From IMG/VR virus record IMGVR_UViG_3300048894_000068, positions 1-42,134 of that record: a DNA stretch of 42,134 nucleotides; one strand, written 5' to 3'. The DNA is from a virus. Taxonomy: Duplodnaviria; Caudoviricetes. The notes under the pieces were generated by a model. The model saw only the letters and a list, made by a program, of their open reading frames with translations. It had not been told where the DNA came from and ran no database searches. The first letter of the stretch is position 1; every line of letters begins with the position of its first letter. The position numbers and the translations under genes are program-made. Below, piece by piece: positions 1 through 42,134 of the stretch.

Positions 1-127
1 CCCGGCGTCTGGCTGCTGCGCTCCACCCGCCTGCACCAGCGCCAACGCTACCTCACCGTCTACGGCACCCAGGCCGACGCCGAGGCCGCCGCGGCGGTCT
101 GGCGCGACGAGCTCGAGGCGCACGGCG
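1..127. repeat. Terminal direct repeat, copy 1 (circular assembly overlap)
   Basis: 1-127 is identical to 42008-42134; 127 is a common assembler k-mer length and the repeat lies inside the integrase ORF. Confidence 0.95.
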
Positions 128-1149
128 CCCCCGCCATCGACCGCTCGGCCAGCCTGGTCAGCGTGATCCGCGGCCAGCTCGCACTCGCCAACCTCGCCCC
201 CGGCACGGTCGAGTACTACGACCGCATCATCCGCCTCTACATCGACCCGGCCCCGCCGGTCAGCGCCGAGGATCGCGCCGCCTGGGGCGGCGCCGACTAC
301 GCGTTCAACGTCGGGCGCAAGCCGATCGGCCGCATCACCGCCCAGGACGGCGCCGATCTGCAGCACCACCTCGTCGAGCGGTTCGCCGGCACCGCCCATG
401 GCGGCGCCCGCTCGATCAGCGAGGCGATGCGACTCTGCATCAAGGCGCTCGACTACGCCGTCACGCTGCGCACGCTCAAGGTGAACCCCTGGAAGGGGCT
501 GCAGCGGGTCACGCCGCGCCCGGCGCATATCCGCGCGCCCAGCGGGCAGGCCGAGCTGACCACGGTGCAGCACGCCGCCGACGGCCGCACCGGGCTGCTG
601 CTGCGCCTGGCCCTCGCCTCGGGCGCGCGCCGCGGCGAGCTGCTGGCGCTGACCTGGGCGCGCGTCGACCTCGACGCCGGCACCATCGACATCGCCGGCA
701 CGCTCTACGAGCACAATGGCGAGTTCACCGTGCGTGAGCCAAAGAGCCGCGCCGGCCGCCGCGTGGTCACCCTGCCGGCGGCGATGCTCGCCGAGCTGCG
801 CACTGTCCGCGCCGTCGCCGCCGAGCAGGCGCTGGCGTTCGGCCGCCGCCTGGCCGACATGCCGGTGCTGGCCGGCGACAGCGGCGGCTGGTGGTCACCC
901 GCCACCGCCAGCCAGTCGGCGCGGCGCGCGCTGCATCTGAAAGGCCTGCCGACCAGCCTGCATGCGCTGCGCCACAGCCACGCGTCGGTGCTGCTGGGCG
1001 AGCGGATCTCACCCGAGGCGGTGCGCCGCCGGCTCGGCCATGGCGCGGTGCAGACCACCCTGAAATTCTACGCTCACGCACTTGTGACAGATGAAGGCAA
1101 CGCCGCCGCCGCGATCGGCGAGGCGATGCGGATCGGAGCCAAGCCATGA
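1..1149 (+). CDS. int: Tyrosine recombinase / phage integrase, 3' part (true start at 41975; about 393 aa in total)
   Basis: Motifs ASGARRGELLAL (Arg), HALRH (HxxR) and LGH...TTLKFY (His, Tyr); frame is open from ATG 41975 through the join. Confidence 0.95.
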   Translation, partial: PGVWLLRSTRLHQRQRYLTVYGTQADAEAAAAVWRDELEAHGAPAIDRSASLVSVIRGQLALANLAPGTVEYYDRIIRLYIDPAPPVSAEDRAAWGGADYAFNVGRKPIGRITAQDGADLQHHLVERFAGTAHGGARSISEAMRLCIKALDYAVTLRTLKVNPWKGLQRVTPRPAHIRAPSGQAELTTVQHAADGRTGLLLRLALASGARRGELLALTWARVDLDAGTIDIAGTLYEHNGEFTVREPKSRAGRRVVTLPAAMLAELRTVRAVAAEQALAFGRRLADMPVLAGDSGGWWSPATASQSARRALHLKGLPTSLHALRHSHASVLLGERISPEAVRRRLGHGAVQTTLKFYAHALVTDEGNAAAAIGEAMRIGAKP

Positions 1150-1283
1150 TTCAGATTATTCTCGGCGCCCTGGCGCTGCTGTTCTTCGCCATCGCCTGCG
1201 ACATGAACTCGGACCATGACGGCAGCCGCGCCGGCCCGGTCGTGTTCGGGCTACTGCTGCTCACCGGAGCGGTGTTTCTGTAA
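1146..1283 (+). CDS. 45-aa two-helix membrane microprotein (MIQIILGALALLFFAIAC...VVFGLLLLTGAVFL)
   Basis: ATGA overlap with the int stop; two hydrophobic stretches; below the ORF-track cutoff. Confidence 0.6.
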   Translation: MIQIILGALALLFFAIACDMNSDHDGSRAGPVVFGLLLLTGAVFL

Positions 1284-1290
1284 CTGTTGC

Positions 1291-1394
1291 CCCGACGCCA
1301 CGTCCCGACGCTTTTTGCCGGCGTCGGGGCACCAGGGGTTGCCCCGACGCGGCGGGACACTGTCACGTAGGCGCCCCTACGGAGCGTCCCGACG
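1291..1394. repeat. Five CCCGACG heptamers (four direct, one inverted); candidate operator array
   Basis: Copies at 1291, 1304, 1322 (inverted), 1343 and 1388; the last abuts ATG 1395. Confidence 0.6.
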
Positions 1395-1859
1395 ATGGCA
1401 AGAACCTGGGAAGTCAGAAGCATGGACGAGGCCGACACGGCCGAAGCCGTGAAGGCCGCCCGCCGTGCCGATCAGACCGTCGCTGAATGGCTGACCCTGG
1501 CGATCCGCGAGAAGATCGCCCGCGAGCACGCCGGCCCCGGCGAGATTGTCAGCGACCCGACGCCGGACCGCGGCGCCGACGCCGAGCTCGAGCGGTGCCT
1601 GGCCTGGGCCAAGCTGCTGCCGACCATGTCTGAGGCAGGCTCGAGCCCGCCGCAATGGCTGACCGCGGCGATGTACCGCAAGCTGGCCTCGGCCATCGGC
1701 GTGGCGCCACCGGCGCCGCGGCAACGCTCATCGACCCCCAGGACGCAGCCGTTCAAGCGCCTCACGCAGCCGCCGCGCACCGTCGGGAGTGAGCCCGCCA
1801 TAGTCCCCGGTGGCGAGGAATTGCACCACGCCGTTGAGCTCACCGACATCGGCGACTGA
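1395..1859 (+). CDS. Putative ribbon-helix-helix DNA-binding protein
   Basis: N-terminus TWEVRSMD...AVKAARRADQTVAEWLTLAIREK fits a beta-alpha-alpha RHH pattern; GGAG upstream. Confidence 0.6.
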   Translation: MARTWEVRSMDEADTAEAVKAARRADQTVAEWLTLAIREKIAREHAGPGEIVSDPTPDRGADAELERCLAWAKLLPTMSEAGSSPPQWLTAAMYRKLASAIGVAPPAPRQRSSTPRTQPFKRLTQPPRTVGSEPAIVPGGEELHHAVELTDIGD

Positions 1860-2150
1860 CAGCAACGCCGCCAGCCGCTGGCTGAACGTCTCCATCATGC
1901 GATCCATACCACCGGGCGGCGGAATCGGCGCGCCGAGCGGCTGATAGAGCGCCGACTCAGGGCAGTCGAGCACCCGCGCCAGGATGCTGCGGTTGTACGA
2001 GGTCAGGCCGGTGCGGCCGATAATGATGCGGTTGGCCATCTGCAACTGCCAGCCGGAAAGCCGCGCGAAATCCGCCTGCGTTAGTCCGCGGGCGCGTAGG
2101 ATCTCTTCCACCCGCGTGCGCGGATGGCGGGGGAGTAGGGCCATAACCAT
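1728..2150 (-). CDS. XRE-family HTH regulator
   Basis: ILRARGLTQADFARLSGW...ANRIIIG...ILARVLDC is a Cro/CI-type HTH pattern. Confidence 0.8.
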   Translation of the reverse strand: MVMALLPRHPRTRVEEILRARGLTQADFARLSGWQLQMANRIIIGRTGLTSYNRSILARVLDCPESALYQPLGAPIPPPGGMDRMMETFSQRLAALLSVADVGELNGVVQFLATGDYGGLTPDGARRLREALERLRPGGR

Positions 2151-2500
2151 CGCCGGTAGCGCACGCTACCGCGCCGCTGAAATCAACGACGGCAATCGAT
2201 TGATTAGGTTCACAATCACCACTTGCTAGCCGGCGATTCGCAGGCGTAGCGTGAACATTCCGTAACTGAAGGCATGAGCATGCCCCAATAGGAAACGCCG
2301 GCTCCACCTCCCGACGAGGTAGGCCGGCGCGCCCGAAGCCAAGACAAGTCAAACCGTGGTGGAAGAATTTGCAGACCCACCATCGGACATTGCGGGCCGT
2401 TTCGCAACCCCTCTCGAAGGGGCTGGGAGCACTTTGTCGTTTTGTCTTGGGCGCGCCGCAACAGACCGGGAGAGGGATCCGGGTTTCCGAAAGGAGACCA

Positions 2501-2986
2501 ATGCTACAAATCGGGCCTCTCGACCTACCGCCCGCATGGTGGACCGATTGGAATCACCGCATCGAGGATGAACGCTGCGGCGGCTGGCTGCCGGCGCTGC
2601 ATGCCTACGTCGCGAAGGCCATCGCCCGCCTCTGCCTCGCCGGCAACGACCAGCCCACCGTGGCGCAGATCGCCGCCGAGGCGGGCTGCCACCAGCGCAC
2701 CGTTCGCCGGGCCCGCGCCAAAATGCGCGAGCGCGGGCTGCTGGAAACCGATCCGACCTTCCCGATCATCGACAGCCGCCCGCAGCAGCGCGCCAGCGTG
2801 AACCGATTATTGCTGCCGGACGGGCCGGTGACGCCGAAACCCCGGCTGGTGCGGGGCGGACAGGCTGGCCGCCCAAGCTCAGATAAGGAAGTAAGAAAGC
2901 CGGCTCACGAACAAGAAATCCGGTTTGTGGAGACGCTGGCGGCCATCGCCAGGCGTCGGATGGTGGCGCTCGGCTTGGCCCGATAG
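2501..2986 (+). CDS. Winged-HTH DNA-binding protein (replication-initiator-like N-terminus)
   Basis: AAGGAG RBS at 2491; PTVAQIAAEAGCHQRTVRRARAKMRERGLL HTH motif. Confidence 0.7.
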   Translation: MLQIGPLDLPPAWWTDWNHRIEDERCGGWLPALHAYVAKAIARLCLAGNDQPTVAQIAAEAGCHQRTVRRARAKMRERGLLETDPTFPIIDSRPQQRASVNRLLLPDGPVTPKPRLVRGGQAGRPSSDKEVRKPAHEQEIRFVETLAAIARRRMVALGLAR

Positions 2987-3062
2987 CCGCCCGGCGGCTC
3001 AACCCCACCGAATCGACCCGGTACGGTAGCCCCGCCGGAAGGCGGCTGGGAAACCGCTGCCA

Positions 3063-3365
3063 TTAAGGCAGCCTCTCGGGATGCAACGCGATTAGCTTTG
3101 CTGCCAGCTCCCCGTCCACGCCTCGCAGCGACCCTGTGAGGATGTAATCAGTACTTACCCGCAGCCGATGGGCGAGATCGACCACGACATAGATTGACGG
3201 CGGACGGCGACCGCTCTCCATGTCGCGCAGGATCGCGCGGTCAACGCCCATCGTGCGTGCGAATGCGCTGCGGTTAGGCTCGACAAGCTCGCGCACCCAT
3301 TGGATGCGCGCGCCGATTTCCTGCGCACGACTGCGGTATGACAGTGGTCGGGCATTTTTGGACAC
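3063..3365 (-). CDS. XRE-family HTH regulator, candidate repressor (no S24 peptidase domain)
   Basis: IGARIQWVRE...AFARTMGV...DMESGRRPP...LRVSTDYILTG. Confidence 0.85.
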   Translation of the reverse strand: MSKNARPLSYRSRAQEIGARIQWVRELVEPNRSAFARTMGVDRAILRDMESGRRPPSIYVVVDLAHRLRVSTDYILTGSLRGVDGELAAKLIALHPERLP

Positions 3366-3449
3366 CCTCTCAGTATGGGGTAAATTTCCCCGAGTCCTAG
3401 CGCCACGGTTAGGATTAAGGCAGCCCCGACAAAGGCGTGGTAAGCAGAT

Positions 3450-3478
3450 TGCTCAAAACTGCGCAGGGGTTTTGAGCA
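3450..3478. promoter_or_regulatory. 10-bp inverted repeat TGCTCAAAAC-N9-GTTTTGAGCA; operator or terminator upstream of the XRE gene
   Basis: Perfect inverted repeat in an AT-richer intergenic region. Confidence 0.45.
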
Positions 3479-3494
3479 GTTCTGATCGCGTCCG

Positions 3495-3719
3495 CTAATG
3501 TCCGTTTGCGGACGCATTCAGGGCTTCATATTTGGCGAGGCGCCGCCGGCATATCCCAAGGCTATGCTCGCAGGCGATCAGTTGGCTGGCCAGGAACCCT
3601 ACCGTCTCATCCGCAGCCAGAGCGGCGATCAGTCGATCAGCCACCTTTCGGAACTGAGCCTCACACATCCTCACTGCCGAGCGATTTAGCTCAAGATCGC
3701 GATGGAGCTTCGAGGCCAT
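3495..3719 (-). CDS. Hypothetical helical protein, 74 aa (MASKLHRDLELN...)
   Basis: GAGGAG RBS before ATG 3719; internal start of track ORF 3495..3812. Confidence 0.55.
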   Translation of the reverse strand: MASKLHRDLELNRSAVRMCEAQFRKVADRLIAALAADETVGFLASQLIACEHSLGICRRRLAKYEALNASANGH

Positions 3720-3832
3720 CGGGCTACTCCTCGTAGATCCTCCCCATATTGATGGGCAGCGAGAGGATCGCCTTCGGGTCCGCCGTGAAGGACATCCGCT
3801 TACGTCCCACAAGGTTGGTTATCAAAGGTAGG

Positions 3833-3988
3833 CTAGTCACCAAAGTCCACCATGAAGGTGCCGCACGCTGGGCAGCACCGTCCGTCCTTGGCCATCCCTT
3901 GGTAGGTTGAATGGGTGCAGGTCTTGCGCGCCTCGCGGAGCCTTTCGGCCTCGCGTTTCAGGGCCGCCTGCCATTCCGCCTCAGCCAT
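3833..3988 (-). CDS. 51-aa Cys-rich microprotein (KTCTH...RCCPACG), probable Zn ribbon
   Basis: Hand-translated; GAGGA RBS; CxH plus CxxC. Confidence 0.6.
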   Translation of the reverse strand: MAEAEWQAALKREAERLREARKTCTHSTYQGMAKDGRCCPACGTFMVDFGD

Positions 3989-4001
3989 CGGGCTATCCTC
4001 G

Positions 4002-4157
4002 TTAACTGTGCTTGTCGATGGTAAGCCGGCTCTCGTGCCAGCCGGATACCTTGCCGCAGATCACGCACTGCGCGCCGATCCATAGCGTCTCTCCGCGCCA
4101 CTCGCTGACCACGACGATAGGCTGCCAGCGCAGCCAGTGACGGAGCCAGTGGAGCAT
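4002..4157 (-). CDS. 51-aa microprotein (MLHWLRHWLRWQP...AQCVICGK), probable Zn-binding
   Basis: Hand-translated; CxxC; tiles with its neighbours without overlap. Confidence 0.55.
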   Translation of the reverse strand: MLHWLRHWLRWQPIVVVSEWRGETLWIGAQCVICGKVSGWHESRLTIDKHS

Positions 4158-4181
4158 CGGCCACCCCTGCAAACGAGGGTT

Positions 4182-4520
4182 TCAGGGCACTTTGTCGGTT
4201 TGTAAATCCGCGCCTGCCTGCTTGCGCTTTACGGCTTCACGCCAAGCTGCGATCTGTGCGTCGTCAGCCATTGGCAAAAACAACGTCTCAAGCGCGTCGC
4301 GCACCTTGGACTTCAGCATGTCCCATCCGGCCACAACGCCCTCGCCGTAGCCGTCGATCTTGCCTTGGCGCCGCGCAGCTTCGATCTGCGTGCGCAGATC
4401 GCGGATGGTTTCGACAGCCTGTGGCATACTTTCGTGGCACCGCCAGCACCTCCCGCAAGCGGTTCCGAGTGACCACGATCCCTTACAAAGACTGTCACTA
4501 CGCAACGATTTCAGGTCCAT
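4182..4520 (-). CDS. Hypothetical protein with CKGSW...CGRCWRC Cys cluster and coiled coil
   Basis: GGAG RBS before ATG 4520; four Cys clustered at the N-terminus. Confidence 0.65.
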   Translation of the reverse strand: MDLKSLRSDSLCKGSWSLGTACGRCWRCHESMPQAVETIRDLRTQIEAARRQGKIDGYGEGVVAGWDMLKSKVRDALETLFLPMADDAQIAAWREAVKRKQAGADLQTDKVP

Positions 4521-4582
4521 CGGCCACTCCATCAAACGTCCGGTTGCGCCCGTCCGCCAAGCCGCAGGCCGGATTGCCGGCG

Positions 4583-4837
4583 TCAATCCTCGTGGTTCGC
4601 CGCCCAGTGCGGCGGCTGCGGCCGCGGCGTGACCGCGCTCGGATCACGGAAGCACTCCGGCACCTCGGCCTCGTGCTCATAGGTCCAGGGATCCGGCATG
4701 TCGGCGCCCCAGGTGCCGAGCAGATAGGCGTTGCGCGACAACGGGACGCCCTTGTCGATCATGCTCCGCAGCTGCGGGTCGCTGTCGGCGTAGCGCTCGG
4801 CCACCTCGCGCGGGATGATCGTCTCGCCGTCGGTCAT
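4583..4837 (-). CDS. 84-aa acidic protein; candidate partner/immunity of the upstream glycosylase-like protein
   Basis: ATGA coupling to the stop at 4834; DPQLRSMIDKGVPLSRNAYL...W...EAEVP. Confidence 0.7.
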   Translation of the reverse strand: MTDGETIIPREVAERYADSDPQLRSMIDKGVPLSRNAYLLGTWGADMPDPWTYEHEAEVPECFRDPSAVTPRPQPPHWAANHED

Positions 4838-6672
4838 TGTGTCGGTGCTCCTGGCGGCGGCGTCCACCACGATGGTGGGTTAATGCCGCCCGCATGGTCC
4901 AGAACCGCCCGTCGCGCCTCGTCGGCGCTCATCCGACCGTTCCGGAATGCCTGCCATATATCACCGTTCTCCTGATAAAACGAGGCATCTCTTTTCTGCG
5001 CTGGCGAAAACAACCCGCGCACCGCCTCCCAGGCGATCGACTGCATCTGCCGCGGCAGCAGGCCGCGCTGCTCGGCCGCCTGGCGGTAGGCCTCATGGTA
5101 GATGCCATAGGCGCCCTTGCTGCCGGTGGCATTGCTCGAGGAACCACCGGGGCCGAGGCCGACGCTGACCACCGGATCGCTGCCCCCGAGCGGGCGCAGA
5201 TGCGCCGCCGCGATGGCGTGCGTGTCGATCGTCGTGTCGCCGTGCAGCGAATTCGGCGCGATGATATTGTTATAAAAGCTGCGCACCTTGTGATTGTCGC
5301 CGAGATTGCGTGAGATCGTCGCGAGGTCCGGCGCCTCGAGCGCCGCCAGCGCCTTCTTGATCTCGGTGAACGAGCCCCAGCCGATCTTACGCGGCGTCAC
5401 CCCGTCGTCGTTGGTCATCAGGTCGCCGAACCCACCCTCGGGCGTGATCACGGGATATTCCCGCGGGTTGTGCGCCTCGTCATAGGCGCGCACGAACAGC
5501 GCGCGGGTGTCGGGATCGTTGATCTCTCCCAATGTCTGGCCGCGGCGCAGGCTGGCCAGCGACATCTGCAGCTGGTCCGCCGCCGCCCGCTGGGTCGGCG
5601 TGTCGGTCGCGAGGTTGGCGACATAGTTGCTGGCCCAGCTGTTCATCTCGGGGGTTAACCCCTGGCCCTGCTTGGTGCGGATGATATCGATCAGCCGCCG
5701 GCCGAGCTCGCCGTTCTGGTACCAGTCCTTCTGCGGCGACAGGTTTGCCAGCGCCCCGGCGACATTCTCCGGCCGGTAGCCATACCTGTCGGCCAGCCCG
5801 TGCGCGATCGAGTTCGCCCCGTCATACCAGTTGCCCGCGCGCGCCGTCGTGGCGGGCCCGAATGTGTCGAGAAACTGGTCGTGCAGATGCAGCAGGTTGT
5901 CGCGCATATGCGCCACCGCCGCATCGGTGATGCTGTCGGGATTGCGCAGCCCCTTAACCGGCAGATCAGGATAGTCGGCGCCGCGCAGGGTGATCGCGTT
6001 CTTGCCATAGGCGTCACCTGAGTCCCGCGCCGCGTCGATGCCGATCTTCAGGTCCATGTTGGTGTAGGGGTCGGGCAGCGGCTCACCGCCCCGGGGCTTC
6101 GCGGTCGGGATGCGGGTCGGCACGCGCGACAGATCGCCGGGCGCCAGGTCGATCGGCGGCCGCAACCCGGGCGTCGCCTCGAACGCCTCGGGCGGCCGCC
6201 GCCCGAACGCCGAGAGCACCCCTTCCTGCGGCCGCTCGAGCAGCTCGGGGGCCGCCAGCGCCGCCAGCGCCATCGTGGCCGCCGGCGTCACGTCGCCGGT
6301 GCGCGGGCCCTGTGACAGGTCGTAGCCGCCCTGCAGGAGGTCGCGCAGCCCCTGCGGCAGCGCCACGCGCAGGTCACCGGTCTTGGTGTCCCGCGCGATC
6401 GGCAGCACGCTGCCGTATTCGGTATTCGGCGCCGGCGCCAGCGCGTCCGACAGCGCATCCGGCGGCAGCGTCGGCGCGACGGGCCGGTCCCAGCCGCGAT
6501 AGTCGACGAACCGCTCGGTGCCGACCGGATTGGAGGTCGGCCAGATCGGATCCGCCTGGCTGGCGCCAGGGTCAAGCAGGCCCCGCGCCTGGCTGCTGTC
6601 GGGAACCAGGCTGGGATCGAGTTGCCCAACCTCGCCGAGCAGCCCCGCCTCGAGGTCAGCGAGGCTCGGCAT
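4834..6672 (-). CDS. Probable injected protein with C-terminal HhH-GPD/EndoIII-like DNA glycosylase domain
   Basis: WYDGAN...LSPQKDWYQN...GDNHKVRSFY...TIDTH...YRQAAEQRG..PRQMQSIAW; low-complexity N-terminus; last large gene of the ejection operon. Confidence 0.65.
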   Translation of the reverse strand: MPSLADLEAGLLGEVGQLDPSLVPDSSQARGLLDPGASQADPIWPTSNPVGTERFVDYRGWDRPVAPTLPPDALSDALAPAPNTEYGSVLPIARDTKTGDLRVALPQGLRDLLQGGYDLSQGPRTGDVTPAATMALAALAAPELLERPQEGVLSAFGRRPPEAFEATPGLRPPIDLAPGDLSRVPTRIPTAKPRGGEPLPDPYTNMDLKIGIDAARDSGDAYGKNAITLRGADYPDLPVKGLRNPDSITDAAVAHMRDNLLHLHDQFLDTFGPATTARAGNWYDGANSIAHGLADRYGYRPENVAGALANLSPQKDWYQNGELGRRLIDIIRTKQGQGLTPEMNSWASNYVANLATDTPTQRAAADQLQMSLASLRRGQTLGEINDPDTRALFVRAYDEAHNPREYPVITPEGGFGDLMTNDDGVTPRKIGWGSFTEIKKALAALEAPDLATISRNLGDNHKVRSFYNNIIAPNSLHGDTTIDTHAIAAAHLRPLGGSDPVVSVGLGPGGSSSNATGSKGAYGIYHEAYRQAAEQRGLLPRQMQSIAWEAVRGLFSPAQKRDASFYQENGDIWQAFRNGRMSADEARRAVLDHAGGINPPSWWTPPPGAPTQ

Positions 6673-6877
6673 TCAGGCAGCGATCGATGATCTTGGTCAG
6701 CAACACGTTACGCGTTTCGGCGTTATGGTCGAACACCCAGGCGATCACGCCGATAAACAGAATATTAACCAGCAGCAGGGCGATGAACGCCGGCGGCAGC
6801 ACGCGCAATAGCTTCTCGCTGACGCTGACCAGCAGGCTGCTGTTCGGCGTATGCCCATTGCCTTCAGCGGCGGCCAC
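6656..6877 (-). CDS. Small single-pass membrane protein (holin-like candidate)
   Basis: Hydrophobic LPPAFIALLLVNILFIGVIAWVF; the GTG start at 6877 is uncertain (6910 is an alternative). Confidence 0.6.
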   Translation of the reverse strand: MAAAEGNGHTPNSSLLVSVSEKLLRVLPPAFIALLLVNILFIGVIAWVFDHNAETRNVLLTKIIDRCLNAEPR

Positions 6878-9407
6878 GGGTTTCCATCCCCGGCGTCGCG
6901 CCGAGCTCATAGGCGTAATCGCCCAGCAGGCCGCCGCCTGGCGCTAAGGCGAAATTCCGCGGCGCGCGATAGCCGGGGAACATCTCCGGCCGCAGCCGGC
7001 CGCTGAACGCCAGCTTCGCGCCGGTCTGCGCCGAGTCCTCCATATGCGGCGCCACCAGCTTGCCGACCCCGAACGGCAGCTCCCTGATGTAGTCGCGCCA
7101 TTGCTGGGCGCGCAGCTGCGCGGTGCCCGAGCTGCCGAGCTGACGTTGTGTCGCCAGCGTGTCGGCCAGCCCGCGCAGCCCGGTCAGGTGCGCCTGGTCC
7201 TCGGCGGTCGGCGCCAGCCGGGCAACCACCGCCGCGTCGTTGCCGGTCATCCCCTCGCGGAATCGCGTCGCCTCGCCCTGCCAGGGCATCGCGTCGGGCG
7301 GCGGCTCCTTGCTGCCGGTCATCAGCCGCTGCAGCCCGGGCCGGCGGATCGCCTGCTGCGCCGCCTTATCGCCGGCGAATTGCCCTTGCAGATGGTCGAG
7401 GATCTGCGGCGTCGCGTCGTGCCCCATGCCGGTCTTGCCGTGCAGCGCGTCGACCACCTGTTGCCCGTCGCGGCCGAGATAGTTGCCGTCCTTATCCTTC
7501 GCCAGGAGGTCTTGCATGAACGGCGCCGCGCGGCTGTCGTCCGGCTTGACGAAACTCATCTGCGTCTCGTGCGCCTTCTGCGCATCGCGCAGCAGCCCGA
7601 GCCGCGACGTGTCGCCCTGCGCCAGGCCGAGCCCCGGCGCGGCGTCGGCGCGCGCGTCGAGCGCCGCCTTGAGTTGGGTGACCAGCCGGTAGTCGGTGCG
7701 GTTGCTCGACCCGCTCGCCAGGCCGCGCTTCACCTGATCGGCGAGATCGCCGATCTCGCGCCGCGCCTGGTCGAATTCGGCGAGGTTGAACCCGCGCGGG
7801 ATCAGCGTGCCGGCCGGCGTCTTGGTGCTGGTCAGGTCGGTCAGCGTGGCCAGCGCCTTCAGCGCGTTCGGCGTCAGCCGTGAATTGGCGCCGGTCGCGA
7901 GATTCGCCGCGTCGCTGAGAATCAGCCGCCCGGCGCCGGGCGCGAAGAACATCCCGCCTTTGCCGAGCGCCGACTCGCCGGCCGGCGTGAAGTCCGTGCC
8001 CAGCTTGTCATAGGCGTCCTTGGTCGCCTGGGTGAGTTGGTCATTCTTCGTGCGGATGGTGGTTTTCAGCGTGTCGCCGAGCCGGCCTTCAGTTTCCGGA
8101 GGCGCACCGGTCATCGTCTCGAGCACGCGGCCCTGCGCGTCGCGCACCTGTTGCAGCTGGGTGGTGCGGTAGCCGGTCGCCTGTGGGGCCGCCGGGCCGA
8201 ACCTCGCCTGGTTCTCTTGATTGAGCAGTGGCTGCTGCTGGGTCCGCACGCCGGTCGACATATCGACGCCATACTGCGCCGACTCGACGTTGGCGCGCGC
8301 CGCCGAGGGCGCGCCCGGCGCCGGCGGGCCGCCCAGTTCGGCGACCTGTTTGCCGGCCGGCCCCATCTTGGTCTGCAGATCCTTCAGTTGCCCGATGGTG
8401 AGCACGCCGGGATCCTTGCCGGCCTGCTGGAATAGCTGCTGCCCGGTGGTGGTCAGCATGTCCTTGGTGACCGGCGCGGTATCCGGCGCCCCGCCGCTAT
8501 CGGCGAGCAGCGTGCCGGCGCCGCTCCAGCGGGTACGCCAGACCTGGGCGAGGTCTTTGATCGCGGCGCCGCCGGCACCGCCAAGGCCGCGCGCCAGCAG
8601 ATCGATCGGATCGGCGCCGCTGCCGCCGCCTTCCGCGCGGATGATCTCGCCCTCGGCACCGCCGGCGCCGACCTGGGCGACGCCGTGCGAGACGGCGCGC
8701 ACCAGACTCGGCACCCAGCCGGCGCCGAGCCGCCCCGCCAGCGCCAGTTCGGGCGCCGCAGCGAACAGCGAGGCCACGCCCGTGTCGCCGATCAGCCCGA
8801 CGATGTCCTGCGAGCGCAATCCCGGCTTGGAGATGTAGAGCCGCGTGCCGTCCGGCTTCTGGATCATCGGATTGCCGCGCGAGTCTTGAATCGCTTTGGC
8901 GCCGGGGTAGGCCTGCAGCGCCAGCGCGGTGAGTTGGTCCGGCCTGGCGTTGAACAGCACCCCGGTGAGGTAGGCCTGCTCGGCGTCGGTCGCCTGCTCG
9001 GTCGGGCCGGAGCCGGAGAAGTCTGATTTCGGGGCGAGCGTGTCGAACAGCGACGGCGTGTCCTGCTCCTCCGGTGGCACCCGCTTGATCAGCGGGGTGA
9101 CCGTGCTGCCGACCGGGGCATTGGTGATCGCCGAGGGCGGCGCCTGCGGCGGCGAGGTCCAGTCGCCGGCGGTGACCTTGTCGACCAGCTTGCCCGGCAG
9201 GTTCCACCAGGCGCGATCCATCACCGCGGGCGGTGCCTGTGGCGCCGGCATGTCCGCGCTGTAGATGCGCTCGAGCTCTTGCGCCTCGGCGTGCTGCTTT
9301 TCGCCGGTCACCGTGGGCGGCATCGCGGCGGGGCCGCCCCCGACATCACCGCCGTAGATCGCCCCGATGTCGTCGGCCGGCGCCGGCGTGCCCGTCCAGT
9401 CGCTCAT
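6864..9407 (-). CDS. Large DNA-ejection (internal virion) protein, P22 gp16 positional analogue
   Basis: 847 aa, Ala/Gly/Gln-rich with hydrophobic Gly-rich segment; position after the other ejection genes. Confidence 0.7.
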   Translation of the reverse strand: MSDWTGTPAPADDIGAIYGGDVGGGPAAMPPTVTGEKQHAEAQELERIYSADMPAPQAPPAVMDRAWWNLPGKLVDKVTAGDWTSPPQAPPSAITNAPVGSTVTPLIKRVPPEEQDTPSLFDTLAPKSDFSGSGPTEQATDAEQAYLTGVLFNARPDQLTALALQAYPGAKAIQDSRGNPMIQKPDGTRLYISKPGLRSQDIVGLIGDTGVASLFAAAPELALAGRLGAGWVPSLVRAVSHGVAQVGAGGAEGEIIRAEGGGSGADPIDLLARGLGGAGGAAIKDLAQVWRTRWSGAGTLLADSGGAPDTAPVTKDMLTTTGQQLFQQAGKDPGVLTIGQLKDLQTKMGPAGKQVAELGGPPAPGAPSAARANVESAQYGVDMSTGVRTQQQPLLNQENQARFGPAAPQATGYRTTQLQQVRDAQGRVLETMTGAPPETEGRLGDTLKTTIRTKNDQLTQATKDAYDKLGTDFTPAGESALGKGGMFFAPGAGRLILSDAANLATGANSRLTPNALKALATLTDLTSTKTPAGTLIPRGFNLAEFDQARREIGDLADQVKRGLASGSSNRTDYRLVTQLKAALDARADAAPGLGLAQGDTSRLGLLRDAQKAHETQMSFVKPDDSRAAPFMQDLLAKDKDGNYLGRDGQQVVDALHGKTGMGHDATPQILDHLQGQFAGDKAAQQAIRRPGLQRLMTGSKEPPPDAMPWQGEATRFREGMTGNDAAVVARLAPTAEDQAHLTGLRGLADTLATQRQLGSSGTAQLRAQQWRDYIRELPFGVGKLVAPHMEDSAQTGAKLAFSGRLRPEMFPGYRAPRNFALAPGGGLLGDYAYELGATPGMETRGRR

Positions 9408-11662
9408 CGCTTGACCGCCAACTCCTTTTCCCAGGTGCCGTCGGGGTGCTGCTTCCAGGCGTAGTAAGGCTGCCCGACCTCGATGCTATCGCGAAACGCC
9501 TTGTGTTCGGCGGCTGGCCGGCTGAAATCCGGCGCCGACTGGATCATCGGCCCGAGGCCGCCCTTCGCCTTCGGCTGGTCCATCGCGTCGTCGACGCCGA
9601 TCAGGTCGCCGTGCTCCTTGCGGTAACGCATCATGTAGTCGTTTTCCTGGGTGACACGCGCCGCGGCATTCTCGAGGAATGCCAGGGCCTTGGTGCGGCC
9701 TTCGGGGGTTTCCGACAGGCTCGGCAGCGCCCGCTGGAAATTCGCCATCTCGGCGGTGCGCAGCGCCCCCGAGCCGGTCGGCCGCATCATCACCGCAACG
9801 TTGTTGGTCAGGCCCGTCAGCAGCTGTGATCCGGTCACCGCCTGCTGCTGCGACGGCGTGGTCCAGCCGAGTTGGTTCAGCCAGCCGGCCATCTCGGGGA
9901 AATGCTGCAGCAGCATCCCACCGGACGGCAGATCCGGCAGCACCGCGCGGATCTGCGACAGGCGGTTGCGCAGCTCGCGCGCGCTGGACGCCGCCTCGGC
10001 GGTCTTTTTCAGCGTGTCGGTGTCGGCGGCCGTTTGCACGCCGGCTGACGTCGTCTGCAGTTGCAGTTTCTGCTCGTGCTCCTTGAGCTTCATCTGCCGC
10101 TGCAGCTCGGCCTCAGCCTCGGCCTGCTTTTGTTGCGCCGCGCGATTCTCGGCGGCCACCTTGAGTTGGTAGTCGACCGCGTCCTTCCGCCTCTGGTCGT
10201 CGAACGCCACCTGGCGGTCGCGCGCTTCCTTGTCGAGCGCGGCGCGCTGCTCGTTGCGCTTCGCCTCGAGCTCCGTGACCTTCTGCGCGGTGTCCTTGTT
10301 CGGGCTGGCCTGCAACGCCTGCACCTGTTGGCGGAATTCCGCCTCGATGCGCGCCCGCTCGGGGGCCAGATCAGCGATCGACGGCGCCGCCATCGGCGGC
10401 AGATCCGGCGGCTTGACCAGCGCCGGCGGCAGGTTCGCCGCCGGCGGTGCGGCCAACCCCGGCGCCGCGGGCGCTGCCGGGGTCGTGGGCGCGGGCGGCG
10501 TGGTGCCCGGGGGCGTCGGCGCCGGCGGCGCGGTAGCGCCTCCAGTGCCCGCCCCAGGCCCGGCAACCTGCACCCGCCCCGGCGCGCCGGCTGCCTGCAG
10601 CCCGGCGATGCGCTGGCCGACCGCGGCGATGCGGGTGCCGTAGCTGTCGGCCTTGCCTTCGGTCGGCACGTTGGGATTGTAGCCCGCCGTGGCCAGCGCA
10701 TCGCCGAGCGCCTTGTGGTCGCCGCTGCGGGTGACGCCCTTGTAGCGGTCGCTTTTCAACAGATCCGTGTAGGCCTTCACGCCGGCCTCCGGCGTGTCGA
10801 ACGCCAGCGGCTTGCCGTCGGCGCCGGTGATGCCGAAGAAATTGTTCTTCTGCGCCGCCGGTGAACGCCCGTAAGCCGTCTCGAGCGCCGCCTGCGAGGT
10901 GATGAAATCCGCCGGCAGGCCGGTGTCCTGCGAGACTTGCTGCGCGATCGGCGCGAATTTCGTCACGAAATCCGCGTCGCTGCCGCCCGCCGAGGCCGGC
11001 GAGCCGCCCGGGGTGAGCGACGGTGCCGGCGAGCCGCCGCCGCCCGCCGCGTCGTCCGCCGCCTTCTTGCCGCCGGCGATCTGATCGCGCAGCAATTTCA
11101 GCTGCTCGAGGCGCGCCTGCGCGGTCAGTCCCTGGATCTGCAGCCCGGCGCGTTTCAGCGCCAACTCGCTCTGCCGCTGCTGGTTGGCGGCCACCAGCTG
11201 CTCCGTCTCGAGCGGCACCTTGCCGGCCGACTCGAGGCCGGCGGCGAGGATCTGCCCGAAATTCCGCGGCGTGTAGGACGGCCCGCTATTCGCCAGCATC
11301 GACAGGCCGAACTGCAGCAGCGCCCGCGTGCCGGCCGAGCGCGACTGCTCGGGAGACAGCCCGGCCAGCGCCGGATCGCCGCCGGCCAGTGCCAGGCCGG
11401 CCTTGCCGACCCAGCCACCGAACCGGTCGAGGAAGCCCGGCCCGTCATCCGGCGCCGCCGCCGCAGGGCCAGGCGCGCCGTCAGGCGGCGCGGCGGGCGC
11501 TGCCGGGGGTGAGGCCGCGGAATCGCTGGCAGGAGCGTCCTGCGCCGTTGTGGCGCCCAGGAACATCTGCGCGACGCGGGGATCGCCGCTCCCCAGCAGC
11601 GCCTGCAGTTGCTGGGCGTTCAGCGTGTCGGCATCGTCGCCCTGATCCAGCAGCCCCGCCAT
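9404..11662 (-). CDS. DNA-ejection protein with GH73 glucosaminidase/FlgJ-like peptidoglycan hydrolase domain
   Basis: FVTKFAPIA...SQAALETAYG...NNFFGI...FDTPEAGVKAY...AGY; start MAGLLDQ at 11662. Confidence 0.8.
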   Translation of the reverse strand: MAGLLDQGDDADTLNAQQLQALLGSGDPRVAQMFLGATTAQDAPASDSAASPPAAPAAPPDGAPGPAAAAPDDGPGFLDRFGGWVGKAGLALAGGDPALAGLSPEQSRSAGTRALLQFGLSMLANSGPSYTPRNFGQILAAGLESAGKVPLETEQLVAANQQRQSELALKRAGLQIQGLTAQARLEQLKLLRDQIAGGKKAADDAAGGGGSPAPSLTPGGSPASAGGSDADFVTKFAPIAQQVSQDTGLPADFITSQAALETAYGRSPAAQKNNFFGITGADGKPLAFDTPEAGVKAYTDLLKSDRYKGVTRSGDHKALGDALATAGYNPNVPTEGKADSYGTRIAAVGQRIAGLQAAGAPGRVQVAGPGAGTGGATAPPAPTPPGTTPPAPTTPAAPAAPGLAAPPAANLPPALVKPPDLPPMAAPSIADLAPERARIEAEFRQQVQALQASPNKDTAQKVTELEAKRNEQRAALDKEARDRQVAFDDQRRKDAVDYQLKVAAENRAAQQKQAEAEAELQRQMKLKEHEQKLQLQTTSAGVQTAADTDTLKKTAEAASSARELRNRLSQIRAVLPDLPSGGMLLQHFPEMAGWLNQLGWTTPSQQQAVTGSQLLTGLTNNVAVMMRPTGSGALRTAEMANFQRALPSLSETPEGRTKALAFLENAAARVTQENDYMMRYRKEHGDLIGVDDAMDQPKAKGGLGPMIQSAPDFSRPAAEHKAFRDSIEVGQPYYAWKQHPDGTWEKELAVKR

Positions 11663-11666
11663 TGCC

Positions 11667-12101
11667 TCACATCCCCAGCAGGCCGCCGCCGGGCCCACGC
11701 GGCGCGTAGGCCTTGCCCGATAATCCCAGTTGCCCGAGCGCCTGCCGGCGGGCCAGCAGCTGCTGCATGATCGCCTGCAGTGACGGCGCCGCCTGCTGCT
11801 GGATCGGCAGCATCGGGATCTGTGGCACCTTCTGCTGGCCCGCCGCCGCTGTGGCCGGATCGCCGAGCTGCTTCTTGATATCGCCGAGCCCACCCTTCAG
11901 CGCGGCGAGCTCCTTGGCGGTGCTGTCGCGGCCCAGCCAGTCGCCGAATTGCTGGCCCCAGGAGCGATCGTCGGGCGAAGTGTTGCCCGCGCCGAACCCG
12001 ATATCTTGCCCGGCGAACTGCGACGTGGCCGGCATCGACGTGTCAGGAAACAGCGGCTGATCGAAATTCAGCAGATCGGATTCAAACTGGCTCCCGCTCA
12101 T
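11667..12101 (-). CDS. Small Gln/Gly-rich virion/ejection protein, 144 aa
   Basis: ATGA-coupled to the upstream stop; ends PGGGLLGM. Confidence 0.6.
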   Translation of the reverse strand: MSGSQFESDLLNFDQPLFPDTSMPATSQFAGQDIGFGAGNTSPDDRSWGQQFGDWLGRDSTAKELAALKGGLGDIKKQLGDPATAAAGQQKVPQIPMLPIQQQAAPSLQAIMQQLLARRQALGQLGLSGKAYAPRGPGGGLLGM

Positions 12102-12853
12102 GCGGCACCTCCCAGCAAGTCGCGCACGCCGCCCATCTCGAGCACCTCCCGCGTCAGCGTGACCAGCGGCTCGTTCAGCTCGCGCACCACCAGCGCCATG
12201 CGCGCGCGGTAGTCGGCATAGAGTCCCGGGTGGAATTCCTTGAGATACGCCGCGCGCCGCTCGCCCCACCAGGCCGGGCAGCACGCGCACTCGGGCGCGT
12301 TGGTGACGTGCTCGTAGATCCGGCACAGCGGCGCGCCGACATCGCGCAGGTAGGCGAACACCTCGGCATGCGACCACTCCTGCAGCGGCAGCCAGAGCTC
12401 GATGCCGTCGGGCGTCGCGCCCGATTCGTAGGATAGGCGTGGCGTGTCGACCCGCTTGCTGCCACGGATCAGCAGCGTGTGGCCGTCATCGCGGATCCGC
12501 CGATAGAGCGGCATCGACAGATTGGCGTGGCAACACTTGTACCGCGGCACCAGCGTGGTGCCCTGCTGGCCGAGCAGGCGGCCCATCGGGTGCTGGCTGT
12601 ACGGGATCAGATCCGACGGCAGGCCGTGCGCCAGGATCCAGCCGGCGACGTCACGCTCGACCCGCACGAAATGCGGGAACATCGTCTCGACGTGGCAGAC
12701 GATCTCCCTCACCTCCGGCAGGAGGTCGCCTGTGTCGAGGTGATAAACCGTCAGACGATCGGCGTGCTCGCGCAGCATGTAGGCGACGGCGAGCGAATCT
12801 TTTCCTCCCGAAACACAAAGCGCCGCCCGGCTGTGGCGATCGAGCGGGCTCAT
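12098..12853 (-). CDS. PAPS/APS-reductase-family PP-loop protein, 251 aa
   Basis: SGGKDS PP-loop, LDTG, CC...CxxC, PLQEWSHAEVFAYL; ATGA coupling at both ends. Confidence 0.85.
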   Translation of the reverse strand: MSPLDRHSRAALCVSGGKDSLAVAYMLREHADRLTVYHLDTGDLLPEVREIVCHVETMFPHFVRVERDVAGWILAHGLPSDLIPYSQHPMGRLLGQQGTTLVPRYKCCHANLSMPLYRRIRDDGHTLLIRGSKRVDTPRLSYESGATPDGIELWLPLQEWSHAEVFAYLRDVGAPLCRIYEHVTNAPECACCPAWWGERRAAYLKEFHPGLYADYRARMALVVRELNEPLVTLTREVLEMGGVRDLLGGAA

Positions 12854-13794
12854 ACGATCGCCGCCACCGAACCGGCGACCGCGGCGGCGGTGCCGATGCC
12901 ACCCATCACCTGGCCGGCGACATTGCTCTGCGGCGGCGGCCCCGTGGTGGTGGTGGTGCTGCCGTGCGGTGTGGTGCCGAGCACCGACTCCAGCACGCCG
13001 AGGCTCTCGGTCGGGTAGTCCCACTGGGTCTGCCAGTTCTGTGCCAGCTGGTCCTGCTCGGCCTGTGTCTGCCCCTGCTCGGCGCGCCCGACCTGCTCGA
13101 GCAGCCCGCCCTCTTTCGCGGTTTCCGCCTGCTGGCCGACCGCGAGCTGCGGCAGCGCGTTGACCGCCCACTCGCCGGCGCCGAGATTCTGCTGCGCGAT
13201 CTGGCCAGCCGCCTGCTGCGCCTGGTTGTAGCCGCTGGACAGCAGCCCGCCGACCAGCTGACCTTCGCCGAGCGCCTCCTGCGACTGCGCGGTGCCCTCC
13301 TGCACGCCGAGGCGCGAGCCGCCGAACGCGCCGACATTGGACGCATTGGCGCGCTGCTGGCCGAGCGACTGCGCGAGCCCCTGGCGCATCTGCGTCACGG
13401 TGGGATCCACCACCGAGGTCAGGTAGGGATTCATCAACGCCTGGGTGTCGGTGTTGATCTGTCCCGTCGTGATCGGCGCGGCGGAATTCAGCAGGCCGCC
13501 ACCGGTGACCGCGCCCTGCGCCGCGGCGAATGCCGGATCGGCCGCGCCCTGCATGTTGCGGATGTTCGTGTAGGCCTGCGTCACGTCGGCGTTCTGCGGC
13601 ACCACCGTGGCGTAGGGGTTCGCCTCGTAGGGCCGATTGGAAATATCCTCGGCGCGCTGCAGCGACGCCTCGCCGGCGGCCTGGATGAATGGCGGCAGCT
13701 GCTGCACCTGGGTGGTGACCTGTGGCTGGCCACCACCGCCGCCGCGGCAAATCGCGAAGTCGGTCGCGTAGGGCGGCCGCCAGAACCCGGTCAT
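12850..13794 (-). CDS. DNA-ejection/pilot protein (P22 gp7-like), 314 aa
   Basis: Short leader then RGGGGGQPQVTTQ, MNPY, GAFGGSR, Gln/Ala-rich body and hydrophobic Gly-rich C-terminus. Confidence 0.75.
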   Translation of the reverse strand: MTGFWRPPYATDFAICRGGGGGQPQVTTQVQQLPPFIQAAGEASLQRAEDISNRPYEANPYATVVPQNADVTQAYTNIRNMQGAADPAFAAAQGAVTGGGLLNSAAPITTGQINTDTQALMNPYLTSVVDPTVTQMRQGLAQSLGQQRANASNVGAFGGSRLGVQEGTAQSQEALGEGQLVGGLLSSGYNQAQQAAGQIAQQNLGAGEWAVNALPQLAVGQQAETAKEGGLLEQVGRAEQGQTQAEQDQLAQNWQTQWDYPTESLGVLESVLGTTPHGSTTTTTGPPPQSNVAGQVMGGIGTAAAVAGSVAAIV

Positions 13795-14174
13795 AGGTGG
13801 CCTCCGTTGCGTCGCGCCAGCGATTTCTGAAACCGCATGCTGACCGGCACCCAGCCGGTCTTGCGGCCGACCCGTCCCCAGGCGCTGCGGCCATGGGTGA
13901 CCATGAACGCGCAGTCGTGTTCGCGCGCGAACGCCTCGATTTCCGGTTCCATCTCGAGGATCTCGGGCAGCCTCCCGGCGCAGGCCACGACATTGCAAAC
14001 GTTCTTTTGCGGGAAACCGAGGATCTCGGTGATCGCCAGCGAGTGCGCGCGGTGGAAGATCCGCACCCGCCCGTCGCGCGCCTGCGCGATCAGGTCGTCG
14101 ATCGTCGCGGTGCCGCCGGCATCGGTGAGTGCCTGGTTGAGCTGTTGCACGAGACGCTGATGTTCCGGCGTCAT
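13791..14174 (-). CDS. GNAT-fold virion assembly protein (P22 gp14/T7 gp13 positional analogue)
   Basis: AGRLPEILEMEPEIEAFAREHDC...GRSAWGRV pattern; lies between nozzle and first ejection gene. Confidence 0.65.
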   Translation of the reverse strand: MTPEHQRLVQQLNQALTDAGGTATIDDLIAQARDGRVRIFHRAHSLAITEILGFPQKNVCNVVACAGRLPEILEMEPEIEAFAREHDCAFMVTHGRSAWGRVGRKTGWVPVSMRFQKSLARRNGGHL

Positions 14175-14383
14175 CGCGGCACCACCGCCGCCGACAGCGC
14201 GCCGGCATCATCGACCGCGACGCGATACGTCGTGCCGTTCGGCGCGATCAGCAGCACCGCGGTGTAGGTTGGCTCCGACGTGGCGTCCGCCTTGCGCGAG
14301 ATCGCATCGGCGATCTGCCGCAACTGATCGCGCGGCGAACCGGTCATCGCCGGCGAGAACGGTGCGGGTGGGCGATAGGCCAT
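14171..14383 (-). CDS. Small tail-associated protein, 70 aa
   Basis: LLIAPNGTTYRVAVDDAGAL beta motif seen in tail proteins; tightly tiled with neighbours. Confidence 0.6.
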   Translation of the reverse strand: MAYRPPAPFSPAMTGSPRDQLRQIADAISRKADATSEPTYTAVLLIAPNGTTYRVAVDDAGALSAAVVPR

Positions 14384-15922
14384 TTATCGATACCCGCCAG
14401 GACGCACGATCAGCCGCGTCTTGCCCAGCGCGAACGGCCCGTCGCTCAGGGCCTCGATCCGCATGCGCAGGTTGCGCGCGGAGAACCGCACGTCGGTCAG
14501 CCCGCTGTCGTTGGTGATCGGAAACACCCCGGTGTCAGCCTCCGGCCCGTTCGGTTCCTCGGCGATGAAGAACCTGTATCCGACGCGATCGGCCGGCCCG
14601 GTAAAGTCCTGGGCGATCTGTTTCACATGAAACCGCTGCTCCGCCGCCTCGCTCAGTGAGAATGCACCGGTTTCCAGATAGATCTGCTGCGCGCGCGGCA
14701 CGCCGGAATCGGTCCAGCCATATTCGTGATAGAGCACCTGGCCGGCGGCGTCGCACAGCACCGGGCGCACCATCGCGCCCCGCACGTCCGACGCGGTGCG
14801 CTGCTGCTGGCCGATGATCCACGGGCGCGCCGCGTCGCCATAGTTGAAGGCGACATACCGGTTGCATTCCTGCGAATCCTCGCTCGGCCAGTACCACCAA
14901 TGCTCCGAGAAGGCCGGGTTCGGCGCGCCGAACACCCGGCCGACCATCTCGCGGTTGAGCAGCGAGAACAGCCAATCGCCGACATCCGACGGCAGGGGTG
15001 CGAGCGTACCGTCATAGCTCCAGAAGCTTTGCTGGCTCATCCATGTGGTGACGCCCCCGGCCTGGCTCATCGCGCGGCGCGAGATCGGGCCGCAATTCGC
15101 GCCGATTTTATTTATTCCGTAAGCGTAAGGAGGGCCGACATAGCGCATCAAATGCACGTCGTTATCGGTCCAGATCAGCAGTCCGCTCGCCACGCGCATC
15201 GCATTCAGCGGGCGCCCCTCCGTCTCGAGCATCAAGCTGCCGGCCAGGTTGTCGACCGCCGCCGCCCACACGTCGGGATTCTCCTGATCGGACCACGACA
15301 CCTGGCGCGCATTGCCGGTGGCACCGATCAGCACGACGTGCCGCTCGTCGGTGACCGCCACCGCCGCGGCGCCGACGGGCGCGTTGGGCACCGCCGCCGC
15401 CGGCGTAGCAGGCGTGCTGGGCGACCAGCGGCACAGCACGCCGCTCTGCGTCGGCAGCACCAGCAGATCCTCGCCGAACAGGTGCAGCGACCACATATCG
15501 CCGAGCACCGCCGAGACATCAGTGATGCCGATATCGGCGGGATCGCGCGCCGTGCCGTAGGCGTCCTCACCGTAATCGGCCAGGCCGTAGCCGACCGCAG
15601 CGCCCGGCGGCTCGAGCGGCCCGACGCCGGCCGGCGTGATGTCGTAGAGGGTGCCGAGGCCGAAATCCAGCGCGTAGAGCGCGGTGTCGGTGCCGAACGC
15701 GCCCCAGCGATTCCCGGTGTTGTCGTGCCAGGTCAGCACGTCGCGCCCCGGCCCGCCGAGGTCGACGCCGGGCAGGGCGGCCGAGCCGCCGACCGGCTGC
15801 GCCTGGCCGCCGCGCCAGCGCATCAAATTCATGTCGAACCAGCGTCCGCTTGAGGCGTCCGCCGTCGCCCCGCGATAGATGCCGGGTTGCGGGAACACGG
15901 GAACGCGGCCGGTTTTTGCCAT
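14384..15922 (-). CDS. Tail nozzle / head-closure protein (P22 gp10-like beta-propeller)
   Basis: About 512 aa; WSDQEN..W.....N.AG, YVGPPYAYG, WWYWPS motifs; position in a podovirus tail module. Confidence 0.8.
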   Translation of the reverse strand: MAKTGRVPVFPQPGIYRGATADASSGRWFDMNLMRWRGGQAQPVGGSAALPGVDLGGPGRDVLTWHDNTGNRWGAFGTDTALYALDFGLGTLYDITPAGVGPLEPPGAAVGYGLADYGEDAYGTARDPADIGITDVSAVLGDMWSLHLFGEDLLVLPTQSGVLCRWSPSTPATPAAAVPNAPVGAAAVAVTDERHVVLIGATGNARQVSWSDQENPDVWAAAVDNLAGSLMLETEGRPLNAMRVASGLLIWTDNDVHLMRYVGPPYAYGINKIGANCGPISRRAMSQAGGVTTWMSQQSFWSYDGTLAPLPSDVGDWLFSLLNREMVGRVFGAPNPAFSEHWWYWPSEDSQECNRYVAFNYGDAARPWIIGQQQRTASDVRGAMVRPVLCDAAGQVLYHEYGWTDSGVPRAQQIYLETGAFSLSEAAEQRFHVKQIAQDFTGPADRVGYRFFIAEEPNGPEADTGVFPITNDSGLTDVRFSARNLRMRIEALSDGPFALGKTRLIVRPGGYR

Positions 15923-15923
15923 C

Positions 15924-16781
15924 TCAGTGCATGCCGCGCATCGGCGAGCGGAGCAGCTGCTGCGTTGCCGGCGCGTCCTGCGCAACAGTCATCGTCGGCG
16001 GCCCGCAATAGATCAGCTTGGTGACGCCAAGGCGTGGCGAGTACAGCGGGAACGCGGCGCCGCCGCCGCCCAGCCGGCCGGTGTGGGTGTGCGTGCCGGC
16101 GCCATAGGTCTGGACGGCGTGCTGATGCGACCCGCCGGCATTGATGCTGAGATTGTGCTGATGCGCCCCGGCGATGCTGGTGGTGCCAGTGCCACCGGAC
16201 GGGAACGGGCCGCTGCCGACATTCACCGCGCCAGACACATAATAAGCCCCACTGTAAGTGTGACTGTGATCGCCCTGCGTGTCGGTGGTGCCGGTGTGCG
16301 TGTGGGATCCCTGCACGTCGGTGTAACCAGTATGCGTGTGATCGCCCACCGCGTCGATGGTGATCGGCGCCGCCGGAAGCTGGCTCGCCGTCAATGTCCA
16401 TTGGAAGTATCCGGCCGCCTGCGCCAGCGAGAATCCGCCGGCGACACCGCCAGCGTCGGTTGCCGTGCCGGCGCCGGCGGCGACGCGGCCGCGCAGATCG
16501 GGCACGCGGAAATTGTTCACCCCATCGCCGCCATAGCGCGTGCTGATCACCGCAAATAATTTGAGGTAACTGGCGATGGCGTAGGTTGCGCCGTCGCACA
16601 GCAGCCAGCCGGCGGGCGCGGTAGCCCCAGCGAAATCCAGCAGCCCGCCGATCGGCATCGCCGCGCCCATCACCGCATCGATCGTGTCGAGGTCGGCGTT
16701 GACCTTTGCGCCCCAGGTGTCGCGCGACGATCCCGTTTCGGGTTTCACGAGACCCCAATAGGTGGTTGTGCTATCAGCCAC
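15924..16781 (-). CDS. Tail fibre with tail-collar domain
   Basis: [22 protein letters not shown]...[15 protein letters not shown] and repeated HxH (HTH/HSH/HQH) motifs. Confidence 0.9.
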
Positions 16782-16799
16782 CGGACGATTCCTTTGGCA

Positions 16800-17003
16800 T
16801 TAGGCGCCCTCTCGCTGCGGCTCGGCGCCATTGGCCCCGCCGGGGATACGCATCACATCGGCGTCGTGCGCCAAGCACTGCTGCTGGATCGCGACGAAAA
16901 TCGGCGCCACCACGCGATACGGCGCATGGCTCAACGCCTCAAGCACGACGCCCCATTGCTGCACGCTCATGCTGACGGCGATCGGCGTGTTGGGGTCGAT
17001 CAT
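16800..17003 (-). CDS. Small helical protein, possible tail-fibre chaperone, 67 aa
   Basis: ATGA-coupled; LEALSHAPYRVVAPIFVAIQQQ pattern common next to fibre genes. Confidence 0.55.
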   Translation of the reverse strand: MIDPNTPIAVSMSVQQWGVVLEALSHAPYRVVAPIFVAIQQQCLAHDADVMRIPGGANGAEPQREGA

Positions 17004-18808
17004 ATCGTCAGCGTCTCCACGAATGGCCACGCCCAGCACTCGATCGTTTTGGCAACGCCGTTCCAGCCATTCGGGTAGAGCACGCTGGGTGGCCCGCGCA
17101 TCACGAGGTTGCCGCCGACGCCGGATGAAATGCCGGGATTGGGTCCGCCCGGCCCGTACCAGGCGTAGGACACTTCAAGCGTGTCCCCGACGCTGATCGT
17201 CTCGGCGATCGTCAGCAACACGTTCATGCCGCTAATCGCCGGCGTCACCGTCAGGTCCGTGCTCCCGCGCTTCACATGAAACCCATTCTGCGGCCACGTC
17301 TTGATGCCGTCATCGGCGTTGCTCTGGAATGACATGACACCCGCCGCGAAATCCGGCCCTGTCGGTCGCGCGAACGGCACGGTTATGACCTGACCCGCAA
17401 CGGTGATCGCGCCTCCCGTCAGCGGTCGCCAGAGCGGCGTCCACTGCACGCCCTTGTCCTGCACGCACCAGCGCGCATATCCCTCGATCTCGCCCCAGCG
17501 CGACGAGCCGTAGTCACCCGTGTGGATGTTGTCGCCGCCATTGAACTGGTACGGATAGCTCGGCCCTGTCGCGAAGACGCGGCCCGAGTAGGTGCCGCCC
17601 ATCCCCGGCGCATGAGTGCGGCAGAATGTGTAGGTGCCCTGGTTGGTGTCACTGGCCGTCGTGGCCGTCGAGATCGCCGCCGGCAGTCCGTAATAGAACT
17701 TCAATGGCGTTGGGTTCAGGTTCAGCGCATCGAACTGCACCGTCATGTCGGCAAGGTCAGCCACCTTGCCGGCGTTGGTGTTGTCCACCGAGCCACCCTG
17801 CGTATAGCCAACCGACGAAACCAGCATGTTGGTATAGTTGATGGTCGGGAAGGCACCCCTGCCGGGCGGGATGGCGTTCAAGATCGCCACCATATTGGTC
17901 CAGCTCACGCCCTGGCCGAGCATGGCACGCGAAGTCACGGTCTGCGGCAAACCGAGCAGGTAAGTCCCGAGGCCACCCGACACGCCGGAAAGCTGCTGCT
18001 GGATAATGGAGCCGACAGGCAGCACGCCACCCGAGATGACCTGATTAACCGCCAGCGACCCGGAGGCAATCGCGGTCACCGTCAGCACGCCCTGGTTCGC
18101 TGACGCCGTAAAACTCGCGGCTGGGCTGGTGCCGGTAAAGGTTGTCGCAATCGAGGTGAAGGTCAGCGCAAGCTGGTAGGTGCCAACACCACCGGGCGTG
18201 AGTTGCTGCACGCCAAGGTCGTCGGGATTGTCCGCACGCAGATGCTCCGGCAACTCGGCATCGGCAGCCAGGGTAAGATTGGCATACACCCGCGTCTGTG
18301 CGTTCACCCCTGCCGCGACAATCGGCTGACCGCCTGCGACATATCCCGAGGTCAGGCTCTCCACGGTCAGTGTCAATCCAGAGATCGAGCCGACGAACGA
18401 CGATCCAGGCGCCAGACCGCCACCGCCGCCGCTATGCCATGTGCTGCCAGGATAGGCGGTGCAAAACTCCAACACCTGCGGCGGTGACTGTCCGTCGCGG
18501 ATGCGCAGAAGCTGCTGGGTCAGGATCGCGCAGCGCCCGACCATAAAATAATCGTTGCCCTTGTAGTTGGTCGTGCCGGTCGGCAGTCCGGACAGACTGA
18601 TACCAGCGCTGCCAGGCATCGGACCTGGCCCGAGGAACGCGCCAAGACTGGCAACCAGCAACGCTGTCGGCCCGTTCGGGTTGAGACCGAAGCTGTTGAA
18701 GTCGAGGAACCCATTAGAGCGCCACGACTGGCCGTAGCTGATATGCGCGTCGATCTGCACCGCTGGCGGGCTGACAACGGCCACAGCGTTTTGCGGGAGG
18801 CTCAACAT
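17000..18808 (-). CDS. Tail-associated SGNH/sialate O-acetylesterase-like protein with inserted beta repeats
   Basis: GQS (HISYGQSW), YTQG and DxxH (DNIH) blocks; two SF.gS...LTV....SG...GQ...GG.GTY repeats. Confidence 0.6.
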   Translation of the reverse strand: MLSLPQNAVAVVSPPAVQIDAHISYGQSWRSNGFLDFNSFGLNPNGPTALLVASLGAFLGPGPMPGSAGISLSGLPTGTTNYKGNDYFMVGRCAILTQQLLRIRDGQSPPQVLEFCTAYPGSTWHSGGGGGLAPGSSFVGSISGLTLTVESLTSGYVAGGQPIVAAGVNAQTRVYANLTLAADAELPEHLRADNPDDLGVQQLTPGGVGTYQLALTFTSIATTFTGTSPAASFTASANQGVLTVTAIASGSLAVNQVISGGVLPVGSIIQQQLSGVSGGLGTYLLGLPQTVTSRAMLGQGVSWTNMVAILNAIPPGRGAFPTINYTNMLVSSVGYTQGGSVDNTNAGKVADLADMTVQFDALNLNPTPLKFYYGLPAAISTATTASDTNQGTYTFCRTHAPGMGGTYSGRVFATGPSYPYQFNGGDNIHTGDYGSSRWGEIEGYARWCVQDKGVQWTPLWRPLTGGAITVAGQVITVPFARPTGPDFAAGVMSFQSNADDGIKTWPQNGFHVKRGSTDLTVTPAISGMNVLLTIAETISVGDTLEVSYAWYGPGGPNPGISSGVGGNLVMRGPPSVLYPNGWNGVAKTIECWAWPFVETLTI

Positions 18809-19833
18809 CAGAAGCGGAACCGCACCATGCCGGGGGCACCATTGCCGCCGGGTTGATTGTATCCGCCGCCACCGCCCGCGCTGCCGTAATCGGAAGCGAC
18901 CGCGCCAGGCGACGACGAAGCCCCACCGTTGCCGCCACGTCCTCCGGCGCCAAACGGACCGCGCGAGCCGCCACCGCCAGCGCCGTTGCCAGTGCCACTA
19001 GCGCTAGCCCCAAACGGACCGAAACCGGTGTTGCCACCAAGCCCGGAAGCCCCGGCCGTGCTGCCGCCGCCGCCTCCACCACCGCCGCCCAACCAATGGA
19101 CGGAAAGCCCGGCTAATGAACTCCCGCCAGTAACACCCGCCGCACCGCCAGCACCCTGTCCAGCCGGCGCGCCACTACCGCCGGTTCCGCCCACACCAGC
19201 AGCGCCGGGGTTGCCTCCGTTGCCGCCGCCTGGTTGGAATATTGTTCCGGTGCCGGCGGAAAAGAATGACGCTGTTCCGGCACCGCCCACGCTGCCGATC
19301 GCACCGCCCGCCCCTGGCTGGCCAGGTGTCACCGTGACGGACGTGCCGGGAGGAATGATGTAGGGCCAATCCATAAGATTGGCCCCGGAACCGCCACCGC
19401 CACCGCCGGCCGTGGACGCGGCGGCCTGGCCGCCACCGCCGCCGCCACCACCGCCGCAGCAATCAACGATGACCAGGCTGACGCCGAGCGGCGGCGTCCA
19501 TGTGTAGTTGGACACGCTAGCAACCGGCACGGCGAAGCCTGTGCCAGCGCCAAGTCGCGCATCGGTCGCGGTCAGCACGTCGGTGACGACATAGCCGATG
19601 GCACCAGATGGGGTGAGGGGCGCCCCGGGGTTGGTCAGCGTTACCGTGGTAACCGCACCGCCAGCAACAACCAGCGTGGCCATCGCACCGCTGCCGGTGC
19701 CGCCGGTCAGTGGGACGTTGGCGAAGGTGCCGTTGGTATATCCACTGCCACCAACAACCGTGCCGAGCGTGGCAACCGGGCCGCCGACGAACTGGACGTA
19801 AGACGGAAGGTGCGGCGGATATGCGACGGGCAT
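18808..19833 (-). CDS. Glycine-rich tail fibre/adhesin
   Basis: GGSGYTNGT...GGTGSGA N-terminal domain; WTPP.GV..VIVDCCGGGGGGG ... GGNGAPGMVRF Gly-rich domain. Confidence 0.75.
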   Translation of the reverse strand: MPVAYPPHLPSYVQFVGGPVATLGTVVGGSGYTNGTFANVPLTGGTGSGAMATLVVAGGAVTTVTLTNPGAPLTPSGAIGYVVTDVLTATDARLGAGTGFAVPVASVSNYTWTPPLGVSLVIVDCCGGGGGGGGGQAAASTAGGGGGGSGANLMDWPYIIPPGTSVTVTPGQPGAGGAIGSVGGAGTASFFSAGTGTIFQPGGGNGGNPGAAGVGGTGGSGAPAGQGAGGAAGVTGGSSLAGLSVHWLGGGGGGGGGSTAGASGLGGNTGFGPFGASASGTGNGAGGGGSRGPFGAGGRGGNGGASSSPGAVASDYGSAGGGGGYNQPGGNGAPGMVRFRF

Positions 19834-19836
19834 CCG

Positions 19837-20259
19837 TCACCATTCCTTCGCGACAAAGGCAGCGCCGGTCACCGCGCAGAACAACGAGATCGTCGCCACC
19901 GAAGCGCCGCCGGACTCGCTCTCGTAGTAAGCGCCCGCCGGCAGGTACGTGGCGTTGTTCGCTGTCGCGCTGGCAGCACTGCCGAGGTCGTTGAAATACA
20001 TATCGGCGGTGGATTTGTTCTGGAACGACCACCCTTTGCGTGCGCTATTCGCTGCCATGAGTTGCTGTGCCTGGCCGCCGAGCGCGATGACACCGGAGCG
20101 GTCGGTCTTGGTAACGCCGCCGCTGCCGGATCCTGCTGCCGGAACCGCCGCGTCGAGGATGTCAGCGTTGGTATTCAGATGCGCTCCCCACTGATCGTCA
20201 TCAGCGTTCGGCGTTGGCTTAATGAGCCCCAGGTTGGGCGTGGTGGTGTAATCGCTCAT
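19837..20259 (-). CDS. Short tail fibre/adaptor with N-terminal anchor, 140 aa
   Basis: TTTPNLGLIKP...WGAHLNTNADILD anchor, paralogous to the N-terminus of 15924..16781. Confidence 0.7.
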   Translation of the reverse strand: MSDYTTTPNLGLIKPTPNADDDQWGAHLNTNADILDAAVPAAGSGSGGVTKTDRSGVIALGGQAQQLMAANSARKGWSFQNKSTADMYFNDLGSAASATANNATYLPAGAYYESESGGASVATISLFCAVTGAAFVAKEW

Positions 20260-20486
20260 GCCGCCAACTCCAGTTGGTCGTTGGGTGGCTGCGTTGGCAG
20301 CGAGGTCAGCGTCCATGTGCCAGCGCTGCACATCTGCGTCGGCTGCTGCCAGGTGCGGATCAGCGTTGCCGCTTCGGCGCCGAACGCGACCTGGGAGAGG
20401 CCGCCGATCTCGTAGGTGCTGTTACTGTTGACGCCGTACGGGCCAGCGCCATACGGGCCGCGACCATAGGGGCGTGGCGTTGCCAT
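20256..20486 (-). CDS. 76-aa tail protein with YG triplet (PYGRGPYGAGPYG)
   Basis: TGATG coupling to the upstream gene and ATGA to the downstream gene. Confidence 0.6.
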   Translation of the reverse strand: MATPRPYGRGPYGAGPYGVNSNSTYEIGGLSQVAFGAEAATLIRTWQQPTQMCSAGTWTLTSLPTQPPNDQLELAA

Positions 20487-22078
20487 CAGGGTGCGACGCT
20501 CGGGGTGACGGTGCCGGCGCAGCGCATGTTGCCGGAGGCGTCCACGCTCCATTTCGCGACGCCGGAGACGTAATAGATCAGCTTGCTGGTGGCGCTGTCG
20601 TAGCGGAGATACGCGCCCGGCGCGCTGTTCAGCGCGGGGCCTCCGTTAAAATCCACGATGTGGCCTGCGCTCATCCGCACCGCCGCTACGGGATCGGTCA
20701 CACCGGGCGGTGGCGCGGCACCACGGCTATCGAGGAAGTTGCGGATCAGCGTTGGTTGCCCAGCACCGCCCTGCACGCACAGCAGACTGTCCACGTAGGC
20801 CGACGCCGTGCCGTTGATCCCGGTGCCGAACCAGATGCCGGCGGTGTATTCGCTGTTGATCGTGCTCGACATATTCGCGAACACGGCATGCACCATCTGG
20901 CGAATACCGATGCCGCCAAACCGGCCATTGTTCAGCCCATCGTCGATGCCGGTTGCGTTCAGATCCCATTCCATGCCGGTAAGCTGGCCGGAAGTTGACG
21001 ACGGTGTGCCCTGGAAATCCGCAACGTCGGTGATCAGTCCGGTGGTCAGCCCAGTGCCAGCATTGCGCCACGCCTGGATGTAGGCGCTGACCAACTGACC
21101 GCCCGATGTGCTGCTGTTCATGGCTTTGACCAGGAACGGCCATTCCTGGCAGCCATTGCCTGCGGTATTGCCGAACTCGACCTGTAGCGTCTTGTTGATG
21201 TTAGACGGCGTGCCGCCTGTGAATGTGGTTGCGCGTCGGAACCGGAAGTCACCACCATCCGTTGCCGCAAACGCATTGCGCTGGAATATGAGTTCCGCCG
21301 GCGGCTTAAGTGCGGAGATGCCGCCCTGCGACACGATAGGACCAGGGATATTGCCGATGGCATAACCAACGTTAGCGAGCGGCACGAACCCGTCAGCATA
21401 GGCTTTAGTGGCAGCGTGCAGCGCCGCGGTTGGCGGCCCGGAGAGCGACAGCGGCCCTGTCATGACGCCGCCGCTGATTGGCAGGTAGCCGGGACCACCG
21501 CCCGAGCCGCCGCTGGTGCGTGCGTCAACGTAGCTTTTGGTGGCCATTTGCAGCAGATCGGTAGGATCCCCGGCCGCATAGACCGGCCCGGTGAGTTGCC
21601 CGCCGCTCAACGGTAGATATGGCCCACCAATCGGCGGCGCGCTGTCGGAGCTCGGGCCGGCCTGAACCGCCAGCGTGCCGACAGAGAACCGCACGATATC
21701 CCCAGCCGAGACGCTCAAGGTCAGCGGCGTGATACCATCAGCCGGATCGATCAACGGTCCCCAGTAGAGCCGATTTCCCCCGGCCTGGGCGTCCCACAGC
21801 TCGAAATATCCGACATCACCCCAGCGGCTCGCCGCCTGGGGAAATTCGATCGAGGCGATGTTGATCGCCAGATCCGTGCGGCCGCCGGCCAGTGAAAAGC
21901 TCGCCGGTTGACGCACATAGCCCGAGCCGCCCGCGGCCACCTCGGCGCCCGGGGTGGTGGCGGTGGGCGCCGATAAGGTGAGCGCCACATAGGCGTTGAC
22001 CGGGGCGGTATAGGGGCCAAACGCCAGGGTGTGCGACAGCATCCGCGGCCGCAGGTAATCGGTGGCGGATCCGGCCAC
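20486..22078 (-). CDS. Tail fibre/spike protein, 530 aa
   Basis: N-terminal YVAL...GAEV..GSGYVRQ domain; two YLPxSGGxxTGP...ATKxYxD repeats; beta-rich C-terminus; GTG start. Confidence 0.75.
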   Translation of the reverse strand: MAGSATDYLRPRMLSHTLAFGPYTAPVNAYVALTLSAPTATTPGAEVAAGGSGYVRQPASFSLAGGRTDLAINIASIEFPQAASRWGDVGYFELWDAQAGGNRLYWGPLIDPADGITPLTLSVSAGDIVRFSVGTLAVQAGPSSDSAPPIGGPYLPLSGGQLTGPVYAAGDPTDLLQMATKSYVDARTSGGSGGGPGYLPISGGVMTGPLSLSGPPTAALHAATKAYADGFVPLANVGYAIGNIPGPIVSQGGISALKPPAELIFQRNAFAATDGGDFRFRRATTFTGGTPSNINKTLQVEFGNTAGNGCQEWPFLVKAMNSSTSGGQLVSAYIQAWRNAGTGLTTGLITDVADFQGTPSSTSGQLTGMEWDLNATGIDDGLNNGRFGGIGIRQMVHAVFANMSSTINSEYTAGIWFGTGINGTASAYVDSLLCVQGGAGQPTLIRNFLDSRGAAPPPGVTDPVAAVRMSAGHIVDFNGGPALNSAPGAYLRYDSATSKLIYYVSGVAKWSVDASGNMRCAGTVTPSVAP

Positions 22079-22079
22079 G

Positions 22080-22715
22080 TCAGAAGCCTCGCACCACGGC
22101 GCGCAGCGGCGCGCCTGAGTAATCCGCCTCGGCCTTCCAGCGGTTCGCCGCGAGCAACGCATCGCTGAATTTCGCGTCGGCCTGCGTCGCGCGATCGTCG
22201 TCGAGCTCGTATTCCGCGCCGTAGCGCAGGCAACCGAACAGATAGACTCCGTAATGCAGCTCGAGCACCGCGTTGCTGTCCTGCGGATCGCGCAGCGGTT
22301 TCGGCCTGGCATACCAGGCCATTTCGACGATCTGCGGCTGCCACGCAGGATCCGCCGGGATCACCGGGTGCGGCAGGAACTCGATGCAGCTTCCGACGAA
22401 GCGATAGGCCCAGGACGGATGCACCGCACACTGACAGGCCGGGCCGCCGGCGAGCGGCCCGGTGAAGTGATCCTCGAGCGACAGCAGATGGCCGCAGCCG
22501 AGGAAGCGGATCGACTCAGCCTCGACCCAGTCGCTGGGCAGCGTGATCAACGGCGCGTCGATCGCCTGGTCGGATCGCGCCACCATGCAGCGCGCGCGCA
22601 GCGCCGCGGCGATGTCGGTTTCCGTCATGCGCAGCCAAGTCGGAAACCGCGCATCGATGTCGCGCCGGTTCAGCCAGCCGGCGACGTCGGCCTGCAGATC
22701 GGCGAGGCTCGCCAT
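22080..22715 (-). CDS. Head-tail adaptor protein
   Basis: LQADVAGWLNRRD...LR.R.M...LPSDW...YLFGCL pattern of podovirus adaptors; position. Confidence 0.75.
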   Translation of the reverse strand: MASLADLQADVAGWLNRRDIDARFPTWLRMTETDIAAALRARCMVARSDQAIDAPLITLPSDWVEAESIRFLGCGHLLSLEDHFTGPLAGGPACQCAVHPSWAYRFVGSCIEFLPHPVIPADPAWQPQIVEMAWYARPKPLRDPQDSNAVLELHYGVYLFGCLRYGAEYELDDDRATQADAKFSDALLAANRWKAEADYSGAPLRAVVRGF

Positions 22716-22718
22716 CGA

Positions 22719-23057
22719 TCAGTCGGTCAGCGTCGGCGCGGGCGGCGGTGGCGGCACCACATCGGACACCGGCATGTACGCGCCCGCCGAGCCGGTGGCA
22801 TTGTTGCGCAGCGGCGGCGAGGTCGGGTCGTCGACATTGGCGACCTGCATCACCGGCATCGGCGGCGGCTCGGTGGCGGCCGCCATTTCCGCCATTTGCT
22901 CGGCGACCGCACGCTCGTTTTTGAGGATGTAGATCGGCATGATGCCGACCGGGTAGTGCCGCGGCTCCGGCGGCGGCGGATGCGGTGCGGCCTCGGTGCC
23001 GTAGGGCGCCGCCGCCATCTGGCGGTTGGTCGGTTTGTCATCGTGCTTGTGGGCCAT
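22719..23057 (-). CDS. Pro-rich hypothetical protein, 112 aa
   Basis: AGGAG RBS; tiles between neighbours. Confidence 0.6.
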   Translation of the reverse strand: MAHKHDDKPTNRQMAAAPYGTEAAPHPPPPEPRHYPVGIMPIYILKNERAVAEQMAEMAAATEPPPMPVMQVANVDDPTSPPLRNNATGSAGAYMPVSDVVPPPPPAPTLTD

Positions 23058-23065
23058 GTGAGCTC

Positions 23066-23386
23066 CTATGCGAGGGGACGTCCGTCATCGGTGCGGAAGA
23101 ACCGCGCGTCGCGGCGCGACAGCCATTTCATCAGCGCCTTGCGGTCCTGGGTGATGCCCATGCGGTGCAGTTGCCAGTAGATGACGTTGGGAATTGACGC
23201 GACCATGCGGCCGCGGCCGCGCGCCGCCTGGCGGTCGAACAGGTTGGCGAGGCGCTTGTTCGCATCGACGATCGCGTCGGTCTTTTGCCGGCTGATGATC
23301 AGCGGCCGACCCGTCTCGCTGTCGCGCGTGAGACAGGTCATCTGCTGGGTGGCGTGATCGAGGCGTACGTAGATGGGATGTGTCAT
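23066..23386 (-). CDS. Conserved capsid-adjacent hypothetical protein, 106 aa
   Basis: Q...I...NK...VASIP..IY.......KWL.....FRT pattern often found after this capsid type. Confidence 0.65.
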   Translation of the reverse strand: MTHPIYVRLDHATQQMTCLTRDSETGRPLIISRQKTDAIVDANKRLANLFDRQAARGRGRMVASIPNVIYWQLHRMGITQDRKALMKWLSRRDARFFRTDDGRPLA

Positions 23387-23395
23387 AAGCAGAAC

Positions 23396-23421
23396 GGCAC
23401 GGTGCTGTCCGGCACCATGCC
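23396..23421 (+). promoter_or_regulatory. Hairpin upstream of the HNH gene (GGCACGGTGC-N6-GCACCATGCC)
   Basis: 10-bp stem with one mismatch, ahead of the GGGAGG RBS. Confidence 0.4.
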
Positions 23422-23454
23422 GCCCCTGACCACTGGACCTTGAGGGAGGCCACA

Positions 23455-24009
23455 ATGGCTGCCAACAAACTGCCCGATATCCGTTTCGTCCGCGAGTGCC
23501 TGGATTACGATCCGGACACCGGGCTGCTCATCTGGCGCGAGCGGCCGCTGCACCATTTTTCCAACGCCGCAAGCCAGAAACGCATGAACGCCTGCTACAC
23601 TGGCAAGGTCGCCGGCGCCGAGCATGTAGCGGGCAGACGAGGCGAGCGTAGCTACTGGGGCGTCCGTCTTGCCGGGGTGTTCTATCCGGCCCACCGGCTC
23701 GCCTGGTTGCTGTTCCATGGAACAGACCCCGAAGCACTCGAGGTTGACCACATCAACGGCAACCCCCTGGACAACACCATCGCCAATCTGCGCGTGGCCA
23801 CGCGCAGCGAGAACGCCTTGAACGGCCGGGCGCACGCCGACAGCCAAACCCGCGTCAAGGGTGTCCAGCGGAACGGTAGCGGCTATGCGGCGCGGATTAT
23901 GCTTCAAGGTAAGTCCTATTATCTCGGCACTTGGCCGAGCGTGTCCGAGGCCGCAACGGCGCGGCAAGCGGAGTTGAAGCGACTAGGCATCTTCCGACGA
24001 AGCGAATAA
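23455..24009 (+). CDS. HNH homing endonuclease with AP2-like C-terminal domain
   Basis: LDYDPDTG, AHRLAW, VDHINGNPLDNTIANLR, KGV...YAARI...YLG; opposite strand to the operon. Confidence 0.92.
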   Translation: MAANKLPDIRFVRECLDYDPDTGLLIWRERPLHHFSNAASQKRMNACYTGKVAGAEHVAGRRGERSYWGVRLAGVFYPAHRLAWLLFHGTDPEALEVDHINGNPLDNTIANLRVATRSENALNGRAHADSQTRVKGVQRNGSGYAARIMLQGKSYYLGTWPSVSEAATARQAELKRLGIFRRSE

Positions 24010-24019
24010 AGCATTGGTA

Positions 24020-25000
24020 TCATTGGTTTAAATCCCACACACAGGCATGCGCCTTCGGCGCGGTCGGGCGTAGCGTGCCTTCCCACACAATACCTCCCTG
24101 GGTATTATCCCCGGTCTTGGCATAGCTCTCCTCGATCATGTCGCGCGAGGGCAGCGGCGCCAGTTCGAGATAGTCGGGATCCACCAGCTCGAGCACATGC
24201 GCCGGCATGTAGCGATCCGGCACGAGGTCGATCGGCCCGAAATCCGACAGGAACACGCCGACGGCGCCGACGATGGTGATCGGCTGCGGCGAAGTTGCCT
24301 GCACCACATTTTGAGCCACAGTCGGGTTCGACGCCCCGCCCTGCGCCATGTTGGAGAACCAGCGTTTGATGCTGGCCGACATAATCGCGGTGCGCGGCTT
24401 GCCGCCGGAATTCCACGACGCCTGGATCGCGTCCTCGACCATATTGAGGGTGAGATCGCGCAGCGTTCCGGCGGTGTGGCCGTTGGTGCCGTCGCCGGTC
24501 GGGAAGGCACCGGTGCCGGCGCCGACCGAGCCATTGGAACACCATGTCTGGAAGCCGGCCAGCACGCGTGGATCGGCAATAGATTTCACGGTTTCGCCAG
24601 TAATGGTCAGCTCAAGATCGCGCCGCAATTCCATGCCGCGCGCGACGAGCTGCCGATTATATTCCTCGTCCCCAACCTGGTCGACGACCCTCAATGTGTC
24701 CGAAACAGCCACCGTGCGAGCCAAAATCTGGCAGCAATTTCCGAGCCTTACGGGCTTTTTGGCGGGCGACATCGCGGCGGTGAAGCCCTCGGGTTGCGGC
24801 ACGTTAGCGGCAGGATATAATTCCTGAACCAGCCACTCGGTGTTAACTTGCTCCGCTCCAGAAACGGAACACAGAGATACCATGGGTGTATCGGCTTTGT
24901 CGATCTGGTATATTACGTCCGCGAGATCTTCTCTGACGTTCGGCGCGGTCGTTTCGATGTACGTATTCGTCGGCGCAGCCGACATAGTGGGCAATGCCAT
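24020..25000 (-). CDS. Major capsid protein (DUF5309/SU10-like)
   Basis: REDLADVIYQI...TP...EW; RLGNCCQI...V.VS.T; ELRRDLE; SDFG; AKTGD...E.TL; follows the scaffold. Confidence 0.9.
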   Translation of the reverse strand: MALPTMSAAPTNTYIETTAPNVREDLADVIYQIDKADTPMVSLCSVSGAEQVNTEWLVQELYPAANVPQPEGFTAAMSPAKKPVRLGNCCQILARTVAVSDTLRVVDQVGDEEYNRQLVARGMELRRDLELTITGETVKSIADPRVLAGFQTWCSNGSVGAGTGAFPTGDGTNGHTAGTLRDLTLNMVEDAIQASWNSGGKPRTAIMSASIKRWFSNMAQGGASNPTVAQNVVQATSPQPITIVGAVGVFLSDFGPIDLVPDRYMPAHVLELVDPDYLELAPLPSRDMIEESYAKTGDNTQGGIVWEGTLRPTAPKAHACVWDLNQ

Positions 25001-25277
25001 CGCGTGACTCCATCGCAGGCGCGCCTCGGGCGCGCGGTTGTTCCGATTGGGGTCGCGATGGAGACTCCGGAATGATGTGGCGCAATCGGTGGGTGACCTG
25101 GCAGCGCCAGGACTCCGACCCGCATGACATCACCCGCGGTTGGTCACTCCGTCGTCGGTGGGCACGACCGCGCCGCGCTGCTGGGTCACAAGGGACTGCG
25201 CGCGACGACTGCGACCGGCATTGCTGGGTGACGACCCCCTGTGGAGGGAAGAGTCGGGACTGCCATGGCCGGCCGCA
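25001..25277 (-). ncRNA. Structured 5' leader of the capsid gene (repeated-motif hairpins plus RBS pseudoknot)
   Basis: Hairpins at 25210-25277, 25174-25204, 25086-25118 and 25041-25072 share AGU...ACCC(A); 9-bp pairing 25055-25063 with 25008-25016 covers the GGAG. Confidence 0.6.
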
Positions 25278-25282
25278 CCGGC

Positions 25283-25311
25283 ATCTGAACGGGCGCAGCC
25301 GCCGCTGTCAA
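25283..25311 (-). promoter_or_regulatory. Candidate promoter for the capsid leader (TTGACA-N17-TCAGAT)
   Basis: Perfect -35, weak -10; predicted start coincides with the first hairpin (~25277). Confidence 0.45.
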
Positions 25312-25324
25312 GAGTGTCGTGAGG

Positions 25325-27028
25325 TCAGCCGGCGATCGACCATTTCCGGTCGGTGTAGCGATTCGGCGTGGTGTTCGCCGCGATCTGCCCGCGCAGCCAG
25401 GCATTGCAATCGGCGGCACCGACGCAGCCGAGCGTTGCCGCGATTGCCAGCGCGCTCATGGTGTAGCTGGCATAGGTCAGGCCGTCGGCGGCTGGGATCA
25501 CCAGCGGGTCGTCGCACGCCATGTAATCGGGCTGCAGTCGCTGATTGAGCGCCCAGCACTCACCCCAGTCCGCCACATAGGGCGCCTTGTCGGCCTCTCG
25601 CATCGCCATCGTATAAGGGGACGGTTTAGCAGGCCACCAGCCGGACGTGTTGCTGGTCCGCGCGATGCTGTGCTGGATCTTCCAGTCTAAAATCTCCCGC
25701 CAGTCCTCGTGTCCCATCTGCACGACATGGCCGAGCACCGCCGCTTCGAAGTCCTCCATCCATGGTGAGGTGTAGCTGCCGAACGGCAGCGTGCTGGTCG
25801 CCGGCGAGCCGGTCGCGTCCGCAAGGCAATGAAACACCGCGTAGGGCAGCTCGGTGTAAGGCGGCGCGGTTGGATCCACGAACGTGGTCAGCATCCAGTT
25901 CCGCTCGCGATCCAGCCAGTCTTGCCAGTAGGCGCGCGGCTGGATCCAGTCACAGCCAGCCTCCGGTGTCACACGCGCGCAGCGCGCCAGACCCCGCGTC
26001 TGCCAAGCGCACGCTCGAACCGCCTTCCCGATCGAGAATTTTTCGCGGCTCTGCGGCGGCGAGCTGATGATGTCGTAGGTGGACGCGAAATGCTGCTCCT
26101 CGAGAAAATACACATCCCCGGTCAGCAGATAGGCGACGTAACAAAGTGCCGGCGTGTGCGCGACATCCAGCGTCACCGGCGTCGCGATCCAGGGAATGGT
26201 CGGGCCATACAAGGTCGCGCTGGGATGCGTGTTGACGTCGAACACGCCGCCGCCCGTCTCGTTTCGGAAATGCCAGGGAAATGTCCCCGACGCCTCGGCC
26301 TGTGCGAGCAGCGAATCGGCCGAAGCATCGCCGCGCAGGAATTCAGCCTGCGCCTCGGTGAAGAGGCCGATCTCGTCGCGCTCGCCGGTCGACGGCACAT
26401 AGGCGGTCAGGCCCGCCAGATCCATCGGCGCGCTGTAGACGCGCGCCGGCGACAGCGGCCGTGTGGTTGCCAGCGAGGCATCGAAGCGCGGCAGCAGGCC
26501 CTCCGCCTGCAGCTCCTCGATCGTGGCGACGATCGGGCGCGGCGCCGACTGCCAGCGCCAGCGCGAATACCAGTAGTGCGCCGGCACGTCGATCGCGCAG
26601 AGCTGCGTGTCGCCGTCCCAGATGGTCGCGACGTATTCGCCCATGTTGAAGGCCTCGGCGCCGACCGCGGTGTCGCCCAGTTCAAGCACGACCTCGACGC
26701 GCGAGGGGTCGTCACTGTCGTCCGTGTCGCAGCGGAATTGCACCACGAAGCCAGACAGTGCCGAGTTGGTCACGTCGATGCGGTTCTGCACATAGGCGCC
26801 GCGCGGATCGATCCAGTCGCCGCGATCGATGCCGTCAGCCGCGGCGAAGCGGTGATCCGTCCCACCATAGGCGATGGACACCACCAGGCCGGGCGTCGGC
26901 AGCGGCGGCGGCGTCGGCTCGGGCGGCAGCGGCTCCAGCAGCACCACGGCCGTCACTTCGAACGGCGCATATCCCTCGAGCGTGCCGGACATCGTCAGAG
27001 CCAGCTCGATGCTGAGATCGTCGACCAT
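25325..27028 (-). CDS. 567-aa acidic enzyme-like protein, probable alpha/alpha-toroid (polysaccharide lyase/hydrolase-like)
   Basis: TGERDEIG, DVAHTP..Y..YLLTGD..FLEE, VRACAW, SPWMEDF motifs; Pro-rich linker near the N-terminus; GAGGAGG RBS. Confidence 0.55.
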   Translation of the reverse strand: MVDDLSIELALTMSGTLEGYAPFEVTAVVLLEPLPPEPTPPPLPTPGLVVSIAYGGTDHRFAAADGIDRGDWIDPRGAYVQNRIDVTNSALSGFVVQFRCDTDDSDDPSRVEVVLELGDTAVGAEAFNMGEYVATIWDGDTQLCAIDVPAHYWYSRWRWQSAPRPIVATIEELQAEGLLPRFDASLATTRPLSPARVYSAPMDLAGLTAYVPSTGERDEIGLFTEAQAEFLRGDASADSLLAQAEASGTFPWHFRNETGGGVFDVNTHPSATLYGPTIPWIATPVTLDVAHTPALCYVAYLLTGDVYFLEEQHFASTYDIISSPPQSREKFSIGKAVRACAWQTRGLARCARVTPEAGCDWIQPRAYWQDWLDRERNWMLTTFVDPTAPPYTELPYAVFHCLADATGSPATSTLPFGSYTSPWMEDFEAAVLGHVVQMGHEDWREILDWKIQHSIARTSNTSGWWPAKPSPYTMAMREADKAPYVADWGECWALNQRLQPDYMACDDPLVIPAADGLTYASYTMSALAIAATLGCVGAADCNAWLRGQIAANTTPNRYTDRKWSIAG

Positions 27029-28203
27029 CAGCGGCCTCCTCGCCGGCGCGCGTTGAGCAGCTGCACGGCGTTGCGCTGCGTCGGCATCTGGGCGAATCGC
27101 TGCTCGGCGTCGCCGGCCTGCGCGGTGACCGCCTGCGGCGGCGCGCGGCCGCGCTGCACGTTCGGCACCATCGGCGCGTCACTGCGCACCCCGTGCATCA
27201 TGCGGTCGAACGCCATCGCTTTGAACAGCGCCACGATATGCCGCGGCTCATAGATCGATTGCAGCTCGGCGTCGGGGAATCCCTGGGAGCGCCCCCAGCG
27301 GATCATCTCGCTCTGCAATTTGCCCCGCGTGGCCGCGTCGTCCCAGCCCGGCAGCGCCTGCGCCAGTTGTGCGTGCCCCTCGGCGAGGCGCTTGCTGCGC
27401 GCCTGCTCGGTTTCCTGCTGCTGCAGCGCCATCAGGCTGTCCAGCCGCTGGCGTTCCGCCGCCGCCTCTTTCCAGGCCGCATCCTGCCGCTGGTATTCCG
27501 CCGGGTCGGTCGCGGCGAGGCGCTTCCAGTCCGGCTGCTTGCCGAGTTGCTGATCGAGCAGCGCGATCTGCCGCTCGATCTCCGGCACCAGCGCCGGCAG
27601 CATTTGGTCGATCGCCTGGGCGCGCTCGGCGACCTGACGATGCGCCTCGGCGAGCTGCTTGGTCTTGTTGGTGTAGTCCTGCGCCTGGCGCACCGCCGCG
27701 GTGAGCTGCTGCGGCGTGAAATCCAGCGCGCGGCCGTCGATGGTGAGCCGCACCGGGCCACTCAGCTCGGCCGGCACCCCGGGCGGCGCCTGGCCGTGGG
27801 TCGGCGGCTGCGCGCCATTGGCGGCCGGCGCCGGATCCGCGCCATTTGGCGCGCCGGGCGGCGCATTGCGCTGCCGGTAGGCGGAAATCAGCCCGTCGAT
27901 CGGGTCGGCGACCGCCTCGGCCGGCGCGGCATGGCCGTTGGCACCCGCGGCACCGTTGCTGCGCGGCGCGGCGGCCGGTTGTGGGGCCTCGCCGGCCGCC
28001 GGCGCGGTGCGCCGCGGTGCGCGTTCGCCGCCGCGGCGGTTCTCGCCGACGCGTTTGACCGCCTCCTCCAGCGAAATCCCGTCGCGCAGCCGTGGCGACT
28101 GCCCGAGCGGCGCCACCGCCGCCGGTTTGATGTCCGCACCGCTCGGCTGCGGGCCGGGGGGCGGCGCCGGCGCGCCGCCGGTGCCGTTCGGGGCGTCGCT
28201 CAT
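27028..28203 (-). CDS. Capsid scaffolding protein
   Basis: Disordered N-terminus, then V.LTIDG...DYTNKTKQLAE, DW..LA..DPAEY, LPGW, GF...EL..IYE.R; between portal and capsid. Confidence 0.85.
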   Translation of the reverse strand: MSDAPNGTGGAPAPPPGPQPSGADIKPAAVAPLGQSPRLRDGISLEEAVKRVGENRRGGERAPRRTAPAAGEAPQPAAAPRSNGAAGANGHAAPAEAVADPIDGLISAYRQRNAPPGAPNGADPAPAANGAQPPTHGQAPPGVPAELSGPVRLTIDGRALDFTPQQLTAAVRQAQDYTNKTKQLAEAHRQVAERAQAIDQMLPALVPEIERQIALLDQQLGKQPDWKRLAATDPAEYQRQDAAWKEAAAERQRLDSLMALQQQETEQARSKRLAEGHAQLAQALPGWDDAATRGKLQSEMIRWGRSQGFPDAELQSIYEPRHIVALFKAMAFDRMMHGVRSDAPMVPNVQRGRAPPQAVTAQAGDAEQRFAQMPTQRNAVQLLNARRRGGR

Positions 28204-28361
28204 GGTTTTCCTTTCGCCGGCGGGGCCGGATCCTTTGGCAACAGCCGCTGATAGCTCTGCTGGAATCGCTGCGCCGCGGCCTCTGCCTTCTTTTTTGCCT
28301 TCGCCGCCGGCCGCGGGCTACGCCGCGTGAACAACTCGGGCTCGGACTCCGACCGTCTCAT
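28200..28361 (-). CDS. Basic hypothetical microprotein, 53 aa
   Basis: ATGA coupling at both ends. Confidence 0.5.
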   Translation of the reverse strand: MRRSESEPELFTRRSPRPAAKAKKKAEAAAQRFQQSYQRLLPKDPAPPAKGKP

Positions 28362-28516
28362 CGCAGCAGCGGCGCGGCGTGACCGAATAATTCGGAGGCG
28401 ATCCAAAACGCCACGGCACACCAACCGAGATGCGGCCGGGCGATGCCGACCGGCCACGCGGCCGCCGCCAACACCGCACACACGAACGCGAACACCAGCA
28501 ATATCACCGGCAGCAT
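28358..28516 (-). CDS. 52-aa two-TM membrane protein (MLPVILLVFAFVCAVLAAAAW...)
   Basis: Hand-translated; AGGAGG RBS; two hydrophobic helices. Confidence 0.7.
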   Translation of the reverse strand: MLPVILLVFAFVCAVLAAAAWPVGIARPHLGWCAVAFWIASELFGHAAPLLR

Positions 28517-28528
28517 TGTCCCCTCCTG

Positions 28529-28792
28529 TCACTCATTGGCCCGCTGCTGCTGCAGGAGCTGCGCGGCGGATCGCCAGTTCTCGAACACCGCCTGGAGATT
28601 CTCGCGCAGCCGCAGGATCGCCAGCACCTGCTGGCGCGCCTCCTCGCGCGCTGCGGCATCGCCGCCGCGCATCGCCGTCACGGTGCCCAACTCGATCATC
28701 TCGTCGAGCGCCTCCTGCAGGAACGCATCCTTGAGCAGCCGGTCGGCCGCGTTCGCCGCGGCGCGGGCATTGGCCTCGGTGATCGCCACCAT
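28529..28792 (-). CDS. Conserved portal-adjacent helical protein, 87 aa
   Basis: A..LL.D.FLQEA...REEA pattern typical of the gene after the portal. Confidence 0.7.
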   Translation of the reverse strand: MVAITEANARAAANAADRLLKDAFLQEALDEMIELGTVTAMRGGDAAAREEARQQVLAILRLRENLQAVFENWRSAAQLLQQQRANE

Positions 28793-28793
28793 G

Positions 28794-31514
28794 TCAGCTC
28801 TGCCCCGGCGGCGGCGGCATCACCGCGCGGTCGACCAGCATCTGCCCGGCATTTGGGCCGCCGCGCGACAGCATCGCCCGGCGCATCGCCATCACCGCGG
28901 CCGGATCCGGCGCACCACCTGGCGCGGCCGGCCCGAGCGCCGGCGGCGCGCCCTGGGGTGGCCGCGCCGGCCCGCCAGGCAGCGGCGCGCCCAGCGCCGG
29001 CGGCGGCGGTCCGGCGGCGCCCGGCGGCGGCCCTGGAGGCGGTGCGGGCCCGCCTGGCGGCGCCGGCTGCACCAGCAGCGCCTGCAGCGGGATCTGCGAG
29101 CGCAGCGCCGCCTTGAATTCGTCGATCGACGGCAGCGGCGTGCCGTTCTTGCCGGCCGCGACATAGGCCTGCACCCAGGCGGTGACCGCCGACTCGGCGC
29201 GCGAGCGGTCGTCCTCGAACGCCAATTTCAGGCGGTCGGTCTGCGAGCTTCGCGCGTCATCCAGCGACTGCGCCTGCAATTTGCCGGCCTCGACCTGGGC
29301 CAGCACCTGTTCCGTCGAAGGCTGCGGCGGCGGCGGCGGCGGCGGCTGCCAGTTCGGCGGCAGCTCCTTGAAATACGACACCACGTCGGAGATCCCCGCC
29401 GTCTCGCACATGCGCGCCAGCGTGTTGCGATACTCCGGCAGCCCGACGATCGGCGTGTCGAGCTGCCCCTGCGCCACCGCCGGGGCGAGAATCGCCTCCT
29501 GCTTGGCGGCGACCGCGTTGAGCATGGCGAGGCGTTCCGCCGGCGTGCCTTTGCCGCCGATATTGGTCTGCACGTCCCATTGCACGCTCAGTGCGCGCGG
29601 ATCGACGGTGATCCACTTGCCGCGGATCGACAGCACGTTCGGGCGGTCCTGATGCCGCGCCATCAGCCGCAGCAGGCCCTGATACAGCGGCACCAGGCCG
29701 GTTTCCGCCATGGTCCTCGCGATCATGTCGATCCTATCCTGCGCCGCACCGGTCTGCGCGCTCACCGCACTCGGCGTGGTCGATTGCAGCGCGTCGGCGG
29801 TAAGCCCCTGGCTGGTGCGGGTGATGCCGGTGCGCGACTCCCGCACCGCCTCGAGCTGCTCCATCACCATCAGCGCCTTATCGCCGATAAACGGTTTGAC
29901 CAATTCCGTCACCGCGCCCTGCTGGCGCACGCGGATTATGGCGCCGATCGCGGTCTGCCGCGTGTCCTCGAGATAGGTCGAATTCACGTCGACCACGGTG
30001 CGCGGGAAAATGCTCTGCGCCAGGCTGTCGAGCGTCGCGCGCATAACGCGGGTTTCGGTGCGCTGCAGATCGATGCACATATCCGCCTGGCTGTAGCCGA
30101 TCACCCGGCCGGGCTCGCGATACGGCGTCATGGCGCTTAACGGCACCTCGTCGCAGCGATCCCAGCGGCACAGCTGTGGTGTGGAGCCGAGCGCATGCGT
30201 GTGGATCAGCTCGGCGACGCCGTCGCCGTCGGTGTCCATCTGACACCAGCCCTCGACATAGCGCACCATTTTCATCGCGGTGTCGCTGCCCGGCTGCTGC
30301 GCCCGCCAGGCGCGCCCGCTGACCGGATCGCGTGCGGTGATCTCCTGCCGCCGCCGCGTCGTCGTGGCATCCGCCGCCGCGGCACGCTCGACCGCCTCGG
30401 CGGGCAGCCCAGCGGCGATCAGATCCGACGCCGGCACGTCACGCACATGGAAAATCGCCCGCGCGGTCTGCGCCTGGTCGGCGTCGGCGACGATCCACAC
30501 GCATTCCGGCGGCACCGCCTCGACGATCGGCCAGGCGCGCGCCGCGCTGCGCAGGATGCGCGCGCCATACAGCACCGGCGGGCCGCCACCCTGGAAATAC
30601 GCCATGCCCTCGGGCGTCGCCGCCACGGCGCGCTGCTCGGACGGCAGCATCGGTCGTTTGGTGACTCGCTGTGCCACGATGCCGGGCTCGGCGAGCAGCG
30701 CGCGCAACTGCGGCGCCAGCAGTCGCTCGCAATCCTCGACCCGTTGCGCGCGCCGCTCGCCCCAGCGCCAGCGCAGCCAGCCGACCTTGCGCGTGAGCGC
30801 GTCGAGCATCGCGTCGTGCAGCACGATCCAGCCGCGATTCGCCGTAAATAGCGCCCAGTGGGCATATGACGTCGCCTGCCGCGCGAGCTCGGCATGCAAT
30901 TCGCCGAGCTGCTCGTTGTCGGACACCGCGGGGGTGAACTCGACCGGATTCTCCACGCCAGTGAACAGCCGCAACAGGCTCGGCATGGTCGCGCGAATCG
31001 TGTCGCGCACCGTGGTCAGCACGAGCCGCGAGCGACCGGGCTCCTCGTCGCCGAATTCCTTGCCGCGATACGCATCCGACGCCTTGATGCGATCGACCGA
31101 CAGGGCGGTGTCGTACGTCCGCGCCTGCTCGTAATAGGCCATCATCTCGGCCTGCACGTCGTCGTCGCGCACCGCGATGGTGTCGAAAATCACCTCCTGC
31201 TGCCACGCGACGCCGGCCGGCGGGATCGAGGGCTGCAATGCGGTCTGGTATTGATCGAGCGGCGGCGGAAACGCCTGTTCGCCAAACAGCTCCGGCATCG
31301 CCGCGCCGAGTGTGGCGCGATCGGTCAGCGCGAGATGCCCGGCCAGCATGATCTCGTGCGGCATATGCGCGGGCTGTGGCGGCGGTAGGCTGGCGAGGTC
31401 GATCACCGACGGGTTGAGCAGGCCGGGGCGGCGTTGCATCTGTGGCAGGCCGGCAGGCGCTTGTGGCAGCCCGGCTGGCTGCGCGAGCGGCGGGATGAAC
31501 CCGACGCCGCTCAT
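28794..31514 (-). CDS. Portal protein (P22-like) with Pro-rich terminal extensions
   Basis: R..A...Y.G...GDEEPGRS..V...VRDTI...MPSLLR.F; DALTRKVG; DLQR; E.RTGITR.SQG; IAR..AETG. Confidence 0.92.
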   Translation of the reverse strand: MSGVGFIPPLAQPAGLPQAPAGLPQMQRRPGLLNPSVIDLASLPPPQPAHMPHEIMLAGHLALTDRATLGAAMPELFGEQAFPPPLDQYQTALQPSIPPAGVAWQQEVIFDTIAVRDDDVQAEMMAYYEQARTYDTALSVDRIKASDAYRGKEFGDEEPGRSRLVLTTVRDTIRATMPSLLRLFTGVENPVEFTPAVSDNEQLGELHAELARQATSYAHWALFTANRGWIVLHDAMLDALTRKVGWLRWRWGERRAQRVEDCERLLAPQLRALLAEPGIVAQRVTKRPMLPSEQRAVAATPEGMAYFQGGGPPVLYGARILRSAARAWPIVEAVPPECVWIVADADQAQTARAIFHVRDVPASDLIAAGLPAEAVERAAAADATTTRRRQEITARDPVSGRAWRAQQPGSDTAMKMVRYVEGWCQMDTDGDGVAELIHTHALGSTPQLCRWDRCDEVPLSAMTPYREPGRVIGYSQADMCIDLQRTETRVMRATLDSLAQSIFPRTVVDVNSTYLEDTRQTAIGAIIRVRQQGAVTELVKPFIGDKALMVMEQLEAVRESRTGITRTSQGLTADALQSTTPSAVSAQTGAAQDRIDMIARTMAETGLVPLYQGLLRLMARHQDRPNVLSIRGKWITVDPRALSVQWDVQTNIGGKGTPAERLAMLNAVAAKQEAILAPAVAQGQLDTPIVGLPEYRNTLARMCETAGISDVVSYFKELPPNWQPPPPPPPQPSTEQVLAQVEAGKLQAQSLDDARSSQTDRLKLAFEDDRSRAESAVTAWVQAYVAAGKNGTPLPSIDEFKAALRSQIPLQALLVQPAPPGGPAPPPGPPPGAAGPPPPALGAPLPGGPARPPQGAPPALGPAAPGGAPDPAAVMAMRRAMLSRGGPNAGQMLVDRAVMPPPPGQS

Positions 31515-32050
31515 GCCGCGCTGACCTGAAAATCATTCGATTGCGTGGTGATGTCAGGGCGCCCGCGCACCCACAGCCGGAAATGATAACTGTCGCCCAC
31601 CGGCACGCCGGCACAGGACAGCAGCAGCGTGCCGTCGGGCAGGATGTTGACCGCGAGCGGCGGCGACACCCAGCTTTCGTCGAGCGACAGCACGACGCAG
31701 TCGCAGCTCGCCGTCATCGGCTCCATGTGGCCCTCGGCGGTCACCGTCGCGGTGTCGGTGGCGGTCACGTCGCCGACCGGATTGATCCAGATCTGATAGG
31801 GCAGCGGCGGGTTGGCGATGGAAAATCCGTCCGGCGGCGGGTCGGCCGCGGCGGGATCGTCGACCAGGCGGATCGAGTAGCCGGGCGCAATCGGTGTGCG
31901 CCAGAGATCGATGCCGATCGCGCCGGCCTGGCCGCCGCAGCGCCGGCGATAGTCGGGATAGCGCCAACCCGGCACATAGGTGCCGTCGCAGCGCCGATAC
32001 GCCGGATCGTCGGACGGTTGTTCGCTCACGATCGTGCCGGCTGGCTCCAT
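31511..32050 (-). CDS. Hypothetical protein, 179 aa (beta-rich C-terminus)
   Basis: AGGAGG RBS; ATGA-coupled to the portal. Confidence 0.6.
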   Translation of the reverse strand: MEPAGTIVSEQPSDDPAYRRCDGTYVPGWRYPDYRRRCGGQAGAIGIDLWRTPIAPGYSIRLVDDPAAADPPPDGFSIANPPLPYQIWINPVGDVTATDTATVTAEGHMEPMTASCDCVVLSLDESWVSPPLAVNILPDGTLLLSCAGVPVGDSYHFRLWVRGRPDITTQSNDFQVSAA

Positions 32051-32051
32051 C

Positions 32052-32225
32052 TCACGCCTCCTGCGCGCCCTCGAGCGCCGCCTGTTTTTCGTGGTGCATG
32101 CGAAGGTGATAGATCGTCTGCTCGAAATAGCTGCGCGCGATGGCGAGTTCGCGCGTGCGCTGCGTCTCGGCGTCGCAGAATTGCCGGAACAGCACGGCCA
32201 GCGCGGTGATGTCGTGCTCGGTCAC
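32052..32225 (-). CDS. 57-aa helical hairpin protein (weak Acb2/Tad1-like pattern)
   Basis: GTGA coupling to the TerL stop; RELAIARSYFEQTIYHL. Confidence 0.55.
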   Translation of the reverse strand: MTEHDITALAVLFRQFCDAETQRTRELAIARSYFEQTIYHLRMHHEKQAALEGAQEA

Positions 32226-33658
32226 TCGGTCCCCGCGATCACCCGGCGCAGCGGGATGCGGGGGTTCAACAGCCCGCCCATGCCGCCCTGCAGCGCCATG
32301 CCGCCGGGGGCAAAGGTCATGATCAACGCGTCCGCCGCGTCGGGCGAGGCGAGGCCACGCGAGCGCATTTGCATTTTCGATTCCACCTGGGCGCGCCCGT
32401 CGGACATGAACGTCAGCCGCGGCCCGGCGAGATCCGCGCGCAGCCTCTCGTCGTAGGGCAGCCGCACGTTGCGCCCCTCGAGCCACTCGCGCGCGCGGAT
32501 CCACAATTCGTCGCGCATCCTGACGAAGCGCCCGGCGGCGCTTGGGGATTCGCCGACGTTGAGCCCGAGCACCGGGAGATTTTGTTCGCTCAGGCGGTCG
32601 ACCACGCCCGAGCCGATGCCGATCACGTCCACCACGATCAGCTGCGGCCGCGCCGGCGAGGCGAGCGAGTCGTATTCCGCCTTCACCGCGCCGGCCAGCG
32701 CCATCGTGTCGACGCCATTCCAGCGCCGCGGCATTTCCGCGACCACGGCACCGCGCCGCTTGACCAGCACGCTGGCATCGGCGCCGTAGCGGGCGACGTC
32801 GAGTCCCCAGATTTCCGGCGCGGTGAGATCGAGCGGCACGTCGCGCGCCATCGCCGCGTCGACCAGCCCGGCGGGAATCACCGTGTCCTCGTCGGCGGTG
32901 GGAAATTCGCCGAGAATTCGCACCCGGTAGGCGTTGGAATCCTCGCCGTAGCGGTTGGCGATCTCCTCGACGAAATCCCGCGACACGCGCGGCGATTCGA
33001 GACACGAAACCCGCATGCAGAACCAGCGGTCGCGCTCGAGCGTATGCACGCGCCAGAAGAATCCCGTCGCCCGGGTTGGGTTCGAGCAGCAGATTGTCAC
33101 CGCGCCCGGCGTGCTCATCGAACCGCCCGCGGCCTCGAACACCTGCTCGGCGACGCCCGACGCCTCGTCGACCACCAGCAGGACATTGTCGCTGTGCAGG
33201 CCCTGCAGCGATTCGGGATTATCCGCGCGCGAGGTGCGCGCGGTGACGAAGCAGGTATCCGGCGAGGCCTTGAGTTTGACGTGGTCGCTGTCGACGTCGA
33301 ATAGCTCCTGCCAGGACTGCGGCAGCAGCCGATAGGTCGCGCGCACGTCGCCCATCAGCGCATCGTGCAGCTGCGGCGCCGAGGGCGCGGTCACGCCGAC
33401 CTTGTAGGGCGCGCGTGTGCAAGTGAACCACACGATGGTCGAGGCCAGCCAGACCCCTTTTCCAACGCCGTGACCGCTGCGCACCGCGATGCGGCGATGG
33501 CCGTGCGCCAGCGCGCGGTTGGCGCGCTCCTGCCACGGGTCGGGCTCTCTGCCCAACACTTCGCGCCAGAACGCGTTCGGCTGGCGGGCATATTGCTGCA
33601 CGCAGATCGCGAACGGGTCACCGGAATCCGCCAGCAGCTCGGCGACCTGCGTCGTCAC
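32222..33658 (-). CDS. terL: Terminase large subunit
   Basis: Walker A SGHGVGKG, Walker B LLVVDEASG, SNPTR, RNase H GLDVARYGAD, SPDAADAL; GTG start coupled to the upstream stop. Confidence 0.95.
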   Translation of the reverse strand: MTTQVAELLADSGDPFAICVQQYARQPNAFWREVLGREPDPWQERANRALAHGHRRIAVRSGHGVGKGVWLASTIVWFTCTRAPYKVGVTAPSAPQLHDALMGDVRATYRLLPQSWQELFDVDSDHVKLKASPDTCFVTARTSRADNPESLQGLHSDNVLLVVDEASGVAEQVFEAAGGSMSTPGAVTICCSNPTRATGFFWRVHTLERDRWFCMRVSCLESPRVSRDFVEEIANRYGEDSNAYRVRILGEFPTADEDTVIPAGLVDAAMARDVPLDLTAPEIWGLDVARYGADASVLVKRRGAVVAEMPRRWNGVDTMALAGAVKAEYDSLASPARPQLIVVDVIGIGSGVVDRLSEQNLPVLGLNVGESPSAAGRFVRMRDELWIRAREWLEGRNVRLPYDERLRADLAGPRLTFMSDGRAQVESKMQMRSRGLASPDAADALIMTFAPGGMALQGGMGGLLNPRIPLRRVIAGTE

Positions 33659-34212
33659 GCGGCGCGCTTCAGGTAGGCGCGCTTGATGTGCGCCGCGCAG
33701 TAGGGCGACAGCCGCGTCGCCGCCGGCGTCGCCGGCACGCGCGGGTCGTCGCAGACCCGCCAGGGATTCTCCGCGATCGGGAACTGGCAGCCATCGCCCG
33801 GCATGGTGTCGAGGCACACGCGGATCGGTTTGGCGACGCGCGCCGCCTCGGCGGCGGCGCGCAGCTGGATCGCCCGGCGGGTCGGTGCGCGCGGCTGCAC
33901 CGGCTTGGCCGCCCGTTTGGGCTTCGCCGGCTTCGGCGTCGACACGACGTGTGGCTTGGCCGGCCGCAGGTTCCGCCGGTGGATGATGCCGGCAATGACG
34001 TTTTTATTGACCCCGAGCGCGGCGCCGACCTGGGCCTGGCTGAGTTTCTGCGCCAGCAGGGCGGCCACCCGCTCGACGAAGCCTGGCGCGTAGGTCGAGC
34101 GGCGCTGGGCGCGCGCAGCGCGCACCAGGCGCTCGCACTCGGGCCCGCAATACGCGCTGCCGCGGCGCGCGTAGCTGGCGCAGCCCCGTCGCCCGCAGAA
34201 CGGCGCTGGCAC
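33655..34212 (-). CDS. gcrA: GcrA-family transcriptional regulator with extra N-terminal Cys cluster
   Basis: LSQAQVGAALGVNKNVIAGIIHR HTH plus CQFPI...C...PYCAAH..RAY C-terminal motif; start uncertain (34212 GTG with GGAG, or 34317). Confidence 0.8.
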   Translation of the reverse strand: MPAPFCGRRGCASYARRGSAYCGPECERLVRAARAQRRSTYAPGFVERVAALLAQKLSQAQVGAALGVNKNVIAGIIHRRNLRPAKPHVVSTPKPAKPKRAAKPVQPRAPTRRAIQLRAAAEAARVAKPIRVCLDTMPGDGCQFPIAENPWRVCDDPRVPATPAATRLSPYCAAHIKRAYLKRAA

Positions 34213-34367
34213 GCTCCCCCGCCCCCTTGCAGGAGCCTTCGAAGAGACGGGTGCGGGCGAAATCAGCACGGCCGGGCTGGCATGGGGTGGCCGGGCCGAC
34301 GCCGGGCGTGGTGCCATCGCGGCCCGGGGGGGGTCGCGGCGCCGCCGGCCTGGGGCGCGGCCGGGCC

Positions 34368-34398
34368 GAGATTCGTCTCACAGCATGAGACGAATCTC
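34368..34398. promoter_or_regulatory. Perfect 13-bp inverted repeat GAGATTCGTCTCA-N5-TGAGACGAATCTC
   Basis: Seen directly; a related half-site ATCGTCTCACA lies near 34429. Confidence 0.6.
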
Positions 34399-34482
34399 AT
34401 GGACAGAGATAAATATCACTGAACGATGATCGTCTCACATCTGGGACGCTGCTGCCTCGCCGCACCGCTGCCCTCCCGCCAT

Positions 34483-35148
34483 CTAGTCAGCGCCTTTGGG
34501 CGGCAGGCCGGCGAGTGCCGACCCAGTGCTGGCTGGTTTGCCATCCGCCATGTCGCTGATCTGCAACGGTAATTCGCCACCCGCCTCAACGTCAAGAGTG
34601 TGGCCCACTCTTGACGCACGATTCGCCGACGTATTGCGCGGCGAGTCGCGCTCCGCGGCGAGCTCCGCGGACATCGCGCGCGCCGCCAGGAAATGCCCGA
34701 GCGCCAGGCCGCCGGCCGCGTTCGGGCCGAGCTCGAGCGTCTCGAAGCGCGCCGCGGTGTAGGGCAGCAGCGCCTCGACCGCGCGCTGCCAGATCGCCAT
34801 CGCGCGCTCCGGCGGGATGCGCAGCTCGCGCGTCAGATCCCGCACGCCGCGCCGCCAGCCCAGTTTCACGAGGTCATGGAGTGCCTCGATGGGCGTTGTG
34901 CCACGCGAGGCAAGGTACTCCGCCGTGCGCTTGGCATCGGCACGCAGCAGCTCGCGCTGCTGGACGCGGCGCCGCGCGACTCGGTTGGCGTCAACCTCGG
35001 TGACCACCGGCTCGCCGTCACCCGACCACGCCAGCGCGGTCTGGATAGCGGTCGGTTGCGGCCTCTCGGTGCCCTGGTCGCGCGCGATCCGCCCGGCGAC
35101 GTCGAGGGGCCTGTTTTGATCATAAGGCCTTACAGGATCGTTTTCCAT
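34483..35148 (-). CDS. Putative terminase small subunit
   Basis: GTTPIEAL...A..LLPYTAARF..LE pattern; position upstream of TerL. Confidence 0.55.
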   Translation of the reverse strand: MENDPVRPYDQNRPLDVAGRIARDQGTERPQPTAIQTALAWSGDGEPVVTEVDANRVARRRVQQRELLRADAKRTAEYLASRGTTPIEALHDLVKLGWRRGVRDLTRELRIPPERAMAIWQRAVEALLPYTAARFETLELGPNAAGGLALGHFLAARAMSAELAAERDSPRNTSANRASRVGHTLDVEAGGELPLQISDMADGKPASTGSALAGLPPKGAD

Positions 35149-35149
35149 C

Positions 35150-35465
35150 TGTGGCGTTCACACCTGTTCACGTCTCTTTTTTGAACTGTGAACACTTATA
35201 GCATATATGAGCATAACAGATAAGACATTGATCTCTCTCTCTCTTTCGTTTCGATGATCGTGTCTTATTCTTCTGTGTTCACGGTGTTCACGGTGTCACT
35301 GGGGTATGGCCCCGTGCGCGCGCGCACGTACGCGAGTCAGGGGATCCCCCCTGTGACACCGTGAACACCGTGAACAATCGCTTAAACGATGAGCCCTATC
35401 AATAGGTTACGCTGTTCACACCGCGACGACCCTCTTGTGAACACCGTGAACACCTTGTCAGTCAC
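35150..35465. repeat. Putative replication origin: GTGAACACC iterons, 24-bp inverted repeat, AT/TC-rich tract
   Basis: 35276-35299 is the exact reverse complement of 35353-35376; further TGTTCAC/GTGAACA copies on both flanks; central (CG)n palindrome. Confidence 0.7.
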
Positions 35466-35553
35466 ACTAGCGCGCTGGTGATCGTCATCACCATGAGGCA
35501 AGCGGATCTCGGCCACGGGCGCAAGGGGCGCGGGAGCCGGCCAATATGCGTTG

Positions 35554-35600
35554 CTCGTAGCTTTGTCATTGACAGGCTGGGCGTTACTAGCTATATTGTC
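35554..35600 (+). promoter_or_regulatory. Sigma70-type promoter, copy 1 (TTGACA-N17-TATATT)
   Basis: -35 at 35569, -10 at 35592; 47-bp block repeated at 36148 with 3 mismatches. Confidence 0.8.
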
Positions 35601-35624
35601 TCTATCGAAACCGGAGACAGAGCG

Positions 35625-35738
35625 ATGAACGTGAATAGCAACTACGGAACACCGACCAAGACCGAGGTAGAGAGGTCGCAGGCCTACTGGGCGAAAGTCA
35701 AAGCGGCAATGACGAAGCCCGCCGACCAACACGGCTGA
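35625..35738 (+). CDS. 37-aa microprotein
   Basis: GGAGA RBS directly after promoter copy 1. Confidence 0.55.
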   Translation: MNVNSNYGTPTKTEVERSQAYWAKVKAAMTKPADQHG

Positions 35739-35765
35739 ACCTCTTGCTCTCGAAAGGATCTTCCA

Positions 35766-35939
35766 ATGCCTTCCTCTCTTCTCTCCGTCTCCCTGCTCTC
35801 CAATGGCGCCTGGCAGGTGTCGCGTTACTTCTCCACCGTGCGCGCTGCACGAAATTGGGCGCGGTTCCTGCGCTCACAGTCCTACGTCTCGGAGGTCGCG
35901 ATCCATCGCGGCGGCCCTGGTGGCGAGCCGGTCGCATGA
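35766..35939 (+). CDS. 57-aa microprotein (MPSSLLSVSLL...)
   Basis: AAAGGA RBS; ATGA-coupled to the next gene. Confidence 0.6.
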   Translation: MPSSLLSVSLLSNGAWQVSRYFSTVRAARNWARFLRSQSYVSEVAIHRGGPGGEPVA

Positions 35940-36154
35940 CCGGCGCTGAAATGATCGACGCTCTGACCACCCTCGGGTGGTCACAGCGGCATCTGGCGAT
36001 CCGCCTGGGCTGCCACACCAACCTGCCGACGTGGTGGGTGCGGGGACAGGTCGCGGTGCCGCGCGACGTCGGCGACTGGCTCCGCGAGCTCGCCGCCTTT
36101 CACGCCCGACACCCGGCGCCGCAGACCTGGCGGCAGCGCGCGGTCAACTCGTAA
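35936..36154 (+). CDS. Cro-like HTH protein, 72 aa
   Basis: MTGAEMIDALTTLGWSQRHLAIRLGC...WWVRG...VP; GGAGG upstream. Confidence 0.75.
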   Translation: MTGAEMIDALTTLGWSQRHLAIRLGCHTNLPTWWVRGQVAVPRDVGDWLRELAAFHARHPAPQTWRQRAVNS

Positions 36155-36194
36155 CTTTGTCATTGACAGGCTCGGCGTTACTCGCTATATTGTC
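36148..36194 (+). promoter_or_regulatory. Sigma70-type promoter, copy 2
   Basis: TTGACA at 36163, TATATT at 36186, 17-bp spacer. Confidence 0.8.
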
Positions 36195-36237
36195 GCTCAT
36201 CGGACGGGATGATCCCGCCGGAACAGGAGACATTCAG

Positions 36238-36381
36238 ATGACCCTAGATCGCAGCGAAATCGCCCGGGCCCTGGCCAAGGCCATCGCCTACAAGCAGTGC
36301 GGCAAGCACGCCGACGCCGAAGCCTGGGCGCGCCAGCTGGTCGAGCTGCTCGAGTGCCACGACATCCTGCGGGGAGCTTGA
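36238..36381 (+). CDS. 47-aa helical microprotein
   Basis: AGGAGA RBS after promoter copy 2. Confidence 0.65.
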   Translation: MTLDRSEIARALAKAIAYKQCGKHADAEAWARQLVELLECHDILRGA

Positions 36382-36384
36382 GCG

Positions 36385-36534
36385 ATGACCTACTACCTCA
36401 AAGCCGTCGCGATCATCGCCCGCCACCCGCTGAACGTGGCGCGCCATCCGAAAGCTGGATACATCATCCGCACCATCGTCCGCCGCGAATTCCGCCTGCA
36501 CTGGCTGCGCGACGTGGCGAAGGGGCACAACTGA
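36385..36534 (+). CDS. 49-aa basic microprotein (MTYYLKAVAII...)
   Basis: GGGGAG RBS; stop abuts the helicase stop. Confidence 0.55.
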   Translation: MTYYLKAVAIIARHPLNVARHPKAGYIIRTIVRREFRLHWLRDVAKGHN

Positions 36535-38493
36535 TCAGTGCAGCGGGACATCGCCCGGCCGGGCGATGTCCACCACCTCCGCCAGATCCTCGCGCGGCGC
36601 GGCCTCGGTGGCGGGTTCATTGCCCAGCACCACGTCGATCGGCAGGATCACCGCGCGCGACCTGACGCCACCACGAAACCGCCACGGCTCGCGTGAGGCC
36701 TGCGCGCCCGGCGCACGCCGCAGCACCTGGGACCAGCCACCGCCGGTCGACGCCTCAGGCAGCGAACGCCACACCGTCCCCTGGAACACCTCGGCCAGCG
36801 CGCGGTGCGTATTGGCGACGACCAGCACCACGGCAGCGTCGCCGCTCATCGGATCCGTCAGCCGCATCAGTCGCAATCCGTAACGCGCCAGCCGGTTGCG
36901 CGCCGCGGCGCCTTCGCGGTCATCCTCGTCGACCTCGACCTCGTCGCCGGCCTCGTCAAACAGCGTTTGCTGCATCAGGCTCTGCCGCGGCTTCATCAGC
37001 CGCCGCGAACCGCGGGTGATCAGGTCGCCGAACGCATCCGACTCAGCCCGCATCCGGTCGAGGCGCGATGACAGCAGGTAGTCGACGCACCGCCGCCACT
37101 CCGGCGTGAGGTCACGCAGCGCCGACTCTTTCGCCAGCAGGGTTGGCGGCTGGCGTAACCAGTCGGCCAGCCGATCGGCAGAGAATTCGTCGTGCATGGC
37201 GACATCACGCGCCGCCCACAGCACGCCGTAGACATCCGCCAGACGCGCCGGGAATCCGTCAGCCTGCATCTGCTGACGCACCGCCGGCAGCACCTCGCGC
37301 ACCAGGCGTGGATAGTGATCCGCCAGCCGTCGGGTCAGCGCCGCACCCTGCTCGGTCACCTTCTCGATCGCGAACGGCAGCCGCCGGACGCCGGGTGGAT
37401 CCTTCAGCAGCTCGAGCACGACGATGCGGCTGGCGTCCTGCGACGGCATCGGCGGGACGATGATCGAGCTGCACAGAAAGCAGCTGGCGACCGTGAACGC
37501 GGCGCCCGCGTGACTCGCACCGCCGCGCAGGATCAATGCCCCCGAGCTCGCCTGGCGGATCAGCTTGATGATGCTGGTCTGCCGCGCGAGCTCGCCCTCG
37601 GATTCGATCTCGTCGATGCCGACCGGGATGGAGTCGGACGCTAGATGCTGCCACAGGCCGGCGGCCGACGCGTCGGTCACCGACACCATACCGGTCGAGG
37701 AAAACAGCGCCTGCAGCATGGTCTGCAGCGTGGTCTTGCCGGTGCCGAAATCCCCGGTGATCCACAGATGCGGGCGGAACACCAGCGCACCGCCGAGGAT
37801 GCCGCAGCAGATCCAGCCGAACGCCAGGTCGACGTCGTAAGTGCCACGTGCCCAGCGCAGCTCGTCGAGGCGTGCGGTGAGCTGTGCCGCGGCGGCATCG
37901 ACCAGCGGCGCCATGCGCGGCCCGAAATCCACCCGCGGCATAGGGCGGCGGGGCACATAGACGAAATCCCCATGCCGCCCCAACGTCACCGTGCGGCCGC
38001 GCACAAAGAGATGGTCGCCGCGGTGCAACACGAGGTCGCCGTCGGCGCCGATCCACGCGCCGCTGCCGCGCACATGATCGTCGGGCGTCCAGAAGCCCAT
38101 GACCTTGCAGGCGGCGACCAGCTCGGCGGTCGCCGTCGATACCTCGATGCCATAGGCCTCGCGGTCTTTGCGATCCTTGGCCTTGCGGGTTTTCGGGTAG
38201 CGCTTCAGGCACCACGCCGCGCCGGCCAGGCTGACCATCATGTTGAGGTTGAGGTCGCGCTCGCGCAGCTGCCGCACGATCCGCACCTCGTTGATCACGT
38301 AGTAACTGGTTTCGTCATAGCCGAGCGGCACATACGGGCAGTCCTCGCCGAGCATCATCCGCACCTTTTCGGCGCGCGTATCGGCGGGCACCGCGTCGAC
38401 CACCGGGGTGGCGCGGGCGCCGCGGCGGCGATCCAGCCGGGTGACCTTGCCGGACTCGGGCCCCGGATCCGGCTGTTGCGGCTCGTCGGCCAT
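36535..38493 (-). CDS. Replicative helicase-like P-loop ATPase (primase-associated)
   Basis: Walker A GDFGTGKT, Walker B VGIDEIE, D.SR arginine finger; same operon as the primase. Confidence 0.8.
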   Translation of the reverse strand: MADEPQQPDPGPESGKVTRLDRRRGARATPVVDAVPADTRAEKVRMMLGEDCPYVPLGYDETSYYVINEVRIVRQLRERDLNLNMMVSLAGAAWCLKRYPKTRKAKDRKDREAYGIEVSTATAELVAACKVMGFWTPDDHVRGSGAWIGADGDLVLHRGDHLFVRGRTVTLGRHGDFVYVPRRPMPRVDFGPRMAPLVDAAAAQLTARLDELRWARGTYDVDLAFGWICCGILGGALVFRPHLWITGDFGTGKTTLQTMLQALFSSTGMVSVTDASAAGLWQHLASDSIPVGIDEIESEGELARQTSIIKLIRQASSGALILRGGASHAGAAFTVASCFLCSSIIVPPMPSQDASRIVVLELLKDPPGVRRLPFAIEKVTEQGAALTRRLADHYPRLVREVLPAVRQQMQADGFPARLADVYGVLWAARDVAMHDEFSADRLADWLRQPPTLLAKESALRDLTPEWRRCVDYLLSSRLDRMRAESDAFGDLITRGSRRLMKPRQSLMQQTLFDEAGDEVEVDEDDREGAAARNRLARYGLRLMRLTDPMSGDAAVVLVVANTHRALAEVFQGTVWRSLPEASTGGGWSQVLRRAPGAQASREPWRFRGGVRSRAVILPIDVVLGNEPATEAAPREDLAEVVDIARPGDVPLH

Positions 38494-38862
38494 CTAGACG
38501 ATGCCGCCGGCGATGACGATCCGATCCGGCGTGCCGGACAGCGCGCCGTCGGCGAGCTCGACCAGCCGGTCGAACGCCTCCGCACGCTCGGCGATCGGCG
38601 TGCCGCGCAGATACCCCGTCAGTAGCGCCGATAGCAGTGCGGCGACCGGCACGATGGAGGACTCCATCTCCACCCGGGCGATCGCGCCGCTGGCCACCCG
38701 CTCGCACCAGTACATCTGGATAACCGCCAATCCGTCGGCCAGGCCGCGGTCCTCGATCGCGGCGACCGACAGGATACGGTCCGGCACGTCGACCAGCAGC
38801 TTGTCGGTGGCGCGCATGAGATACGGCACGCTGTGCGGGCGGATTCGCCTGACCACCTTCAT
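38494..38862 (-). CDS. Hypothetical protein, 122 aa
   Basis: Tightly tiled; ATGA overlap. Confidence 0.65.
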   Translation of the reverse strand: MKVVRRIRPHSVPYLMRATDKLLVDVPDRILSVAAIEDRGLADGLAVIQMYWCERVASGAIARVEMESSIVPVAALLSALLTGYLRGTPIAERAEAFDRLVELADGALSGTPDRIVIAGGIV

Positions 38863-39518
38863 TTGCGCACCGCCTTGATGATGACCGGCACCAGATCGGT
38901 GAATATCATTACGTAATCGGCCGCGCTCGCGAACAGGCTGCGGAACAGGCTGTCATCGCCGTCGGGATACTCGCGCAGCGTCAGCCGCCATCCCGCCGCC
39001 GACAATTCGTCCTGCATCTGCTCGCCGAATAACGCCCGGGCGTAGAGCCGCTGGTGCATCAGCGCGTCGGTGCCGCCGAGGCGCTGATAATCGAACACGA
39101 ATAGCGCGCCGCCGGGCGCGGTCAGCCGCGCCGCCTCACTGAGTACCGCATGAAAACTCTCAGCATGGCACAGCGAGTACAGAAACATGCAGCCATCGGC
39201 GCAGCCGTCATCCAGCGGCACCGCCGCCATGTCGGCCTCGAGCGTGCGGAACTCACCTGGCACGCGATCCAGCTGGTAGCGGTTATTGTTCACCAGAATG
39301 AATCTGAGATCCGGCCGCATCCGGTACATGTGGCGCGCGACCTCGCCGAACCCGCAGCCCAGGTCGAGCCAGAGCGTGTCGCGCGGCGGCGCCATATAGC
39401 CCAGCAGCCGCGCCACATGCGCCTCATCGGTCGGCGCCAGCCGGTAGCCCTGCAGGATCCGCAGGCCCTGCTGCCAGCCCGCGCGCGAGGCTGCGGTGAG
39501 CATGTCCTGCGGGATCAT
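38859..39518 (-). CDS. Class I SAM-dependent methyltransferase (non-DNA type)
   Basis: WLDLGCGFG motif I, ADMAAVP, YSLCH, EAARLTAPGG; no DPPY/NPPY or PC motif. Confidence 0.85.
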   Translation of the reverse strand: MIPQDMLTAASRAGWQQGLRILQGYRLAPTDEAHVARLLGYMAPPRDTLWLDLGCGFGEVARHMYRMRPDLRFILVNNNRYQLDRVPGEFRTLEADMAAVPLDDGCADGCMFLYSLCHAESFHAVLSEAARLTAPGGALFVFDYQRLGGTDALMHQRLYARALFGEQMQDELSAAGWRLTLREYPDGDDSLFRSLFASAADYVMIFTDLVPVIIKAVRK

Positions 39519-39787
39519 GAGTGCCTCGCCACGAAACGCAGCGTCACCCGGCAATCACGGTTGGCGTCGGTCGGCTCGCCCTCGACGATCCACGGCAGCG
39601 CGTCGAGTCCGTCGAGCGCCTCGCGCAGCAGCAGCTCGGCGATCAGCGCGTTGACCGCATGCTGCATCGCCACCGCCCAGATCAGCGGCGGCGGAAACCC
39701 CGCCGGTCGCTTGCGCTGGTCGTCCAGCACGCCGCGCAGCAGCCCTTGCGCCAGGCACAGCGCGCGCTCGTCGTACTGCAGGCTCAT
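39515..39787 (-). CDS. Hypothetical protein, 90 aa
   Basis: ATGA-coupled on both sides. Confidence 0.6.
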   Translation of the reverse strand: MSLQYDERALCLAQGLLRGVLDDQRKRPAGFPPPLIWAVAMQHAVNALIAELLLREALDGLDALPWIVEGEPTDANRDCRVTLRFVARHS

Positions 39788-40068
39788 CGCGCGGCCGCGG
39801 TGGCAAACGGATCCTGCGCCAGCGCCTGCTCGCCGTCGGCGGTCAGCACCCCGAACGCATGGGGGAATCCTGCATCGTCGGATCTGAAGGTATGTGCGGC
39901 CAGGCCGCGCGCCTGCAGCCGGCGGAAATATCGCTCGATGTGTTTGATTTCCGCCGCACCGCCGGCGAGCTGCCGCAGCGTGGCGAAATCCTCGCGGATC
40001 AACTCGAGCTCGCGATCGTCCGCGCCGCCGCGGCCGCGGATCTTGACCCGAAATTTCGGCGTGGTCAC
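39784..40068 (-). CDS. Hypothetical protein, 94 aa (possible winged helix)
   Basis: GTGA/ATGA coupling; L..RGL...LTADG pattern. Confidence 0.6.
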   Translation of the reverse strand: MTTPKFRVKIRGRGGADDRELELIREDFATLRQLAGGAAEIKHIERYFRRLQARGLAAHTFRSDDAGFPHAFGVLTADGEQALAQDPFATAAAR

Positions 40069-40424
40069 GCCTCGGCGGCCGGGCCGGGACCGGGGCCGAA
40101 CGGCAGGCCCGCCGGCGCAGGCTCGTTCGTGCCGTTCGCCTTGCGCGGCCGGCCGCGCTTCGCCTTCGTGGGCTTCGCCACAGGGTCTGCCGCTGATTCG
40201 CGCACGCGTTTGGTGTCGCCGATCTGCCGCGCGTAGCGGGTCTCGAGATATTCCAGCGTGTCGCGCAGCAGGCGGATCACCGCCAGCGTGCCGCCAGGCG
40301 TCGCCACGCTTGTGCCGAGCAACAGCCGGCCCATCGATTCGCAGAGTTCGTCTTGCGCCCGGTAGTCATCCGCGATCGCTTGCACTTGGGCATCCACCGC
40401 CGCGAGTGTTTCGTCGTCGCTCAT
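40065..40424 (-). CDS. Hypothetical protein with C-terminal AT-hook (KRGRPRK), 119 aa
   Basis: GGAGG RBS; ATGA overlap with the primase stop. Confidence 0.65.
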   Translation of the reverse strand: MSDDETLAAVDAQVQAIADDYRAQDELCESMGRLLLGTSVATPGGTLAVIRLLRDTLEYLETRYARQIGDTKRVRESAADPVAKPTKAKRGRPRKANGTNEPAPAGLPFGPGPGPAAEA

Positions 40425-41446
40425 CGCGTCGCCTCCAATTCGCTTTGCCAGTAGGCGTTCGCGTCTTTGAATCCGGCGGGCGGCACCCACTGCGCCACCG
40501 CCCGGCCCTCCTCGCTCCAGTGCAGCAGCGTGTCGCGCCGCAGCTGGGTGACCGCCTCGTTTTCGCCGTCGCGGTCCATCACCAGCACGAGGTCGGCGAG
40601 CGTCTCGGGCAACTCGAGCGCCGCGAGGTTGCCGGCCGAGACGTAGGCCAGCGCGCGCCGCTCGGGAAACCACTGCGCGACCGTCAGCGTGTTCTCGATA
40701 CCTTCGCCGAGCAACGCCAGATCGCCGGGTGGCGCCTTCGCGAGTGAGCGCGCCGAGGCGCCGCGGGTCAGCGGGATAATCCCGCCGAGGCCGGGACCGA
40801 GCAGTTTCTTCGGCGTCTCGAGCGGCGCCTTGCGCCAGGTGTGGCCGCCGCCGGCCAGCCAGGTGCGATGTGTGGCGATGTGCGTCCGCGTCAGCGGATC
40901 GATCACCGCCGCCACCATCGCCGGCAGGTGGGCGTTGGTTTCGACGTTCCAGCATTGCGGATGGAATCGCAGGCTGCCGATCGAGGCGTGGCCGAAGGCG
41001 GCCGGATCGATGCCGCGGCCGGCCAGGTAGCAGCCGACCGGGCCATCCCAATCCATCGGCCACGCGTGCAGGAACATGCCGATCGCCCCGGCGTTGCGCG
41101 CCGGCAGCGGTTTGTGCGCCGGCGGCAGAGGCGCGGCAGATGCCGGCAGAGGCGCGGCAGAGGCCGCCTCGCCGAGCCAGTTGAGTGCCCAGCGAAACGC
41201 CGCGCGGTGATCGCCGCCGCAGAACGCGTCGCGGATCAGCGACAGTCCGGAGGTGCCGGCGGCGCCGGATCCGAAGTTTTGCCATTTGGCAATTTTCGTC
41301 CCGGCAATAACGATACCCCATTTACTGCCGTCCGGCCCGTGGCCGGTCCACTCGCGGCCGATCACGCGCCCGTCAGGCGCGACCTCGCGCGCGAGCTCGA
41401 TGATACGCGAAATTAACAGTTGTTTGACGGCGTCAGGCGACAGCAT
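40421..41446 (-). CDS. DNA primase (Toprim)
   Basis: YLAGRGI, LRFHP, PAMVA, HRTWL, KKLLG, GEGIENTLT, DRD, PPAGFKDAN. Confidence 0.9.
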   Translation of the reverse strand: MLSPDAVKQLLISRIIELAREVAPDGRVIGREWTGHGPDGSKWGIVIAGTKIAKWQNFGSGAAGTSGLSLIRDAFCGGDHRAAFRWALNWLGEAASAAPLPASAAPLPPAHKPLPARNAGAIGMFLHAWPMDWDGPVGCYLAGRGIDPAAFGHASIGSLRFHPQCWNVETNAHLPAMVAAVIDPLTRTHIATHRTWLAGGGHTWRKAPLETPKKLLGPGLGGIIPLTRGASARSLAKAPPGDLALLGEGIENTLTVAQWFPERRALAYVSAGNLAALELPETLADLVLVMDRDGENEAVTQLRRDTLLHWSEEGRAVAQWVPPAGFKDANAYWQSELEATR

Positions 41447-41732
41447 GGCCGCACCATGCGGCGGCGACCTCCGGATGCAGCCGGCGGCGGAACGCCTCGG
41501 CCTCGGCCGCCGGGATCCAGGCACGGCCACCGATGAACACCGGTTTTATGTCGTTGCCAGCTACAGCATTGCGGATTTGTCGTCGCGACACGCCGGTGCG
41601 TCGTGCGGTTTCCGAGATTGTCAGCAGGGCGGCTTGATGTGACGGCACGGCGGCGGCATCGTGAGACACGGCGCGCTCCCCCTGCATTACGTGGCCGTTT
41701 GTCGTGGCATCGGGGATTGGCGCCGGCGTCAC
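41433..41732 (-). CDS. xis: Excisionase-like HTH protein
   Basis: LLTISETARRTGVSRRQI...G.I..VFIGGRAWI; divergent from int; start uncertain. Confidence 0.7.
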   Translation of the reverse strand: MTPAPIPDATTNGHVMQGERAVSHDAAAVPSHQAALLTISETARRTGVSRRQIRNAVAGNDIKPVFIGGRAWIPAAEAEAFRRRLHPEVAAAWCGHAVA

Positions 41733-41736
41733 GCGT

Positions 41737-41772
41737 ATGACCGAGCGATGAACGGTATTCCCGCTCGGTCAT
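41737..41772. promoter_or_regulatory. 11-bp inverted repeat ATGACCGAGCG-N14-CGCTCGGTCAT
   Basis: Perfect inverted repeat just upstream of xis. Confidence 0.5.
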
Positions 41773-41974
41773 TTTGGACAACCGGGAGATGGTTAATACA
41801 ATAACACAAAACGAACGGACAGGGCGTTGTCACTGCGTCGGTATTCTACGATTGCATAGGTTTGTTACATAGCGATCACGGAATCGTGATCGATTTGCCG
41901 GGTTGTTCGTGTTGTCCGTATTGGACAAACTGTCCGGTTTGGCCATATTGTCAAGAGAGAAGGAGTCTTTTGAC

Positions 41975-42134
41975 ATGGCCATCCATATCGGTATCAGCGA
42001 GCGCCGCCCCGGCGTCTGGCTGCTGCGCTCCACCCGCCTGCACCAGCGCCAACGCTACCTCACCGTCTACGGCACCCAGGCCGACGCCGAGGCCGCCGCG
42101 GCGGTCTGGCGCGACGAGCTCGAGGCGCACGGCG
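41975..42134 (+). CDS. int: Integrase 5' part (MAIHIGISERRPGVWLLR...)
   Basis: AAGGAG RBS at ~41960; in frame with position 1. Confidence 0.9.
   Translation, partial: MAIHIGISERRPGVWLLRSTRLHQRQRYLTVYGTQADAEAAAAVWRDELEAHG
42008..42134. repeat. Terminal direct repeat, copy 2
   Basis: Identical to 1-127. Confidence 0.95.

Follow-up and report, generated by a model that had tools for sequence, protein, structure and literature searches.

A conserved structured RNA leader ahead of SU10-type phage capsid genes, with the head scaffolding protein as its candidate ligand

We describe a structured RNA leader directly ahead of the major capsid gene of an SU10-type phage, built around a repeated internal-loop module whose loop letters change together with one segment of the phage's head scaffolding protein. 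Comparative sequence analysis indicates that this is a real, undescribed structured leader and a variant of protein-sensing translational control. We think that the scaffold probably binds the leader modules. The fuller reading, which we hold with moderate confidence from sequence and folding models, is that of a conserved, covarying structured 5′ leader whose loops are likely docking sites for the scaffold and in which binding would raise capsid translation. More tentatively, the segment before the DYTxKT motif of SU10-type scaffolds might be an unrecognised sequence-specific RNA-binding domain with a code at residue 172 (R/D for CCCA loops, L/G/S for CCAA, A for UGUC). It might belong to an ON switch driven by protein, in which free scaffold is counted and capsid translation released accordingly; natural variants of the domain might form orthogonal protein-RNA pairs.

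The balance between capsid and scaffold and the recognition of RNA by scaffolds have one genetic precedent, in phage P22, and the literature that we searched held no description of an RNA site or RNA-binding domain for it. The leader offers a defined RNA module, a candidate binding segment, one specificity residue and a predicted direction of control. If the proposal is true, a structural chaperone gains an RNA-binding regulatory role, and natural orthogonal protein-RNA pairs exist.

The phage and its head genes

Throughout, the window is the whole stretch of DNA analysed, a virus record of 42,134 bases that is complete, with direct terminal repeats at its ends, and has a GC content of 68%. 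It encodes SU10-type portal, capsid and adaptor proteins, a head scaffold, an integrase and a GcrA-like protein. The GcrA-like gene together with a weak -10 element suggests an alphaproteobacterial host. The leader region is the 311-base gap from an inserted 567-aa gene to the capsid start at 25000. The genes around it are:

24020..25000, minus strand: SU10-type major capsid protein gene (PF17236, phrog_1328), downstream of the leader
25325..27028, minus strand: 567-aa gene of no known family, between scaffold and leader, given for context
27028..28203, minus strand: head scaffolding protein gene, the putative ligand (phrog_3927 and structural matches to annotated scaffolds)

Searches of the PDB with the scaffold gave no match by sequence and none by fold, Pfam gave sub-threshold matches only, and homology to the P22 scaffold was not detected. 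The 567-aa gene matches nothing in Pfam or PHROG, and its relatives occupy the same place in loci L005, L232 and L233. The interval from scaffold to leader is an insertion hot spot that spans 208-2273 nt across relatives. The GcrA-like gene (33655-34317, minus strand) precedes the terminase and is present in 16 of 31 related records. The late region contains a frame with a PAPS-reductase domain (12098-13993, minus strand) and a glucosaminidase domain (9404-11893, minus strand). Locus L197 carries a Group I intron (RF00028, 69.6 bits) at 3909-4138, inside its capsid gene; the capsid matches of L189, L199, L200 and L203 are about 300 nt longer too, and their frames stop near residue 310.

A repeated internal-loop module under selection

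The leader has its own promoter and is divided into the following parts:

25306..25311, minus strand: -35 hexamer (TTGACA) of the leader's own sigma-70-type promoter; a TTGAC-like hexamer is found in relatives
25282..25287, minus strand: position of the -10 hexamer, which reads CAGAUG, a weak match; the position is conserved in relatives
25210..25277, minus strand: hairpin 1 with module 1 (AGU at 25261, ACCCA from 25229)
25171..25204, minus strand: hairpin 2 with module 2 (AGU at 25197, ACCCA from 25186), an extra copy of the window's subgroup
25161..25166, minus strand: conserved CGUGCC element, start of the middle domain
25138..25145, minus strand: loop-bearing half of the split module, loop type CCAA (the 'fifth copy' of the first-pass annotation)
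25072..25133, minus strand: long-range stem, 25133-25127 pairing with 25078-25072; lies within the split module and encloses hairpin 3
25086..25118, minus strand: hairpin 3 with module 3 (AGU at 25114, ACCCA from 25094)
25063..25068, minus strand: AGUC half of the split module, the predicted switching strand, whose alternative is a longer anti-RBS helix
25055..25063, minus strand: anti-SD strand
25019..25035, minus strand: GC-rich hairpin nested within the anti-SD stem
25008..25016, minus strand: SD-containing arm (GGAG at 25011-25008)

A first-pass annotation of this DNA, made from its letters, had placed a TTGACA promoter so that the transcript begins at the base of hairpin 1. Our prediction agrees, with a start near 25276 and a weak -10 match. 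A TTGAC-like hexamer lies 47-54 nt ahead of a module in 106 of the 117 leaders compared below. Over these 106 the -10 consensus is a TA---T pattern 18 nt downstream of the -35, with T66/A75/T68% at hexamer positions 25-30. The CAGAUG -10 is absent from the list returned by a consensus promoter scan of the window.

All letters quoted by the first-pass annotation were found on the minus strand. Its hairpins 1-3, with an A / CCA internal loop (S-A-GU opposite AC-CCA-S′), were confirmed by a module search against shuffled sequence: under loose criteria the window's leader yielded 5 raw matches, which represent 3 distinct modules, while none of 2000 shuffles exceeded 4 and 11 of them had 3 or more. 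The same kind of search over 86 leaders found 216 modules, against 42 ± 7 in shuffles. The fold as a whole is only moderately better than that of shuffles (z = -2.43 for 24995-25278 and -1.56 for the wider 24990-25330), so that the case rests on relatives.

Through capsid homologues (capsid identity 49-100%) 117 distinct leaders were collected, with duplicates dropped only at exact identity, so that row counts include near-identical relatives. At least two hairpin modules, each a 1x3 internal loop with AGU opposite AC-CMA, occur in 114 of the 117, and 2-4 modules are typical. Two leaders, those of L159 and L192, are without the standard module and appear to carry further loop variants. Because counts of modules found under a pairing constraint are circular as evidence of covariation, 133 modules were picked by sequence alone instead. 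The outer flanking pair is Watson-Crick in 119 of them and the inner one in 117, with G-C/C-G swaps, against 65 and 60 under permutation; cross controls give 82 and 83 of 133, showing that relatedness inflates the baseline. RNAalifold applied to 25 two-module leaders returned 26 pairs, 17 with compensatory change, two of these in the SD stem. These covarying flanking pairs and compensatory changes across the relatives' leaders bear out the earlier suggestion of selection on RNA structure.

A DNA-pattern search made without reference to the capsid gene returned 358 loci. A looser definition of a module cluster gave many chance matches (184 loci); under the stricter definition 63 loci have at least two strict modules, and 62 of these sit directly ahead of an SU10 capsid gene. 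Module density is 5.07 per kb in the 400 nt before the capsid gene versus at most 0.24 elsewhere within 6 kb, and modules number 211, as opposed to 2 on the other strand. The leader keeps to the capsid gene, and its distance from the scaffold gene varies over the range given above; no enrichment of modules was found near the scaffold start, the modules sitting before the capsid gene only. In five more distant SU10-type phages (33-40% capsid identity) the scaffold and capsid genes are 9-27 nt apart with no leader between them, which makes the element clade-specific.

Three further observations concern the layout of the leader. The CGUG(CC) element ranks with its best-conserved letters, but the consensus folds give it no covarying partner. 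In 72 of 117 leaders the 3′ domain encloses a GAACC/GGUUC stem, which is degenerate in the window and could be a second protein site. The leaders of L147, L225, L227-L229, L232, L233, L236, L237 and L240 keep the modules and have a longer, different 3′ domain instead of the usual anti-SD junction.

A split module in place of a fourth hairpin

The first-pass annotation also drew a fourth hairpin, whose loop was to pair with the Shine-Dalgarno arm as an RBS-occluding pseudoknot, and a minimal fifth copy of the motif. Hairpin 4 fails on each count: alone it reaches -6.6 kcal/mol (z -0.31), holding it in the fold costs about 10 kcal/mol (-116.8 versus -126.7/-128.0 for alternatives), and its closing run of at least three pairs is found in 1 of 20 relatives having both halves. 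The 9-nt complementarity to the SD arm is real (25063-25055 with 25016-25008), and occlusion of the SD is supported. The pseudoknot is not confirmed because hairpin 4, which is unstable and not conserved, is not; the SD stem forms the nested closing helix of a multibranch domain. As for the fifth copy, its letters are present; they do not form a stand-alone mini-hairpin, being the 3′ half of a module that pairs over a long range with 25068-25063.

The 5′ arm of the supposed hairpin 4, GGAGUC, thus finds its partner 75 nt upstream, and together they make up a circularly permuted module with hairpin 3 inside it. Of 115 leaders, 49 have both halves of this split module, 55 have neither and 11 have only one. 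Its flanking pair is Watson-Crick in 49 of 49 (39 G-C, 10 C-G), and the RNAalifold consensus of the window's subgroup recovers the split module unprompted. Its loop type disagrees with that of its own leader in 3 of the 49; in the window the split module is CCAA and the other three modules are CCCA.

Loop type varies with a segment of the scaffold

Loops of type CCAA predominate among the 117 leaders (67), followed by CCCA (28), UGUC (12) and rarer types. The first and last modules of a leader have the same type in 93 of 95 cases, and the type flips 12-15 times on each of four trees built from scaffold, capsid or loop-masked leader sequences. Such concerted change at separate sites suggests a partner. 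Conversion of whole modules is disfavoured as its cause, given that 77 of the 93 concordant pairs have different inner hairpins. Block recombination does occur, with leader tracts and scaffold segments exchanged as blocks.

The part of the scaffold gene that co-varies with loop type is:

27619..27768, minus strand: scaffold residues 146-195, before the DYTxKT motif; residue 172 is the codon at 27690-27688

Structure prediction (pLDDT about 70-80) gives this segment a beta-hairpin at 151-162 together with the beginning of a long helix; a near-invariant DYTxK adjoins it. Residue 172 is R or D in 21 of 21 CCCA leaders, R in 3 of 52 CCAA leaders and A in 11 of 11 UGUC leaders. Independent pairs on the tree of residues 192-391 agree in 8.6 of 9 with none opposed (p 0.004); with added rows the same test gives 6.7 of 7 (p 0.016). 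The residue and its coding had been picked after seeing the data, and every column was therefore scored alike with the same post hoc coding: residue 172 is the best of 263 scaffold columns (8.63, the next 6.7), and the best of 269 capsid columns scores 3.36. With added rows, four of the top five scaffold columns lie in 150-179. Stretches of 35 scaffold residues over 146-195 imply 11 loop-type changes, and all others 15-19, those nearest the leader included; the lack of signal in the scaffold parts nearest the leader argues against simple linkage. Held-out loci that have the segment fit in 14 of 15 cases; many of these loci are closely related to the training set. For UGUC the contrast comprises two independent pairs only and is not significant.

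One locus, L533, runs counter to this pattern: its leader is CCAA, yet over 341 residues its scaffold has the same sequence as that of the UGUC-type L529. Recent recombination or a chimeric assembly may account for it, or recognition may be tolerant. A distinct form of the segment, with a one-residue insertion and an 'LRT...RKSADY'-like sequence, is found in L287, L326, L201, L152, L171, L168, L543 and L195. These scaffolds are otherwise unrelated and their leaders are always CCCA or UCCA, as if the segment had been exchanged as a block.

The co-variation tests took in the scaffold, the capsid and five neighbouring gene stretches, these last with 2-6 pairs. The capsid protein was rejected as the determinant of CCAA versus CCCA: L301 and L285 have identical capsids and different loop types, and the capsid also fell behind the scaffold in the column scoring. 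The GcrA-like protein and GANTC sites were set aside, the gene having been found in 16 of the 31 records and most modules not being GANTC. As to a partner in cis, no column or k-mer of the leader outside the loops separated the types as well. A small-molecule riboswitch with an invariant pocket is disfavoured, since the loop letters vary in concert within leaders and with the scaffold segment. Of the first proposal of protein- or ligand-sensing control, the protein part finds support and gains in the scaffold a candidate ligand; the small-molecule part is, on the grounds just given, unlikely.

A predicted switch at the ribosome-binding site

The AGUC strand of the split module has a second partner, the spacer between the SD and the start codon. 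With its own spacer the AGUC linker reaches -8.1 kcal/mol, versus -4.5 for shuffled and -6.6 for foreign spacers (0 of 10,000 permutations, from 30 distinct combinations). When the module is held, the opening energy of the RBS falls in 46 of the 49 split-module leaders and rises in none, the median going from 10.9 to 7.3 kcal/mol, a drop that is partly built in, since holding the module occupies a strand adjacent to the helix. The held value is near that of leaders without a split module (7.9). The window's own switch is weak, from 10.9 to 9.3 kcal/mol (1.6), and leaves the SD still largely paired; the capsid gene has the second-highest RBS opening energy of 14 genes in the window. Among the 55 leaders that have no split module, 35 were analysed: the linker again favours its own spacer, though weakly (-6.7 versus -5.2), and an alternative pairing was not found.

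Because the split module lowers the opening energy of the RBS, a protein that stabilises it would favour the open state, that is, activation. In the mechanism that we propose, free scaffold would bind the modules through its beta-hairpin/helix segment. Bound scaffold would hold the split module, whose AGUC strand would otherwise lengthen the helix over SD and spacer; with that strand held, the RBS would be easier to open. Newly made capsid protein would then draw scaffold into procapsids and the signal would fall, such that capsid output would follow the pool of free scaffold.

Competing explanations

An unlikely reading, though one to be taken seriously, is that the RNA is an assembly platform, on which scaffolds gather near capsid-making ribosomes or procapsids are nucleated while the SD stem sets a fixed rate. 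It accounts for the co-variation of loop and scaffold equally well, and it suits the presence of at least two modules in 114 of 117 leaders but of the split module in only 49 of 115. It is also in keeping with the relatives that can do without a leader, their scaffold and capsid genes being separated by 9-27 nt. A platform leaves unexplained, however, how the AGUC strand comes to match both the other half of its module and the SD spacer, as well as the conserved occlusion of the SD of a gene expected to be highly expressed.

Also unlikely is a protein ligand other than the scaffold, from the phage or its host, or a packing of the loops on one another, with the match to the scaffold arising from recombination and shared descent. 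The L533 mismatch, the block exchange of leader tracts and scaffold segments, and the limited set of genes covered by the co-variation tests all speak for it. Against it, the signal lies about 650 nt upstream of the scaffold stop, gene parts closer to the leader show none, and the scaffold signal survives independent contrasts. The exclusion of the capsid for CCAA versus CCCA, the limited distribution of the GcrA-like gene and the lack, outside the loops, of any leader column or k-mer that separates the types as well count against it too.

That scaffold binding represses capsid translation, for instance by compaction of the leader or by a blocked ribosome standby site, in the manner of the P22 scaffold, whose repression falls on its own gene, seems improbable. 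The loop/scaffold co-variation would look the same, and the N-terminus of the P22 scaffold is implicated in translational autoregulation in the available text of a preprint (bioRxiv 10.1101/2022.12.13.520362). The effect of holding the split module on RBS opening energy nevertheless has the opposite sign in 46 of 49 leaders, and shutting off the capsid under scaffold excess would be expected to worsen the imbalance.

It is very improbable that the leader serves autoregulation of the scaffold, as a sink that titrates free scaffold or as a 3′ element that controls the scaffold message on read-through. Its place downstream of the scaffold gene and its co-variation with the scaffold segment would fit, but no modules were found near the scaffold start, the leader has its own promoter, and insertions of up to 2 kb have left its position relative to the capsid start unchanged. 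It is scarcely credible that the region is a DNA-level repeat or a short stretch of coding sequence, or that its folding is a chance effect of high GC content: the 68% GC and whole-region z of only -1.56 to -2.43 are outweighed by compensatory and G-U-preserving changes, long-range pairs, module lengths that fall in all three frames (123/87/60) and the strand specificity reported above.

Relation to known RNAs

The leader, which the first-pass annotation did not recognise as a named RNA family, has no counterpart in Rfam 15, which gave 0 matches at the gathering threshold in the window. Only chance matches (E 0.3-0.44) were returned for 24900-25400, and none for the leaders of 9 related loci. 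GP20-a and GP20-b (RF02991, RF03003), which are in Rfam, match neither the window nor the related leaders. The literature searched, outside which most subscription papers lay, contained no description of the leader.

Free scaffold is the signal of assembly state in P22 autoregulation. The N-terminal part of the P22 scaffold (gene 8) is linked to this translational autoregulation, according to the available text of the preprint cited above (bioRxiv 10.1101/2022.12.13.520362). The first-pass annotation had named P22 as a loose precedent, which holds up. The co-variation points to the scaffold as ligand: in both phages a scaffolding protein would be tied to translational control. Unlike in P22, where the scaffold acts on its own gene by repression, the target here would be the capsid gene and the sign predicted by the folding model is activation, and there is a defined repeated RNA module with a candidate specificity residue.

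In ribosomal-protein leaders and the coat operators of RNA phages, a protein of the same pathway reads a structured leader and balances subunit supply. The structured 5′ leader read by gp32 of phage T4 is similar, as described in the consulted part of PMC10690425. In contrast to these systems, which are mostly autogenous repressors, the scaffold would here regulate a gene other than its own, that of the capsid, through several sites and with an exchange of strands. Like GP20-a and GP20-b, DNAVirus_5700 (Fremin et al. 2023, PMC10690425) is a predicted phage RNA upstream of head genes: it has 91 nt and 4 sequences, is flagged as a terminator and precedes a DUF5309 (SU10-type capsid) gene. On this description it is distinct from our leader, but the two may overlap, and it may bear on novelty.

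The module itself is reminiscent of the C-loop, which is defined by two crossing non-Watson-Crick pairs that make two base triads (consulted parts of PMC4551918 and bioRxiv 10.1101/2021.12.02.470923). JAR3D accepts CCAAU*AG for this motif (Motif Atlas IL_73276.5), with 0-2 bulged bases on the short strand (PMC4551918, consulted part). C-loops can be protein sites, that of a viroid being bound by Virp1 in the available text of bioRxiv 10.1101/2021.12.02.470923. Shared with the C-loop are the asymmetric 1x3 loop between covarying pairs and the three-base long strand. That strand usually starts with C in C-loops, as it does here in the CCAA, CCCA, CCGA and UCCA types (98 of 117 leaders), whereas the UGUC and UGUA types (14 leaders) have G and are without the first C. 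The closing pair is here G-C or C-G rather than U-A, and the extra A is invariant rather than variable. In outline, the module would fit a C-loop with an invariant bulged A.
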